Below, piece after piece: positions 1-64,000 of a stretch of 64,000 bases of DNA. The stretch's first letter is position 1. Each line of letters begins with the position of its first letter. The notes beneath the pieces were generated by a model. The model saw nothing but the letters and a program-made list of their open reading frames with translations. It did no database searches and was not told the DNA's origin. The DNA is from Botryllus schlosseri (Eukaryota): assembly GCA_051294905.1 (NCBI GenBank), contig CM119373.1:33046001-33110000 (forward strand). Reading direction: 5' to 3'. Made by a program: the position numbers and the translations under genes.

Positions 1-2064
1 CCGATGTTGATCTGCTTTGAAAATGATATTTCATTTGTGTACAGCAAGACAAGCGCTATTCCGTGGATGCTATGAATATGTCTAGACAAGTGGCTATGGA
101 GGTAGAGGAAAATACAAAGGCATAGGAGTCTCGGCAGTTATTGGACTTGATAAGGTTAACATGCATTTTTCTTCAACTATTTCTTATGCTCTGGGTATCG
201 AATGCACAAAAATTAATAAACTGCACTTCTTTGCAAGTTTATTTGTAAATTCAATGAATCAAAGAATATCATAAGTTCAGAATATTACGGAGTCAATGCA
301 AAAGAAACAATGTTAGTCGTCTTTAGAGGATGTTTCTGAGTTGGTTGAACCAATACACAGAGTGGGTCAGCAACGAAGTACTATTTTACCTGAGTACTAG
401 CGTCATTATGAGTTTAGGCTACTTCCACCTCTATACTGGACACTTTTTAGGTAGTACTTTTTTGTCAGGTTTGGGATTTTGTCAACTGGAAAGTAGCTTT
501 GGCGCATGATTGCATCCCCTTCAAACGTGAGGTTGAACTGGGCAAAATAGCCCCAGTACCACGGTAACTAAATTAATTTTTGAAAATTGCACCTATTTGT
601 GGTGTCATCACCCTTTTGCGTTGATCAAGAAGATGCAACATGCAATGTTTACAGTTGTCACATGGCCTCAATTTCTAAAACCAAGTGACCCTCAACCAAA
701 TCTACTTCATGTAACGAATTTCTTGACTACTTTTCCGAAATTCATTTCTACTTCCATTGAAGTACTTTGGACATGTCCTAGAAGTAATTAGTGCTACTTG
801 TACTGGAGTATAAATTAAGGCATTACTTCTACTCGGTTCCCAACAATGACCACGTTGACCACCTCTCGGTATAGAATGACCGATCTTGTCACTGCGTTTG
901 AGCTGCTCTAAGAGTTATTTGATAGTTACTTCCCTTAGTTCGCTAAATAGCGCACATGTGACATCAGCTATTTATCAAAATCGCGTGTGATTTGCCAAAT
1001 CCACTCAATCGCAGTTGCGAAGTAGTGCTAATAAAATCAGCATTGTATAAGGCAACAATAAAGTGCACTGCTTTGCTGAGTCTTGATGGCAGGTTCTCCC
1101 AAAAGATACTTCCGATGTGTCCAGCGACATTGTTTTATAGCAGCACGACAGCACCCAAACCAGCAGACAGTATATCCTGATCCTTGTGGGTCCCGGCTGC
1201 TTCAGTCATAGCTTCCATCCGAAATCAGGCTCCACAACAGACAAATAGTACTGCTTGAACTAACAAATACTCTTACCAGAATATAAACCAATCGCCTTAC
1301 TTCAAATGCATAAATTTAAGTACATATGATCAGAGTTGAGTACCGTAATACGACTACGTTACCGATGGATTTCTGCGTAATTCTGACGATATCATTCTAA
1401 ATGCTTTGTACAGGATTGACATCTAGCATAGGTGAATCTCTGATGACTTCTACAACAAATTTCCGAAACGTTTACAACCAGAAATCAACAGTACACTATG
1501 CGATATTTAGCACTGAAGCAGGTGCGCGAGAAAGTAGCTTGCTAACCGATTTGTGGTTGCTATGCGTATCTAGTCACGTGATCGAAGTCCTGCAAAAGGC
1601 CTATTAGTATGTGTTGGCGGCCTTCGTCATGCACATTGAATTTACGAAATGACTCCCGAATTTTTTAGAGTTATCAATTAATCTTTAAATTTTTTTTGCG
1701 CTGCGGGCGATTCAAAGTCAAATAATTTTTCGATTTTAATATAGTATCGCCCTTTACAATCTGAGCCTCGCAATACAGATGTGAGCAACAGGGGAAAATG
1801 ATGCCCTCCATTTAAAAATACCAACACGGAATCGTGTGTTCCTCTTAAACGGAATTTGTTTCTGGCAGTAATGAGCATCGGAGGGACTCGGATAGTATTC
1901 GGACCGGATTTTGCCGATTTTGTGACATTCGGAGCGGAGTCGGAGACTAATAGAAATATTTTTCGGAAATTTTCGGAGTGTTGTAACTTTTGCTTCGGAT
2001 ATCTTTGGATAGCTCCGACCAAAAGTGACTATTGAATACAGACCCAAACACAGACAGTTTACAC

Positions 2065-2929
2065 CAGGGGCGGGCAACTTCTCCATCCGGCGGGCCGGAT
2101 ACGGGAACATGAACATGAGGCGGGCCGGATTCCCGAACTTTTTTTATGAGTTTAGGGGAATTTCCACCGTGGGAATGCGCTTTAGATCAGTCCGTCCATC
2201 CTACCCTTTGTACATACAATTCAGAGACGCACACATTTCTGCAGTTGCGAACTATATGTGGATTGGGCGACCGATTCACGGGTGAACCCGAATCGGTGAT
2301 ATGAATGTGATCCCAAAACTGAGTATATTTAGTATCTAGTCGCGGGAAGCGCGAGAATTTCTTGCATAAATGAATATTTTGATTAATGTTATTGGTGAGC
2401 AAGTGGTTTCTTCGAAAATTTACAGCACGTATAATTATAATTTTGAACATCGATCATGGCACAAGAATGAGCTTAACGCAGGTTATTCACTTCGGGCGGG
2501 TTCCTTTTTAATAATTACTTTGCTGAAAACTCCTGCAACCCAACGGCCTCTGGCTATTCAAGTGTATCTATGATACTGTATTCTCATAATCAAGACACCC
2601 ACGTAGAGACACTAAATAGCGCGAAGCGCACGAATTTTTTTTTAGTTTGGAGCCATCTGCCCGAAAATATTCCACTATTTATAGATAGGCCTATTACGAC
2701 TATTCTCGAAAAATTTAGGAATGGCATGGCCCCGTTCGCCCCTGGCTACGTCAATGCGGTGAACATCAGTTGTATTGGAACGTCGCTTTGTCTTGCTATT
2801 GTTCATGCTCGAAAATGTTTGCGCCTAAATGCTTGCAGACGGCGACGCGGGCCTCATCATCACGAAAGACCGCAAACAGCCGGCGGGCCGAAAGAAATCC
2901 CATCGCGGGCCGTATGTTGCCCGGCCCTG
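2065..2929. mobile_element. Non-autonomous hAT (Buster/Charlie-like) MITE, 865 bp
   Basis: TIRs CAGGGGCGGGCAAC / GTTGCCCGGCCCTG (13/14 match). Perfect 8-bp TSD GTTTACAC at 2057-2064 and 2930-2937. Subterminal GCGGGCCG motifs. Same family as 36247-37304. Confidence 0.9.
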
Positions 2930-3964
2930 GTTTACACCTTGTAATGGGACGGGTAACATGCAAAAAGATTTGCCTAGGATGAAAGTGAAAAACAATCGGC
3001 CATCTGCACTGCAACTAGGGACTGGAGAGTAGACGATACTATAAAACCAACCATATTATAATATTTATTTAGTGAAACACATTAACAAGTACACCGTGCC
3101 TGCCACTCTAATGATATATAGCTGGTTAAGATGGTATGATTGGCCATCCCATGAGCTATCTTAAACTAGTGGTCTTGCAAGGCATTTTCGTAGAGCAGTG
3201 TCTGTAGTTCACAAAATCGAAGGCGTCCAATATCTTTCGCAGAGTATTTGCTCCCTGTCTGTAGATGCAGTGTTTTGAACCTGCAGTCTTAAAATCCATA
3301 GCCGAATGTCACCATATTAAGACATGAGATCTCCAGAATCTTTCATGTTGGTGTCATTGCAGTCTTCTATCGTCACAATCCTCCTTACTTATTTGTTTCG
3401 TGACTGATTTTTATGCTATACCAGTAATTGTGCGAAATATTTACAATCAGCACTATAGAGCGGGGTTTCCTTATAGTGCAAGCTTTAACTACCCTGATTC
3501 TTCCAGCAAGTTCATGATCATAACGGAACTTAATTTACTCTATCATTATGTGACCGTCGATTTCAGTGCTGGTGGTACCGGTAGTTATTTCGGACTGACT
3601 GGTTTTAATATATATAGTGGCTGAAGCACCGTCAACGTATAGTGGGTTACCCAAAAAAAACGTAGAAAAAGAGTGGCGTATGGAAAGATTTCACTCTGAC
3701 GCATAATAATGGCCAGTATACTGACGATTGTGAACGTTTAGTGTTGGTTCTCTGATGATTGTGTAATCCTGAGGCTAAATGCTACTTTTCATTACTTTTT
3801 TCGTCAAAGAGCAGTCTCTGAAACATTTTGAAGCCTGTTGTAAGATACTCCCTCACTGATCTCTTACGTTTAAGTCCATGATTTATACGTTCCCATTCAT
3901 ACATATAGAACAAGGATACCTTGTGGTTCCAGCTAGAAAGTTGAACTAGCAGCATATTTTAGAG

Positions 3965-4363
3965 TGTTGCCGCAGAATTCCACCTTCGCAATGGACCAAT
4001 GATTCTTTCTATGACGCATGAATGATGGTTTTGGCGCCTCGAATCTATCACTTCACGTGGCGCACTGCATGGTATTGGTCGCATATTATTGTTTGGCTCA
4101 AATCGTTTAGTTTAGGATGCGTATTATCGTATTTAGGGTTCTATTTGGCTTTCATGTTATTTTAATTCGTATTATCTGTTTGTATTAAGAATTTGGATTG
4201 TGTCATAAATTATTTGGCCAGTTGTATAATCGCTGGGAATTTGGATCATTAAAAACCGTACTTCACCCAAGAAGACGCGTGTTGTAGTTTCAACCTGAGC
4301 GAAGACAGCTGACAGTGCTACGTCGTGTACCCAGATTAGGCCTGAAATTTCTGCGGTTATACA
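3965..4363 (+). repeat. 5' LTR (399 bp, TG...CA)
   Basis: Direct repeat of 8274-8670 with 4 substitutions by eye (C/G, C/T, T/A, T/A). Confidence 0.97.
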
Positions 4364-4426
4364 AGTTTTTAATGATCACATCGCATCAAACGAAACGTTG
4401 CACTAAACGACAAAGGATATTTCATA

Positions 4427-5524
4427 ATGGAGCTGTTGAAAGATGTTGCGGTCTCCAATCAACTAGCATCTAATCAACGTGAAATTGACGCCCTGGTGTT
4501 ATCCGAAGATAATATGGAAGGCCCGATTCAACAATTAGCAACGCATGCCAAAGCTTATGGCGCGATAGGAGCTGCAGCACAGCCAAAAAACAACTTGAAC
4601 AAAACAAAGACTAGAACAAGTTCGAGTTGCGTGTCTGCTGGCATGGTTTCGCGTCATGTGAAAAGAAGCACCAAAAGTGCATTGCTAACCAAAGACAATC
4701 TACATATGATGACTACCAGATCAAAGGCAAAGGTTGGCGGTCGATCGAGTATTAAATCAAAAAGTCATGTTACTCAATCACATGGCTCAGGCTCAACAAT
4801 GTCTACCTCAGATGTAGGTATGACATTGATGCAACAAGAAGCGGTTCTGGAGGCCAGATCTGCTTCATCCTCACAACGTCATATTCTGGAAAAACAGCAA
4901 CTCATGTTGCGGCATCATCGTGAAGAAGAAGAAATGCTTGAAAAGATTAAATCAAGACGGGAAGAAATTGCTCGACAGCAAAAGCTCGAAGCAGAAGAAC
5001 TCGAACGGGAAAACAAGTCCGAGGTTGAAACCTTGAGACGCATTAGACAACGAGAGATCGATGAACTCAGTATGAGACATCAGAGGGACCAATTCGAAAT
5101 CGCATCTGCGCTTGAGGAAACTCGCGCAGAGAGAAAGGTGCTTGGTTTTGAGCTTCCTACTGTTAATGCTTCAGGTATGAATCGCACCGACGTTCAAATT
5201 CCTTTTGTTCCTCAGTCCTTAGAAACCCGACAATCAATTTTTAGCACTAGACTGAGTCCTGTAGTCAAGCAGGAAACTGCCATCGAATTCGTTCCTCAGG
5301 TTAATTGTCCATCCATTCCAGGTAGTTCGCAACCTTTGGGTTCAAATACTGTTAACTCGGTGCTAGATCTGATTGATTTTGATAGCCCTTGTTTGCAGGG
5401 CCGTAGTGAACCTACTAAGTTACCAAAATATGAACGGGGACCTAAACCCGCTGCTCTTATTTCGACACCAGCCAATGCTGAAGCTTGTTTCCTTGCTCCT
5501 AAAAACAATATCAGTAATTCGTAA
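4427..5524 (+). CDS. BEL/Pao polyprotein N-terminal part (Ser-rich region and charged coiled-coil), 365 aa
   Basis: Same reading frame as 5534-7972, separated only by TAA at 5522-5524. E/R/Q-rich coiled-coil-like segment. Confidence 0.8.
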   Translation: MELLKDVAVSNQLASNQREIDALVLSEDNMEGPIQQLATHAKAYGAIGAAAQPKNNLNKTKTRTSSSCVSAGMVSRHVKRSTKSALLTKDNLHMMTTRSKAKVGGRSSIKSKSHVTQSHGSGSTMSTSDVGMTLMQQEAVLEARSASSSQRHILEKQQLMLRHHREEEEMLEKIKSRREEIARQQKLEAEELERENKSEVETLRRIRQREIDELSMRHQRDQFEIASALEETRAERKVLGFELPTVNASGMNRTDVQIPFVPQSLETRQSIFSTRLSPVVKQETAIEFVPQVNCPSIPGSSQPLGSNTVNSVLDLIDFDSPCLQGRSEPTKLPKYERGPKPAALISTPANAEACFLAPKNNISNS

Positions 5525-5533
5525 CCCAAGGTT

Positions 5534-7972
5534 ATGTATGCCCAAGTTCCCCTACCTTCTTTATTACCCCTCACGGAACCTCCCATCTTTACAGGAAACG
5601 CCAGTGATTTTTATGATTTTAAAATGGCTTTCAATTCTTTAGTAGAGCCATATGCGTTAACACAACAACATAGGCTTCAATATCTAATGAAGTATACAAA
5701 GGGTGTCCCGCATGTATTGATCAAAGGTTGTTTGCATGCTGATTCTCACTCATGCTTTGATAAGGCATGGAAAATATTAAATGAAAATTATGGGCAAGAA
5801 CATCAAATCAGTCGCTGTTGCCTGGAGTCCATACTTGGAGGTCCTAGTTTTTCTGAAAACGATAGGGATGGTTTGGCAATGTTTTGGGCGAAACTGGTTT
5901 CATGCAGAGAAACTTTAATGGGCACAAATAGTTTGCATGAAATTGACAACATTATGGTAATTGACAAAGTTGAGGATAGATTGCCGCAAGGATGGAGAAG
6001 TGGATGGAGATCCATTGTGGATAATATTGTGAATGTAAAAAGGGAAAAATTGACCATGCTTGACTTGTCAAATTACATTCGAAAGAAATCTCGAGAATTG
6101 GAAACAAAGCCTAAAATAAATTGGTCCTTGAATAAAGAAAGGTCTGTTAATCCTAAAGGAAGCAAATCCAGTTTTGTTACACAGATGGAGAGTTCAACTG
6201 CATCATGTCCGCAATGTAAGCAAACTCATTTTCTCAACCAATGCAATATCTTTCGAGCAATGAGTTTTGAACAAAGGCATGATTTTGTGCAGCAAAACAA
6301 GCCGTGTTTTTCGTGTCTTCAAGCAGGGCATTTCAGTAAAGAATGTTATCGTAAAAAGCCGTGTTCTCAGGCAAATTGTTTCGGTAAGCACACTACATTA
6401 CTTCATCCACCTGATAACAATCCTTCCCAAAGTCATAAGCCAATTGAATTGATTAAATCGGAACAAAACTCGGAATCTGACAAAACGACGAGTACCTTTG
6501 CTAGTAGCATTCAAAAGGAAGCAGGTGCATTATTGCCTGGTTTGCCGGTCAAAGTGCGTGTCGGCAGTGGTGGAAACATTTTTACCACCAAAGCGTTGCT
6601 TGATGGAGCAAGTAGAAATTCATTCATTACACATTCATTGCTGGAAAGAATTAGTGCTAAAGGTAGGGATGTCAGCGTGGCTGTAAAAACTCTCAATGGC
6701 GTTGGTTCCCACAAAACAGAAACTTTGATTGACAATGTAGAAGTATCGGCATATAATGGTAATGATTGGGTGTCCCTTTCAACGCTGGTATCTACCGAAG
6801 AGATACCTTTGGGCAAATATGAAATGCCACTCCAGGAAGATATCCAAGATTTTCCTGAGTTCGATGGAATTGAAATTCCTGATGTGGACTGTGATGTTGA
6901 ATTGTTAATCGGCTTTGATAATAGAAGTATTCATCGACCAAGAGAAGTGGTTGATGGGCCGGCAGATTTCTATGCCGTTCGCACATTGATTGGTTGGGCG
7001 GTGGCGTGTGAGAGAAGTGAAATAAAGGGCAATGGAAAATTGCCCGTCAGCTGCAACTTTACAAAGGTCAGCACAGACAGTGTCTGTGAAATGTGTTCAG
7101 ACGTAATTGATAAAGTAAAAACTAAAAAGACATGTCTTGCAACTGTAGTGAGCGATGTTCCTACACCTGGTATTGAATTCATGGATGAGGCAATAAAAAA
7201 ACATTGTAATTGGTTCAAACTCAAGAAGGTGATTGCTTGGGTGTTACGATACAAAGATAGGTTGCTCTCTAAGGTTAGAGGAACATCTGACGGTAATGAA
7301 TCGCTCCCTGCAGGGCTATTAACAACAGATGAAGTGTTGCATTCGGAAAGAGAAATTATCAAACATGAGCAAGCAAAATTTTATGCTGCAGAAATGCATG
7401 CGATTGCAAATGGTCAAAATCTCAGACCTGCAAGTACTTTGTACAGGTTGAAGCCTTTTATAGAAAATGGGTTACTGCGGGTTGGTGGCAGAATAATGGA
7501 AGCCCCCATTGCTTATGAAAATCAACACCAAATTGTAGTGCCAAGAGATAGCAGGATTGCTTCCGCCATTTTTGAATGGCATCACAGATTATCAGGACAT
7601 TCGGGTCGTGAGCATGTCTTGGGAATGGTTCGTAAAAAATATTGGATTGTGCGCCCTCAGCCCAAATTGAGAAAAATAATATATGATTGCGTGATATGTC
7701 GTAAACGGCAGCGACAGCCAGAGTCGCAGCAAATGTCAAATCTTCCAGCAAAACGGCCCAAATGGATTGATGGTAAATGTAACCTAAAAATCGATGATAT
7801 TGTCCTAATCATGGACGATAACCTGCCCCGAAATGCATGGCTTCTGGGCCGTGTCACACAACTATTTCCTGGCAAAGACGACCTGGTAAGGTCGGTTCGT
7901 ATCAAAACAAAAAATTCTGAGCTTGAGAGGCCCATTACTAAGTTGGTGCTTATTCAGAGCTCGTCAACATGA
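5534..7972 (+). CDS. BEL/Pao Gag-protease-(no RT/RNase H)-integrase Zn finger-(no DDE core)-C-terminal domain, 812 aa
   Basis: Gag PIFTGN...RLQYL; knuckles CPQCKQTHFLNQC, CFSCLQAGHFSKEC, CSQANCFGKHTTLLH; protease ALLDGAS, LLIGFD, TLIGW; WFKLKKVIAWVLRY; GLLRVGGRI; integrase HH...H...CVIC; C-terminal W.LGRV...FPGKDDLVRSV.IKT...RPITKL. No RT catalytic region and no integrase DDE core visible. Confidence 0.92.
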   Translation: MYAQVPLPSLLPLTEPPIFTGNASDFYDFKMAFNSLVEPYALTQQHRLQYLMKYTKGVPHVLIKGCLHADSHSCFDKAWKILNENYGQEHQISRCCLESILGGPSFSENDRDGLAMFWAKLVSCRETLMGTNSLHEIDNIMVIDKVEDRLPQGWRSGWRSIVDNIVNVKREKLTMLDLSNYIRKKSRELETKPKINWSLNKERSVNPKGSKSSFVTQMESSTASCPQCKQTHFLNQCNIFRAMSFEQRHDFVQQNKPCFSCLQAGHFSKECYRKKPCSQANCFGKHTTLLHPPDNNPSQSHKPIELIKSEQNSESDKTTSTFASSIQKEAGALLPGLPVKVRVGSGGNIFTTKALLDGASRNSFITHSLLERISAKGRDVSVAVKTLNGVGSHKTETLIDNVEVSAYNGNDWVSLSTLVSTEEIPLGKYEMPLQEDIQDFPEFDGIEIPDVDCDVELLIGFDNRSIHRPREVVDGPADFYAVRTLIGWAVACERSEIKGNGKLPVSCNFTKVSTDSVCEMCSDVIDKVKTKKTCLATVVSDVPTPGIEFMDEAIKKHCNWFKLKKVIAWVLRYKDRLLSKVRGTSDGNESLPAGLLTTDEVLHSEREIIKHEQAKFYAAEMHAIANGQNLRPASTLYRLKPFIENGLLRVGGRIMEAPIAYENQHQIVVPRDSRIASAIFEWHHRLSGHSGREHVLGMVRKKYWIVRPQPKLRKIIYDCVICRKRQRQPESQQMSNLPAKRPKWIDGKCNLKIDDIVLIMDDNLPRNAWLLGRVTQLFPGKDDLVRSVRIKTKNSELERPITKLVLIQSSST

Positions 7973-8273
7973 TATCAATCCATTCACTAGAACGTCACTC
8001 GTTCAATAACTTCAATGCTCGGTGTTTGGTTAATGGTTATTTACTGCTGTGGAACCCATTGTTTACTACGGCACTCGTTGTTTACTACAGTATGTGTTTT
8101 CGTTATTGATTGCGTCACAATGCCATGAGTGACACTTTGTCTCAATACAATTTAATTGATTCGTTGCTTTGTTGTATTTGTTTTCTCGCATGGTTTTGGG
8201 AAGTTGTTGTTTCACCTGTGAAAAAATGTGTATAAATTTATTGTAATAAATTTCCCATTTTTGGGGGTGAGGG

Positions 8274-8670
8274 TGTTGCCGCAGAATTCCACCTTCGCAA
8301 TGGACCAATGATTCTTTCTATGACGCATGAATGATGGTTTTGGCGCCTCGAATCTATCACTTCACGTGGCGCACTGCATGGTATTGGTCGCATATTATTG
8401 TTTGGCTCAAATCGTTTAGTTTAGGATGGGTATTATCGTATTTAGGGTTCTATTTGGCTTTCATGTTATTTTAATTCGTATTATCTGTTTGTATTAAGAA
8501 TTTGGATTGTGTCATAAATTATTTGGTCAGTTGTATAATCGCTGGGAATTTGGATCATTAAAAACCGTACTTCACCCAAGAAGACGCGTGTTGAAGTTTC
8601 AACCAGAGCGAAGACAGCTGACAGTGCTACGTCGTGTACCCAGATTAGGCCTGAAATTTCTGCGGTTATA
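8274..8670 (+). repeat. 3' LTR (397 bp, terminal CA missing)
   Basis: About 99% identical to the 5' LTR. Ends ...GCGGTTATA directly followed by TSD TAGAG. Confidence 0.97.
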
Positions 8671-10910
8671 TAGAGTTCAATATCAACGAGAACTTTGCAC
8701 GTTTGAGTACTATAGTCCAAATTTGAAATTAAAAGTTACATATTCTCGTAAGACCTCTTGATGCCATATGTACAAGCTACATAGAAGCCCATTGATTTGT
8801 ATTGTGCGACAAAACAGCTTTTAGATTTGATGCATAAATAAAGAGGCGCAATTTGCAGCTCCCAATGCTTCTATGAGACCTTGAACATCGACACAATAGA
8901 CTAAAGATAGTTCGGAAACGAAAAAGCGTGTGTGTTCACTACCACGATGCACATACCGTGCAAAAGTGTTATCAGTGCCAATTATATGTTTGGCTTTTAA
9001 TCTGGAACCTCCAATAAGAGCAGATTCATTTGGCAAATGCAAATCTATGACGAAGCTATTTAATACATCTTGATTCAACTGTATATAGCTTCTGATCACC
9101 ATCACACTCATGCTGAAACATGCTTAAGACAGAGACCCTTCAACCAATAAATCTCCTCCAACAGTTGGTAAAACTTTTGACGGCAGTGGAATGTGACATC
9201 TGGCCCATGATAAATCGGTCGTATTGCGAAAGTAAAATTGGATATTGAATTTTATGATTTTTACATTGAATCCAAAGGTGCAACATGAGCAAAAGTAAGT
9301 GGCTCTCTCCAAACCATTGGCACACCAAATGCTAGAGATTTTTGTTTTCAAATGCTTCACAGCCTCAATGTAACTTTATTTTTCATTCAGTGAGCTCCGC
9401 ATACCCCTTCTTTACATTGCCTATACCCAGGTATCAAAGACTACTCGAAGTCTTTTCGACGCCTTCCTATATTTTCATTGTATCGCAGTCTTGTGATGCT
9501 TTAAGAGGAATAAAATAATAATAAATTGATACTGATTCTTTCAGTCTTGTGGTGATATCAAAAACTAGGCCTAGATTACTTACTATTTTACATATATATA
9601 AAAATTACTTTTACTTCTACTTGAGTAGAAATTGCCCCCGTTGCTACAAGTCCTACTTGGGTAGTTATGGTAAGTACTTTGACCACATCTGATGACGTCA
9701 CAATTGTTATAGTTATGAGCCAACAGCAAGGAATACGTCACAGAACAGCCTGTTTCTAGCACTGGAATGCAAAATTTTTAATCACTGATTATAAAAAATC
9801 TTGACGTGACTTCATATTTGTAATCAGCGTACGAAAACTGATTTCATGGTCATCATTTTGGCCAGAAAACAAAAATGATGTCGACAATTGTAATCTATGT
9901 GCTTTGTATTGCTTTTGATTACTGATATCTTCGCTGTTCTAATAATGCCTATGGTTTGTCATTGTTGTTTTAATAATTTTTTGTCATTTGCTTTCGGTGT
10001 TAGATGCAAAACCCCTCAAGGGAGATGAACTACATTTACACTGCTTCAAGTTAACGGTGTTCCCTCTGTGTGCTACCCTTGCTAGTTCCTTCCTATGCTT
10101 GCCAGTACAATTTTCAATTCATTTTTCCTTCTGTTTCAGAGATACAACTAGTGATATTATAGTGCAGAACTATTCTCAGCGGAGCTGTACATTTGGGATT
10201 ATTCGACAATGTTATTGATTAGACTACCTCTACCTATACGGATGATTCGGATACTTGGCGAGATTCTTCAGATTATCTTGGAATCTGAGATTGAGCTCTC
10301 CGGAGTCTGAGGGAGATTTCCTCAGAGACTAAAGTAGTCGGAGGGATTTGGATTCACGAAATGCACTATCCGCTCATCATTGGTTTCTGGTACGTTTGGG
10401 CGATTCCAATATCTTTCAACTATGCCGACAATGCTTGTGTGAGGTCAAGAAATAACAGCATTCAAGAAAGTCAATTGACAGCAACATTAATTGGCCAACC
10501 CGAAGATCTTTCATAAGGTACCCTGAATTTTCGAAAACACCCCCTACATCAACTCTACCGGTGAATTTGATCACATGGTCTAAGTAAGAAAAATGTTTGA
10601 TAGGGACATGTGAAACTACTAATATTAATGACGAAATTCATTTGTGAATTTGAAAATTTTTCGCTCTCGGCGCGACCATAACGAATACAGACATGATTCA
10701 TAACGTGACCACTCGCGATTTTGGTGCGTATAGTGAGCCGAAATGAATAAATAGATTAGTCCGGAGTTCACCGGAAATGGACATGAACCGATTGATATGA
10801 GTATTTGGCGTCCAGTTAGTTCATTACGACTTTGTCCTGGAATGTGGCCGTAGACTACATGAGTAATCGAAATGCGGCCGTGAATAGCAAAAAGGTTGGC
10901 CACCCCTGCT

Positions 10911-11265
10911 ATAATTCATGTAAAATGAATTGCGCGTGCTTTTAGATCGCCAATTCCCCATTAATATAATTTCGTCACGCTACCTCGGGTTATTTACCAC
11001 GGAATGTTTCAAACTCTATGTATTGTATCCTGCAGCGCGCAGCATGTAAAAATCGAATAAAGAGGCGCTTACCACTTTAGAATGGGGTAGAGAGAGCCCT
11101 TCGTACACTTAAGATGTTTTGAAGTTTTTTCGTGAAAGGGATTGACTAAATATACTTGTATTTGTGAGCTACAAAATGAAATCGTCAGAATATTGCTTCA
11201 TCGTGTCATAAAGGATGATGTTTGGTGTTGTGACCCACAACGTCGCATGAACGGTATATAATATT
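10911..11265. repeat. Dispersed repeat; second copy at about 14192-14475 plus 15363-15410
   Basis: Both copies begin ATAATTCATGTAAAATGAATTG and run in parallel to ...CACAACGTC. The second copy is split by the hAT element at 14476-15354. Confidence 0.75.
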
Positions 11266-11645
11266 ATCGGGATGACTCATCGAGCTCGAACCAGATGGTA
11301 TTAGCCTGTACCCGACTACAGAACATAGAAATATTATATCAGTACTTAGTCTTGTGGTCCTCGGGCGCGATTCGAGCCGAGGTCAACCCGAAAAGACCGA
11401 CCGGACTTCGACTTCTTAACCAATGGGGGCGCCTGACCTAGGCAATTTTTGAAAGGTGGTGTTGGAGCAAAAAAAGGTCAAGAACTACCGCCTTAGATGA
11501 ATTCGTCTATCTGGAAATCAGATTCTTTTCAATTATTCCACGAGAAACATTGTAAAAATTTGCAACATCTGCTTTACATTGGAATTAAATGATGTTTGAT
11601 CAATGCACTGGATAGGTATTGGATAGTTTTAATAAATACGCGTAC

Positions 11646-11811
11646 TTATTGAAAGGTATTTGCTCATCAGCTTGGTAACTTTTTCATCCAAAATCAGCCC
11701 GTACAAAAGTTGTCTTGTCAGCTCCATTCTACTGTCGTTCAGTTGGGTTGCAACGAATTTCTCGACTTCCTCTCTCGTTAGAGTCGTGACGTGTAACGCG
11801 CAGCAAAACTC
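11646..11811 (-). CDS. NLR-like gene: exon following the NACHT exon (winged-helix/HD2 region)
   Basis: Acceptor TTTTAG|GAG, donor AA|GTACGC, 166 nt, phase 0 to 1. Open: EFCCALHVTTLTREEVEKFVATQLNDSRMELTRQLLYGLILDEKVTKLMSKYLSI. Completes the F.H.T.QE motif begun in the upstream exon (FAHQTMQ|EF) and contains the typical R.E....L.GL. Confidence 0.85.
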
Positions 11812-12798
11812 CTAAAATGCACCGTCTTTATATTATACAGTTACAGAAATCTATTCTGGAGGAAAAAGATTTTCTGGTTTCACTACGTTTCATGGCATCA
11901 GTGTGGATAGGGTTGTATTTACAACAAATATTGTTTTTAAACCATTTGTTCGAAACATGTTTTGAACAGTGTTTTAATAAAAATGCCTTTCAAAATAAAT
12001 TGTGTTTATGTCAAAATTGTGTAACGATTTTCGAAAAAACATGTAGTATGAGCCTACGGACGATTTGCGTCCGATAAAATCGACGTATGCTAAATGGTAT
12101 GGTTGTAACCCACGAAAACAAGAAAAACACGTTTTGAGCCAGTTCCTTTAAAATGCAACCTTACGTGTAGGTATATATATTAGGTAGAAGTGCAGTGATT
12201 CTTGACTCGAGGGGTAATTCTAATAAACATTTTTTGCAAACTTATAGATACGTACAATGCTGCACTGAAATATTTTCAAACGAAAATATGAATGTGGGCT
12301 AACATAAATTTTTGCGAGCTTGTTTCACTCAACACACCATGATGTCATAGTAACCACTACTGATTATAAATAACAGGGTCGAATGTAGTTTAGTATAGTG
12401 ATAGGTAAGTCCAATTTATTTTGCAGTAGTGCGGATCATATATTGTTACGCATGCTAGCAAATGGAAAGACAACCAGGGGAGTCTTAAGCTCAGCTTTAC
12501 ACCTATAATGCAATTATAATATCATAGAAATATAGTTGTTCGTATTGAAAAGTGAAGTGGTCTAGTCTAGTCAGAAAATCTGACATCATCAAAAGGCCTT
12601 CGAAGCAATGAGAGGGAGATATTGGAAACATTTTAGGTTCGCCTTCAAACTGAGTAACCAATCTTCGCCATAATGCCGTTTGGACTTTCTGATTGAATTT
12701 CCTTAACTTATCGCTGTGAAATAGTATTTTCTGCAATGGTATCTATCAAAACGAAATATCGAAATATGTTTGCGATTGACAATTACATGAGATGCTGA

Positions 12799-13287
12799 CA
12801 GAGGTGGACAAAGTAGTCAAGAAGGCTACTCAAGTAGAAGTAGAAGTAGCGACGAAAAAATCTACTCGCCATGGACTGTTAGATTACGATATGATAAGTA
12901 GATGCTGAACATCACTTTCAAACGTTATGATGAGCCATATATACTGTGGTGAAATATTTCATATGGACGACGGGCGACAATGCAGTGTGAACGCCAACCA
13001 GCTACTTAAATTATATTCACCGATACTTTCGTGAAATCATACTGGTTACTCCGTATCTACTGAGCGCGAAGCGCGACGAAAATTTTGGGCTTTAATAAAC
13101 TTTTATGAAAACTAAATGTTGATACTCCGTGAAAACAGCCCCGAAATTCCTCAGGCTATCTTCCTGATCTGAGCATTAAACTACTTCTACTTGACAAACT
13201 GAAAATAGCGAGAAGTAAGTAAGTACATCACAAAATATTACGAAGTAAAAGTAGAAGTAGCGAAAATCAGATCTACTTGATCCACTG
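12799..13287. mobile_element. Probable MITE with AGTAG subterminal repeats; related pieces near 358-870, 9590-9691, 57050-57200 and 62630-63065
   Basis: CAGAGGTGG-type left end, AGTAGAAGTAG arrays at both ends, imperfect TIR. No TSD confirmed. Confidence 0.5.
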
Positions 13288-14475
13288 GATAACGCAAAAA
13301 CAGCATCAGCCTTCCCAGTGACTTGATATTTTTAACAGGAATGTCAGTGCACATTATGACGTCACTTTGTGTTGGTTTACAATTGAGTGCAAGGTGTAAT
13401 TTTTTATTTTTTGGGATGTTAAAATAATAAGCGTACTACACTTAGTAGGAATAATGTTAGCCGTTACTCCTGACTACTGCCTTGACATGTAATGGCCCAG
13501 ACACTGCCAAGAACAAGTCGCTTATAAAACGACTTGGGGCTTCCACACAAGATCAAGTTTTACTGGGATATAGTTTTCAAGCACTACCGTGTCTAGCTAA
13601 CCCCAATATATATTCTTTATCCGCTGAAAAGTGTTGTAAGGAATTGTGCGCCGCTCATGGTAAAAAATATAATGAAAGTGATGAAAGTAATATTTTTGTT
13701 GGATTTATATTTCTTTAATAATACATCATTTCTATTATGGTAACTACGACCGTCGCTCATGTAAGAGAGCACAGCGTTGTTCATTGCAGTCTACCTGTAC
13801 GTGGTTGTTTATATATGTGGCCTTTTTTATCTCGATATTGAATTCATTCGGCACGTGGCCTCCACGGAATTTGAAAAATGGCCCGTGACCCGTTTTGAGT
13901 TGGCGAACCCTGATATAGATAGTAGAAAACACGCTCAGTGGGTGATATGAGAGACTCTTGCCCCAGGAATGTATGGGGACAATGAAGAAAAGGGCATAGC
14001 AGTATATGGTGTAGTAGGTACAAATGATTAATGATAATATAGTTAGTAGAACAATAGTTTTATCTGACCCTGAATTCTCATTGCAAATTACCAGCCGATA
14101 GAATTTGACAAATCCTGAAAGTTATCGTTGCGCTGCGCGAGAATAGATATCTGCGGCTTTTGCAACGCGTATCCATGAATGCAGTGGTTCATTATAATTC
14201 ATGTAAAATGAATTGTGCGTACTTTTACATCGGCAATTCCCCGCTAAAACAGTCCCGTCACGCAAGTTTGTGTTATTTTCCACAAAATATTTCCAAAGAG
14301 GTATGGTATCCAGCAGCGTCGAAATCGAAAAGATATTGTGTCACTTTGAGAGTGCGAGTCATTTGTGCATTAGAAATGCTTCGATGTTTTTTTCGCCAAA
14401 ATGAATAACTAAATATACGTGAATTTGAAAGCCACAAAATTAAATCGTCCTAATATTTATTCATCGTATCATAAG

Positions 14476-15354
14476 TAGGGCAATTTTTTTTGACATGTCA
14501 AAAAAAGTCAAAATTAGGTCAAAATTGTAGCGTTAGGTCAAAATTTGTCAAAATTGTTTACAAAGTCAAACATTTTTTGACCTCTGCATTTCGTTTGTAT
14601 CGTAGATTTTGCGCTGTCGGTGAACTTAACATTTGATATTTTACAGCTTGTAGCCTACTTTATAAGCCTACCGTTGTAAACGGACCATCGTCTGCTCATT
14701 GTGAATCATAAATGGTCAAATGAAACAAATAGTGACATGGTTTTATGGTCAACGTGCCGCAATATCCTAGCTGAAGCAAGACTGCTTGGACATTGCATGG
14801 TTCTTATATCAAGAAGTGCAAGCTGAAAAATTGTGATATAGACAACATTGTCAGAATGAAGCAACACGGTTTGTCACCAGCAGTGTGCACACAACTTGAG
14901 TGTTGTCAGCCAACAAATGCTGCTGTTGAACGTTCTTTCTCCGTTCTTGGCAAGCTACGTAGTAAGGACAGACACTTTCTACCCGAGAATGTAGGAAAGG
15001 ATCTTTCGTTGTACTAGAACAAATTTTAATTATTTCCACCAGAATACGTAATGTAACTACTGGAATTCTTCATAGGGCCAGATTTCGTTAAAATACCAGT
15101 TTTTCATGTAAAAATCTGTCAGTTTTTGAGCCAAAAACGTTTTTTCAGGCCAATCTACTTTGTAAGGACAGACATTTCCAACCAGAAATGAAGATAAGTA
15201 GTACAATTTTAACATTATATGCGAAAACACCTAATTTGCATACGTGAGGTCAAAATTTGGTCAAATTTCAGTTTTTTTAGGTCAAAAAAGGTCAAAATTT
15301 AGATTTTTTAGGTCAAAATCTTCCGTTTTTTAGGTCAAAAAAAAAATTTCCCTA
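14476..15354 (+). mobile_element. Internally deleted hAT element carrying the transposase C-terminus
   Basis: TIR TAGGG(C/A)AATTTTTTTT. Perfect TSD ATCATAAG at 14468-14475 and 15355-15362. GGTCAAAA subterminal arrays. ORF 14793-15017 has the hAT dimerisation-type motif CQPTNAAVERSFS. Confidence 0.9.
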
Positions 15355-16369
15355 ATCATAAGGGATGACACTGTTCCGTGTTGGGACTCACAACGTCACA
15401 TGAATGGTAGGCCAATATAATTTTGTTTGCTTTGTTTCGAATAAATTCGTGCTAAAGTTAATAACTTGGTACAGTACCTCATTCAATGCGGGCAAATATC
15501 CCTACCAAATTTTCAGTTGATTTACTAGTCACACAAGCAAGGAAACAAAATCCAATAAATTGAACGAAATGATTTTTTGTGTTTGTTCTTTTTGTCTTCG
15601 CAGATCCCGGCCCGCTGACCCCGCCTCACATACACACACTGTGCCACGACAGACCAAAGACATATGAACGTTAAGGCCGTGTAACATGCGACTCAGTCAA
15701 GTTTGCCAGAACGATCTGCAGTGAGGAAACGTTGGCCTAAAAGGACTGCCCTTATGCTGACCGAAAACTTCAGTGTATATAAATATAAGTTTAAAAGTTC
15801 ATAAGCGTCTAAATGGCTGGAACCGAATGTTTCTGCCCTGGAAATATGAATTCCACAAGACAAATGCCTACCATCAGCAGAGAAAATTCATTCGCCGGTG
15901 CAAAAATGCCAATTTGAAATCGGGTGCGTCTTTTAGTTTAGCACGTTTGGGCGATTTAATTATCTTTTGACGTAGCTGACATGAGGTCATGAAATAACAT
16001 CATGTAACAAAGTCATTATACCAATGGCTCCACCCGAATATGTTTAAATATTATTTACGGACCTTACGTTTTCTAAGACACCTCACTCAGCTTTTTCGGT
16101 AAATCTGATTACGTGAGAGAAAAATTGATAGCCATATATATTCAATTCCGGGCCTAGACCAACGTTTAGGGGGGGGGCTGACGAAGTGCTGTTTAGGTAC
16201 AGAGTCTAATCTGACCATATATGGCACCAAGATTATTAATACGATTTCTAATGAACGTATAAGGTCTAGCCTAGTCATTTCTATCGATCAGTGCATCTAA
16301 TAGTTATTCTGGAATAGCTCTTATTTATATCACAGGATAAAATGGATTAGTGCAAACAATTTCTTTCCA

Positions 16370-16620
16370 AAACCCCAACAAAAGGTCTCTAAACAGCAAC
16401 ATGTTTGTATCAGCAGGCTATTGGCAATTTGACAATTAAATTGAGTTGCACCGTAGTAGTCCCGATGTTTGACGCCGAACTGCCTTGTGATTTTTCTAAT
16501 TTGAAAAAATGCAAATTAGGTTATCAAACATTAACAAATTTGGAGGTTTCACGGACCCTCTGAAAATGCTTCGCAGACCCCCGGGAGTCCGGGACGTTCA
16601 GGGTGTCCTAAAATTCATAT
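16370..16620. repeat. Dispersed repeat; copies near 40850-41125 and 42785-42900
   Basis: Shared TCTAAACAGCAA.ATGTTTG...TTTGACAATTAAA.TGAGTT...CAAATTAGGTTATCAA...CGGACCC blocks. Boundaries approximate. Confidence 0.65.
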
Positions 16621-18341
16621 GCATCAGAATAATAACTGGAGCTGACTTGAGGTGCACCAAAAATATAAAAATCAAGGAGTTTAGTAGGCATAAATCACAG
16701 TCAATCACTAAATCGTTGGATATCCTGGTGATATTTGAGATCCGAAGCGATAAAGTTCATAGTTGGATTACCAGGAGATGATTTTTGATGGAACAAATAA
16801 ATTATTCGGGATGGTGTGAGCCCAAGAAATGTTTTAGTTAGTGTGAACGCGAACGTTTTTGTAAGTTTCTAAGAGATCGCGACAGTGAACATAAACCCAT
16901 GAGGTCAGGTGTTAATTCGAACCCTAGCATTTCCGGAAATTAACATGTTACTGTAAAACCTACACGATATCTAGCGACGACTCAGGTCACACTATGCCAC
17001 AATGCTGAAGTAAAAGCTGACTTTTTAATTATTGCCAAGAGTATTTACGGCAAAAATCAAATCCTATTATAATTCCTTAAGAACAGTATATCCTGTCGCT
17101 TTGCCAACAAGTTGGACAAGGACTGGCCAGGGGAATACAAACTTACGCCTTAACGACCAAGACCCGACCACATAATGTATTCTTAAGCCGCCAGACTATT
17201 GCTACATTGATATTGATCAGCTTATTGGAGGTACTGAACTTCAATATACAATTGAATAGTATACTCATATTGAAATGAACCCGAATATTTACTATTTGCT
17301 GACGATTACCCCTGACGAGTGTCAGCCGAAAATATTCGGGTTCATTTCTATATGAATATACTATTCAATTGATATTTATCAAAGTGAAATACTGGTCTCT
17401 GGCTACATTTATTACCATAAAATTAGGTTATACAGTAGTCAACACCCAGAATTGCCGCACCCCACAACCCCCCAATTGGAGGGGCGAGCTGAAAGGGGTC
17501 CCAACAATGTTCCCTCTAATTTTTGACGAGTCTGCGCACACTCACCAACTCACTGCGCAGACCTTTGGACAACAGTGCGTGACGACTAAAAACAGGTCAT
17601 CACTTCGGTTTTTTTTTGTGCGCAACATACATTTTCTGTGCTCAGAGACCGTGTAAGCACTGCGCGTTTGGTTCCAAAGTTGATTCGTAAATTAACTTAA
17701 ATTTATAGACTATTTTCTTGAATATTTATAGCACTATTTTCAAATTTTCTTCACGATTGGCGCGATTTGTTGCCGCTAGCTGTATTGATATTAATATGGG
17801 TAGACTACTCTCCACCAAGAAAAAAACGCATAATTTATAGCGATAAGCGTTTCGCCGTCTCTCATTACCGCCTGACGACACAGCAAGACGTTGACAATCC
17901 CGTTTTGGGTACCGTATTTTGGAAATCTGAAAAAAGGACAATTTTTCAAAATTTTCAAATTCGCATAATAAGAGAAAAGTCGCGAAAAAATGGTAAATTT
18001 TTCCCACATCGTGGTCAGTCGACTAATGAAAAAATAGTCAACTTCCTCGATCAGCACCCAAAATACAGGTTCTTGTTCACACCTTGCGTTTTATGAAGCT
18101 CGCATTCAATGGAAATGAAATGTTTCTGGACAAAGTCGGAAAGTAGGATCCATAATTTTAGGTTCGTGTGCATATTTTTATCGGCGAACACAAAAAAAAA
18201 TGGTGTCACAATAGTTTTCTTGGCGCAATATAATCGGGATTTTGCCAGGCTATCGAGACGCACAAAAAAATTGCTTCATAAGGTTTGTGGAATACTGCCC
18301 ACGTCTACATATTGGTTCAAAAACGTTAGAATAACACTGAC

Positions 18342-19483
18342 CTGCATCGTCTGGTGAGCGAACTGGGAGGATGTGTCGATTGATGTCACGGTATCGAGAT
18401 CATCATCGGGGTCGACCCCTGTAGACAAGAAGTCATCCAACACTTTTGGATCGATTCCCAGACTGCCCAAATAGCTGTGCGGGAAAACGAAAATATTTTC
18501 CCGCATTGCGTTATATGCAAGCTTTGTAATGTCACGAAAATGCTTTCCGGATGATGGGCTAATAAATTTGCGGAAAAACGCTGACATGAGACCTGAAAGG
18601 CTATCGGGTAGGGTATTGTGATTCTTTTTAAAGATTTTCGTCATATAGTTGAGAAACATGGGGTTTCGACACAAAGACAGTATTTCCGGTGAAGTATGTT
18701 CGAGTTGGGTGAACATCAAATCGCCGTCAATTGATTGAGAGAACGCGATGTCTTTCACGTTTTCATCGTCTAGTCCTCTCAATCCTACTACTTTGTCGGG
18801 TTTCTGATCAGCCTTTATGTTCCAGTAGGTGTTCCAACGCGATGTGGTGAGGACGCGAGCATCACCCCATATTCTGCCAGACATGATGTTAGCGATGATG
18901 TCATTGGCTTTTGCAAGAGTGATTGCACTCACGTGCGGGTACATTTCTTCGCCGAATTCTTCTAAACATTGATCGAGACCGTCGATTGTTATTAAAAGCT
19001 TGGATGAATTATTTTGTAACCATTCTGCACCAGCCTCTTGCTCGCGGGGACTCAACTTAGTCTCGGGATCGTGATGCATTTTTTCCGTGAATAACAAACG
19101 AAAAGCTGTGGTAGTGCTACGAGTTTGAAGCGTAGCGGCAGATACGAAATGAACGACTTGGATATTGTCGAGCGTCTTAACATTGCCATCGGCGACATCC
19201 AAGCTGTATATCTCTGACAGTGTCGACTTTCCCGCACCGGCTTCCCCGAGGATCGTCACATGCTTCGGAGGTTTCTCATTCCAAGGATCGTGAATTTGAT
19301 CGAGGCTGATCGCTTCAAGATCGCGGCCAAATAAACTCTTGCCGTCAACATGACTGGACTGAACCCCCTCTGCACTGGTGCCCTTCATATCTATGATCAT
19401 CATTGTTGGTCGAGCCGAAAGCTTCTGATTAACACGTATCTCTTTTCGCAGATGAATCTTGGTCTTAGCAAGAAATCCCTGTT
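18342..19483 (-). CDS. NLR-like gene: large NACHT NTPase exon (1142 nt)
   Basis: Acceptor TTTTTCAG|AA (phase 1), donor ATGCAG|GTCAGT (phase 0). Walker A ILGEAGAGKST, Walker B LLITIDGLDQ, sensor VLTTSR, LRGL, LCRNPMF, LAY, FAHQTMQ. Fully open. Confidence 0.95.
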
Positions 19484-20324
19484 CTGAAAAATTATAGTAG
19501 TTTGATTAATTTAATGCTTTGCAAAACTGCCCCTGGCGATGCAAGCTACGAAAAATAGATATGATACATCGAGTCACATGTAAATCACGAAAAGATGTCT
19601 TTGCCGATTAAAATAGAAGCATCATTTCGCTCACTATGCGAGGGGGTACGTGTGAAATCTTTTGAAGGCGTGCCAGAGAACAGTAGCACGGTAAAAAAAT
19701 TTCGGGATATCGAACAATTACTTTCAAATATATTCATGTGCAAAGTCCTAATGTCGGTATCTTGGCGATGATTATTTTTCTTCTCTTAGATCAGTGGTTC
19801 TTAACCTTGCCCCCAGCGCCCCCCAGGGGGCGATATGGGGGGCGCTGGGCTCAGGGGGGCGGTATGGGGGGCGCTGGAGAAAAATGGCTTCGCAGTAGAT
19901 GATGTGGTGATAGGACATATCCTTAATTAGTATTCAGAGCAAATTAACACCGAAAACTTCGTTACATATAGCCTTCAAAATACATATAGGTTTAATTGTC
20001 CATGGGCGCCTGAATGACTGACACCGAATGTTCCTGTCTTGGCAATCTGAACCCAAGAAGACGAATTCCATCTGGCAGGGAAAAATTATATGTCAGTGAA
20101 GAAATACCAATCTGAAATCGTGTGCGTCTCTTAGTTTAGTACGATTGGGTGACACGGGATATTCCTGTTGGGCGATATCCCCGTTGAGCGATTCTATATT
20201 TTTTTTGATATTGCAGACAGAGGGTCACGAAATAACATCAAGCAACGAAGTCATACCAACGGGTTCGCCCGCCCGAATATTTTTAATTATTAGTAACGGG
20301 CCCTACAGTTACCAAGAAACCTCA

Positions 20325-20510
20325 CAATGTTCGCTTTAAGTTTTGATGAGTCTGCGCACACTCAAAAACTCACTGCACTGACCCTTGGACAACAGTGCGT
20401 AACGACTAAAAAAAATGTAATAACTCCGGATTTGTTGTGCGCAACGTAGATTTTCTTTGTGCAGAGACCGTGTCAGCACTGCGCACGTGCGCAGCTTAGA
20501 GGGAACATTG
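20325..20510. mobile_element. MITE with CAATGTTCCCTCTA-type TIRs; partial copy at about 17504-17670
   Basis: CAATGTTCGCTTTAA ... TTAGAGGGAACATTG, TGCGCA motifs, imperfect (A/C)ACCTCA duplication. It interrupts another repeat also seen near 16060-16200 and 20900-20960. Confidence 0.75.
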
Positions 20511-21546
20511 CACCTCACTCAGCTCTACCAAATGTGTTTACGTGAGCAGAGAGGATAAAAATTGATCTCAATTTACATGCAATTCCCGATGATATTGACC
20601 AATTCAATCATTAATTAGTGAAATTTTCGCACTTCGCGCGAATAGGCGAGAATAGCTGCCTCGGTAAATGGACACCCATTGTAGATACCAAATAGGCTAT
20701 CAGCAAATAGCGGACAGCCTATAGTGGGGGTCTGGGAGTGAAGTCTCCCGGAAGTTTGGTTTATCACCCGATGTTGGCCAAGGACCAACGTTTTTTGTTG
20801 GGGGGGGGGGGGGGGGGGTGACGAAGTGCTGTTACGGCCCTGGTAACGAATAACGAATAATTGTACCTGCAGGCACGCCTGAATATGTTTAATTATTAAT
20901 TACGTGCCCTTTATTTTCCTATACAACAGCTCACTCAGTGCTACTGGTAAATCTGATTACGTGGGCTGAGAGGATGAAAGTTTATAGCGACTTATATATG
21001 TAATTACCACCTATTCAATCATGCATTATGGAAAATATTGGTACCTAGGGCGCCAGGCCACACAAACTTTTCTGACCATCAAAATCACGATATGGGGTTC
21101 GTGGGGGCGAAGCCCTCAGAAGTTCGGTTTATCACGCTATGGGTGCGCAAGGCAATCGTTTCAGGGGGATTAACGAAGTGCTGTTACGGCCCTCCCTCTT
21201 ACTCATTGTCTTTATTACATTCCTTACAATATGTCATGAGAGTGAAACATGTTCATAGGTAAAACATTTAGTTCCCTGTGATACGCATAACTATTCTACT
21301 GATGTTTTACGCGAAATGTTCTTCCTGTCGCAGCCCTATATAGTTAACCTGACTCCAAACTGGTTACCGTATTGGAAATCGTACGGAAATCTTATTGGGT
21401 TACGATGGCTGTCTCTCAGACGTACCAAATTACGGGCGAAATTAAAATCACACTTTGTAGGATGCACACTATTGATTTTGTCACATAATCGTTTGCCGCG
21501 GGAAAATTCTCTGGGGATCGCAGGTTGCATTACCCCCGCATTGGTT

Positions 21547-21837
21547 TTAAAAGGAAGTAAGAAACACTTTTTTCATGAGGGTACTTAAGTCTAAGGGCGT
21601 GAGTTTAGCAATGTAGAAGCTCTTCCTATAAAGCCATCGACGAGAAGAAATAAACATCTCGAAAGTCGCTCGTAAATGAATAGCTAGGAATGTCTGCCCG
21701 AGAATCAATTCTGAGTAAATGCAAAATGCTTGTATTATCCAGTGCATTCCTAACAAAAGAAATACTTTCACGTAAATAAAAATTCCCCAAGACAGAAAAT
21801 GACGATCGTAAGCCTCATAATAGTCATCATACGACAT
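21547..21837 (-). CDS. Intronic 96-aa hydrophobic ORF; candidate alternative first exon (21837-21585) of the NLR-like gene
   Basis: CAACAATG start context. About 42-residue hydrophobic stretch. A phase-1 GT at 21584 (TTA A|GTACCC) would join the NACHT exon in frame, but the donor is weak. Confidence 0.35.
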   Translation of the reverse strand: MSYDDYYEAYDRHFLSWGIFIYVKVFLLLGMHWIIQAFCIYSELILGQTFLAIHLRATFEMFISSRRWLYRKSFYIAKLTPLDLSTLMKKVFLTSF

Positions 21838-23196
21838 TGTTGAGTTTCAATCCAGTCGCCGGTAGGAAGTTGGTGAAATTTACAACATATATTTATGGAA
21901 GGCTGCTGCATATAACTTCTGACTCAAAATCTTCCCGCCACCGGCGAAACCCGAATGGAGATTTAAATTCATGAACAGAATCCCAACGTCTACGTTTGCG
22001 AACAAAGGGACGTGGAAATATGCACAGTATCGTCGTATCAACGACTGTTTTAAACTATATTTATTTTGCCAATCATCGTAATTTTCCTTACGGGCAGGTT
22101 GCTAACCGCATCATGGATGTATTAATCAGTTTTACTGTGAATAAAGAATATAGTGATACCTATTGCATGTATTGCAGGCATACATATTGAACACGCTGCG
22201 TGTCCGTTGTATAATTGTAATAGCTTGTGAAATATTTCGAAATATTGCTTCTATCCATAGTCTTCGGTATGAGACCGATTTTGAAACTGTTTTGAGTCTT
22301 GCAATGGATACGGTTTTGTATTGTACGCCGTGACTAATATTTCGACAGTGTAGTACCTAATACCTCTGCGTATAGCTTTGCCCGATTTCATCGCTCGCTT
22401 TATGAACCGGTTGCCGTCGTTGTGTATGAATTAAACTGATATTATCAAGCATAGAAGCGGAATGCAAGCCGCGGGTAGAACGGTACAAAGAACTTCATCA
22501 CCATGTACCGTCCACACAATTGCTTTTGCATGTTACATATTGATTGCATAAACCTCATAATCGTCAATTCCCACTCCTTGACAACGTTAAAAATTCGGTG
22601 TAAAAATAGAAAATTCATGTTTAGATATTGACAAATATATACCAATGACAATTTATTTCTGATTGAATCTAATTTGGTAGCATACAGCTAAAATAGCATT
22701 TGAGAAAATGGTTCGTTTCGTCAGACAATAAGCTGCTCTTCTCCAATGCCGGTGCTCTGCTAGCAAACGAAGTCACGAAATTAATGTAGATTAATCTTCT
22801 TTACCCTTGCAACAGGCGGACGACTATTTACAAGCTATAATTTACAATAACCGGCGATACAATTGACCCAATAAAGACTCCATAAATACACAATGACAAT
22901 CGAAAGCTCACAATATTATCTAATCGGTTAAAACTGCTAAGTAAATAAATATGTATATCGCTCGATCAGAGCAAAACGGTGTGTTGAGTGATGTAGAATA
23001 GTAAAGCAATTGCTAAATGGTACAACTTATTTATATTTTATACTGCAATATTTATGACCGGACGTATATACCAAGCATACCGACTTCCCGTAGCCTATAT
23101 TCTGAAGTGCGTGTCGTTTACTACAAAAAGTTGCTAGTGAAAGTCGGCAATATGGAAGTAGCGTAAAATCGATCCTTCATATATATATTAACTTAC

Positions 23197-23268
23197 CTGC
23201 TTCCAGTCTCAGATGCTCTTGATCCACAATATTTTTCGAACTGCCAACAGGATGTGTAGCATGTATTT
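23197..23268 (-). CDS. NLR-like gene: 72-nt linker exon (phase 1-1)
   Basis: TTGTTGCAG|AA ... GCAG|GTAAGT. Open: (E)IHATHPVGSSKNIVDQEHLRLEA. Joins the NACHT exon in frame (G|AA = Glu). Confidence 0.85.
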
Positions 23269-24513
23269 CTGCAACAATTAGAACATTAGGGATTTTATGT
23301 AAAATAGGGTCTTGAAAGAGAGAAGGAATGATATTTTGCAGTCCAAGTATTAGAGCCTCGTGCGACAGCAGCTCAACAGCCTCAATATACTATAACACTC
23401 CCAAGTTGGCGGAACAGCACTTGAATATGTTTCAAGATTCTTTGCAAATTGAACAATAGATTTCTTTTGAAAACGTATGAAATAATTCATTCAGGTACGG
23501 CACATTCGATATCTATGGATTAATTTGGTTCGGAGTTTAATATTATACATATACTGTAAAAGTAGTATCGCTCGTTACAGAATCGTGACGACACGCGAAT
23601 GTCTATGCCCGTATGGCAGCACACCGTCGTGGGTACGAAATATCAGTTGAAAGTTCATGACGGGATCTTCCTTCGATACACTCTCAATCCATCTACTAAA
23701 TCGACAATCCATTCATGACTTCAGAAAATCCGAATCAGCTGTAGAGGAGATGTATTACCAATGAGACAGTGGCACCGAAAATACTTAAAAATTCTTTGTG
23801 ATAATTCCATGATTACAGTACGCGAATTTGTCTGCAATTACATGCTGGCAGAACCTTTCCTCACATGCAATAAACTTTGATCTGCGCGAGTTATGGGGTC
23901 TGTGACAGATGATTTATGTTTGTTTTTTTTTTTTTTTTTTTTTGGGGGGGGGGGGGTGTAAAATAAATTCGGATCGACGTGTAATTTTTTTTTTATATCA
24001 CCTTCCACGCTAACAAACCAGCCATGATTTTTAATGTGAAGTGTAGGTCTTGTATCATGGTATGTATTGCCACATATGTTTAATCCAATACCATCATTGA
24101 GTGGACTATTTTTGATTCAATTGCAATATTCATAGGGTGGGGGCCTGTAGTACCATAGCCTAATCAAGCAAAATAGTTGGACTAACTAATCACTTGGCAA
24201 CAGAACCACGCCCACATATATGGCTGCAAATCATAGTTAGCTGTGGTCTTTTATCACTATAACGAGGTATTTGAAAGTCAAAATGTCGATTTACGGACAA
24301 TATGTATGTGCCATTAATTTGGTATGTTTGGGCGTAAATCGAAACGTGATTTTACGCCAACAGTTGAGCTGATGTAATTTATTTTAGTCTTGAAGGTACA
24401 TTCTTTATTGACTAGCGGTAGCTTAGATTATAGTACACAACAACACAATATGAAAATTCTAGTTTTTGAGCGTATGTCTCATAGATCCCATGGTCGTGTG
24501 CCGTTGGACCCAC

Positions 24514-24727
24514 CGGGTGGGGACCGATGATACGTTCGTATGACAAATTTTAAAGGTTCATAAACATTATTTTGAACAGGCATATATTCATTTATATGCT
24601 GTCTGCGATAGATATAGCTTGGATCAAAGTGTGGAGTCAGCAAAGTATCTGCTATTATTCTCGGCTGAATATTTGAGGACCAGAGATCATTTTGAAATTT
24701 CTGATCCATCGGTACCACATCTCCCCA
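24514..24727 (-). CDS. NLR-like gene: exon of about 70 aa, possibly a death-fold (CARD/DD)-like helical domain
   Basis: Open frame WGDVVPMDQKFQNDLWSSNIQPRIIADTLLTPHFDPSY...LKFVIRTYHRSPP. Donor CCG|GTGGGT is phase 1 and matches the next exon. Acceptor is ambiguous (24727 phase 0 or 24720 phase 1). The domain call is weak. Confidence 0.55.
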
Positions 24728-25057
24728 CTAACTATATAGGTTATATATATTAAATGGAACTCAAACTGACTTTAGACACTAATAGTGTAGCGTTTATTAA
24801 CCTTTTTAGCGCTCCTACCGCTTAAGCTTTCAATAAAATTCTTCGTACCGCCTGTCTCTTTTCTTCACCATTCTTCGTACGGGCCATTTCATAACTACCT
24901 TTCACAATGTTTACGCACGATTCGCAAACACCCAATATTTCCGTGTCGAGTATAGCGCAGGATTACGCAATTCACGAATGAGCCTTATTGTTCTCTATCA
25001 GCCTACCAGCTATTGGTTGTCTTAGGTGCGCAAAGCCAGAATTTATTTTGTAGTTAT

Positions 25058-25212
25058 TTGTTGTTGTTTGTGGTATTCGCGGTGTTTGTCGACTACTATG
25101 GTCATTTACAACAGGCCGATATTTTTCATTTTTATTCCGTAACTGCCGACTTATAGCGTGGCCCACTTCTAGGCTTTTTGTAAGACACCGCTTACGCGGA
25201 TGAGGTGGTTTG
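25058..25212 (-). mobile_element. 5'-truncated copy of the tRNA-derived SINE
   Basis: Matches the 3' half of 36736-37018 and ends in a (CAA)n/CAAA tail. Confidence 0.8.
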
Positions 25213-26979
25213 TAGTTAGTGAAGCAACTTTGACAGTAATATTGTACTTGCATATAGTTATATTAAATAAGCTATACCACTGGCAAACAAAAACAAAATG
25301 ACTTCTGGGTATTTTGGGGCTGCTGAGTCCGAGAATAACATTTGTGACCATGATTTGGCTCTATTTTTTGAGATATTGATATTTTTTATTAAAAAAAATA
25401 GTTAACTTCAGTAATTGTCAAATGTGAACAGAAGTATCAGTAACATGCATATTGGGAATTTCTCCTAATCCAATGCGTTACTTATTCTGAACCAGATACA
25501 CTACTATGTCTATTCGCTATTGTAGCATCCCATTCGTTCAGAAACAAGGCATTGAATACACTCCATTTTGGACAGCACAAGTTATTTAGCTGTAGCCTAT
25601 ATACAGTATGTTGCTGTAGTGTATGTCATTAACGTCATGAGAGATTTCCTCAGCTTTCTGCAAACTATACAGCGTCACACAGTAAACCAGGCGATGGGTG
25701 TGTAATAGTAGAAGCATCATTCTGATAAGCTGCAGTTTATTTGTAGGCTTTTGTTAACCACATGCAGTGTCGAGTAGCCTACTCCCTGCAATTATCACAT
25801 GACATTAATATCTCATTTGATAGCTATGTAGTCATAGCGTAGTTCTATAGTTGTGTAAGGGGCGTTGAAACCGTATTAATGTACTTGGAGCGTTACAAAA
25901 AGTAGCGCTTGTGCTTTGACTTCAGCTGTTTTTGTTTGCTGCTAATATCGCCTTATTATGCTTGATCTTCACATGAAACATGATTCTCGTTTGCAAGGCT
26001 CTCTGTGTTAACGATTGCGTATTTAGCGATATCGCTTCAGAACTAGAAGAATAAGATATGCCCATGCTCGAAGACAGAGGTAGACTCATCAACGTTGTAG
26101 AAAAAGAGAATTTCACCTAAGTAAAAATTTAGTATTTTTCGCATTTTTTAAATTGAAATATGAAATATCTCGAGAAATGGAGCTAATTCGGACAAACTAA
26201 TGTCAATTTTTTGATTCAGCGACACGCAAGTACCCTTAGACCATTGAAACTTTCTTGGCACCGAAATGTGTCTTTATCAGTGTATTACACGCCGAAACAT
26301 ACGTCTTGATGTGTCCTGTACCGGAATTTATAGCAGTCGCCTAAATGCCGGTGCCTAATAGTCACGTACCAGCAGTTTGCACGGCCCATCCACGGACTAA
26401 ACATTCCCGTACGCTTTTTTGAATATAATATTTATACTATTATTTGGATATGGTTATATCCATACAAAATTAAAATGTCCATTGACAGGAAATCGCGCGT
26501 AGCGGAAGCAAAGTTTTTCATTTGAACAAATATACCCAGAAACATTCACCTGTGTTGGTTTGCGAAATGATTTTGGGTTTTAAATAGGGTATAATTCCAC
26601 GATGCATATGGTACTCCCTTTTGAGGTACTTGCTTGGTACCCCCAGACACGGACCACTGGTTCAGAACCCATGTACTAGAAATAATACTCTACTCCCAGT
26701 TCAGAAATCACAGACAGCCCCGTGACGTAGGCTGCGAAGGAAAATTTGTTCGTAGGTGATTTGGTGACCAGAGTTTATCGACCGCTGTGGTTGTTTTACA
26801 CGGTGCGATATGTTTCGGTCAGATGTGTTTCGGACTGATGTGTTTCCAAAACTCCGACTCCGCGTTGGTGAAAATTCTGCGACCCCGCCTATCAACAACC
26901 GTGGTATCATTATATTTTGTAGTCAAATTAAAATGTTGGTGAGTCAATATAATGCTACTTTCGTCATTGTAGCACTTAC

Positions 26980-27069
26980 CATAAATGTACTGGTCTCCTG
27001 CAACAACGTTCACGGTAGAATTTCCAAACTGTTGAGTGACGTGTTCACCTTCAGCCAATATTGCTTGTC
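26980..27069 (-). CDS. NLR-like gene: 90-nt phase 1-1 exon with RHIM-like motif
   Basis: TTTTGTACCTTAATAG|GA ... TATG|GTAAGT. Open: QAILAEGEHVTQQFGNSTVNVVAGDQYIY(G). In frame with the MAEGG start exon (A|GA = Arg). Confidence 0.75.
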
Positions 27070-28877
27070 CTATTAAGGTACAAAACGTTGTAACAGGGCA
27101 TTTTCATTTTTTAATCGATAACATATGATCCTCAATTTCAGCTGCGCATGAGTCCACCTATGCGACGAGTAAATATAGTTATATCGCCGGAATTATGTCA
27201 ATACCAGCTTGAAGAGGGCTAAACTAATATAAAATTGTTGGAGCTAAGTATTGCAACACAGTTTAAAAAAATGTTAATTTTGAAGCATTCCGATATACGG
27301 TATCCTGGTAAAATATTTCTTATTGTCCTCGCATTATGTAAATCGAAATGTTATTGTCAATTTCTCGATTAAAATCGATGCTGGTTGAATATGTGTTCGA
27401 ACGTGGTAACTCGGGTCATTGGTGTACTTGCGAGAGTGGGAAAAATCGGAATTCAATGAGTTAGGAATACTCCAAATAGGATCTCATTGATTTTATTAAT
27501 CGATAAAGGATAAAATTTCACACTACTTAGCAAACACCAAAATCTTGAATAACAAGAGAAATTAAAGACGATGGTTATTACGGTAAATAATGAACGCACA
27601 CCCAGCATCAATATTAATAGATTGATATTGTCATAAAATGCATATAAGAGCACATGAAGACAAGGGAAAAGCTAAATAAGTTCGTCTCTGACTGCTATAT
27701 CTCAGGTTGACTGACTGTTGAGTAGAAATAAGAAAACAATTGGTCTTTCTCATCAATGCTACTAGCTTGTGGAAATATTAATTCTGCTCTTTGTATAATA
27801 GCAATGATATAGCGCGAGGTATATATAAAAGTGAAGCATGAACCATAGGCTTAGCCGGAGAATTATGTGGTTTTCAAAAAATAAATTTGATGACGTAAAA
27901 GACCCCCTCCGCTTGTAAAGACATGGAAAATAGGGGTAAAAACGATGGTGCTGGGCCAATATTGGACGAATTACACAACATATAGGGGATCTTCATACGT
28001 ATATTCCACCCACAGACATAATGGTAATATTATGCAAAATCAGTATGCCATCACTTCCGCGAGTAACGCGAAATTTATTCGAACTTGCTGTATGAAATCA
28101 GGTGATAATATTGTTACTTGCATATTTCATGTACGATATCATTTCAGATTTACGGTAGAAATAGTCGCCTACAAAAAACATTCAATTTAAAACAAACATG
28201 TTGTTTATTTTATTTTTTTCTAGTTGTGACGTCACGACTCTTTAATTTTGAAGTCACATTGGATTGACATAGACAATTGAAAATAGAGGGTAAATATGGC
28301 TCTTTCGACGAAAAGGGCTTCCGACCACTGTAAACAGACCAAAATATCTTTAACCGGGACTATATCGTTATGCAGAATTTTTACGGTCGGCGGTCATCAT
28401 CACCAGAACACCTATTCTGTGCCAATAATCCATATCTACTTGCTATAACTGTTAAAACGTCGACGATTCCGAGGGTTCCAACCACTCCACAATGTATAAA
28501 GCGACTATATGGTATGCAAATCATCCGTAGGCTAGTAGCCTACTACATGTTTTTATGACAGTAATTACACAACTATGCCTAATTATACAACGTTTAAAAA
28601 AACTTCTTTAAGGCATTTGTCTAAAACACCATTTAAAACATGTTTTAAACAAAGTGTTATAAAAGACCATTTGCTCTAAATGCAACCCTACCGGTAGATC
28701 TGAATGAAGCGGTGTCTTCAAATATTTTGTGAAAATGTAATTATACATCTTGAGCTATATGTTCAATGTTCATGCCAGACGGTAAGACTATTCATGAGTT
28801 TGTCGAGCGTGAGCGTCGATCAAGCACACCGTCATTGCTGTTTGTTATTCATGTTGTTTCGATAGTATTTATCAGTT

Positions 28878-29650
28878 GGTCATTTTACCCAAGGCCGGTA
28901 TTTTTATTATGATTCCGCACCTACCGACTTGACGCACGGCCCACTACTAGGATTTGTAAGACAACGCTATAAAAACCTCCAACACTTAAGCAGGAATTCT
29001 GGATTTGACCTCAGTCGGACTCAAGGTTGTAATGACTCGAGTCATGACTCGACTCGATTCAGACTCGACTCACGATTTTTGATGACGCGACTGACTCGAG
29101 TCAATCTGTGCATTGACTCGACTTGGACTAGAGTCATTGCGCATGACTCGAGACTCAGACGACCAAGAACGACATTTCATTGTAATTTCGAAGAACAGTA
29201 AAGTAACCACCCTATTTGGATTACGTCTATTGGTACTGGTACTTGAAAGTGCGACCAGAAACTTTTAAAAGTGAGGGAAATTAGTATATTATAAATACGA
29301 ACCATTCGATATGACCAAACAGAGGTATAAAAGTGGATTAAACAAGACTTTAAATGGAAACTGAGCAGTCAACACAATGACTTGGACTCGGACTCGAGTC
29401 ATATTACCATGACTCGAGACTTTAACTGGAAACTGAGCAGTCAACACAATGTCTTGGACTCTGACTCGAGTCATAATACCAGGACGCAGACTCGAACCTC
29501 TGCTCGATGACTTGGACTCGAACTTGACTCATTGGGAATTGGAAATGACTCAACTTGACTCAGAGCTTTGTGACTTGGTTACAACCCTGGTCGGACTCGA
29601 TCCCGCAGCCCATTGGTGTTGTGGCAGTGGAACGTACCACTGTACGCGAT
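28878..29650 (-). mobile_element. tRNA-derived SINE copy interrupted at its B-box by a hAT MITE
   Basis: Body 28878-29021 is similar to the other SINE copies. Head 29590-29650 has B-box-like GGATCGAGTCC on the minus strand. Confidence 0.7.
29022..29589. mobile_element. hAT MITE with GACTC(G) subterminal arrays, 568 bp
   Basis: TIR CA(A/G)GGTTGTAA. Perfect TSD GTCGGACT at 29014-29021 and 29590-29597. Internal duplication of about 70 bp near 29350-29480. Confidence 0.92.
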
Positions 29651-30203
29651 CTTGTTTATACCAACCGCCATTATCGCTGCCATGCTTTTATCACATGATT
29701 TGTGGAGAAAGATCGCTCACGCGTTGCTACAACAAATTAAAAGATAAACTACTTTCGTGAGGCAAGAACGATTTCCAATATGCGGAATATTGTCCTCTGC
29801 TGATCGAATTTGTACCACTGAACTCATAATGCACTATGGCCATCCGGCACGATCTTCGGCCAAGGTTCTATCACCGTCGATCTTTCTGGGATCGCGCGTA
29901 TGGTATGTCTATTTTTGCGCCGAAAAGCTGTTGGCTATTATCCCCGCAACCGCAGCCAGCACACAGTTTTATTGAATTCTGTACTTCGTTCGTATTTTTG
30001 TTTGAGGCTATCTACTCAATTTTTATTTATCGTAACACTGCATGTTATACACAACAATTGATAAAATCTACTGTCACCAATCCCACTTTACATGACACGA
30101 AGCGCGAAAAATAAATTTCAAGTTGAATATCTTTGCTCAAAAATTTATCCATATTATGTTTACGTACGAAAATTTTCGATATTTGAGGGGAAGGGGTTGC
30201 ATG

Positions 30204-33200
30204 CAGTGGTGGCTTTTGGGGTAGGCGAGGTAGGCGGTCGCCTAGGGCCCCCCTGGTTGATTTACGCGCTTTCGAGGGCCCCCCCTCCTCGGTTTACGCA
30301 CTTTTTCCAACTATTTCTCCAGTTTACGCGCTTTTTTTCAAGCATTACCATTTTCTGAATAACCGCGGAATCCTTGTATCCATAAAGAATATGGTATTGT
30401 ACCGTAAAGACATCGAATCTCATTTTTTAGTAATCATTTTACGAATAACCACAAAAATCCATGCGCCAATTTAGAATATGGTACCGTAAGCAGTAGTCGA
30501 TCATTAAATTTCTGCGCTAGTTGCAAGAGCTCACTTTGATTTGATGATCTCTATCTATTTTGCCATTAGCTAAAGGCCCCCCCCTCCTACATTTACGCAA
30601 ATGTTATCATTTTGCAAATAACTGAAAATACATGTACCCATGTAGAATGTAATACCACACACAGAAGTCAATCATTAAATTACTGCACCTGCTAAAAGCT
30701 TACTTTGATTTTATGAGGGGGGCCCCTTCTTCATTTACGCGATTTTTGGTTATCATTTTACGAATAACCGTGAAACTACATGTACCCATGTAGCATATGG
30801 TACCGTAAACAGTAGTCGATCATTGAATTTCTGCATCCGCTTAAAGAGCTTACTTCGATTTTATTAGCCCCCCCCCCCCCTACATTTATGCGAATTTTAG
30901 TTATCATTTTGCGAATAACCGTGAAAATGTATGTACCGATGTAGAATATGGTACCGTAAACCGTCGATCATTAAATTTCTGCATCTGCTAAAAGAGCTTA
31001 CTTTGATTTTATGAGCCCCCTCCCTTACATTTATGCGAATTCTAGTTGTCATTTTACGAGTAACCGTGAAAATATATGTACCCATGTAGAATATGGTACC
31101 GTAAACAGTAGTCGATCATTAAATTTCTGCACCTGCTAATAGAGCTTACTTTGATTTTATGAGCCCCCCCTCCATTTATGCCAATTTTAGTTTATCATTT
31201 TGCGAATAACCGTGAAAATACATGTAGACCTACCCATGTAAAATATTGTCTTGTAAACGGTGTTCGATAATTGAATTTCTGTGCTTGTTAAAATAGCCTA
31301 CTTCGATTTTATGTTAATGAGGTCATATCGTAACATGGAATGAATTATTATTGAGTATATATTTCCTAGTGGCAGCAGTGTATATTTCAGTGCATCAAAA
31401 TTTTCCAGTATAAGTTTGTGAGATTCTACTTGCTAGCTCTTGATGCCAGCTTTCATATGATACCGTATGTTAATTGATAATGAACCGTGTCCACACTGAG
31501 CCTGAATATCCAAAATATCAAAGGAAATAGTCATTTGAAAGCCAATGAAAGCATAGGCTATTATAGCCTATATATTGTTGTTTACTGAGCCATTCTCTTG
31601 ACTCAACAGATAAGTTGTGAATTGGGCCTTTTATGAATGGAAATCCATTCTCAGGGTTGGCATGATGGTAAATTTGTTCATTTCTTGTCTGCGGATTAGC
31701 AGCGTATTTTCAAAGCTTTACCATGCTCAATGTGCCCCCGGTACAGTCGGTCAGAAAGTGTTTATGGTGTTGTCAGAAAGTGTTTTTTTATCACAGGTGG
31801 ATGTCTTTTAATTGGTGGTGTACTATAGATAGATATGCAATACATCTTGCATGCAGGAAAGTTTCTAGCGGCCTGATGCCCGATATTTTATGCCTCAAAA
31901 ATCTATGTCGATACTTGAAAGGTTTGAATGGCTATCATTGAGAAAGGTGTACGAAAGGCTACATATATTCAATTTGTTGTGAGGTTGATAATTTAATGTG
32001 ATGTCACAGAAAAAGACCAAAATGTGACCAAACAATTAGCAATGGAATCAATTTCAGCAGGGCAGAGGAAAGAATTAAATGATCACAAGGCAAGTTTTTG
32101 CAACTTTTTTTTACAGCTTCTGGCAGCTTCCTAAATACTCGGTAGTTATGTAGTATGGTGTTTTAAGCTGTTTGGAGGAATCTTACATTGCGACTTTTCT
32201 TCATTTTTTCAAGCAACTTTTTGCAGCTTTTCGATTTTTCATGCAACTCACTTTTTACTGGAAATATTTGGTACTTTATGTAATTAGATCGCTTGATTAT
32301 CATCACTGTCGTTTAAATTTGAGGTCATTTCTCAGTTGACATACATTCAGGCTAGACCGCCGTAAATTATATTAGCCTACTACTGGGTCAATTTTTTCAG
32401 GCTATTGATTTTGTTGAAGGCGCCAACACTGAGTTTTGCGACAGTGCCTTGGATACGCATCGATTCGAGTATCTCATACCTTAATAATGTCAAGAAACGT
32501 ATCCATAAATGTACTTTTTTAGTGTAACTTTAGTGAAAATTAAATGAAAAATAAATGCAACTTTTTACTTCAACTTTTATGAAAAATATGTGCAACTTTC
32601 CACGGATTTGACTGCAACCAAAATTTGCCCTTAGATCAGGTGTTGCATAAGACAATTTTGACCATTACACTCTTGAAATGGGCTACCAGTTCAATATAAA
32701 TGTGACTCGGTAAACAGCATATTTAGTAAGGGGCACTCGTCAGTTGACAACCGTACCTTTCATTAGCTACGATGAGTTTGGTATCACTCAGTTATATGTT
32801 ATGTTGTAATTGGTAGCATCAGTATCTCCTAATTACTGCAGTCAAGTACCTGTTACAATGCCGCGAGTACATGCTAAATGTAAGTCAGGATCTCAGAAAA
32901 GGAAGTGGTTCAGATTTGGAAAGAAAGTGACAATGCAAATTTTGAACTGCGACACAAATATTTAACCATCTATTTCAGCTCAGGAATGTTCTGCACAAAT
33001 TGAGGATGATGCTGTTTTTCCACCAACTATATTGCCTTGTAGACTTGAATGATGTAACAGTGCTTTCAAATACGTGTATTGTATTTGATTGTAGTGGTCT
33101 TTTGTCTATGCTAGTTGTGGCGTTTTAGGTTCAATCCAACCAGGCAAGTTCTTACAGACAAAAATTTTTTTTCTATAACTTACAATTTTTTAATTAGTGC

Positions 33201-34054
33201 GTGTTGTTTCGTGTGTGTAACTGTTTATTTACAAATTGCGCTGCTACTATAGTACCGTATGTCCGTATACTTCAAAGTTTGTTGTTGTTGTCATTGTTAC
33301 AATGCGAATATCATGGTTTGTGATTTTGATTGTTGCGTCATACTTTGCCGTTTTGATTTTGCTTTTAAATCTGTGCAGTTAACTCTTGAAGAGAGGCACC
33401 CAAAAATTATCCGAGTTCAATAAATATTATATTACAATGGATGTTGTATTGAAAGCTGTATTCTTACAGATCATGGAACTAGCTCTTCACAGGTGATACC
33501 AGTACTGATGTGTTCCTGTGGTATTACTGGTGTTGTACCACATTGCCGCACATTTTGCTTTTATGCCTTATCATGCAACAAAATCTTCTTTATAGCAAAA
33601 AGATAGGCCCAATCCAGCACCTGGCTGAAACCTTGACGTGGTGTGCTGGCTTATTACTAATGTCAGCCGACAGCTTTCTGGATTTAAGTGGTATATTTGG
33701 CGTGCAGTTGCCTTGTTATACTATTATGTCATGCTACATCCCATAATTCTTCTACATAGGTGGGTCTGGACACGCGCTGTAGTTCACTTGAGTCACTTGT
33801 TTTCGAATATGCCAAGTCGATTATTGTACTGTGGCATGACATTATAATTATTTTATATGCTGAAAGTTTCAACATGATGTACAGAGAAAGCACTACCGGA
33901 AGAGCGTATACGTGGTGTAGAACAATAAATGTATCGTTAAGCGCTAGTGAGGGGGGTCTGGGGGGCGTAGCCCCCCGTAAGTTGAGATAATATAGATAAG
34001 GAGGGCGCCCCCGGAAGTTTTGCCTAGGGCCCCCCAATCGTAAGGCCACCACTG
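30204..34054 (+). mobile_element. Large non-autonomous hAT element (3851 bp)
   Basis: TIR CAGTGGTGGC(T/C)TT. Perfect TSD GTTGCATG at 30196-30203 and 34055-34062. GCCTAGGGCCCCCC at both ends. Short ORF MPRVHAKCKSGSQKRK (32858-32965) resembles hAT transposase N-termini. Confidence 0.9.
30255..31310. repeat. Minisatellite, unit about 145-165 bp, roughly 6-7 diverged copies, inside the hAT element
   Basis: Recurring TATGGTACCGTAAA...GTCGATCATTAAATTTCTGC...GAGCTTACTTTGATTTTATGAG(C)n block, e.g. near 30478, 30798, 30948 and 31093. Confidence 0.9.
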
Positions 34055-34284
34055 GTTGCATGGCCACTTTGGCCCTTCTTCTGACTACGCCTATGGCTTG
34101 AACCAACACATCAAATAGACTATTGACAAAGTCCAAAGACGGAGGAAACGAAACAGATGAAGAAATCTTTTGAGTAATTTTATATATTAGAAAAGGATAT
34201 TTGTGACGAAACGACTGCTACGTGGACATTCGTAAACGAATAATCTTTCCTATAAAGAGCAAGTCGTGAAAACAGCCAACTCAC

Positions 34285-34348
34285 TTTCGATAGGTTCAGA
34301 TGATGGAATGATACTTTGACCACGTGGTTTGTGTCCTCCTTCTGCCAT
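34285..34348 (-). CDS. NLR-like gene: putative first coding exon MAEGGHKPRGQSIIPSSEPIE
   Basis: ATG at 34348, strong donor AAA|GTGAGT (phase 1), acceptor at 34370. Possible 5'UTR exons at 34454-34418 and 35323-35248. Confidence 0.6.
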
Positions 34349-36246
34349 TGAAACAGTTTGATATCTCTTCTGATTGTAGACTTCGCTTAATAATCAACAA
34401 CTAATTTTTCTAGTTACCTGTTGTATTCAAACAGTTGCTTTGACTTGGTTGAATCTGTAGCGGGACAGATGATAGTAAAACTCGATATAATCATGTTCCG
34501 ATGGAAAAGGATTCTTGATGAAACGTTGTCATTTACATCATGAGTAGAGTTCGCAATATTTGTATAGCTGAGACGAATGGGGACTTGTGACAAGATTGGG
34601 TTGTAGGGCAAGAGCTGACAATTTCGCGAAATTGTCGTCATAATGACGTCACAATGACCATTATTCCATGGAAATGTGACTTCATCGTTGTCACACGAGT
34701 GCTATAGAGTTAGGAGCGGTGCTTTTATACCGGTGTGTCGTGAGAGGTGCCTTCAGAGTACCTTTTGCTATTGTCGCAGTTTCGAGTTGTTCGCGAAAAA
34801 TTCTATCAATCGAAGTGGACTATTCAATTCTAGCTCGCAGTATCACATATGCAGAGAAAGTCCGCTATATTCGCCGCCACGAAAACGGAATTCATGAAAT
34901 TTAATTGTATCAAATACCCGAAAAAACGTGTTGATTCTTATCTTCAAGCTCATCGTACCGGCAGAAAAATATATGGCATAACCTTCATTGATGTGGGTCC
35001 TCACATCAACTGTAGCGGCCGAACAATTTGTATTTACCTTCACTATCCATTTACTGTACACTTGGGAAATTCCGTGTGCTTTAATACTCTGTGTGGAATA
35101 CAGAAATCCAGTGCTATGTACCTCGGAAAACAAATGCAACAAATAAGTATGCTACATCGAGTCAAGATCATCATTTTGAATGCCATCTACTTTTCCAAGA
35201 CCACAGGCAGTTACCAGACTCGTAATTATGATTTCGGATAAACTTACAACTTCTTAGCGTTGAAGCGGATATGACGTAGGGCGAAGGTCTTGATGATGTT
35301 AAACTTGTGTAATCCGACTCCATGACGTGATTTGTACAATTCGATGCGTATATCTTCCTCTCGACGGACCGGTGTCTACACGGCAGTGAACGACTTGTTG
35401 ACCGACGTACCACACAGCCTGTCTTGTACAGAAGTGCTTCGAGATCACACGGAAAACGTTCTTGTTTTCTGTCTCCACGACTTGTTAATTTAGTGAGTCA
35501 ATTTTTCCAAAATATGGTGTCGAACGGAAGGAGTAGGCCTAGATCCGAATAAGTTTACGTTGTATCACACATAGATATATATACGTATTCCTTTCCATCG
35601 ATATTTAACACCCTACACATATTATATCACAAAACGTCGTGTCGGGTCGTCATTTCCTACATAACGTTTCGAGATACTACATGGACTTCAAATCTATGTG
35701 ATACCCAGTGGTTTCTCGTCCTATATGGCAACCGGGTCATTGGTTCACCTAAAATTCTGTTCTATTAAAATGATTTACCATTTGTAGACGCGCAGTAATC
35801 ACCATATACCGTAATCACGGTGAAAATTGCATTCTTCGCTTTTACTATATAGCGAAGTTTCTGCGAAAATCGAATTAACTTCTATCGAATTATCTCATGC
35901 GTTTTCGCTTTGTAAATGCCTAGATATGCCCCGATAACGCCCAACACTAGCTTTCCTCTCCTGTTGTCTCAAAGCCGCTCACAATAAAGCAACGGTGATT
36001 TACTCTGTCTATTCACCATCATACTAATACCAAATACCATACCACCATAATAATTGTCCAGACTTGGTCTTGTGGTGGTGTTATTAAACACTGCTTCAAG
36101 TTTCAGGGTTGCTACTCAAGAATTAGGGTAGCAATTTCGTTTCCGAAGTTGAGTGTGTGCTGATTCAGATTCTACTCAGAAGCCCGTATTGGTCTCCATT
36201 GATTTTAATGATGCTCCCTACCGAATTCTGTCATGATCTTTTACAC

Positions 36247-37304
36247 CAGGGGCGGGCAACTTCTCCAGCCGGCGGGCCGGATATAGGAAAATTATGTACT
36301 TGGCGGGCCGGATTGCTGAATCGATGTATTATTCGCCCATTTAGCCACATATACAAGGTGTAAATCGCATTTAATGAATGTATTTAACGACAGCAACGTC
36401 ACTTCAAAGCCATTTCTCGCCGATAATGACGAAGACAATGTGAATTTGAGAACAGCATTGTCATACCGGTGCCGCCATGTCTGCTCCTCTCTGATCAATC
36501 AACACACGCAGCAATCACTAATTCAGATTTCAAGGCGTTCGATAAGCCCAGTACCCCAAATGTATTAAGATATCAATTCATTAGGGCTGAATAGGTGACG
36601 TGATAGAGTCGTTGTTCAACTGTGTGGCCTATTTTATGTCGATATTTAATTCATGTGGATCGCGGCTTCTACGACATTTGAAAAGTGGCCCGCGACCCGG
36701 CTACGGAATCAAAAATAAGGAATATCGGCCTGGTGTTGTTTGTTTGTTTGTTTTGGGGTATTCATGGTGTTTGTCGACTACTATGGTCATTTACACCAGG
36801 CCGATATTCTTCTTATTTTCCGTAACTGCCGACTTATAGCACGGCCCACCTCTAGGCTTTTTGTAAGACACCGCTGACGCGGATGAGGTGGCGAGGAGGA
36901 GCCTAGGTAAACCTCCAACACTAAGAAGATATCGGAATGCGGAAGTCGACCTCGGTCGGACTCGAACCCGCACACATCGGCGTTGCAGCCGCAGATTATA
37001 CCACTGCGCTATCTCGCCACATATCGGCCTGGTGTAAATGACCATTGTAGTCGACAAACACCATGATTACCACAAACGATATTAGGGTTGAGTACATCGT
37101 AAATGCCGATAATGCAACTCTTCGTTTCGACGAACTTACGCGTAAGCTCCATTCTCGCACGCTGCGCAGTGCGCATACATGTATTGTATATAAAAACATA
37201 CAGTCACTAAGCAAGTAACGGGGAATCTCGGCAGACTGTAGCCGCGGGCCGCATTATCATATAAGACGGAAAACTGTCCGCGGGCCGTATGTTGCCCACC
37301 CCTG
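36247..37304. mobile_element. hAT (Buster/Charlie-like) MITE with a nested SINE
   Basis: TIRs CAGGGGCGGGCAAC / GTTGCCCACCCCTG. Perfect TSD TTTTACAC at 36239-36246 and 37305-37312. Confidence 0.9.
36736..37018 (-). mobile_element. Full-length tRNA-derived SINE
   Basis: Head GGCGAGATAGCGCAGTGG (A-box TAGCGCAGTGG), B-box GGTTCGAGTCC (36968-36958), CTGCAAC loop (GCA, Cys-like, tentative), (CAAA)n tail. Several truncated copies in the window. Confidence 0.88.
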
Positions 37305-40300
37305 TTTTACACGGTATGTCTTGATTTTAGTATCGAATGCTGTGCCAAGTCTCAACGTTGACACTCAATGATTGGGGCAGTAATTTCGGTATCGAAGTCG
37401 AGTATGGGAGAGATGTGCGGTTTTCTCCAATCTGACATTCACTTACCTATCTCATTGCGGATTTCATGCAAAAGCCAGTGTTGGTCATTGCTAGTTTTAG
37501 TTGTGTTCCATAACGAGATAGGTAATGATTAGGGCAAGTTTGTGTTGTTGGTAAATCCGTGGAAAGTTGCAATAATTTTCTACAAAAGTTGCACTAAAAA
37601 GTCGCATTTATAGACAATTTCCTTGAAACTATTAGGGTAACAGACAGTCGAATCGATCCCTATGCACGGCACTGTAGCAAAACTCAGTTTTCCCGACTTC
37701 AACAAAATCAATAGCCTGAAAAAATCGACCCGGTGGAAACATAATTTTCGGCGGTGTAGCCGGAATGTACGTCAAATTAGAACAGACCTCAAATTTAAAG
37801 GACACTAAAATAATCAAGCGAGCTATTTGCATATGCAAGGACAAATATTTCCAGTAAAAAGTTAGCTGCATGAAAAATCGAAAAAAAATGCAAGGAGTTG
37901 CAAAAACTTGCAATATTAGATTCCTCCAAATTGCTTAAAACACCATACCACACAACTTCTGAGTATGTAGGAAGTTTCCGCAAGCTGCAACAAAAGTTGC
38001 AAAAGTTGCAAAAACTTGCCCTAGTAATAATATTTTGAATGGTATAACTGGATGATCTAATGTTACAGTTTACCAAGTTTCTCGGTTTGCAATCATATAT
38101 TTATTAAATTTTATGTTCTCCAATGTTTATTTTACTGGTAACTTACAGCCTCCAACCCATTTGCTAACGATTCCCATTGTCAATTGCGGATGCTACTTCG
38201 TTTCCGATTTCGATTAACAGCTGATCATTTGATCTGCCAATATCTCAATATCTTTTACGCATAACTTCTCTTTGGTCAGTATTGATTTTGACTGTGTTCG
38301 ATACCGAAATGAGAGATGAGAGTGCTTATTCTACATCTCGATGATGTCATCCAACAGTGTTCTAAGTATACGGGTCCCATTTGAATATTTACTCGGTAAT
38401 ATATAGTTCCCAATATCGCTTTCACGGCAGAATTGCAGAGACAGGAAGCCGTATATGTTGAGTCATAGCTCACAATCGCCATTATTGCTAAGTGCGATAC
38501 TGTGCGGAGTATGCGCGCTCGTATTGGTTGCCATCTGAAGCGTCCGGTATGTGACCACTACGAAGTCACATTTTGACGTCAACATACACCATTTACACCA
38601 CAAACATCGTATGCACCCCCTGTCACATCGCCCGATATTGTCACGGCCCATCAGTGGTGATACCCATAACGGCGACACTAATATATGTTTCATTTAAGGT
38701 ATCAGTTTCAAAATAATATATTGACTTATACTATGTATGTCATTACCAAAATAATTACCAAGATATGTATCGTTAATAATGCCCTCTCCTATCCAAAAAA
38801 AAACTGAGTTAAAAACGGTATACTATATAAATGGGCAATGAACTAACCATTTGGATGTTAGACTGTATGTTTTATATGCAGAGACGAAGTAAAATAATAA
38901 TACACGATACCATCATTGCAGGGCATTCGGCCTACCTGGAAATGACTCGAAGTAACATCATTCCGTTTATGCAGGCTACTGCGAAAACTCAAATTAACAA
39001 CAGTAAGCGTTCGCAAAACAACAAAAGAATGCAAAGTCTGCATTTGCAGCACATACACGTTATTACTACGACATTGAATGAAGGATACATGGCGTGCGGC
39101 ATTCAGGAAACTGGCCATATCCCTCGCCCGAAAACTAAATAGAAAGATACTGTTATGGGTATAAAATAGCCAAATTTCCACTTGCAAACATTTTATTCTG
39201 AATTGATATGTTACTTTCTATTTCATATCATGTAGCATTTAACATTGGTATACACCAACAGGACGAGAGTGTGCCCTATTCATGACATGTGAAAAATTTT
39301 TTGTACATATAACGCGCTATCACTGTTCAGTGTTCATATATTTATCAATGGGATATACAACATAAGTGTGTAATCGTATAGCAGAGGCCTTATATCTATT
39401 CGATATGCTTGCAATATATCATCATTCACGATATATTGACCCATTCAGCTCCTGGGTGCACCAAGGTATCGAATGAATAGGGAGTATGCACTATTCATCG
39501 TATTATATGCTTAAGATGTTTGAAAAGGTAACACACTACCCCGGTGCATATATTTCTCAATAGGATATTCAACGTAAGGGTATTGTCGTATAGCAGATGC
39601 CTAGTATCTCCTTAAAAATACATGCAATATATCATCATTCACCACAAATTAATATTTGGCTATTCAGCTCTTGGATGCATCATTTCATCTAATGAATAGG
39701 ACAACCTTCCTGCTACGGGTTTATTCGCACACATCTCTTAGTAAAACATCATTCTATATGAGCACCTGCGTCCCGCGACTTCCATCAAGCGCAGTATATG
39801 GCTCGCAAATGCGACCCCTACCTGGATATAAAAAACATTGATTGCAATTTACTTTGCTAAACAATACTTTGTTTATATACCGAATACTGTAACCAAGTAA
39901 CGTCATAGTGCAAGAGACTGAAAATCGATCTATCTTTTATTTTTCAGATCCGCGTGATGCATGCTCGGATTACCACTGTCCGCTTATCTGCCCAACTCTT
40001 GCGAATTCCGAGCATTTTCTGACCCAGCAGAGATTGCTGCTTCATTATAGGCTTCGTTCTGGAGTATTGGTTGTCGAAAGTATAACCTCGCATCCTTCAT
40101 TCGCAATATTCGCAATATGTGCTTATCTAGTCAATCCTTGTGAGATCTTCGCGTCGATTCGTCCTTGCAAGGATGACTCGTCGTTTCCTCGTTGCGCAAA
40201 CGTCGCGTTCGTTTGTTTCTTTGTAATATTGCTGAATGGTCTTTCTCGCCGTATGTTTTAGGCCATGGTTCTCAAACTCAAATGTGCCAGTGGGCAAATT

Positions 40301-41823
40301 TCCAAGAATTCGATGACGCCGTGGGCCGCACCATCAATAATAATATTATATGTATAATTTCCACGTACGGTTCTTTTGACGGGACCATGCAGACTGGGTT
40401 TCCACAAACATCGTTGAAACTATTGTTCCATTCATGCTTGACACGAAAACAAAATCCTACTTTCAAGTATTTGAATAAAATTATGTTCGTGCTGGGCATA
40501 ATTTTTTAAAATAATGAGTTGTAGAAATCACGACAAATGCATCATAACATCGTAAAAGCTGTCGCTATATTGCAGTTAGCGGATATTGGACGTTATTAAA
40601 GGTACAATATTTTAGAATTTACCAAAGATTGATCCAATATCAGAGCAGTTGCGCAGTGTAGTCTAATCCGGGTTTCTTGTAAAGTACTGATAATCGGGCT
40701 ATTATTCATGTCATTCATTCTTGAGAAATTTATATTTCAAACGAGTGTTTACTAATTTGGTGAGACTGACAACTCTGAATCCAAAATGTTTTGCGAACAT
40801 TTCAAAGTCGCCCTGTTCGAACTTGGTTTCTATCCAACATTTCATTTTCCACTCACTCCAACAAAACAGCTCTAAACAGCAATATGTTTGCATTTACATC
40901 AGACAATTGGTAATTTGACAATTAAAATGAGTTTGCACAATCGGATATTTCATCTCAGACGACCATTTTAATGATGTGAGTCCTTAAGTTTTCGCAATTA
41001 CGAAGCGAAACTGTCTCATATGCCTTCCCAGATTAGAAAAATACAAATTAGGTTATCAATCATGTTGCAACCTTAGATGTTTTGCGGACGCTCTGAAAAT
41101 TTTTCGCGGACCCCCGGTTGAGAACCTCCGCTTTAGCGTGTGCGTGTGTGATTGGAGTGCGTAAGTTCGTCGACACGAAAAGGATTGCAATACCGGCATT
41201 TAAGCATGTACCCAACATTACTGAGTTGATATCTTGGTCAATTTGGAAAATCCCAAGCCCTCATTCTTATATACATTATACCAGGATCGCGCAACATACG
41301 GCCCCGCGGTCACAGTCTGCCGCAATTCTCCACTACTTGCTCTTCACGTCAAATTATGACTGTAGCTTTTTTTCGGACACTAATTATAGTGATTTTTATT
41401 TATTCTTTAGCTCTTTGTTTCCTTTGTTTGCGACATGCAGCCATAGTTCAAAGAACCTGTTGACAAATTTGATCGACCACAGATGTCTCATTGATTTCAA
41501 TAGCCATATTGAAATACATTAATATATTCATTGAATACTGTTCTGGTTTCTAGGCGTCAAACGTATAATTTACAATAATTACGATTAATCCTCGTATAGG
41601 TGGATGAATAGGCGTTTCATGTATCGATACAGGAATCCGGCCAGTCAAGTACTTTAAGTCCCCATATCCGGCCCGCCGACTAGAGACGTTGATCGCCCCG
41701 GGCCTAGACGATGTAAAAATGAAGCGTGCACCGCACGCTGAATGAAAAGTAAAGCAGGGAATATAAAAGGCAAGCGACAAAATGAGGTGGCATTGGGCTG
41801 AAGGTGAGACCGATATGCTAAGT

Positions 41824-42326
41824 CAGGGCCGGCCAACCCGTGGCCCGCGAGAAGGTTTTGAGTGGCCCGCGAGGTAATTTACGAAATTTCTAATATTCTA
41901 AAAAAGTAAAGATTTCCTACACGCTTCGCGCCTCATGTTGTCACACGATGTCTTGCTTTCAATATTGTTGCCCCTTTGTCAAAATGAAAGAACTCCTAAT
42001 ATATCAGATTGAGTCTAACTATATTCGCGATTACGAGACAAAGTGTCGTTCAACATATGCGACCTTGCGTTTGCGCTCGCAGAAAGACCGTTGACTATGA
42101 AACCTAGGCACAAAATGATTGGCGCATGTTGGTCGAAGCTTTCGATATCGATATGTCCAAGCGCCCAATAGCCCAGTCCTCGCCAACTGAGCCCGCAATA
42201 TGGTCAAGTGACAATGTTATTGACCTATGAACTCCAAAAAATTTTCGCGCTTCGCGCGGCTAGTAGCCCGCGCAGTAGTTCGTCATTCGAATGTGGCCCT
42301 TTGGCTGAAAAGGTTGGCCACCCCTG
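41824..42326. mobile_element. hAT (Buster/Charlie-like) MITE, 503 bp
   Basis: TIRs CAGGGCCGGCCAAC / GTTGGCCACCCCTG. Perfect TSD TGCTAAGT at 41816-41823 and 42327-42334. Confidence 0.9.
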
Positions 42327-43801
42327 TGCTAAGTTATAGTCCGGCAGTTTTGCTGGCTGACTAGTATTCATATAGAAGAAATGCAAATGCATATATAACC
42401 TGTAGGCGAATGATGAACACCAACAAAATGACTTTTCCTGAAAACAACATTATATGTATATGAATACATAAAGAAATTGGCTAGCTTTTATCATTTCAAA
42501 GCATAGTCTGCAGCTGCATTTCTTGAAATACGTGGTCGTGATCGTGTCTTGAAAATCCGCGCTTATGAATTGATAAAAAGATAGGAGTCATCGGAGGTAA
42601 TATAATGACGCGTAACGCTTCCGACAACACCTTCTGGTATGATCGCAGCATATATGGCACCGGAACAGAAAATGGATTTCGTAACGATGTTTCAAGTTTA
42701 AACAACTCTTCATAATTTGCTGAGAATGCCATCCTCAAATCTAAAATGTTCCGATATGAACCTGATTGACCTAACTATAAATTTGTATTCTTTCCCAAAG
42801 CCCTAACAAAACATTTTTAAACAGCAATATGCTGGTTTCAACGGGCTATTGTCATATTGAAAATTAAAACGCGTTTGCGCAGTGGGCTATTTCATATCAG
42901 GCAATAATTCTGTTGATGTAAGTTCGAAAGTTTGAGCAGTGATCAAGCATATCTTTCTCGTGATTTACTGAAATTTAAAAGTTTCAAATTAGATTATAAG
43001 GCATTTTTTTTACCTAAAAAACTGAGTTTTTTGTGTGTGGTACACGAAAACATAACCTAATACATAATTATATCGTGGTGATAAATCCTATACTTGCCTA
43101 CGTGCATGCATTTGTATATGCATATCTTCCTACGTCCCTGCGTGCAAGCATAATTTGGATTGAAATGTTGTGTTAGATTTATGCCGCGGTGTAAGTCTGA
43201 TAGTATATCTGGTTTCGTGTATAAATGGTGTATATTTACACCCGTGTATCGCGAGTGGTACATGGATGCGAGTACACAACTAAACACTTTGTACAATAAG
43301 AGTTATAATAAAAATGTAGATATCAACATGTCGTTTAGATGAGTGGCTCACGCGCTGAAAAAGTGTGAAGACCTAACAGTGAATTGGGGCTCTTGCATAC
43401 CCCTCAGATATCTTGTGATTGGCAACTACCCAATGCCACAGTTAAGAGACTTGATAAATTATTGGGATGTCTGGAATCCTTTGCGCTTTACAACACTGTC
43501 CAAGCGTGCAAATAATCAGCCTGACTAAACCTGAGGTCAATTTTGTCAATGGCGGAGTCATATCATTGAAATAAATGGATTGATTTATATCCAGATGAAA
43601 GCGGGATAGATGACTGGCAACTATGAAATTTATCGAATAACACTTTTCATTGATTTTATGTTGCGCCGAAATATAGTGATTCATGCTCGTAAGGCGGCGG
43701 TGATATCTAGGGATCGGCCGTTATTTACTTGTGATATGAAGGGAATCATCGTAATTGAGTGCCACAATCATTTCGAATTTCACATATCAAATTCTCGCCA
43801 C

Positions 43802-43944
43802 GTGATCCGCGCAAGCGGTGTCTCATAAAGGCCTAGAAGTGGGCCGTGCTACAAGTCGGTAAATGCGGAATCATAAAGAATATCACGGCCTGGTGTAAAA
43901 TGACCAATGCTGTCGAAACACCACGAATAACAAACAACAACAAC
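43802..43944 (+). mobile_element. 5'-truncated SINE copy
   Basis: GCGGTGTCTC...CCTAGAAGTGGGCCGTGCTACAAGTCGG...GGCCTGGTGTAAAATGACC followed by a (CAA)n tail. Confidence 0.8.
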
Positions 43945-44454
43945 GCCCTATCGTAAAACGTCTAGAAAGACAAATTACATTTCTCCGTCATTAGTTAGTC
44001 CACAGTGGTCCCACAGCCGTGTAACTTTCAACTCGGATCCAGAGAAATCGGAATCGCGATTTAATAATAATGAACCAACTTCCAACGTTCGCGTCAACAG
44101 TGTTAAATCTCTTGTAGTCCGCACAACGCAATCACGTGGCTATCTTCAGATATCGACTAAAGCAAAAGCCGCATAAAAATATGCCGACTCATATCTTTGA
44201 TACCGCCATAAATGTACGCAACTGGCCAATCATCGTATTTTTACCGATTCCGTTGTTCGCGATTAAACCCTTATGGTCCGTGATACGATTTAATATTGTT
44301 ATCAATGCTTGATAATGAAGTAGTTAGGTTAAAAGAAGAGACAGGAGGTACCATTTCGGAATAAGTAGACTGGTGCGGCCCACGAGCGATTTGAAGGTTT
44401 GAATCCAGCCCGCGGCGTAATCTGAGTTTAACACCCCTGTTATAGAGTATAGAA

Positions 44455-44699
44455 CTGTGGTTCCCAACCTTTTTCGACTCATCGCTCCCTTTTCAATCTC
44501 AACGCCGATCATCGCCCCCCAGATTTTGTGAACCGAAAAATCGGTATACAATCTGTAATCATCGGCGGGTTGACTTTTCGGCTCGATGTCGAATTTTACA
44601 CTTTTGTCCTAACTTTCCGTGGATTGACTAAAAAAAAGTCATTTCTCCGACTTGACTCCTATATAGCCGTATCGATATCGCCCACGTTGGGAACAACTG
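44455..44699. mobile_element. hAT (Buster/Charlie-like) MITE, 245 bp
   Basis: TIRs CTGTGGTTCCCAAC / GTTGGGAACAACTG. Perfect TSD GTATAGAA at 44447-44454 and 44700-44707. Confidence 0.85.
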
Positions 44700-45250
44700 G
44701 TATAGAATGAGTGGAAATTTACCTCGCCGCCAGTCCAGCTGCTTCAGCCAATTCCGAATCGCCAGGCAAAGCATGAAAATGCGAATTTCATTCACCACAT
44801 GTAACGAAATAGGTGGTATCAAAACATGTCATGGTATGGAAACGAACCATCCACAGGTTGCGTATTTCGTCACTATGACGCGCCGGCACCAGTATCGGAT
44901 ATTGTCTACTCCGGTTGGAGATTGATAGCGTGATAATAGTTTTATAAGCCGTCACTGCGTGATATAAGTTGGTGGATTTCATCACAACTATGGCCGAGTA
45001 AAAACTAGAACGGTCGCAGTCCCAGTGCCGAATAATGAATTGAGGAGAGTGTGACTAATAGTACGCATCATTGTGTAATATAGTGTATCAGTGTATTCTG
45101 TAGCCAGATATGTAAAATGAAGTACAGAGCCTGAATCCGAATCATCGCGGGTATATCTATTATTTTTGTTTTAGCACCTAAAGCTAACTAATACACACTC
45201 GAAGTGTGGTGGATATATGCTTTCGATAAAGCGTTAAAGGTGAATACAAC

Positions 45251-45347
45251 ATGAACCATGCTGTATTGTTCAGTTTGATACTCATGGAAATCGGATATTG
45301 TGTCGGACAAGAAAAGCATTTGCCTTACATCGCGCCGTCTACTTCCG
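45251..45347 (+). CDS. Semaphorin exon 1: signal peptide
   Basis: TACAACATG start. MNHAVLFSLILMEIGYCVG-QEKHLPYIAPSTS. Donor TCCG|GTATGT (phase 1). Confidence 0.75.
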
Positions 45348-47595
45348 GTATGTAATGTTCAATAACCAATATCACGATGCTCATATATATTGTGTATACA
45401 TACAAGGATATGTGAATCTGAATATCACTACGAATGTAGGCCTACAATAACATTGGTTCTTTTGATACCCTTGCGGCTTCAAACATTCCAACACCGTGGG
45501 CTGGGCATTATCTGTGCTAGAGTAGCCGGGTATAATCTGAGGGCCTAGAGGTCACAGAGCGAATAATGCTAATTGTCTTTTACATTGAACATAATTTTGT
45601 AGATTTAGGCCGTAGGCTACCTATTTCATTTCACTCTCTGAAAATGATGTGGGTTTATGACTGTTTCACAAAAATGTCATTCCTATAGTAACATGCGTAG
45701 CTTTGTACTACATGTTATGAATGTTGCGATACGACCAATCGAGGGTTTCAAGGCTTCCGCGGTGAAGGAAAAGTCATCGACACTATAATCCCCATTAGTG
45801 CTGTGTAGATTTTAGTGGATAGAGGCGTTTTTAAGTTCTTGGAAACATCGTATCTCACTACTCGACTAGAATCAGTGCAATTTCTACACGATTCGAAGTC
45901 TAATTATAGCATCAATTTGCCCAACCCCGATAAATTTCACTGTTATGATTCCGATGCGGAACTGGACAATGCGCGGTTACTGGTAGCTATTCTCCTCGAG
46001 GGCTGACCAGAGCCTTCCACGTTCTAGAACTGCGACTTTGACATAGTTCTATCACTCTCCCTGAACGCATAACAAAAACTTGCATGAGTTTAACCTATAC
46101 GTATACAGTATAGGCCTATATCATATCAAGTTAGGCCGTAATTGTCTACGCAAATTAAAACACACGCGGAGATATTATTGCTCACACGATAAGTCAGACT
46201 CTGCGTCTTTTGAATTTGTTTATTCCTGTTGTGGTAATGTCAAATTTCGTGCTACGAATTACGATATATTTTCGGAATGCAGCAATTCTCTGTTTGGCCA
46301 AGCTTACATTATGTGTGAATGTGTGACAGTTTTTCGATCATTTCTTGCACGTTAATCTGATTTCGCATATCCGTCAAACTTGATTGATATTTTAAAACAA
46401 CACTCTCTTCACAATACTCCCTAATTCCGGGTTGATTATTATTTATAAAATTTGCGAATACGAACCGGCTCAGTGCGGTGAACCGCGGACGAAATTCAAA
46501 TCCCGATGTCTGAGCAAGTGCATTACTGTTTTGCGAAATCCTTCTCGACGACTCCTTGTAGCACAATAACTCTACAACTGTTACTAGTGACTTCATTACC
46601 GAAAATTAGCGAGCAGAATTCGACTACAAACTGACATAAGCATCAGAAAGTATTGGACTTCAAGAGGTCCGTGCATTTTCCTCGGCGGTAATCTCATTTG
46701 AGTGGAATATGCGTAGGATCGATATTATCGATATTATCGTAGGCCCAAGTAAGATGTTGCAAAACCAATTGCGCCTTCCGATATTTCCTAAAACATTCCA
46801 CTTGGCGTGCATGTGGAAATTAATTCCTTTCGTTCAAAATTAGAGTTGAACTCTACTGGGGTCGCAATACAAAAGTATTATACGATTGTTGATGAATCTA
46901 GTAAAATGTCTCCAAAGGCGGCGTCCAAGTTGCTACCTTAACTCTGCGTCTCAACTCAAAATTGGTAAGACATGGGCTATTCGGACCATGCCTGACTCGA
47001 CACGAGGTACACCTTCCGTAGCTAAACTGCAGTGTGTGTCAAAGTGTGAGCTCGATTGATTGATTGAGTGATTGATTGATCGATTGGTTGGTGGATTTCA
47101 CCGAGCTGTTTCGAATATCCTTTCTTTCTTTAAATTGTATCACAATTCTTGTGGTATGAGAATTGACGGAATTAATATTAAAAGATAATGTGATTCCAAA
47201 ACATTCGATAGTTTTGAGTACCGAATCGGCGAAATGATCATTTCATTTCGTATATTGGTACAGACAAATTCTCGCAACGGGTTGGCGCCAGCGAAATAGC
47301 GTGAATTCAATAGCGGTAAATACGCGTCAATTGACAGAAACGGTTCGAATCATTTCGTGAATATCGAGTCCTGTAATGAGGTTTGGACCACTTGAAAACT
47401 TTCAGTTTTTCCAAATAGGACTATTGAATGAGAATTATAGCTACACAGTTTTACCACATTGGATTAGAATTAGAATTATAGCTACACAGTCTTTCCGAAT
47501 GAGATTACAATTAGAATTACTGAATGGGCAAATGAAATACAACAAACATCAAGTGCATGGAATATCAACTCTGAATTCGTTCTCATAGCCTTGAT

Positions 47596-49235
47596 CAGAG
47601 TTGTATCAATTGCAATTTGTAATTGAGCTGAATGTTATCAATTACATTTTTTCATGTATTTGTAATTGTAATTGTAATTGAAGCATTTCTATTTTGTTTA
47701 ATTGTAATTGTAATTGTAATTTGATCAAAATTTTGCCAAATTACAATCTCAATTACATTTTCATGGAAACCTGACAATCACAACATAAAATAATCATTTA
47801 ATCAATCATTTAGTCGTCGCACCAGTGAAAATCCGGTACGAACCAGGATGACGATAATGGGCCTTAAGGCCTTAGTAAACAGTCACCACGTGAAATAATT
47901 AGCCTATTTGCATCGGTGTTCTATGCGTGCTGCGTTATAACTAGATTATTCAGTCACGCTAAACTGTTTCCCATATTTCAGTACCAACAGAAAACTTCGG
48001 GAATTACAATATATGCTAAACCAGTGGTTCTCAAACTGGGGGCGTGCCCCCTTGGGCGGCGTGAAAGTATCTGAACGGGGCGCGACGCTCCTGTGAACTG
48101 AAATCTTTTCCACGCTTCGCCCGATTCACCTCCGTTTTATGGTTGTTGCTCGGTGTATAGTCTGAATTTCGTGTTGGAGAATTCTCTCATCACTAGTCAT
48201 AACCTTCCATACCATCAAACTATATGTAAGGATTGCTAACTTTCTGGTTTCATTGTGTGCTATGACGATAAGGGGGGCACGAAATATTCACTGTCATAAA
48301 GGGGGGAGTGTCTAAAAAAGTTAGAGCACAAGCGGGTCAAATTAAATATTAACATTTCAAAAATGGATGAACAGCAAATAAACTCTTCTGAAACCTGTGC
48401 TGAACCATTTCCTATACACCGCGGTCAAAGTTTTTTAAAATCTCTGACCAGTACCGAGGCTTGTTGCAACAATAGCAAAAAAAATTCAGGTTTCCAACCA
48501 AGGCTTCATCAAACTTGATCATGCATTTGTAGAGATGTTATGCCAATCTTACCTCCAATCTTGTCCAAATTTACTGGGGCCAGAAACTTTTCGCACCCTC
48601 ATGTTCATCAAATGCAATCTAACGGTTTCCGAGCAAGTGAAAATGTATATGCGAACCAAAATATTTTAATTCTTAGTTATCAGGGGGTTCTTTCCTTTTG
48701 CATTCATTTTAATTTTACGCACCATATCGGTATCATCCTTATCTCTGACGCCTTACAAATTACATTTCATTATCCTGACTCAGCTCTGAGTAGCCTAATC
48801 ATTTGATTGCATTTCATTGACTGTCCTGTAGCCTATTCGCTGTTAGTCGCCTAAACCTTTGGTTCTTAACAGTCGGTTGAAACATTTTTCTGTGCTTGTA
48901 GTTTTCAGTACTTAGGATTAGGAATAGTTCGAATACGTTTTTTTAATTAAAGGGTATTCTAGATATCAGGAATGAAACATGAATAACTTGAGATTGTTGC
49001 TAATTACGTCGCTACGGTTGTCGAAGAACACCTCTTTACAGAATCAATCACCTGTTTAAAAGTAATTGTAATTGTAATTACAATTGTAATTATTTACATG
49101 TTTAACAGTAATTGAAATTTTGATTGTAATTTATATTTCAAGCATTGAGTAATTATAATTGTAATCTAATTGAATCATGCAAGGTAGTAATTGTAATTGT
49201 AATTGAATTAAAATATTGTAATTAATCCAACTCTG
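47596..49235. mobile_element. hAT-type element with (GTAATT)n subterminal arrays and nested repeats, 1640 bp
   Basis: TIR CAGAGTTG(T/G)AT. Perfect TSD GCCTTGAT at 47588-47595 and 49236-49243. A nested CAGTGGTTCTCAAACT-type MITE end starts near 48022. Confidence 0.88.
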
Positions 49236-49551
49236 GCCTTGATTGCATGGGAATGGCAAATATCTGTACACCACGATTGGCTCAATCTGATCAGATTACA
49301 CTGCAATGTTTTCAGGAAAAGCAGAATTTAGATCATAATTAAAATGAGAGCATAGAAACATTTCACGAATTAGATTTGAATACGATTACCGGCATTTTGA
49401 TCTAATTAGTCCAAGTATACAGGTAAAAATATCTACTTGCTCAAGTCTGCCTGTGATCCCGTCCCCAGTAACGTCTCCTAAAATATATATCTTTGCGGAA
49501 TCAATTATTCCGTTGTAGTCCATTCTCCCTATACTTTGGTGATACCTGTAG

Positions 49552-49705
49552 TTCGCTTATCAACGAAGTCGCCATAATTTCACAATCAGATATCTTGAGA
49601 ACATTCGCCCGTCTGGTGCGCGCGAATTCCGCACGCTCATCGTCGCAAACGACAAGCAAACATTACTCATCGGAGCCGAGGAAATAGTATTCCGGCAGAG
49701 ATGAA
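49552..49705 (+). pseudogene. Semaphorin exon: start of the Sema domain
   Basis: FAYQRSRHNFTIRYLENIRPSGAREFRTLIVANDKQTLLIGAEEIVFRQR*, with TGA at 49702-49704 and donor GAA|GTGAGT. The 5' boundary is uncertain (49519 or 49552). Confidence 0.7.
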
Positions 49706-50417
49706 GTGAGTAATTATTGATTACTAATCAACTCGCAAAATTACAGTAACAAAACCTTACAAGATTTCAGATATGCGGCTCCGAAAGTGCTGGTGCAATG
49801 TCACTTATAATCATAGTCAGTTATAGCCTATCTCCGTCGAAATTAATTTCAGGCCTCCGTCGTTTCGACTCGCAGGTATCGGAATAGCGATTGACGGCGC
49901 AGCCTTTTGGGGCTGGCTGGAATCTACCGAATTCTCAATTCTTCCACGAAACTTGTAATTTCTAACTATTGTTTTGTCGTTATGATAGATTCTGTCGACA
50001 GGAATGTCTCGACTAATTTCAAGTAATGTGGGTGAAATATCGCTCTCAGATAGGGAGTAGATATTAAATAAGGATAAGTAGTAATTCGAGCTGTGGTGTA
50101 GGCTTGCAAGGGGTGTAAGCCTACAGGAACAATAACTTCAGAACTTGCATGTTTACGCGTCACTTTGCGTTTAATAAATGTACGTATTATGCCTTTCCGT
50201 AATAAAGAATGTGAATTTCGAGTTTAAGAACCTCAAAAAGCCTAAAGTCGCTTATACTTACTGAACACCGAATTGTATGGATCAGTGCTGTCATTGAGAA
50301 AGTCGACCGTAACCCAATTAATTATGTCATTAACACAAGGCCGACAGATTCCGCTAGCACAGGCGAGGCCAACCTGCGGAAGGAAATTTTAGCGGCCGTG
50401 CATACGTCATTCAATTG

Positions 50418-51120
50418 CAAGGCCGGCCAACCCGTGGTCCGCGGGCCACATGCGACCCGCAAGAAGGTTTTGAGTGGCCCGCGAGGTAATTTCCGAAATT
50501 AGTGATATTATAAAAAATGGATTGCACAGATTGTAAACTTGCAAGGCCAACTAAAATTTGATTAGTCTGGCCGCAACACTTGAGATGCAATGACTAAAAT
50601 ATTAATTCCGACGCATTGGCAGATCCATGAGCCAGTCGCATTTTGGTAGATCTTCGTACACTACAATTAAGCAGAATATTATGCGATAGATTTATCAATA
50701 GTAAAAGATTTCTACACGCTTCGCGCAACATGTTGTCCCTCGATTTCATGATTTTAATAATAATAATTGTTACCCCTTTGTGAAAATCAAAGAGCGCCTA
50801 ATGTATCAGATTGAGTGTAGCTATATTCGCGATTACGAGACAAAGTGTCGTTCAACATATGCGACCTTGCGTTTGCGCTGGCAGAAATGATTGACGCATG
50901 TTGGTAGAATAAGCTTTCGATATCGATATGCCCAGGCGTCAAATAGTCCAGACCTTGCAAACTGAGCCCAGCGATATACAAAAGGCCCGCAATATAGTCA
51001 AGAGACAATATTACTGACCTATGAACTTTGAAAAATTCTCGCGCTTTGCGCGGCTAGTGGCCCGCGCTATAGTTGGTCAATCGAATCTGGCCCTTTGGAT
51101 GAAAAGGTTGGCCACCCCTG
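50418..51120. mobile_element. hAT MITE of the same family as 41824-42326
   Basis: Same TIRs and long shared internal blocks. No TSD visible. Confidence 0.8.
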
Positions 51121-52226
51121 AATTAGTACATGTTTGCAGCCGTATATACATGCCATTTGAATTTACGAATTGTTTCCCGAAATTGTCTCCCGAAGATTTT
51201 AATTAATCTTGAAATTTTCGATAACACCCACTCCATCAACTCTGCCGGGGAATCTGATCAGCTGGGCTGAGAAAGGATTAATGTTTCATAGCTGTATGTA
51301 AAATTATTAATATTAATGACGAAATTATTGGTGAATCTGCAAAAATCGTCGAATATACGCAATTGCATATGTCTTCTGTTGAGATAATATTAATTATAAT
51401 AATTGCTTTTGAGTTAGATCAGTAGCAATGAGATATCCCACAGGTTACCAATTTCGAGCGACTTAGGGAGTACCTAGCCACTAATGCTATCCACGACAAG
51501 TATCAAACTGTTAACCTACGCTAAAAACGCCATTTTCCAGTTGGAATTTGCAACTATTCTGTCGAAGCAATGAGCGGCCACGATGTAGGGGCCAGGGCGT
51601 CGCTTTGTACAACCGTCACATGATACCACAATGGTAGAGGCGGGATTGGGGCGTTGCCTTGAAATTAGAGTCTCAAGTGGTGATTGTTTTCTGTTGCATT
51701 TGATTGACCCTTGAGAGACTCTGTGACGGCTAGAGCGACACACGAAATCTAGTGTTGCGTAGAAATATTCGTTATTACTAGCATATGTTTGATTGAGCGC
51801 CAACATTGACCATTCATAGTCAAAGGGAGCCAAAGTAACCTGCGTTGCTATTCAAGTAGAGTAGAAGCAACTGTTTAAATATATACCCCGGCAGTTACTG
51901 TGATGGCTGTTTCATGCGGTTCCTATGAAGATTTACACGTAAAGGTGATACAAATTTATTACAAACACTACGTTGCACTTTCAATGTAAAGTGGTAAAAG
52001 AGAGGAGTTTCGTCTGCCAAACTGTTCAAGTTGAAGTGAAAGTATTCTAAAATGGAACCAACTGAGTAAGTAGATGAAGCGACAAAGCGTGATTGAGTAA
52101 TTCCGAAAAGTGGCATTAGGGTACTCTATTACTGACCGTAACCTGACCAGTGACCAACTCTGACCATATGACCACATCGCCTGACGTTAATATTTTGCCC
52201 GTTCTTCATCAATGACCATTTACCAG

Positions 52227-52406
52227 GTGATGTCACAAAAGCCGTGACCTGCCTCGCAGAAAGAGACCTGTTACCTTATCCCACAGAGTGAGAGAGGAGC
52301 CAAATGCAAAAATGTGATGCAAGTCATTCATCAATTGAACATTGTGATTTGCGGATCGAATTCCATGTCTCCGGAAAACAGGCTTCTCGAACAAAACGAG
52401 AGTTGA
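52227..52406 (+). pseudogene. Semaphorin exon: Sema W-P...C...C-N...CG-x-N segment
   Basis: Acceptor TTTACCAG|. VMSQKP*PASQKETCYLIPQSERGAKCKNVMQVIHQLNIVICGSNSMSPENRLLEQNES*. TGA 52245-52247 sits at the conserved Trp. Donor not identified. Confidence 0.72.
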
Positions 52407-52770
52407 AAATTTCAGTATACTTCAGTACAGGCCCTACAGCCGCTACAGGGGTATCAAACTCAAATTGCGGATGCAAACCTTCCAAATGCTCGCGGGACGC
52501 ACCGTTTGCTTTGCACTTGAATACTGTATTATCAGGCATATAGTAATAATTGTATATTACAATTGTATCGCGAGTGATTGGGGTTTTATTCTAGCAAGCA
52601 GCAACACCTTTATTCACAAACAATGGAAATGATGATGATGCGTGGCCGGTTGAATACACTTATAGACCGCTGGTAAAACAGTAGCGGTAACAACGATATA
52701 AGTTCACTTATTTCTATGCTCCCTCTGCTTTAGTCGTAATCTGGCGTTAGCCCTGTGTATGCTTTGGTGG

Positions 52771-53887
52771 CAGTCCTGGACAACTAGATAATTTATATAA
52801 CTGTATTTGTCTAATTTCACTAAATTAGAGCGAAATGCAAGTAATCTAATTCTATTCTAATTAGTGAAATGTTTCTATTCTCTAATTCTAATTCGAATCT
52901 AATTTATTGTTTTCCTGAAAATACCTCGTTATCCGCGACATTTTGCAGCGAGAATATCCCTCTCGCGCATGGAAATCCAGTGCCAAACCGCCATCGCAGT
53001 AGGTACGCCGTACAATCATGCAATCATAGTAGTTATCGTGACGAATAATAGACTTGCGTTAGTACAACATCGAAGAGCTTTCAGTTGGTGCAGAATAGTG
53101 ATGTTGATGCTTTTCTTGGCGTTCTTCCAAAATAACAAATCAGCTCGCCGGCCGCATGTAGCCCCGCGTCTTGTGGACGACTAGTGAGTGCAAAACGAGC
53201 CAAGATTGGTGTACATACGTTATACCCGTTCTCGTCCTTATGAGAACGCAATGTGATTTGATATGATCTGAACTTCGTTCTTGCTCTATATTTTTCTCAT
53301 TCACAATTTCTATCAAATTCCAAGTTTTTGCGAATTCAGCAATTCTAATTCTGATATAATTTGGAAAAAGCTGTGTAGATCTAATTCTAATTCTAATCTA
53401 ATTTTGAAAATGCTGTGTAGTTCTTATTCTAATTCTAATCTAATTTGGAAAAAGCTGCGTTGCTCTAATTCCAATGGTATTTTTTAAAAGCTGCTTAGCT
53501 CTAATTCTAATGTAATTTTTTTAAAGCTGCGTTGCTCTAATGCCAATGTAATTTTTTAAAAGCTGCTTAGCTCTAATTCAAATTCGAATCTAATTTGGAA
53601 AAAGCTGTGTAGCTCTAATTCTAATTTTAATCTAATTTGGAAAAGCTGTGTGGCTCCAATTCTAATTCTAATCTAATTTTGAAAATGCTGTGAAGCTATA
53701 ATTCTGATTCTAATCTAATTTTGAAAAAGCTGCGTTGCTCTTATTTTAATTCTAATCTAATTTTGAAAAAGCTGCATAGCTTTAATTCTAATTCTAATCC
53801 AAATTTGAAAAGCTGCGTAGCTCTAATTCTAATTCTAATTCTAATCTAATTTGGAAAAGCTGAAAATTTTCTAGTTGTCCAAGTCTC
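52771..53887. mobile_element. TIR element containing a (TAATTC)-based minisatellite (about 53340-53870)
   Basis: Imperfect TIR C(C/T)TGGACAACTAGA(T/A)AATT. Tandem AAAAGCTG...CTCTAATTCTAAT...TAATTTGG units of roughly 40-50 bp. No TSD confirmed. Confidence 0.7.
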
Positions 53888-54356
53888 GTTGTGAGATGTG
53901 TCCACTACAAGATAATCAACTGCAAACGCAGACTTTGGAAATTGTTGTATTCTTATTAAATCACGGTTCAGGTTTCTCTAGATTACGGGAACTTTTTCAG
54001 TCGGAAATAATAGAGCAGCGCGACCATGCACTGATATTTAAATTGTATTTTTGAGTAAATAATGTATCCATGTAAACTGCATATAGTGGTCCAACATTAA
54101 CGTTTTCACTACTGTGAATAACTACTTTTCGGTACAGTTTTCCATAAAACTCAACTCAGTGTGCACTTTTTGCCTTTTCGAAACTGCATTGGTGCTAATG
54201 TCCCTGATTTGTTCCTATAAAAGTAACAAGTGTGAAACCACAACACCGTAGTCGGGTGATTATAACGTGGACTATAGGAACATATTCGACATTTGCTGTC
54301 TTGTGGGAATATTTAACGGAAGTAATAAATCAACATTTGTGACAAATGTGCTAGAC

Positions 54357-55078
54357 CGGAGGTCTCAAACACGCGGCCCGCGGGCCGCATGCGGCCCGAG
54401 AGACCATTTTGTGCGGCCCGCGACGACATTTTGGATTTCAAAGTGTTCGACAATATTTAATCGCCATTGTTTTTTCCAATTTTAGAACTTAAAATTCGCT
54501 CTAAAACTACTCCAGAAGCCAGAAGCTACTCGTCAAACTTCCCTATTACATCACTTTCTAAAGTTACATCGCAGTAGAAGATTACCTATCACCTGACATT
54601 ACTTCTTATGATGGTTAAACATGACCCGTTGAAGATTCGTACTGAAAATTGTTATTTGTACTTGGGCGCTACCTTATACAAGCAGAGAAGGACTTTTGTG
54701 ACACGGAACGCCAATAACTTGGTACAAACACGGACGCAACAAACTACCAAACTGGTATGGAAACGCGACAGCTTTTACGATGTCCTGATGCCTTTCTTCT
54801 TTCACGTGGTGTCTACAACTAATTATTTTGACAAACTATGCCAAGTACAGCAATCATTTTCTCAAATATCTAAAAATGTTATTTGTTTCGTGTCAGGCGT
54901 GAATTCACAATACTAAATCACATTTTTACGATGCGTGTGGAATGTCAGTCTGCAAGGTCACGTCAAATACGGCATACTCTGAAATACATTGATTTCCCCT
55001 ATTACTAGTGCTGCGGCCCGCGGCGCCATCAAAAAGTAGTAAATTGGCCCGCGAGCACATTTGAGTTTGAGACCTCTG
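54357..55078. mobile_element. hAT Charlie-like MITE, 722 bp
   Basis: TIR C(G/A)GAGGTCTCAAAC. Perfect TSD TGCTAGAC at 54349-54356 and 55079-55086. GCGGCCCG motifs. Confidence 0.92.
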
Positions 55079-55990
55079 TGCTAGACAATATAAGCATTTT
55101 CCAATCTACGCCGAATGGCTTCGCGGGCCAGATGAAATAGCCTAGCGCGCCCATGCCCCAGTACTTATAAATTCATATAGTAGACTAATATAAGTATTGT
55201 TGATCAGAGAGCAGATATATGATCCATTTCCTCATTAAATACAAGTCGAAATATGTTATGTTGACTCAAATTAATTGAAAAGTCGCACGAAAACGGTACC
55301 GCTCTTCAAAATTTTAGCTGAAAAATTGTAACGTCGCTTATAAAACGCTGCGTATATTATTTGACTTACCGGTAATTCAAATCAGTAATAGCTACAGTTA
55401 CTGTAGTCAAATTTTGGGCTATCGAAATAACAGTATTTACGGTCGGTAATTGTATCATTTTTTAACGAATTTCTCGCCACCAATACTATGTTTCTATAAC
55501 CAACCAAATAACGGCGCTTCTACGAGTTGTAATTAAGGCAAAGTAATCATTCAGCGATTTTCTTTGACAAGCCAATGTGGCAGCCAATTTTTTATCATTA
55601 TTTTTTCAAACAAACAACTCTTGAATACTTACCAAACCTTTCGTTTCGAACTTCACTGGAAGTATAGCTGTGAGGCGGAGATAATGAGGTTTGATTAGCA
55701 ATAATGTCGATTAGCGCGTTCGTCAGGATTTATCAACCCAGGATTGAGAAAACCGGTTGATCGCAGCGCATGAAGTTGATGTTAATCTCGTGATTTAACA
55801 AACCGGAACAAAGTATAGATTACTAGTTATCTATCGAAACTGCGTTCAATGCGTACCATTCCTACGCCCAATTATTTCCGATAATGACCGTATCGATTGT
55901 CTACTAGGTAATGGCTTCACTAAACAATCAACGAATTATGTAGGCCTATCCGCCATTGCATAGCGATTAAGCGATATCCTTTTTTGTTAG

Positions 55991-56165
55991 CTGTACCGTA
56001 CGAATTGGACACGACTTTCATTTCGCGATGATGATAATATTACCTATTACAGTGGCGGTATCGTTATCAGCAGGCTGCTGTTTCATTATAGAGAATGTTG
56101 TAGTCTCTACAGTTTCATTCAAAAAAATGACAAATAACAGCCTGCAACGCGTTTTCGCATTATGA
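55991..56165 (+). pseudogene. Probable degenerate Sema exon
   Basis: Acceptor TTTTTGTTAG|. CTVRIGHDFHF ... SAGCCFIIENVVVSTVSFKK resembles the CS.PG...HF and SAVC.Y...F motifs, with shortened spacing. Confidence 0.45.
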
Positions 56166-56546
56166 TGCAACAGATACCGCCACTTAATTTAAAACTCGGG
56201 ACACCTGGACCAACCATTGCGCGTAACCTTATCCACCTTTATGCGTCACGATTAGCAGTATTTAATCACACGATTAGCATTCTTGCGGATCAGCTAACTT
56301 TATTATCTCCGTCTAAAATGGGTCCCGATTAACAGTTTTTAATCACATGATTAGCATTCTCCCGGATTAGTTAACTTTATTATCTCCACCATGGTGCGTC
56401 TTGTAGATTGCTGCCTCATCATGTAAATTAAAGCGATATTTACAGTGTTGCTTCTAATTCTAGCTACTTGAGTAACAACGCCGACTTCTTTGAACATCTT
56501 CTATTCCTAACATCAACTGAAGGACGAAATTATTCTCTTGTCCCAG

Positions 56547-56746
56547 GACATGACAAGCACGTTTGTCTGCCGAGATCATTTCTTCAAGTGCCGCTGTGCA
56601 TGTTACGACCAATATGACACAGTACCTTCGTTACACGTACGGTCGAACGATGGTCCCAGCAATTTCATTTCGATACGAAAATCTTCCGCTGTTATGGAAA
56701 CAAACATTCGACGGGATCAATGTCCATGTCAGCAATCTGATGAATG
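56547..56746 (+). pseudogene. Semaphorin exon: late Sema domain
   Basis: TTCTCTTGTCCCAG| ... AATG|GTAAAT. T*QARLSAEII...MTQYLRYTYGRTMVPAISFRYENLPLLWKQTFDGINVHVSNLMN(G), with TGA at 56551-56553. Resembles the HPLM..V.P...P...I.V....DG region. Confidence 0.55.
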
Positions 56747-58129
56747 GTAAATTTATGGAAGATGTGGCATTATTTAGCGCTGATGACGTAGGTCGCAGCC
56801 AACCACGGAGAAGATATATGCGGTCTCTGAGGAATTAGCAATTGACGCGGGACCTGGAAAGGTCCCGAAACCTACCATAACTCAAGTATATGTTTGTTAC
56901 TAGGTATATAGTTATATTGCGCATTAATTGCGCATTATTAAAGGGTTGGTAATGTGCTGGTCATAGTTTTCAGGAATCCATAAGTTGTCAGTAACGAAGC
57001 ACTGTAGGTTTTAGCTACTTATAATGCTTATTTAAAATATAATATTAATAGACTACTTTTACTGCTACGCAACGCAGTTCTCAGTTTTTGGGCAAAACTA
57101 GACAAAGATTACTTGCTTTTTTACTTGATTAGAAACAGCTACTTCTACTTGTAATTCAGTAGTAATTTACGACATAAATTATACTTCTACTATAATGGCA
57201 AAACTGACCACTTCTGATAATGTGATATTAGTTTTGTGAATCTTGAAATTCTTGACTTTGCTGAAGCGGGAATCTTTCTTTGCCAAAACTACTTCATCGT
57301 CATTATAATTTTATAACGAAATTTATCAAATCAATATACCACAAGATTGCGATATGATGAAAAGATAGGAGCCTACCGAGACTAAATGGAGTAGTCTTTT
57401 CATCAGACACCCACATTGGCCTACAGCATGTAAATAATAGGCATGCACAATGGATTTATGAAAGGATATCATAAAAGTAAGCGGCAAAAATGAATGCTGC
57501 ACGTGTCGGTAGGCGTGGTCGACATGCCAGATTGTGGTCCGGTAATCTTGCGGGCTGACTTACTTTTTGCCCTTTCGAGTTTTCAAAGTAGAAAGGACTT
57601 TTTAGATATGCTTGCGTCACATTTATGAGTGTTATTGTAGTAACAACTGTTCGGAATAGCCCCGGTATCACGTTAGCTGAATATAATTTCAAAAACTGCG
57701 CTTATTTTTGGTGCCATCGTGCATTTGGGTACTCGCGAAAACGCATCCTGCAATTTATGAAGTGGTCGTCTTCGATTAACTACTTAAAGTATGTGAATAG
57801 TCGACCAACCGTTGAAACTATCTGCTTGAGTAATTTTCCTATCTCCGATTTCTTCTACCACTTGAAGTAGCTTTGACATGCATTTGAAAATGGTATACCG
57901 CTACCGCTACCAACTTGACTAGTTTCACAACCATTGATACCGGATTATTAATTTTGATAGCCTTGCAATTCTTAACTATGCTAAGGTTTACTAATACCTT
58001 GTCTTCAGGTCTGTGTTAATGATATCGACGGAATAGCTTCGAGTTGTACATGAAAAGAAAATGAATTTCACTGAGTTTTTATACGTATTGATCAATACAA
58101 TCTTTTCATATTACCTATAATTGCATAAT

Positions 58130-58640
58130 GGCACATAAAATCGAAACCCTTGGGGTCCGCGGACTAGTTTTAAGTGGTCCATAATATGTGAATGAAATTC
58201 GCTGTGTTTGTATTTACAAGTCAATAAAATATTGTCACGGTATCAATTATAATATGACAATACCACCCAAAACCGAAAATCCCTTGAGGGTCCGCGGACT
58301 AGTTTTATGTGCTCCATGATATGTGAATGAAATTCGCTGTGTTTGTATTTACAAGTCAATAAAATATTGTCACGGTATCAATTATAATATGACAATACCA
58401 CCCAAAACCGAAAATCCCTTGAGGGTCCGCGGACTAGTTTTACGTGGTCCATGAAATGCCAATAGAAAAACGTAGTTTTTATATTTCAATGTCTCTAAAG
58501 TTTTGCTATATCGATAATAGCGTAAACCACATAGAATCGACACCACTTGGTGGTTCGCGGACTATTTTAAGTGGTCCATGATATGTAAATGAAAATCAAA
58601 ATGTTTTTTTAATTATTTACAAGTCAATAAATTTGTATCA
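58130..58640. repeat. 135-bp minisatellite, about 3.5-4 copies
   Basis: GGTCCGCGGACTAGTTT recurs near 58155, 58290 and 58425 (period 135), with a degenerate copy near 58553. Confidence 0.92.
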
Positions 58641-59135
58641 CATTATCGATAATAGCATAATACCACCTAGTATCGGAATTATTGCCGATGATTTCCCAAT
58701 ATTTCATTTTAATACATTATCCTGTTCTGTTGTTAGGTACGCCTATTATGTCACTTACGACCTTGCTGGTTTTATTTTACGTCTTTACATTGTAAAATCA
58801 TGTCATCTGCAGGTAGGGTCGGTGTTGACTAGGCTTAGCCTTAACTAGTGTAGCCTCTCAAGTCTCAAGTGGTTTTGATTGTTGACTACTTCCACTTCTG
58901 CTTGACAATTTATATTCTCTGAGGCATCATTAAACCTTATAATACTTAACGTACTTGAAAATCGTTACCTCTCCTTGAATCTGAATACTTACGATGGCTA
59001 TTTCGACCAACACCGATCATATGTGAATGCGATACCGACAATGCATTTCAAATAAATAATCATGTCAGGAATTGAAATCTACATTTATCTTTTTCATTTT
59101 AAATTCTTCAAATTTTTTATTATGTTATTTTTTAG

Positions 59136-59773
59136 CAATGCCTCTCCATCCGCAATCACAACGACTAGGGCTGGGCAAAATCGAGTGCCTGAATGATTCG
59201 ATTCTGAACCACATATTACGCTTCGAGTCGAGTCGAGTATTCGAGTATTACTCATAATGACGTCACAGCATATTGTACTGTGTCAAAGTTCCAATATGTA
59301 CCTTTTATGCCACCACAAAGAATATAATGCCTGTTTTCCGTCACATCAAAAATACTTGGATATTTTTTCGATCATACCAATTCCATTGCACTTCTTGACA
59401 ATTTTGTGGGATGATCATGACTTCGGGAATGTGTTATTTCCAGTAACGTTCGTAGCTTTGTACTATGTCTCGTATGGTGCGACACGGCCAATCAAGGTTT
59501 CAAGGCTTCCTCGAAGGAAAATAGTAACAAAACGATAATCCGCGTTAGCAATTAACTTTCATTGGAGCCGAGCGTATAATTTCAGTACTCGAAAAAAACC
59601 GTCTTTTATTACTCGACTCGAATCATTAAAATTAAATCTCGAATCAGATTCGAGTACTCGAATCATTGTGCCCAGCCCTAACAACGACCTAACTATCGAA
59701 CAGGACGTGCATCACGGTAATGTGTCAACGAAATGTGACCCCTCATGCCGGAATAATGCTACCATCATATCAG
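59136..59773 (+). pseudogene. Semaphorin PSI-end exon interrupted by a MITE (59136-59165 plus 59689-59773)
   Basis: Acceptor TTATTTTTTAG|. Removing the MITE and one TSD restores the open frame QCLSIRNHNDLTIEQDVHHGNVSTKCDPSCRNNATIIS(G), donor CAG|GTCACT. Confidence 0.7.
59166..59680. mobile_element. hAT MITE with CTCGA/TCGAG arrays, 515 bp
   Basis: TIR TAGGGCTGGGCA. Perfect TSD ACAACGAC at 59158-59165 and 59681-59688. Related sequence near 45730-45990. Confidence 0.92.
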
Positions 59774-59835
59774 GTCACTAATGATGTCAGTACCTGCATG
59801 CGCACTCTTTGTCATTTGACAGTATGCATTTACAG

Positions 59836-61517
59836 TGTCTGAAAATCTGTGGTTTTGGGTCGCATTGTGTGGAACCCCGCTGTTACTGCGTTGTGGTGTG
59901 GATATGAATCGTCTTCGAAAATACGCGTCGCAGGTTTGCTGCTGAAAGCTACGGCATTGAACTATCTACGCCTTAATTTAAATGTGGTTGGAATAAAACA
60001 TAGCTGTTCGTCATCTTTGGCGATGATATTTTTCGATAACTGCGAATATGGTGTAATGATCGAATTGGGCAATTTGATGACAGCATCTGGAGTTCTGTGC
60101 AAGTGGTCAAAATAGTTGTTGAGAGTGATCAAGTAGTATTAGCAATATCGTATATTTTCTCAGGTACAAGTAGAATAGGGAATTTGCAATATAATCGTCT
60201 CCACCTAATTCGGAAAATCTGTTTCTGCTCACTTTCGGCCTAATTAAACGGGGAAGTGGGGGGAAATTAATTTTTCGCTGTGCGTGAAGGAACGCAATGC
60301 ATCCAAATTACAGTAGTGCTGCGCAATAAATTAGTTGCAGCGCGCCATATTGCCGTAATTAGCACAGATTGCATAAAACGCACATCAGTCACATCTTCAG
60401 GTTAGTTGTATTGCACAGTATTTTCGAAATCAAACCATTCAACAAATACTGTATACGGTATTGCTGTGTAGGCTAACACATGCATATAGCGTTCAAATAG
60501 TAAGTGATATCTCCACCAACGCAACTAACCGCCTAACTCTCAAGGTGGCGTCTATGCTTTGTTACGTTTACCTTAGTCTGCAATTACACTTTTTCTGCTA
60601 AACTTTTCTGTACCAATCTGTTATACAAAATGCACGTAACTGTAGCCAATTAAAAGCGACTATGAAGCGGATACGACCTTGTATGAGTTGATTGTGTAGA
60701 TTGTTACTGCATGGATCGTCATTGTTTCACGATAATCACTCAATTTGTATTGAAACAAACGAAGTACTGTTTATTGTGTCATTGCCTAAGTATAGGAGTT
60801 GCGAACCTGTGTCCGAATTAATGGGGGAATTATCCGAATTAACTGGACTTATTCATGTGCAATTTTCAATATCGTTCCGTCCACAGACATGGCAGTTGAA
60901 AGTACTCCAGAGAGCAGTTTCAAAGAGTAGATTTAGTGGAGGTGTCGCTTAGTAGTTTTTTGAGTTATTGTGCGGTGGCTGTTTGAGAATTGAAAAATGG
61001 TATCTTCGCGACTACCGCAAACTGAGGAATTACATCACAAATAGCTGGAATCAACGAAAATATCTTCATTTACTGTGATACAGATAGCTGATTCACGCGG
61101 CTCGTATGGGAGTTTCACTCTCAAAAGCACTTACCGCAGTTCTTACGAAGATTTTACTCGCGAAAATGATGCTACCTTATCCAAAAACTACTTTCTGTTA
61201 ATTTTAAAATCATAATAGCAAAACCTTAGTAGTTTCGCCTTATAACTGATTCAAGTAGAAATGAAAGTAGTCTAAAAATTAGCATGGCAGTATTTAAGGC
61301 AAGCAGCCAAAACCCGCTTCATATACTGACCACCTTTTCTTCTATGCTTGAATACAGACATAAATTATTTCCAGCAGATTCAGCGAACCAGTACAGAATC
61401 AACAACGACGGACAGCTGCAAATCATGAACTTCGACCAGACCCCTGACTCTCATGTCTACGAATGCTAATACTAGGTCAAGCCCGCCGAAAGAATGACAC
61501 CGCTTCGATCACAAATG
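59836..61517 (+). pseudogene. Semaphorin Ig domain split over three exons (59836-59933, 60887-60941, 61375-61517)
   Basis: Phases chain 1-0-1. (V)SENLWFWVALCGTPLLLRCGVDMNRLRKYASQ | TWQLKVLQRAVSKSRFSG | (A)DSANQYRINNDGQLQIMNFDQTPDSHVYEC*. Cys-Trp gap is 14 aa. TAA 61467-61469 plus an apparent 1-nt frameshift. The middle donor is weak. Confidence 0.6.
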
Positions 61518-62225
61518 GTAATATATTGTGACAAATGTGCAACCAGGGATAAGCAACTGTGCATGGATTTAAATTTAAAGTTTTCGTAACCGTGATTTAT
61601 CTTCGGACGTACACTTAGGGCAGAGATCATGAAGTAAGTGGCGCATAAAGTCGGATGACATTGCGCGCGAGGATTACCGTGTCGCTAAACTTCCAATCCG
61701 GCGATGTAGGTTGTCACGGTTAACAGTTTTCAATCAGACGATTAGCATCCTCCAGCTTAGGCTAACTTTGGGATATCTGACCTTAGGCACGCAAAAATTT
61801 CAAATAGCTTTGCCTATGGTTTTCGTGTCTATTTTCAGAACAATTTCAGTCAGTACATGATGTGAAGATTGGGATGACATGAAACACACTGCATTCAGGA
61901 TTTGGACTGTATGAGTTAACAATAAATCCACGGAATGATGTTTATACTTATTTACGTCACAGTTTAGCTCCTAATTCTAAATTCATTTTGTATCGCGCCC
62001 AAATCGAGTTCGTTCGGTGGACGAATAAAAATTGAAAAAGCTTATCTGGTTTACTTGCTTAATCCAGTTTATAAAATATTTTAAATTCGCATCCGTTCAG
62101 GCCATTATAGACAAGCGAGCGACCCAATATGTGCCATATAAAAAATATTGCTAATTCAAGTCTTTGCTCATCGCTAATTTGTGTGTTTATGTTGTCCTGG
62201 TATGCAACTGAATATGCTTTTCCAG

Positions 62226-62300
62226 ACTATCGAGTTCGTAGTCATTCGGTAACCTGGTTCATGGGTTATCAGGATCATTCTGCAAATACACCCCTCCCAG
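62226..62300 (+). CDS. 75-nt phase 1-1 exon (semaphorin stalk?)
   Basis: GCTTTTCCAG| ... CCAG|GTATAC. Open: DYRVRSHSVTWFMGYQDHSANTPLP. Confidence 0.6.
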
Positions 62301-63150
62301 GTATACCACAAATCATCACCATTTGGTCTTTATCAATATAATATTTTACAACAATTTTTTACTTAATACTAAGGTGGAGCAGGGAATAAACAAGTACCAT
62401 ACTCCTTTGGATACCTGTCTAACGATGTCATAAAACGAAATAAATAGCCGAGACCATAAAATACGAGTACCTTTCATGTGGTCGCAAATAAAATAAAGCC
62501 AGGTCCCTTTCATCAAAAATATAAAATTCGTTACACTAACTCTGCCATAAGTCTTTGCGACAATGCTGTGCATTCATTGCTATACTTCTTTAAAATGTTT
62601 TATCCATGAACAGAGAAGCACTTCTACTTTTTCGGAGCACTCATCTATCTATTGCTGCTACTAGTTTTGCACTACTTACCCAAGTTATTATGTTTTTAGA
62701 TGCTTCCAGGTCTACCTTACAGTTTTCAGTTTGTTAGACTGGACCATGCCCGAAAAAATTACTTTTTAGTCACTTGCAAACTGCTATTTCTACTTGCACT
62801 GGAATAGAAAGGTGCGAATTCACGTACTATACTAGACCCGGAATGCTTTCTTCTTTACTTATTCAGAAATAGCTAACTTTACTTGTACGTGAATAAACAT
62901 TTACGACTTTACCTCACAGTTGTAAATTTTTAGTCTAAACTAGACTTATAATAATCACATTTCAACTCACTTGGAAATTTCTACTACTAGTTATACTTGA
63001 ATAAATACTTGTCGACTACTCTACTTCCACCTAAGTATCAACGATGACTAATTTGACCGCCTCCACCAGAGGCCTTTCAGGGAATTCCATACTTAATAAT
63101 ATATTATTGAAGTCCATTGGACATTATGTTGTACTTTTTACTTTTTACAG

Positions 63151-63225
63151 ACTACACGACAAGCAATCATACGTTGAAAGCCGACAGTGTCGCATCAGAA
63201 CCTAACGAGCAGAGTACAATGTCAG
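63151..63225 (+). CDS. 75-nt phase 1-1 exon (semaphorin stalk?)
   Basis: CTTTTTACTTTTTACAG| ... TCAG|GTGCGA. Open: DYTTSNHTLKADSVASEPNEQSTMS. Confidence 0.65.
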
Positions 63226-64000
63226 GTGCGATTGTAATAACACACATGGCGCATGATGTATTTGAAGTGGCAAGTAGGGTTATGAAACATTAGACGTCTG
63301 CGGTATCAATTGGTGGGAGATAGTCAGTAAACTTCTACCTGTTCGGGGTATACGTTACTAGGTTTGACTGTTCGTAGTACTTTCTCAAGTGCATACTACT
63401 TATGTGTCTGAGAATTTCTACTTCTATCTGAACAGTTATTTTGGCAAAACTATACTTAATCTTCACGATTTTGATTTAGAAAAGTTGATCGCTTTTATTG
63501 AGTGTGCTTGTAACAACTACGTGAAATAGCCCCTGTATTACGGTAACTGAATGCATATTCGAAGGATGCACCTACATTTCTGGTGAATAGTCATAGTCAT
63601 GTTGTGTTAGTCGCAAATATGCGTGTTCCGCTATCAAAGGTATCCGCATCCCATTAATTATTAGAGGCCACCGTTTGACCTAGCTCTAATTTTTGAAACC
63701 ACCAACTCGATTATGTTTCGGAACTTCATTTTCCATTTCCACTAAAAATTGTTCTTACATATTATAGGAGAATCCTGTTATCATCCAACCATGAAATGTG
63801 TATATCTCGTAACCGAGAGACATCCTGTTGGAGTATATGGGATCTGACAACCTCCGAACCTAAATGAACCTACCAACCGCAAGCAGATCTGATTCGATCT
63901 GGCTTTCATTCGATCAGAGGCAACCGCTGTCAAGCTGTGGCAGAGTGTTGCAATTTATACAGCTGTGATACAGATGTGATACACCTGCTTGCGGGACTAT

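Follow-up and report, generated by a model that had tools for sequence, protein, structure and literature searches.

Signaling by NLR proteins through short self-templating motifs is documented in fungi and bacteria, and the RHIM is, to our knowledge, the only reported animal case of such NLR motifs. NLR-associated amyloid motifs are about 25 residues long, favor Q, N, G, V and I over K, P and L, and show conserved G, N and Q residues together with a hydrophobic pattern (bioRxiv 10.1101/2020.01.06.895854), and the RHIM is defined by a core tetrad, (V/I)-Q-(V/I/L/C)-G (PMC9444067). Among invertebrates, Kajava, Klopffleisch, Chen and Hofmann described in 2014 proteins of Branchiostoma floridae, BF82280 among them, that combine RHIM, NACHT and repeats (PMC4262963), so that invertebrate NLRs headed by an amyloid-type motif are not a new idea. 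Later surveys of NLR-linked amyloid motifs have covered fungi, bacteria and archaea, and cite the RHIM alone for animals. A related logic is that of the effector-associated domains (EADs) of prokaryotic NTPase conflict systems, where one small non-enzymatic module is found on STAND NTPases and also on enzymatic effectors (Kaur et al. 2020, PMC7159879; 2021, PMC8195603).

The locus analyzed here lies in a stretch of 64,000 nucleotides of the Botryllus schlosseri genome (hereafter the window) and carries a short motif, encoded by a symmetric exon, that forms the N-terminal end of an NLR-like NACHT gene and occupies the place usually taken by a death-fold (Table 1). In this respect the preliminary description of the locus stands. 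The motif exon is a 90-nt phase 1-1 exon, with two leading bases and one trailing base, and its frame-3 translation on the minus strand gives the peptide (R)QAILAEGEHVTQQFGNSTVNVVAGDQYIY. Its flanks on that strand read ...ccttaatag^GACAAGCA...ATTTATG^gtaagtgc (exon borders marked by ^), the exon starting with ag^GA CAA GCA and ending with TAT G^gtaagt, and it scores 71.5 bits against the profile of its own family. The start exon, beginning MAEGG, had been thought to chain in frame with the motif exon, and its phase-1 donor (gtgagt after 34285) is indeed compatible with such a joint, which would read MAEGGHKPRGQSIIPSSEPIE-R-QAIL.... Its length and splice sites are moreover kept in a segmental duplicate located 362 kb away on the same chromosome, which retains four exons, the first three of the same lengths (64, 90 and 72 nt) and with intact ag/gt sites. 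This nearest paralogue is a recent duplicate, 80-90% identical to the window's locus with introns included.

Beyond the motif exon, the linker exon is bordered by cag^AAATAC...GAAGCAG^gtaagt, and the NACHT exon opens at 19483 in codon position 2, which corresponds to a phase-1 acceptor. Hence, the linker exon reads on in frame into the NACHT exon (...RLEA-E-QGFLAKTKIHL...), and the latter ends before the stop at 18278, probably after QFAHQTMQ. The assignment of the gene to the NACHT class is borne out by Pfam, since the open frame at 19505-18279 scores 48 bits with PF05729 (E=1.6e-12; cut-off 26.7 bits) and contains the P-loop GEAGAGKST. The putative later exon probably continues the post-NACHT helical region, as its sequence fits the ...QFAHQTMQ / EF..ALH pattern that is typical after NACHT domains, and no Pfam repeat family was detected in ten open frames downstream when C-terminal repeats (LRR, WD40, TPR, ANK) were sought. 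The order of the gene would then be exon 1 (21 aa), the motif exon (residues 23-51), a 24-aa linker exon, a pre-NACHT region and NACHT, with 34285>27069 and 23197>19483 as predicted junctions.

The remaining junction was read from RNA. Two Logan contig sets (X1 and X2) and two raw RNA-seq runs (X18 and X22) were mapped on positions 21130-27129 of the window. The contigs of X1 and X2 are RNA-like, with empty introns, and both sets join 26980 to 23268, skipping 3711 bases; the junction reads CT..AC on the plus strand, equivalent to GT..AG on the minus strand, and is the sole junction seen from 26980. A 970-nt contig of X2 places its positions 718-807 on 26980-27069 and 646-717 on 23197-23268, and contains a further 163 nt upstream and 645 nt downstream, both outside 21130-27129, with no piece of the 645 nt beyond exon 3 falling within 21130-23196. 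A 208-nt contig of X1 likewise contains exon 2, preceded by 87 nt and followed by 31 nt. These spliced contigs establish that the motif exon is transcribed and that both its ends are exactly those originally assigned to it. The small runs X1 and X2 also hold index words of the motif exon, and 73% of the index words of the NACHT exon are present in X2. The two bulk RNA-seq subsamples (X18 and X22) yielded zero reads on the motif exon, so its expression there is low.

The preliminary description had led the transcript through a weak acceptor at 24720 and had placed a possible death-fold between the motif and NACHT, overlooking exon 3. The candidate exon behind that acceptor (24482-24727, minus strand) receives no junction from 26980 in the RNA contigs, belongs to no Pfam family and has no counterpart in the paralogue alignment; it was discarded, and with it the death-fold, which is absent from the transcript. 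The RNA depth over 24482-24727 is due to contigs of repeat-like character, which continue into sequence that does not match the locus.

Table 1. Exons of the motif-bearing NACHT gene (positions in the window) and motif exons linked to IRE1-like kinase exons or to divergent NACHT exons elsewhere in the genome (C2, C3 and so on denote pieces of the assembly)
Feature	Position	Strand	Remarks
Exon 1, coding part	34285..34348	-	ATG at 34348; 64 coding bases, encoding MAEGGHKPRGQSIIPSSEPIE plus one base
Exon 2 (motif exon)	26980..27069	-	exact ends in spliced RNA contigs X1 and X2
Exon 3 (linker)	23197..23268	-	72 nt, phase 1-1, encodes (E)IHATHPVGSSKNIVDQEHLRLEA
NACHT exon	18279..19483	-	strong acceptor ctactataatttttcag^AACAGGG; Pfam NACHT
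Putative later exon (EFCCALHVTTLTREEVEKF...)	11632..11811	-	open frame only; no significant Pfam match
Motif exon, locus L013	C3:57836-57922	-	phase-1 donor TTCGGAG^gtgagc
Motif exon with kinase exon	C3:20090104		kinase exon at 20088426
Motif exon with kinase exon	C3:20181638		kinase exon at 20178843
Motif exon with kinase exon	C3:21663592		kinase exon at 21668276
Motif exon with kinase exon	C5:3175232		kinase exon at 3176475
Conserved motif on divergent NACHT	C9:22614434		NACHT at 22616649
Conserved motif on divergent NACHT	C14:19555853		NACHT at 19556402
Conserved motif on divergent NACHT, further loci	C2:31.57 Mb; C10:12.64 Mb

Conservation in paralogues, on which the original reading of the exon had been staked, is extensive. 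A search of the genome (495.5 Mb) with the 29-residue peptide returned 131 places, and a profile built from 30 copies scored at least 150 places among 196 candidates, each with a genome-wide E<=1e-4. Nearly all of the 30 copies read present an ag acceptor in the same phase, and their consensus is xAxLAEG[DE]xVxQxFxN[SA]TVNVVAGDQ. Residues L4, G7 and G24 are invariant among them, ten other positions (A2, A5, V10, Q12, F14, N16, V19, N20, V21 and D25) are at least 90% conserved, and the columns of the core read V19 N20 V21 V22 A23 G24. In many copies there follows I/Y-x-x-(V)-I-N-G-K or I-N-x-N-K-[IV]-V-x-N-I-T, and next an acidic linker rich in Ser, Thr and Pro. Some copies lack an acceptor or contain stops (L002, L005 and three matches with TGA).

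Across the 30 copies, mean pS for the whole exon is 0.60, near saturation, and mean pN is 0.24; for the core (residues 14-26) the corresponding values are 0.62 and 0.15, giving a dN/dS of about 0.13 after correction. Third codon positions show 51% identity against 75-77% for first and second positions, and the 87 nt of intron upstream of the exon are unalignable (33% identity). The motif exon is under purifying selection, and its copy number is far beyond chance. In composition, V, N, Q, G and A abound in the motif (about 30-40 residues) and K, P and L are scarce, with Q+N+G+V+I making up 46% of it versus 26% of the NACHT exon, and K+P+L 6.6% versus 20%; in both composition and pattern, the 30-copy motif agrees with NLR-associated amyloid signaling motifs. 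Its alternation of hydrophobic and polar residues looks like three short strands (xVxQxF, VNVVAG and I/Y-x-x-N-K-I-V), with what appear to be turns at N-S-T and then at D-Q.

The 150 motif places were matched by eye to lists of NACHT exons comprising the best 103 of 202 and 94 of 224 candidates. At least 67 of the 150 have a NACHT exon within 12 kb downstream on the same strand, where chance would provide about 0.3, and at least about 17 further motif exons have one at 12-23 kb. The motif persists on very different receptors, remaining 60-80% identical to the window's exon in loci where the NACHT exon is 24-28% identical to that of the window. It heads a large, lineage-specific NLR family, in the N-terminal position that characterizes the amyloid motifs of NLRs. 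A protein search with the NACHT exon produced two Logan fragments, both without names. One further locus (C3:25404000-25433999) contains a motif exon with neither NACHT nor kinase within 20 kb, just a LINE insertion.

The preliminary description had also pointed to other carriers of the motif as a matter for search, and such carriers do occur. Five motif copies are followed, at a distance of 1-5 kb and in the same orientation, by an IRE1-like kinase exon, where about 0.03 would be expected by chance. At L013, the kinase exon lies about 1.15 kb downstream, and its acceptor (aaatttcag^GTTGGAAAG) opens in codon position 2, a phase-1 fit. The 118 residues read score above the Pfam PF07714 (PK_Tyr_Ser-Thr) cut-off (E=3e-5), and the 13 best PDB matches of the piece are all IRE1 (E ~1e-4), the next family standing at 0.04; the alignment to the IRE1 N-lobe includes the signature DVA[IV]K and Y[IL]A[IM]ELC...L.EY[IV].Q. 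The frame of this kinase is open for 284 aa in the genome, and KEN/Ribonuc_2-5A (PF06479) exons are found on the same strand 8-10 kb past it, at C3:47598-47822 and 46480-46644. Their proximity suggests that kinase and KEN exons form one gene, although the KEN exons may belong to a neighboring one. The kinase piece has 41 paralogues in the genome, two of which, on C9, combine kinase and KEN in one open frame.

The likeness to IRE1 and RNase L thus lies in the match to the kinase N-lobe and in the KEN exons on the same strand at C3; those proteins have a lumenal or ankyrin sensor part, and here an NLR-type motif would stand at the N-terminus instead. The junctions between motif and kinase exons are predicted, from phase at L013 and from proximity at all five loci. 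The closest NLR-side relative of the kinase-linked motif exon at 57.8 kb on C3 is the window's own exon, with 60% identity, and the kinase-side copies of the motif are N-terminal and away from NLR genes. When motif exons were compared by coordinates with matches to Death, CARD and TIR_2, no links emerged, and a search for NB-ARC gave zero matches.

Beyond this genome, a profile search over 1.84 billion representatives recovered 12 short ORFs of the same type, all from Logan contigs, and three bacterial repeat proteins, with no vertebrate RIPK, no fungal HET-s and no full-length annotated protein carrying the motif. One of these three, an Ig-like repeat protein (P0006), contains the core string NSPTVSINVVAGDDIIN; no amyloid role is known for it, and we set it aside as a chance look-alike in an ordinary bacterial repeat protein. 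The motif has no sequence match to HET-s or to Pfam and PDB families, and an ESM-Atlas search with it returned nothing meaningful. The Pfam profile EAD10 (PF19954) picked up one of the 30 copies at E=0.12, its 12.8 bits falling short of the cut-off of 24.1. In the literature we found no description of the motif, of its peptide string or of its link to IRE1-like kinases.

Some of the closest known systems are microbial. Like the motif described here, the HRAM/HET-s, PP, sigma and BASS1-10 motifs are N-terminal on NACHT or STAND proteins, about 25-40 residues long and of beta propensity, and they reappear on an effector, a role that the IRE1-like kinases may play here. In those systems, however, each NLR has an adjacent partner effector with a C-terminal copy of the motif, and every pair has its own version, whereas here a single near-invariant motif stands at the head of at least 150 NLRs and the putative effector-side copies are N-terminal and non-adjacent. 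That the motif hardly varies from one NLR to another speaks for a hub, in the manner of PYD and ASC, and against the private receptor-effector pairs of fungi. The EADs embody the coupling principle that we propose here, and differ in being folded domains, mostly alpha-helical.

Since the motif stands at the head of both NACHT and kinase proteins, is near-invariant and is flanked by linkers, we propose that it may be a homotypic coupling module that takes the position of a CARD or PYD and recruits kinase/RNase effectors to activated NLRs, a reading for which, judging from sequence, the chances seem to us about even. The motif exon itself would probably be a coupling tag between sensors and effectors. 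Oligomerization of NACHT domains would cluster the N-terminal motifs, the clustered motifs would bind the same motif on IRE1/RNase L-type kinase or RNase effectors, and the effectors, concentrated in this way, would be activated by oligomerization. IRE1 and RNase L are both switched on by oligomerization, and precedents for the coupling step exist in the CARD-CARD contacts of NOD with RIPK2 and in the RHIM-RHIM contacts of ZBP1 or TRIF with RIPK3. The contact between motifs might take the form of an in-register beta-sheet, amyloid-like, as in the NLR amyloid motifs of fungi and bacteria. A cross-beta contact of this kind is the weakest step of the proposal and, resting on analogy, appears doubtful: since the motif resembles neither RHIM nor HET-s in the profile searches, nor any family in PDB or Pfam, the amyloid analogy is drawn from position, length and composition. 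Taken as a whole, the claim that a non-RHIM, amyloid-type animal motif, borne on a symmetric exon suited to shuffling, wires more than 100 NLRs to IRE1/RNase L-type kinase-endoribonuclease effectors by templated homotypic assembly must be deemed decidedly unlikely. If true, it would amount to a hub-type animal counterpart of the NLR amyloid signaling of fungi and bacteria, with RNA cleavage as its output.

Much of the same evidence could be accommodated if the motif were a conserved short peptide, linear or a beta-strand, whose target is a folded partner, or which acts as a regulatory element by folding back on the NACHT or repeat region of its own protein, with no homotypic or amyloid assembly involved. 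Conservation of the motif across very divergent NLRs would fit a single common folded partner equally well. All 150 scored copies lie in short open frames (39-156 aa), none of them in a long one, and among those places no effector turned up that bears the motif C-terminally, both of which sit comfortably with a peptide ligand, as does the presence of the core string in the bacterial protein P0006, for which no amyloid role is known. Three observations weigh against such a ligand. The motif heads two unrelated architectures, NACHT and IRE1-like kinase, which is the signature of a homotypic adaptor (PMC7159879); some genes contain a second motif exon in tandem, about 0.5-1.1 kb after the first (L016:235-474:- and L027:1953-2249:+); and the compositional bias is that of amyloid signaling motifs. 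On balance, a plain peptide ligand seems rather unlikely to us.

The motif had originally been presented as RHIM-like, and it might in principle be a divergent true RHIM, homologous to those of RIPK1, RIPK3, ZBP1 and TRIF and to the NACHT-associated RHIMs of amphioxus, and assembling into RHIM-type amyloid. The RHIMs of these four proteins and the cRHIM of Drosophila are likewise unstructured-looking motifs, some 20-30 residues in length and with much N, Q, G, V and I; they share with the present motif an N-x-[ST] step and a hydrophobic strand ending in Gly, kinases as well as sensors or adaptors carry them, and they replace a death-fold. More precisely, N-[SA]-T precedes a V/I-rich strand that ends in G and is followed by D/N-Q/N-Y (compare RIPK3 NIYNCSGVQVGDNNYL and mouse RIPK1 TIFNSSGIQIGNHNYMD), the motif occurs on kinases, like RIPKs, and RHIM-NACHT-repeat proteins have been described in Branchiostoma (PMC4262963).

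The defining tetrad, however, is absent: the core reads N-V-V-A-G, with no Q before the Gly, and the spacing from N-S-T to the core is one residue longer than in RIPK1 and RIPK3. The Pfam RHIM profile (PF12721, threshold 20 bits), which the preliminary description had listed among its checks, gave no match at E<=10 to the window's exon or to any of the 30 copies, and in a genome-wide scan its best score, 17.7 bits, fell at unrelated places, with no motif exon recovered. In the opposite direction, and without any filter, the motif profile gave 0.2 bits for human RIPK3 (PLVNIYNCSGVQVGDNNYLTMQ, in agreement with 7DAC) and -0.7 bits for mouse RIPK1 (8IB0), values equaled or bettered by 904 and 1754 of 2000 shuffles, respectively. 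The motif profile matched no chain among PDB sequences at E<=10, even though RIPK1 and RIPK3 fibril chains were in the library, and neither RIPK nor HET-s appeared among the 1.84 billion representatives. The architectures diverge as well, the motif being N-terminal to the kinase domain here, whereas the RHIM of RIPK1 and RIPK3 is C-terminal, and the kinases being IRE1-like and not RIPK-like. By every test run, all of them comparisons of sequence, the motif is not a detectable RHIM; the proposed kinship is not supported, and a divergent true RHIM is in our estimation improbable. The residual likeness, made up of the N-x-[ST] step, the V/I strand ending in Gly and D/N-Q/N-Y, is no more than a lead.

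The comparison with Branchiostoma leads to the same point. There too, an invertebrate NLR is described as bearing a short amyloid-type head that is not CARD-like, within a large and heterogeneous family (PMC4262963). As described, though, the Branchiostoma proteins matched the mammalian/viral RHIM profile significantly, and the motif reported here does not. Given that every RHIM test failed, the motif of the Branchiostoma proteins and the present one are apparently not the same.

That the motif exon is a decaying hitch-hiker, conserved through recent duplication alone, or a chance open frame is exceedingly improbable, for although the nearest paralogue is a recent duplicate with its introns still alike and some copies have lost their acceptor or acquired stops, the 30 copies combine saturation at synonymous sites with an unchanging core, the upstream intron is unalignable, the exon is spliced into RNA, and the motif is kept on NLRs whose NACHT exons are about 25% identical.

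In B. schlosseri, one constrained short motif heads most of a very large NLR repertoire and reappears on IRE1/RNase L-like kinases, and the phase 1-1 exon that encodes it illustrates a way for such modules to be disseminated, through shuffling of exons and their duplication in tandem. Should a coupling or amyloid role be borne out, the motif would account for signaling by 'effector-less' invertebrate NLRs and would put a name to a concrete downstream arm, made of kinase and RNase, and it would make animal NLR amyloid signaling directly testable with a peptide of 30-40 residues.

At one site on the genome piece C3, the upper part of which is locus L013, a copy of the motif exon, known from the window as exon 2 of the NACHT gene, is followed by exons of enzymatic type (Table). 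The IRE1-like kinase exon that follows the motif exon contains an open frame of 284 aa, and two KEN (Ribonuc_2-5A) exons lie on the same strand 8-10 kb beyond it. This arrangement is compatible with a putative effector of the RNase L/IRE1 type bearing an NLR-type head.

Elsewhere on C3, matches to the KEN domain are clustered at 13.05-13.79 Mb in open frames of 590-650 aa, and a second cluster, at 16-23 Mb, comprises over 20 paralogues of the IRE1-like kinase, whose open frames measure 280-380 aa. Together, the two clusters have the appearance of an expanded kinase/RNase family.

Among the 30 motif copies read in sequence, L016 and L027 contain a second, more divergent motif exon, which points either to tandem repetition of the motif or to alternative exons. 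Two further copies, L002 and L005, are probably decayed.

Table. Motif-bearing features and paired Death-domain frames in the genome of the window
Feature	Position	Strand	Remarks
Motif exon, IRE1-like kinase exon, two KEN exons	C3:46480-57922	minus	L013 is the upper part
Second motif exon	L016:235-474	-	0.5-1.1 kb after first, same orientation
Second motif exon	L027:1953-2249	+	0.5-1.1 kb after first, same orientation
Motif copy L002	C1:23581199		no ag acceptor (ccatt/TT), reads into TGA
Motif copy L005	C1:23710589		no ag acceptor (ccatt/TT), reads into TGA
Death-domain inverted pair	C4:20656892 / 20667428	+ / -	
Death-domain inverted pair	C5:25440527 / 25450416	- / +	
Death-domain inverted pair	C12:17220158 / 17243607	- / +	

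The segmental duplicate of the window gene, located 362 kb away, lacks some 6.2 kb of intron 1 (window 27844-34098), the alignment skipping from 34099 to 27843. Its NACHT exon (C3:33426535-33427737) is 93% identical to that of the window and has an in-frame TAA, and because of this stop codon the duplicate gene copy may be a pseudogene, despite its intact exons 1-3. Within intron 2 of the window gene, RNA depth is very high at 24930-25329 in all four runs, with reads and contigs extending into unlike sequence; this segment is an expressed repeat family, outside the gene proper. At window 21530-21929, the same four runs gave zero depth and no junction.

The genome also yields 116 matches to the Pfam Death domain. 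Most of them score identically and correspond to open frames roughly 100 aa long, and many form inverted pairs some 10 kb apart. The arrangement suggests a mobile element, or else a cassette that has been duplicated, whose inverted terminal parts contain a death-like ORF.

The motif profile also matched 13 stretches of P0006, a bacterial Ig-like repeat protein of 1468 aa whose repeats start with NSPTVSINVVAGDDIIN. The resemblance is a chance one, and it cautions that the core string of the motif is not diagnostic by itself. Against Pfam EAD10 (effector-associated domain 10), a single motif copy of the 30, L018 (1462-1581, minus strand), aligned over 38 of 40 residues (E=0.12, 12.8 bits); though weak, this match is in keeping with the theme.
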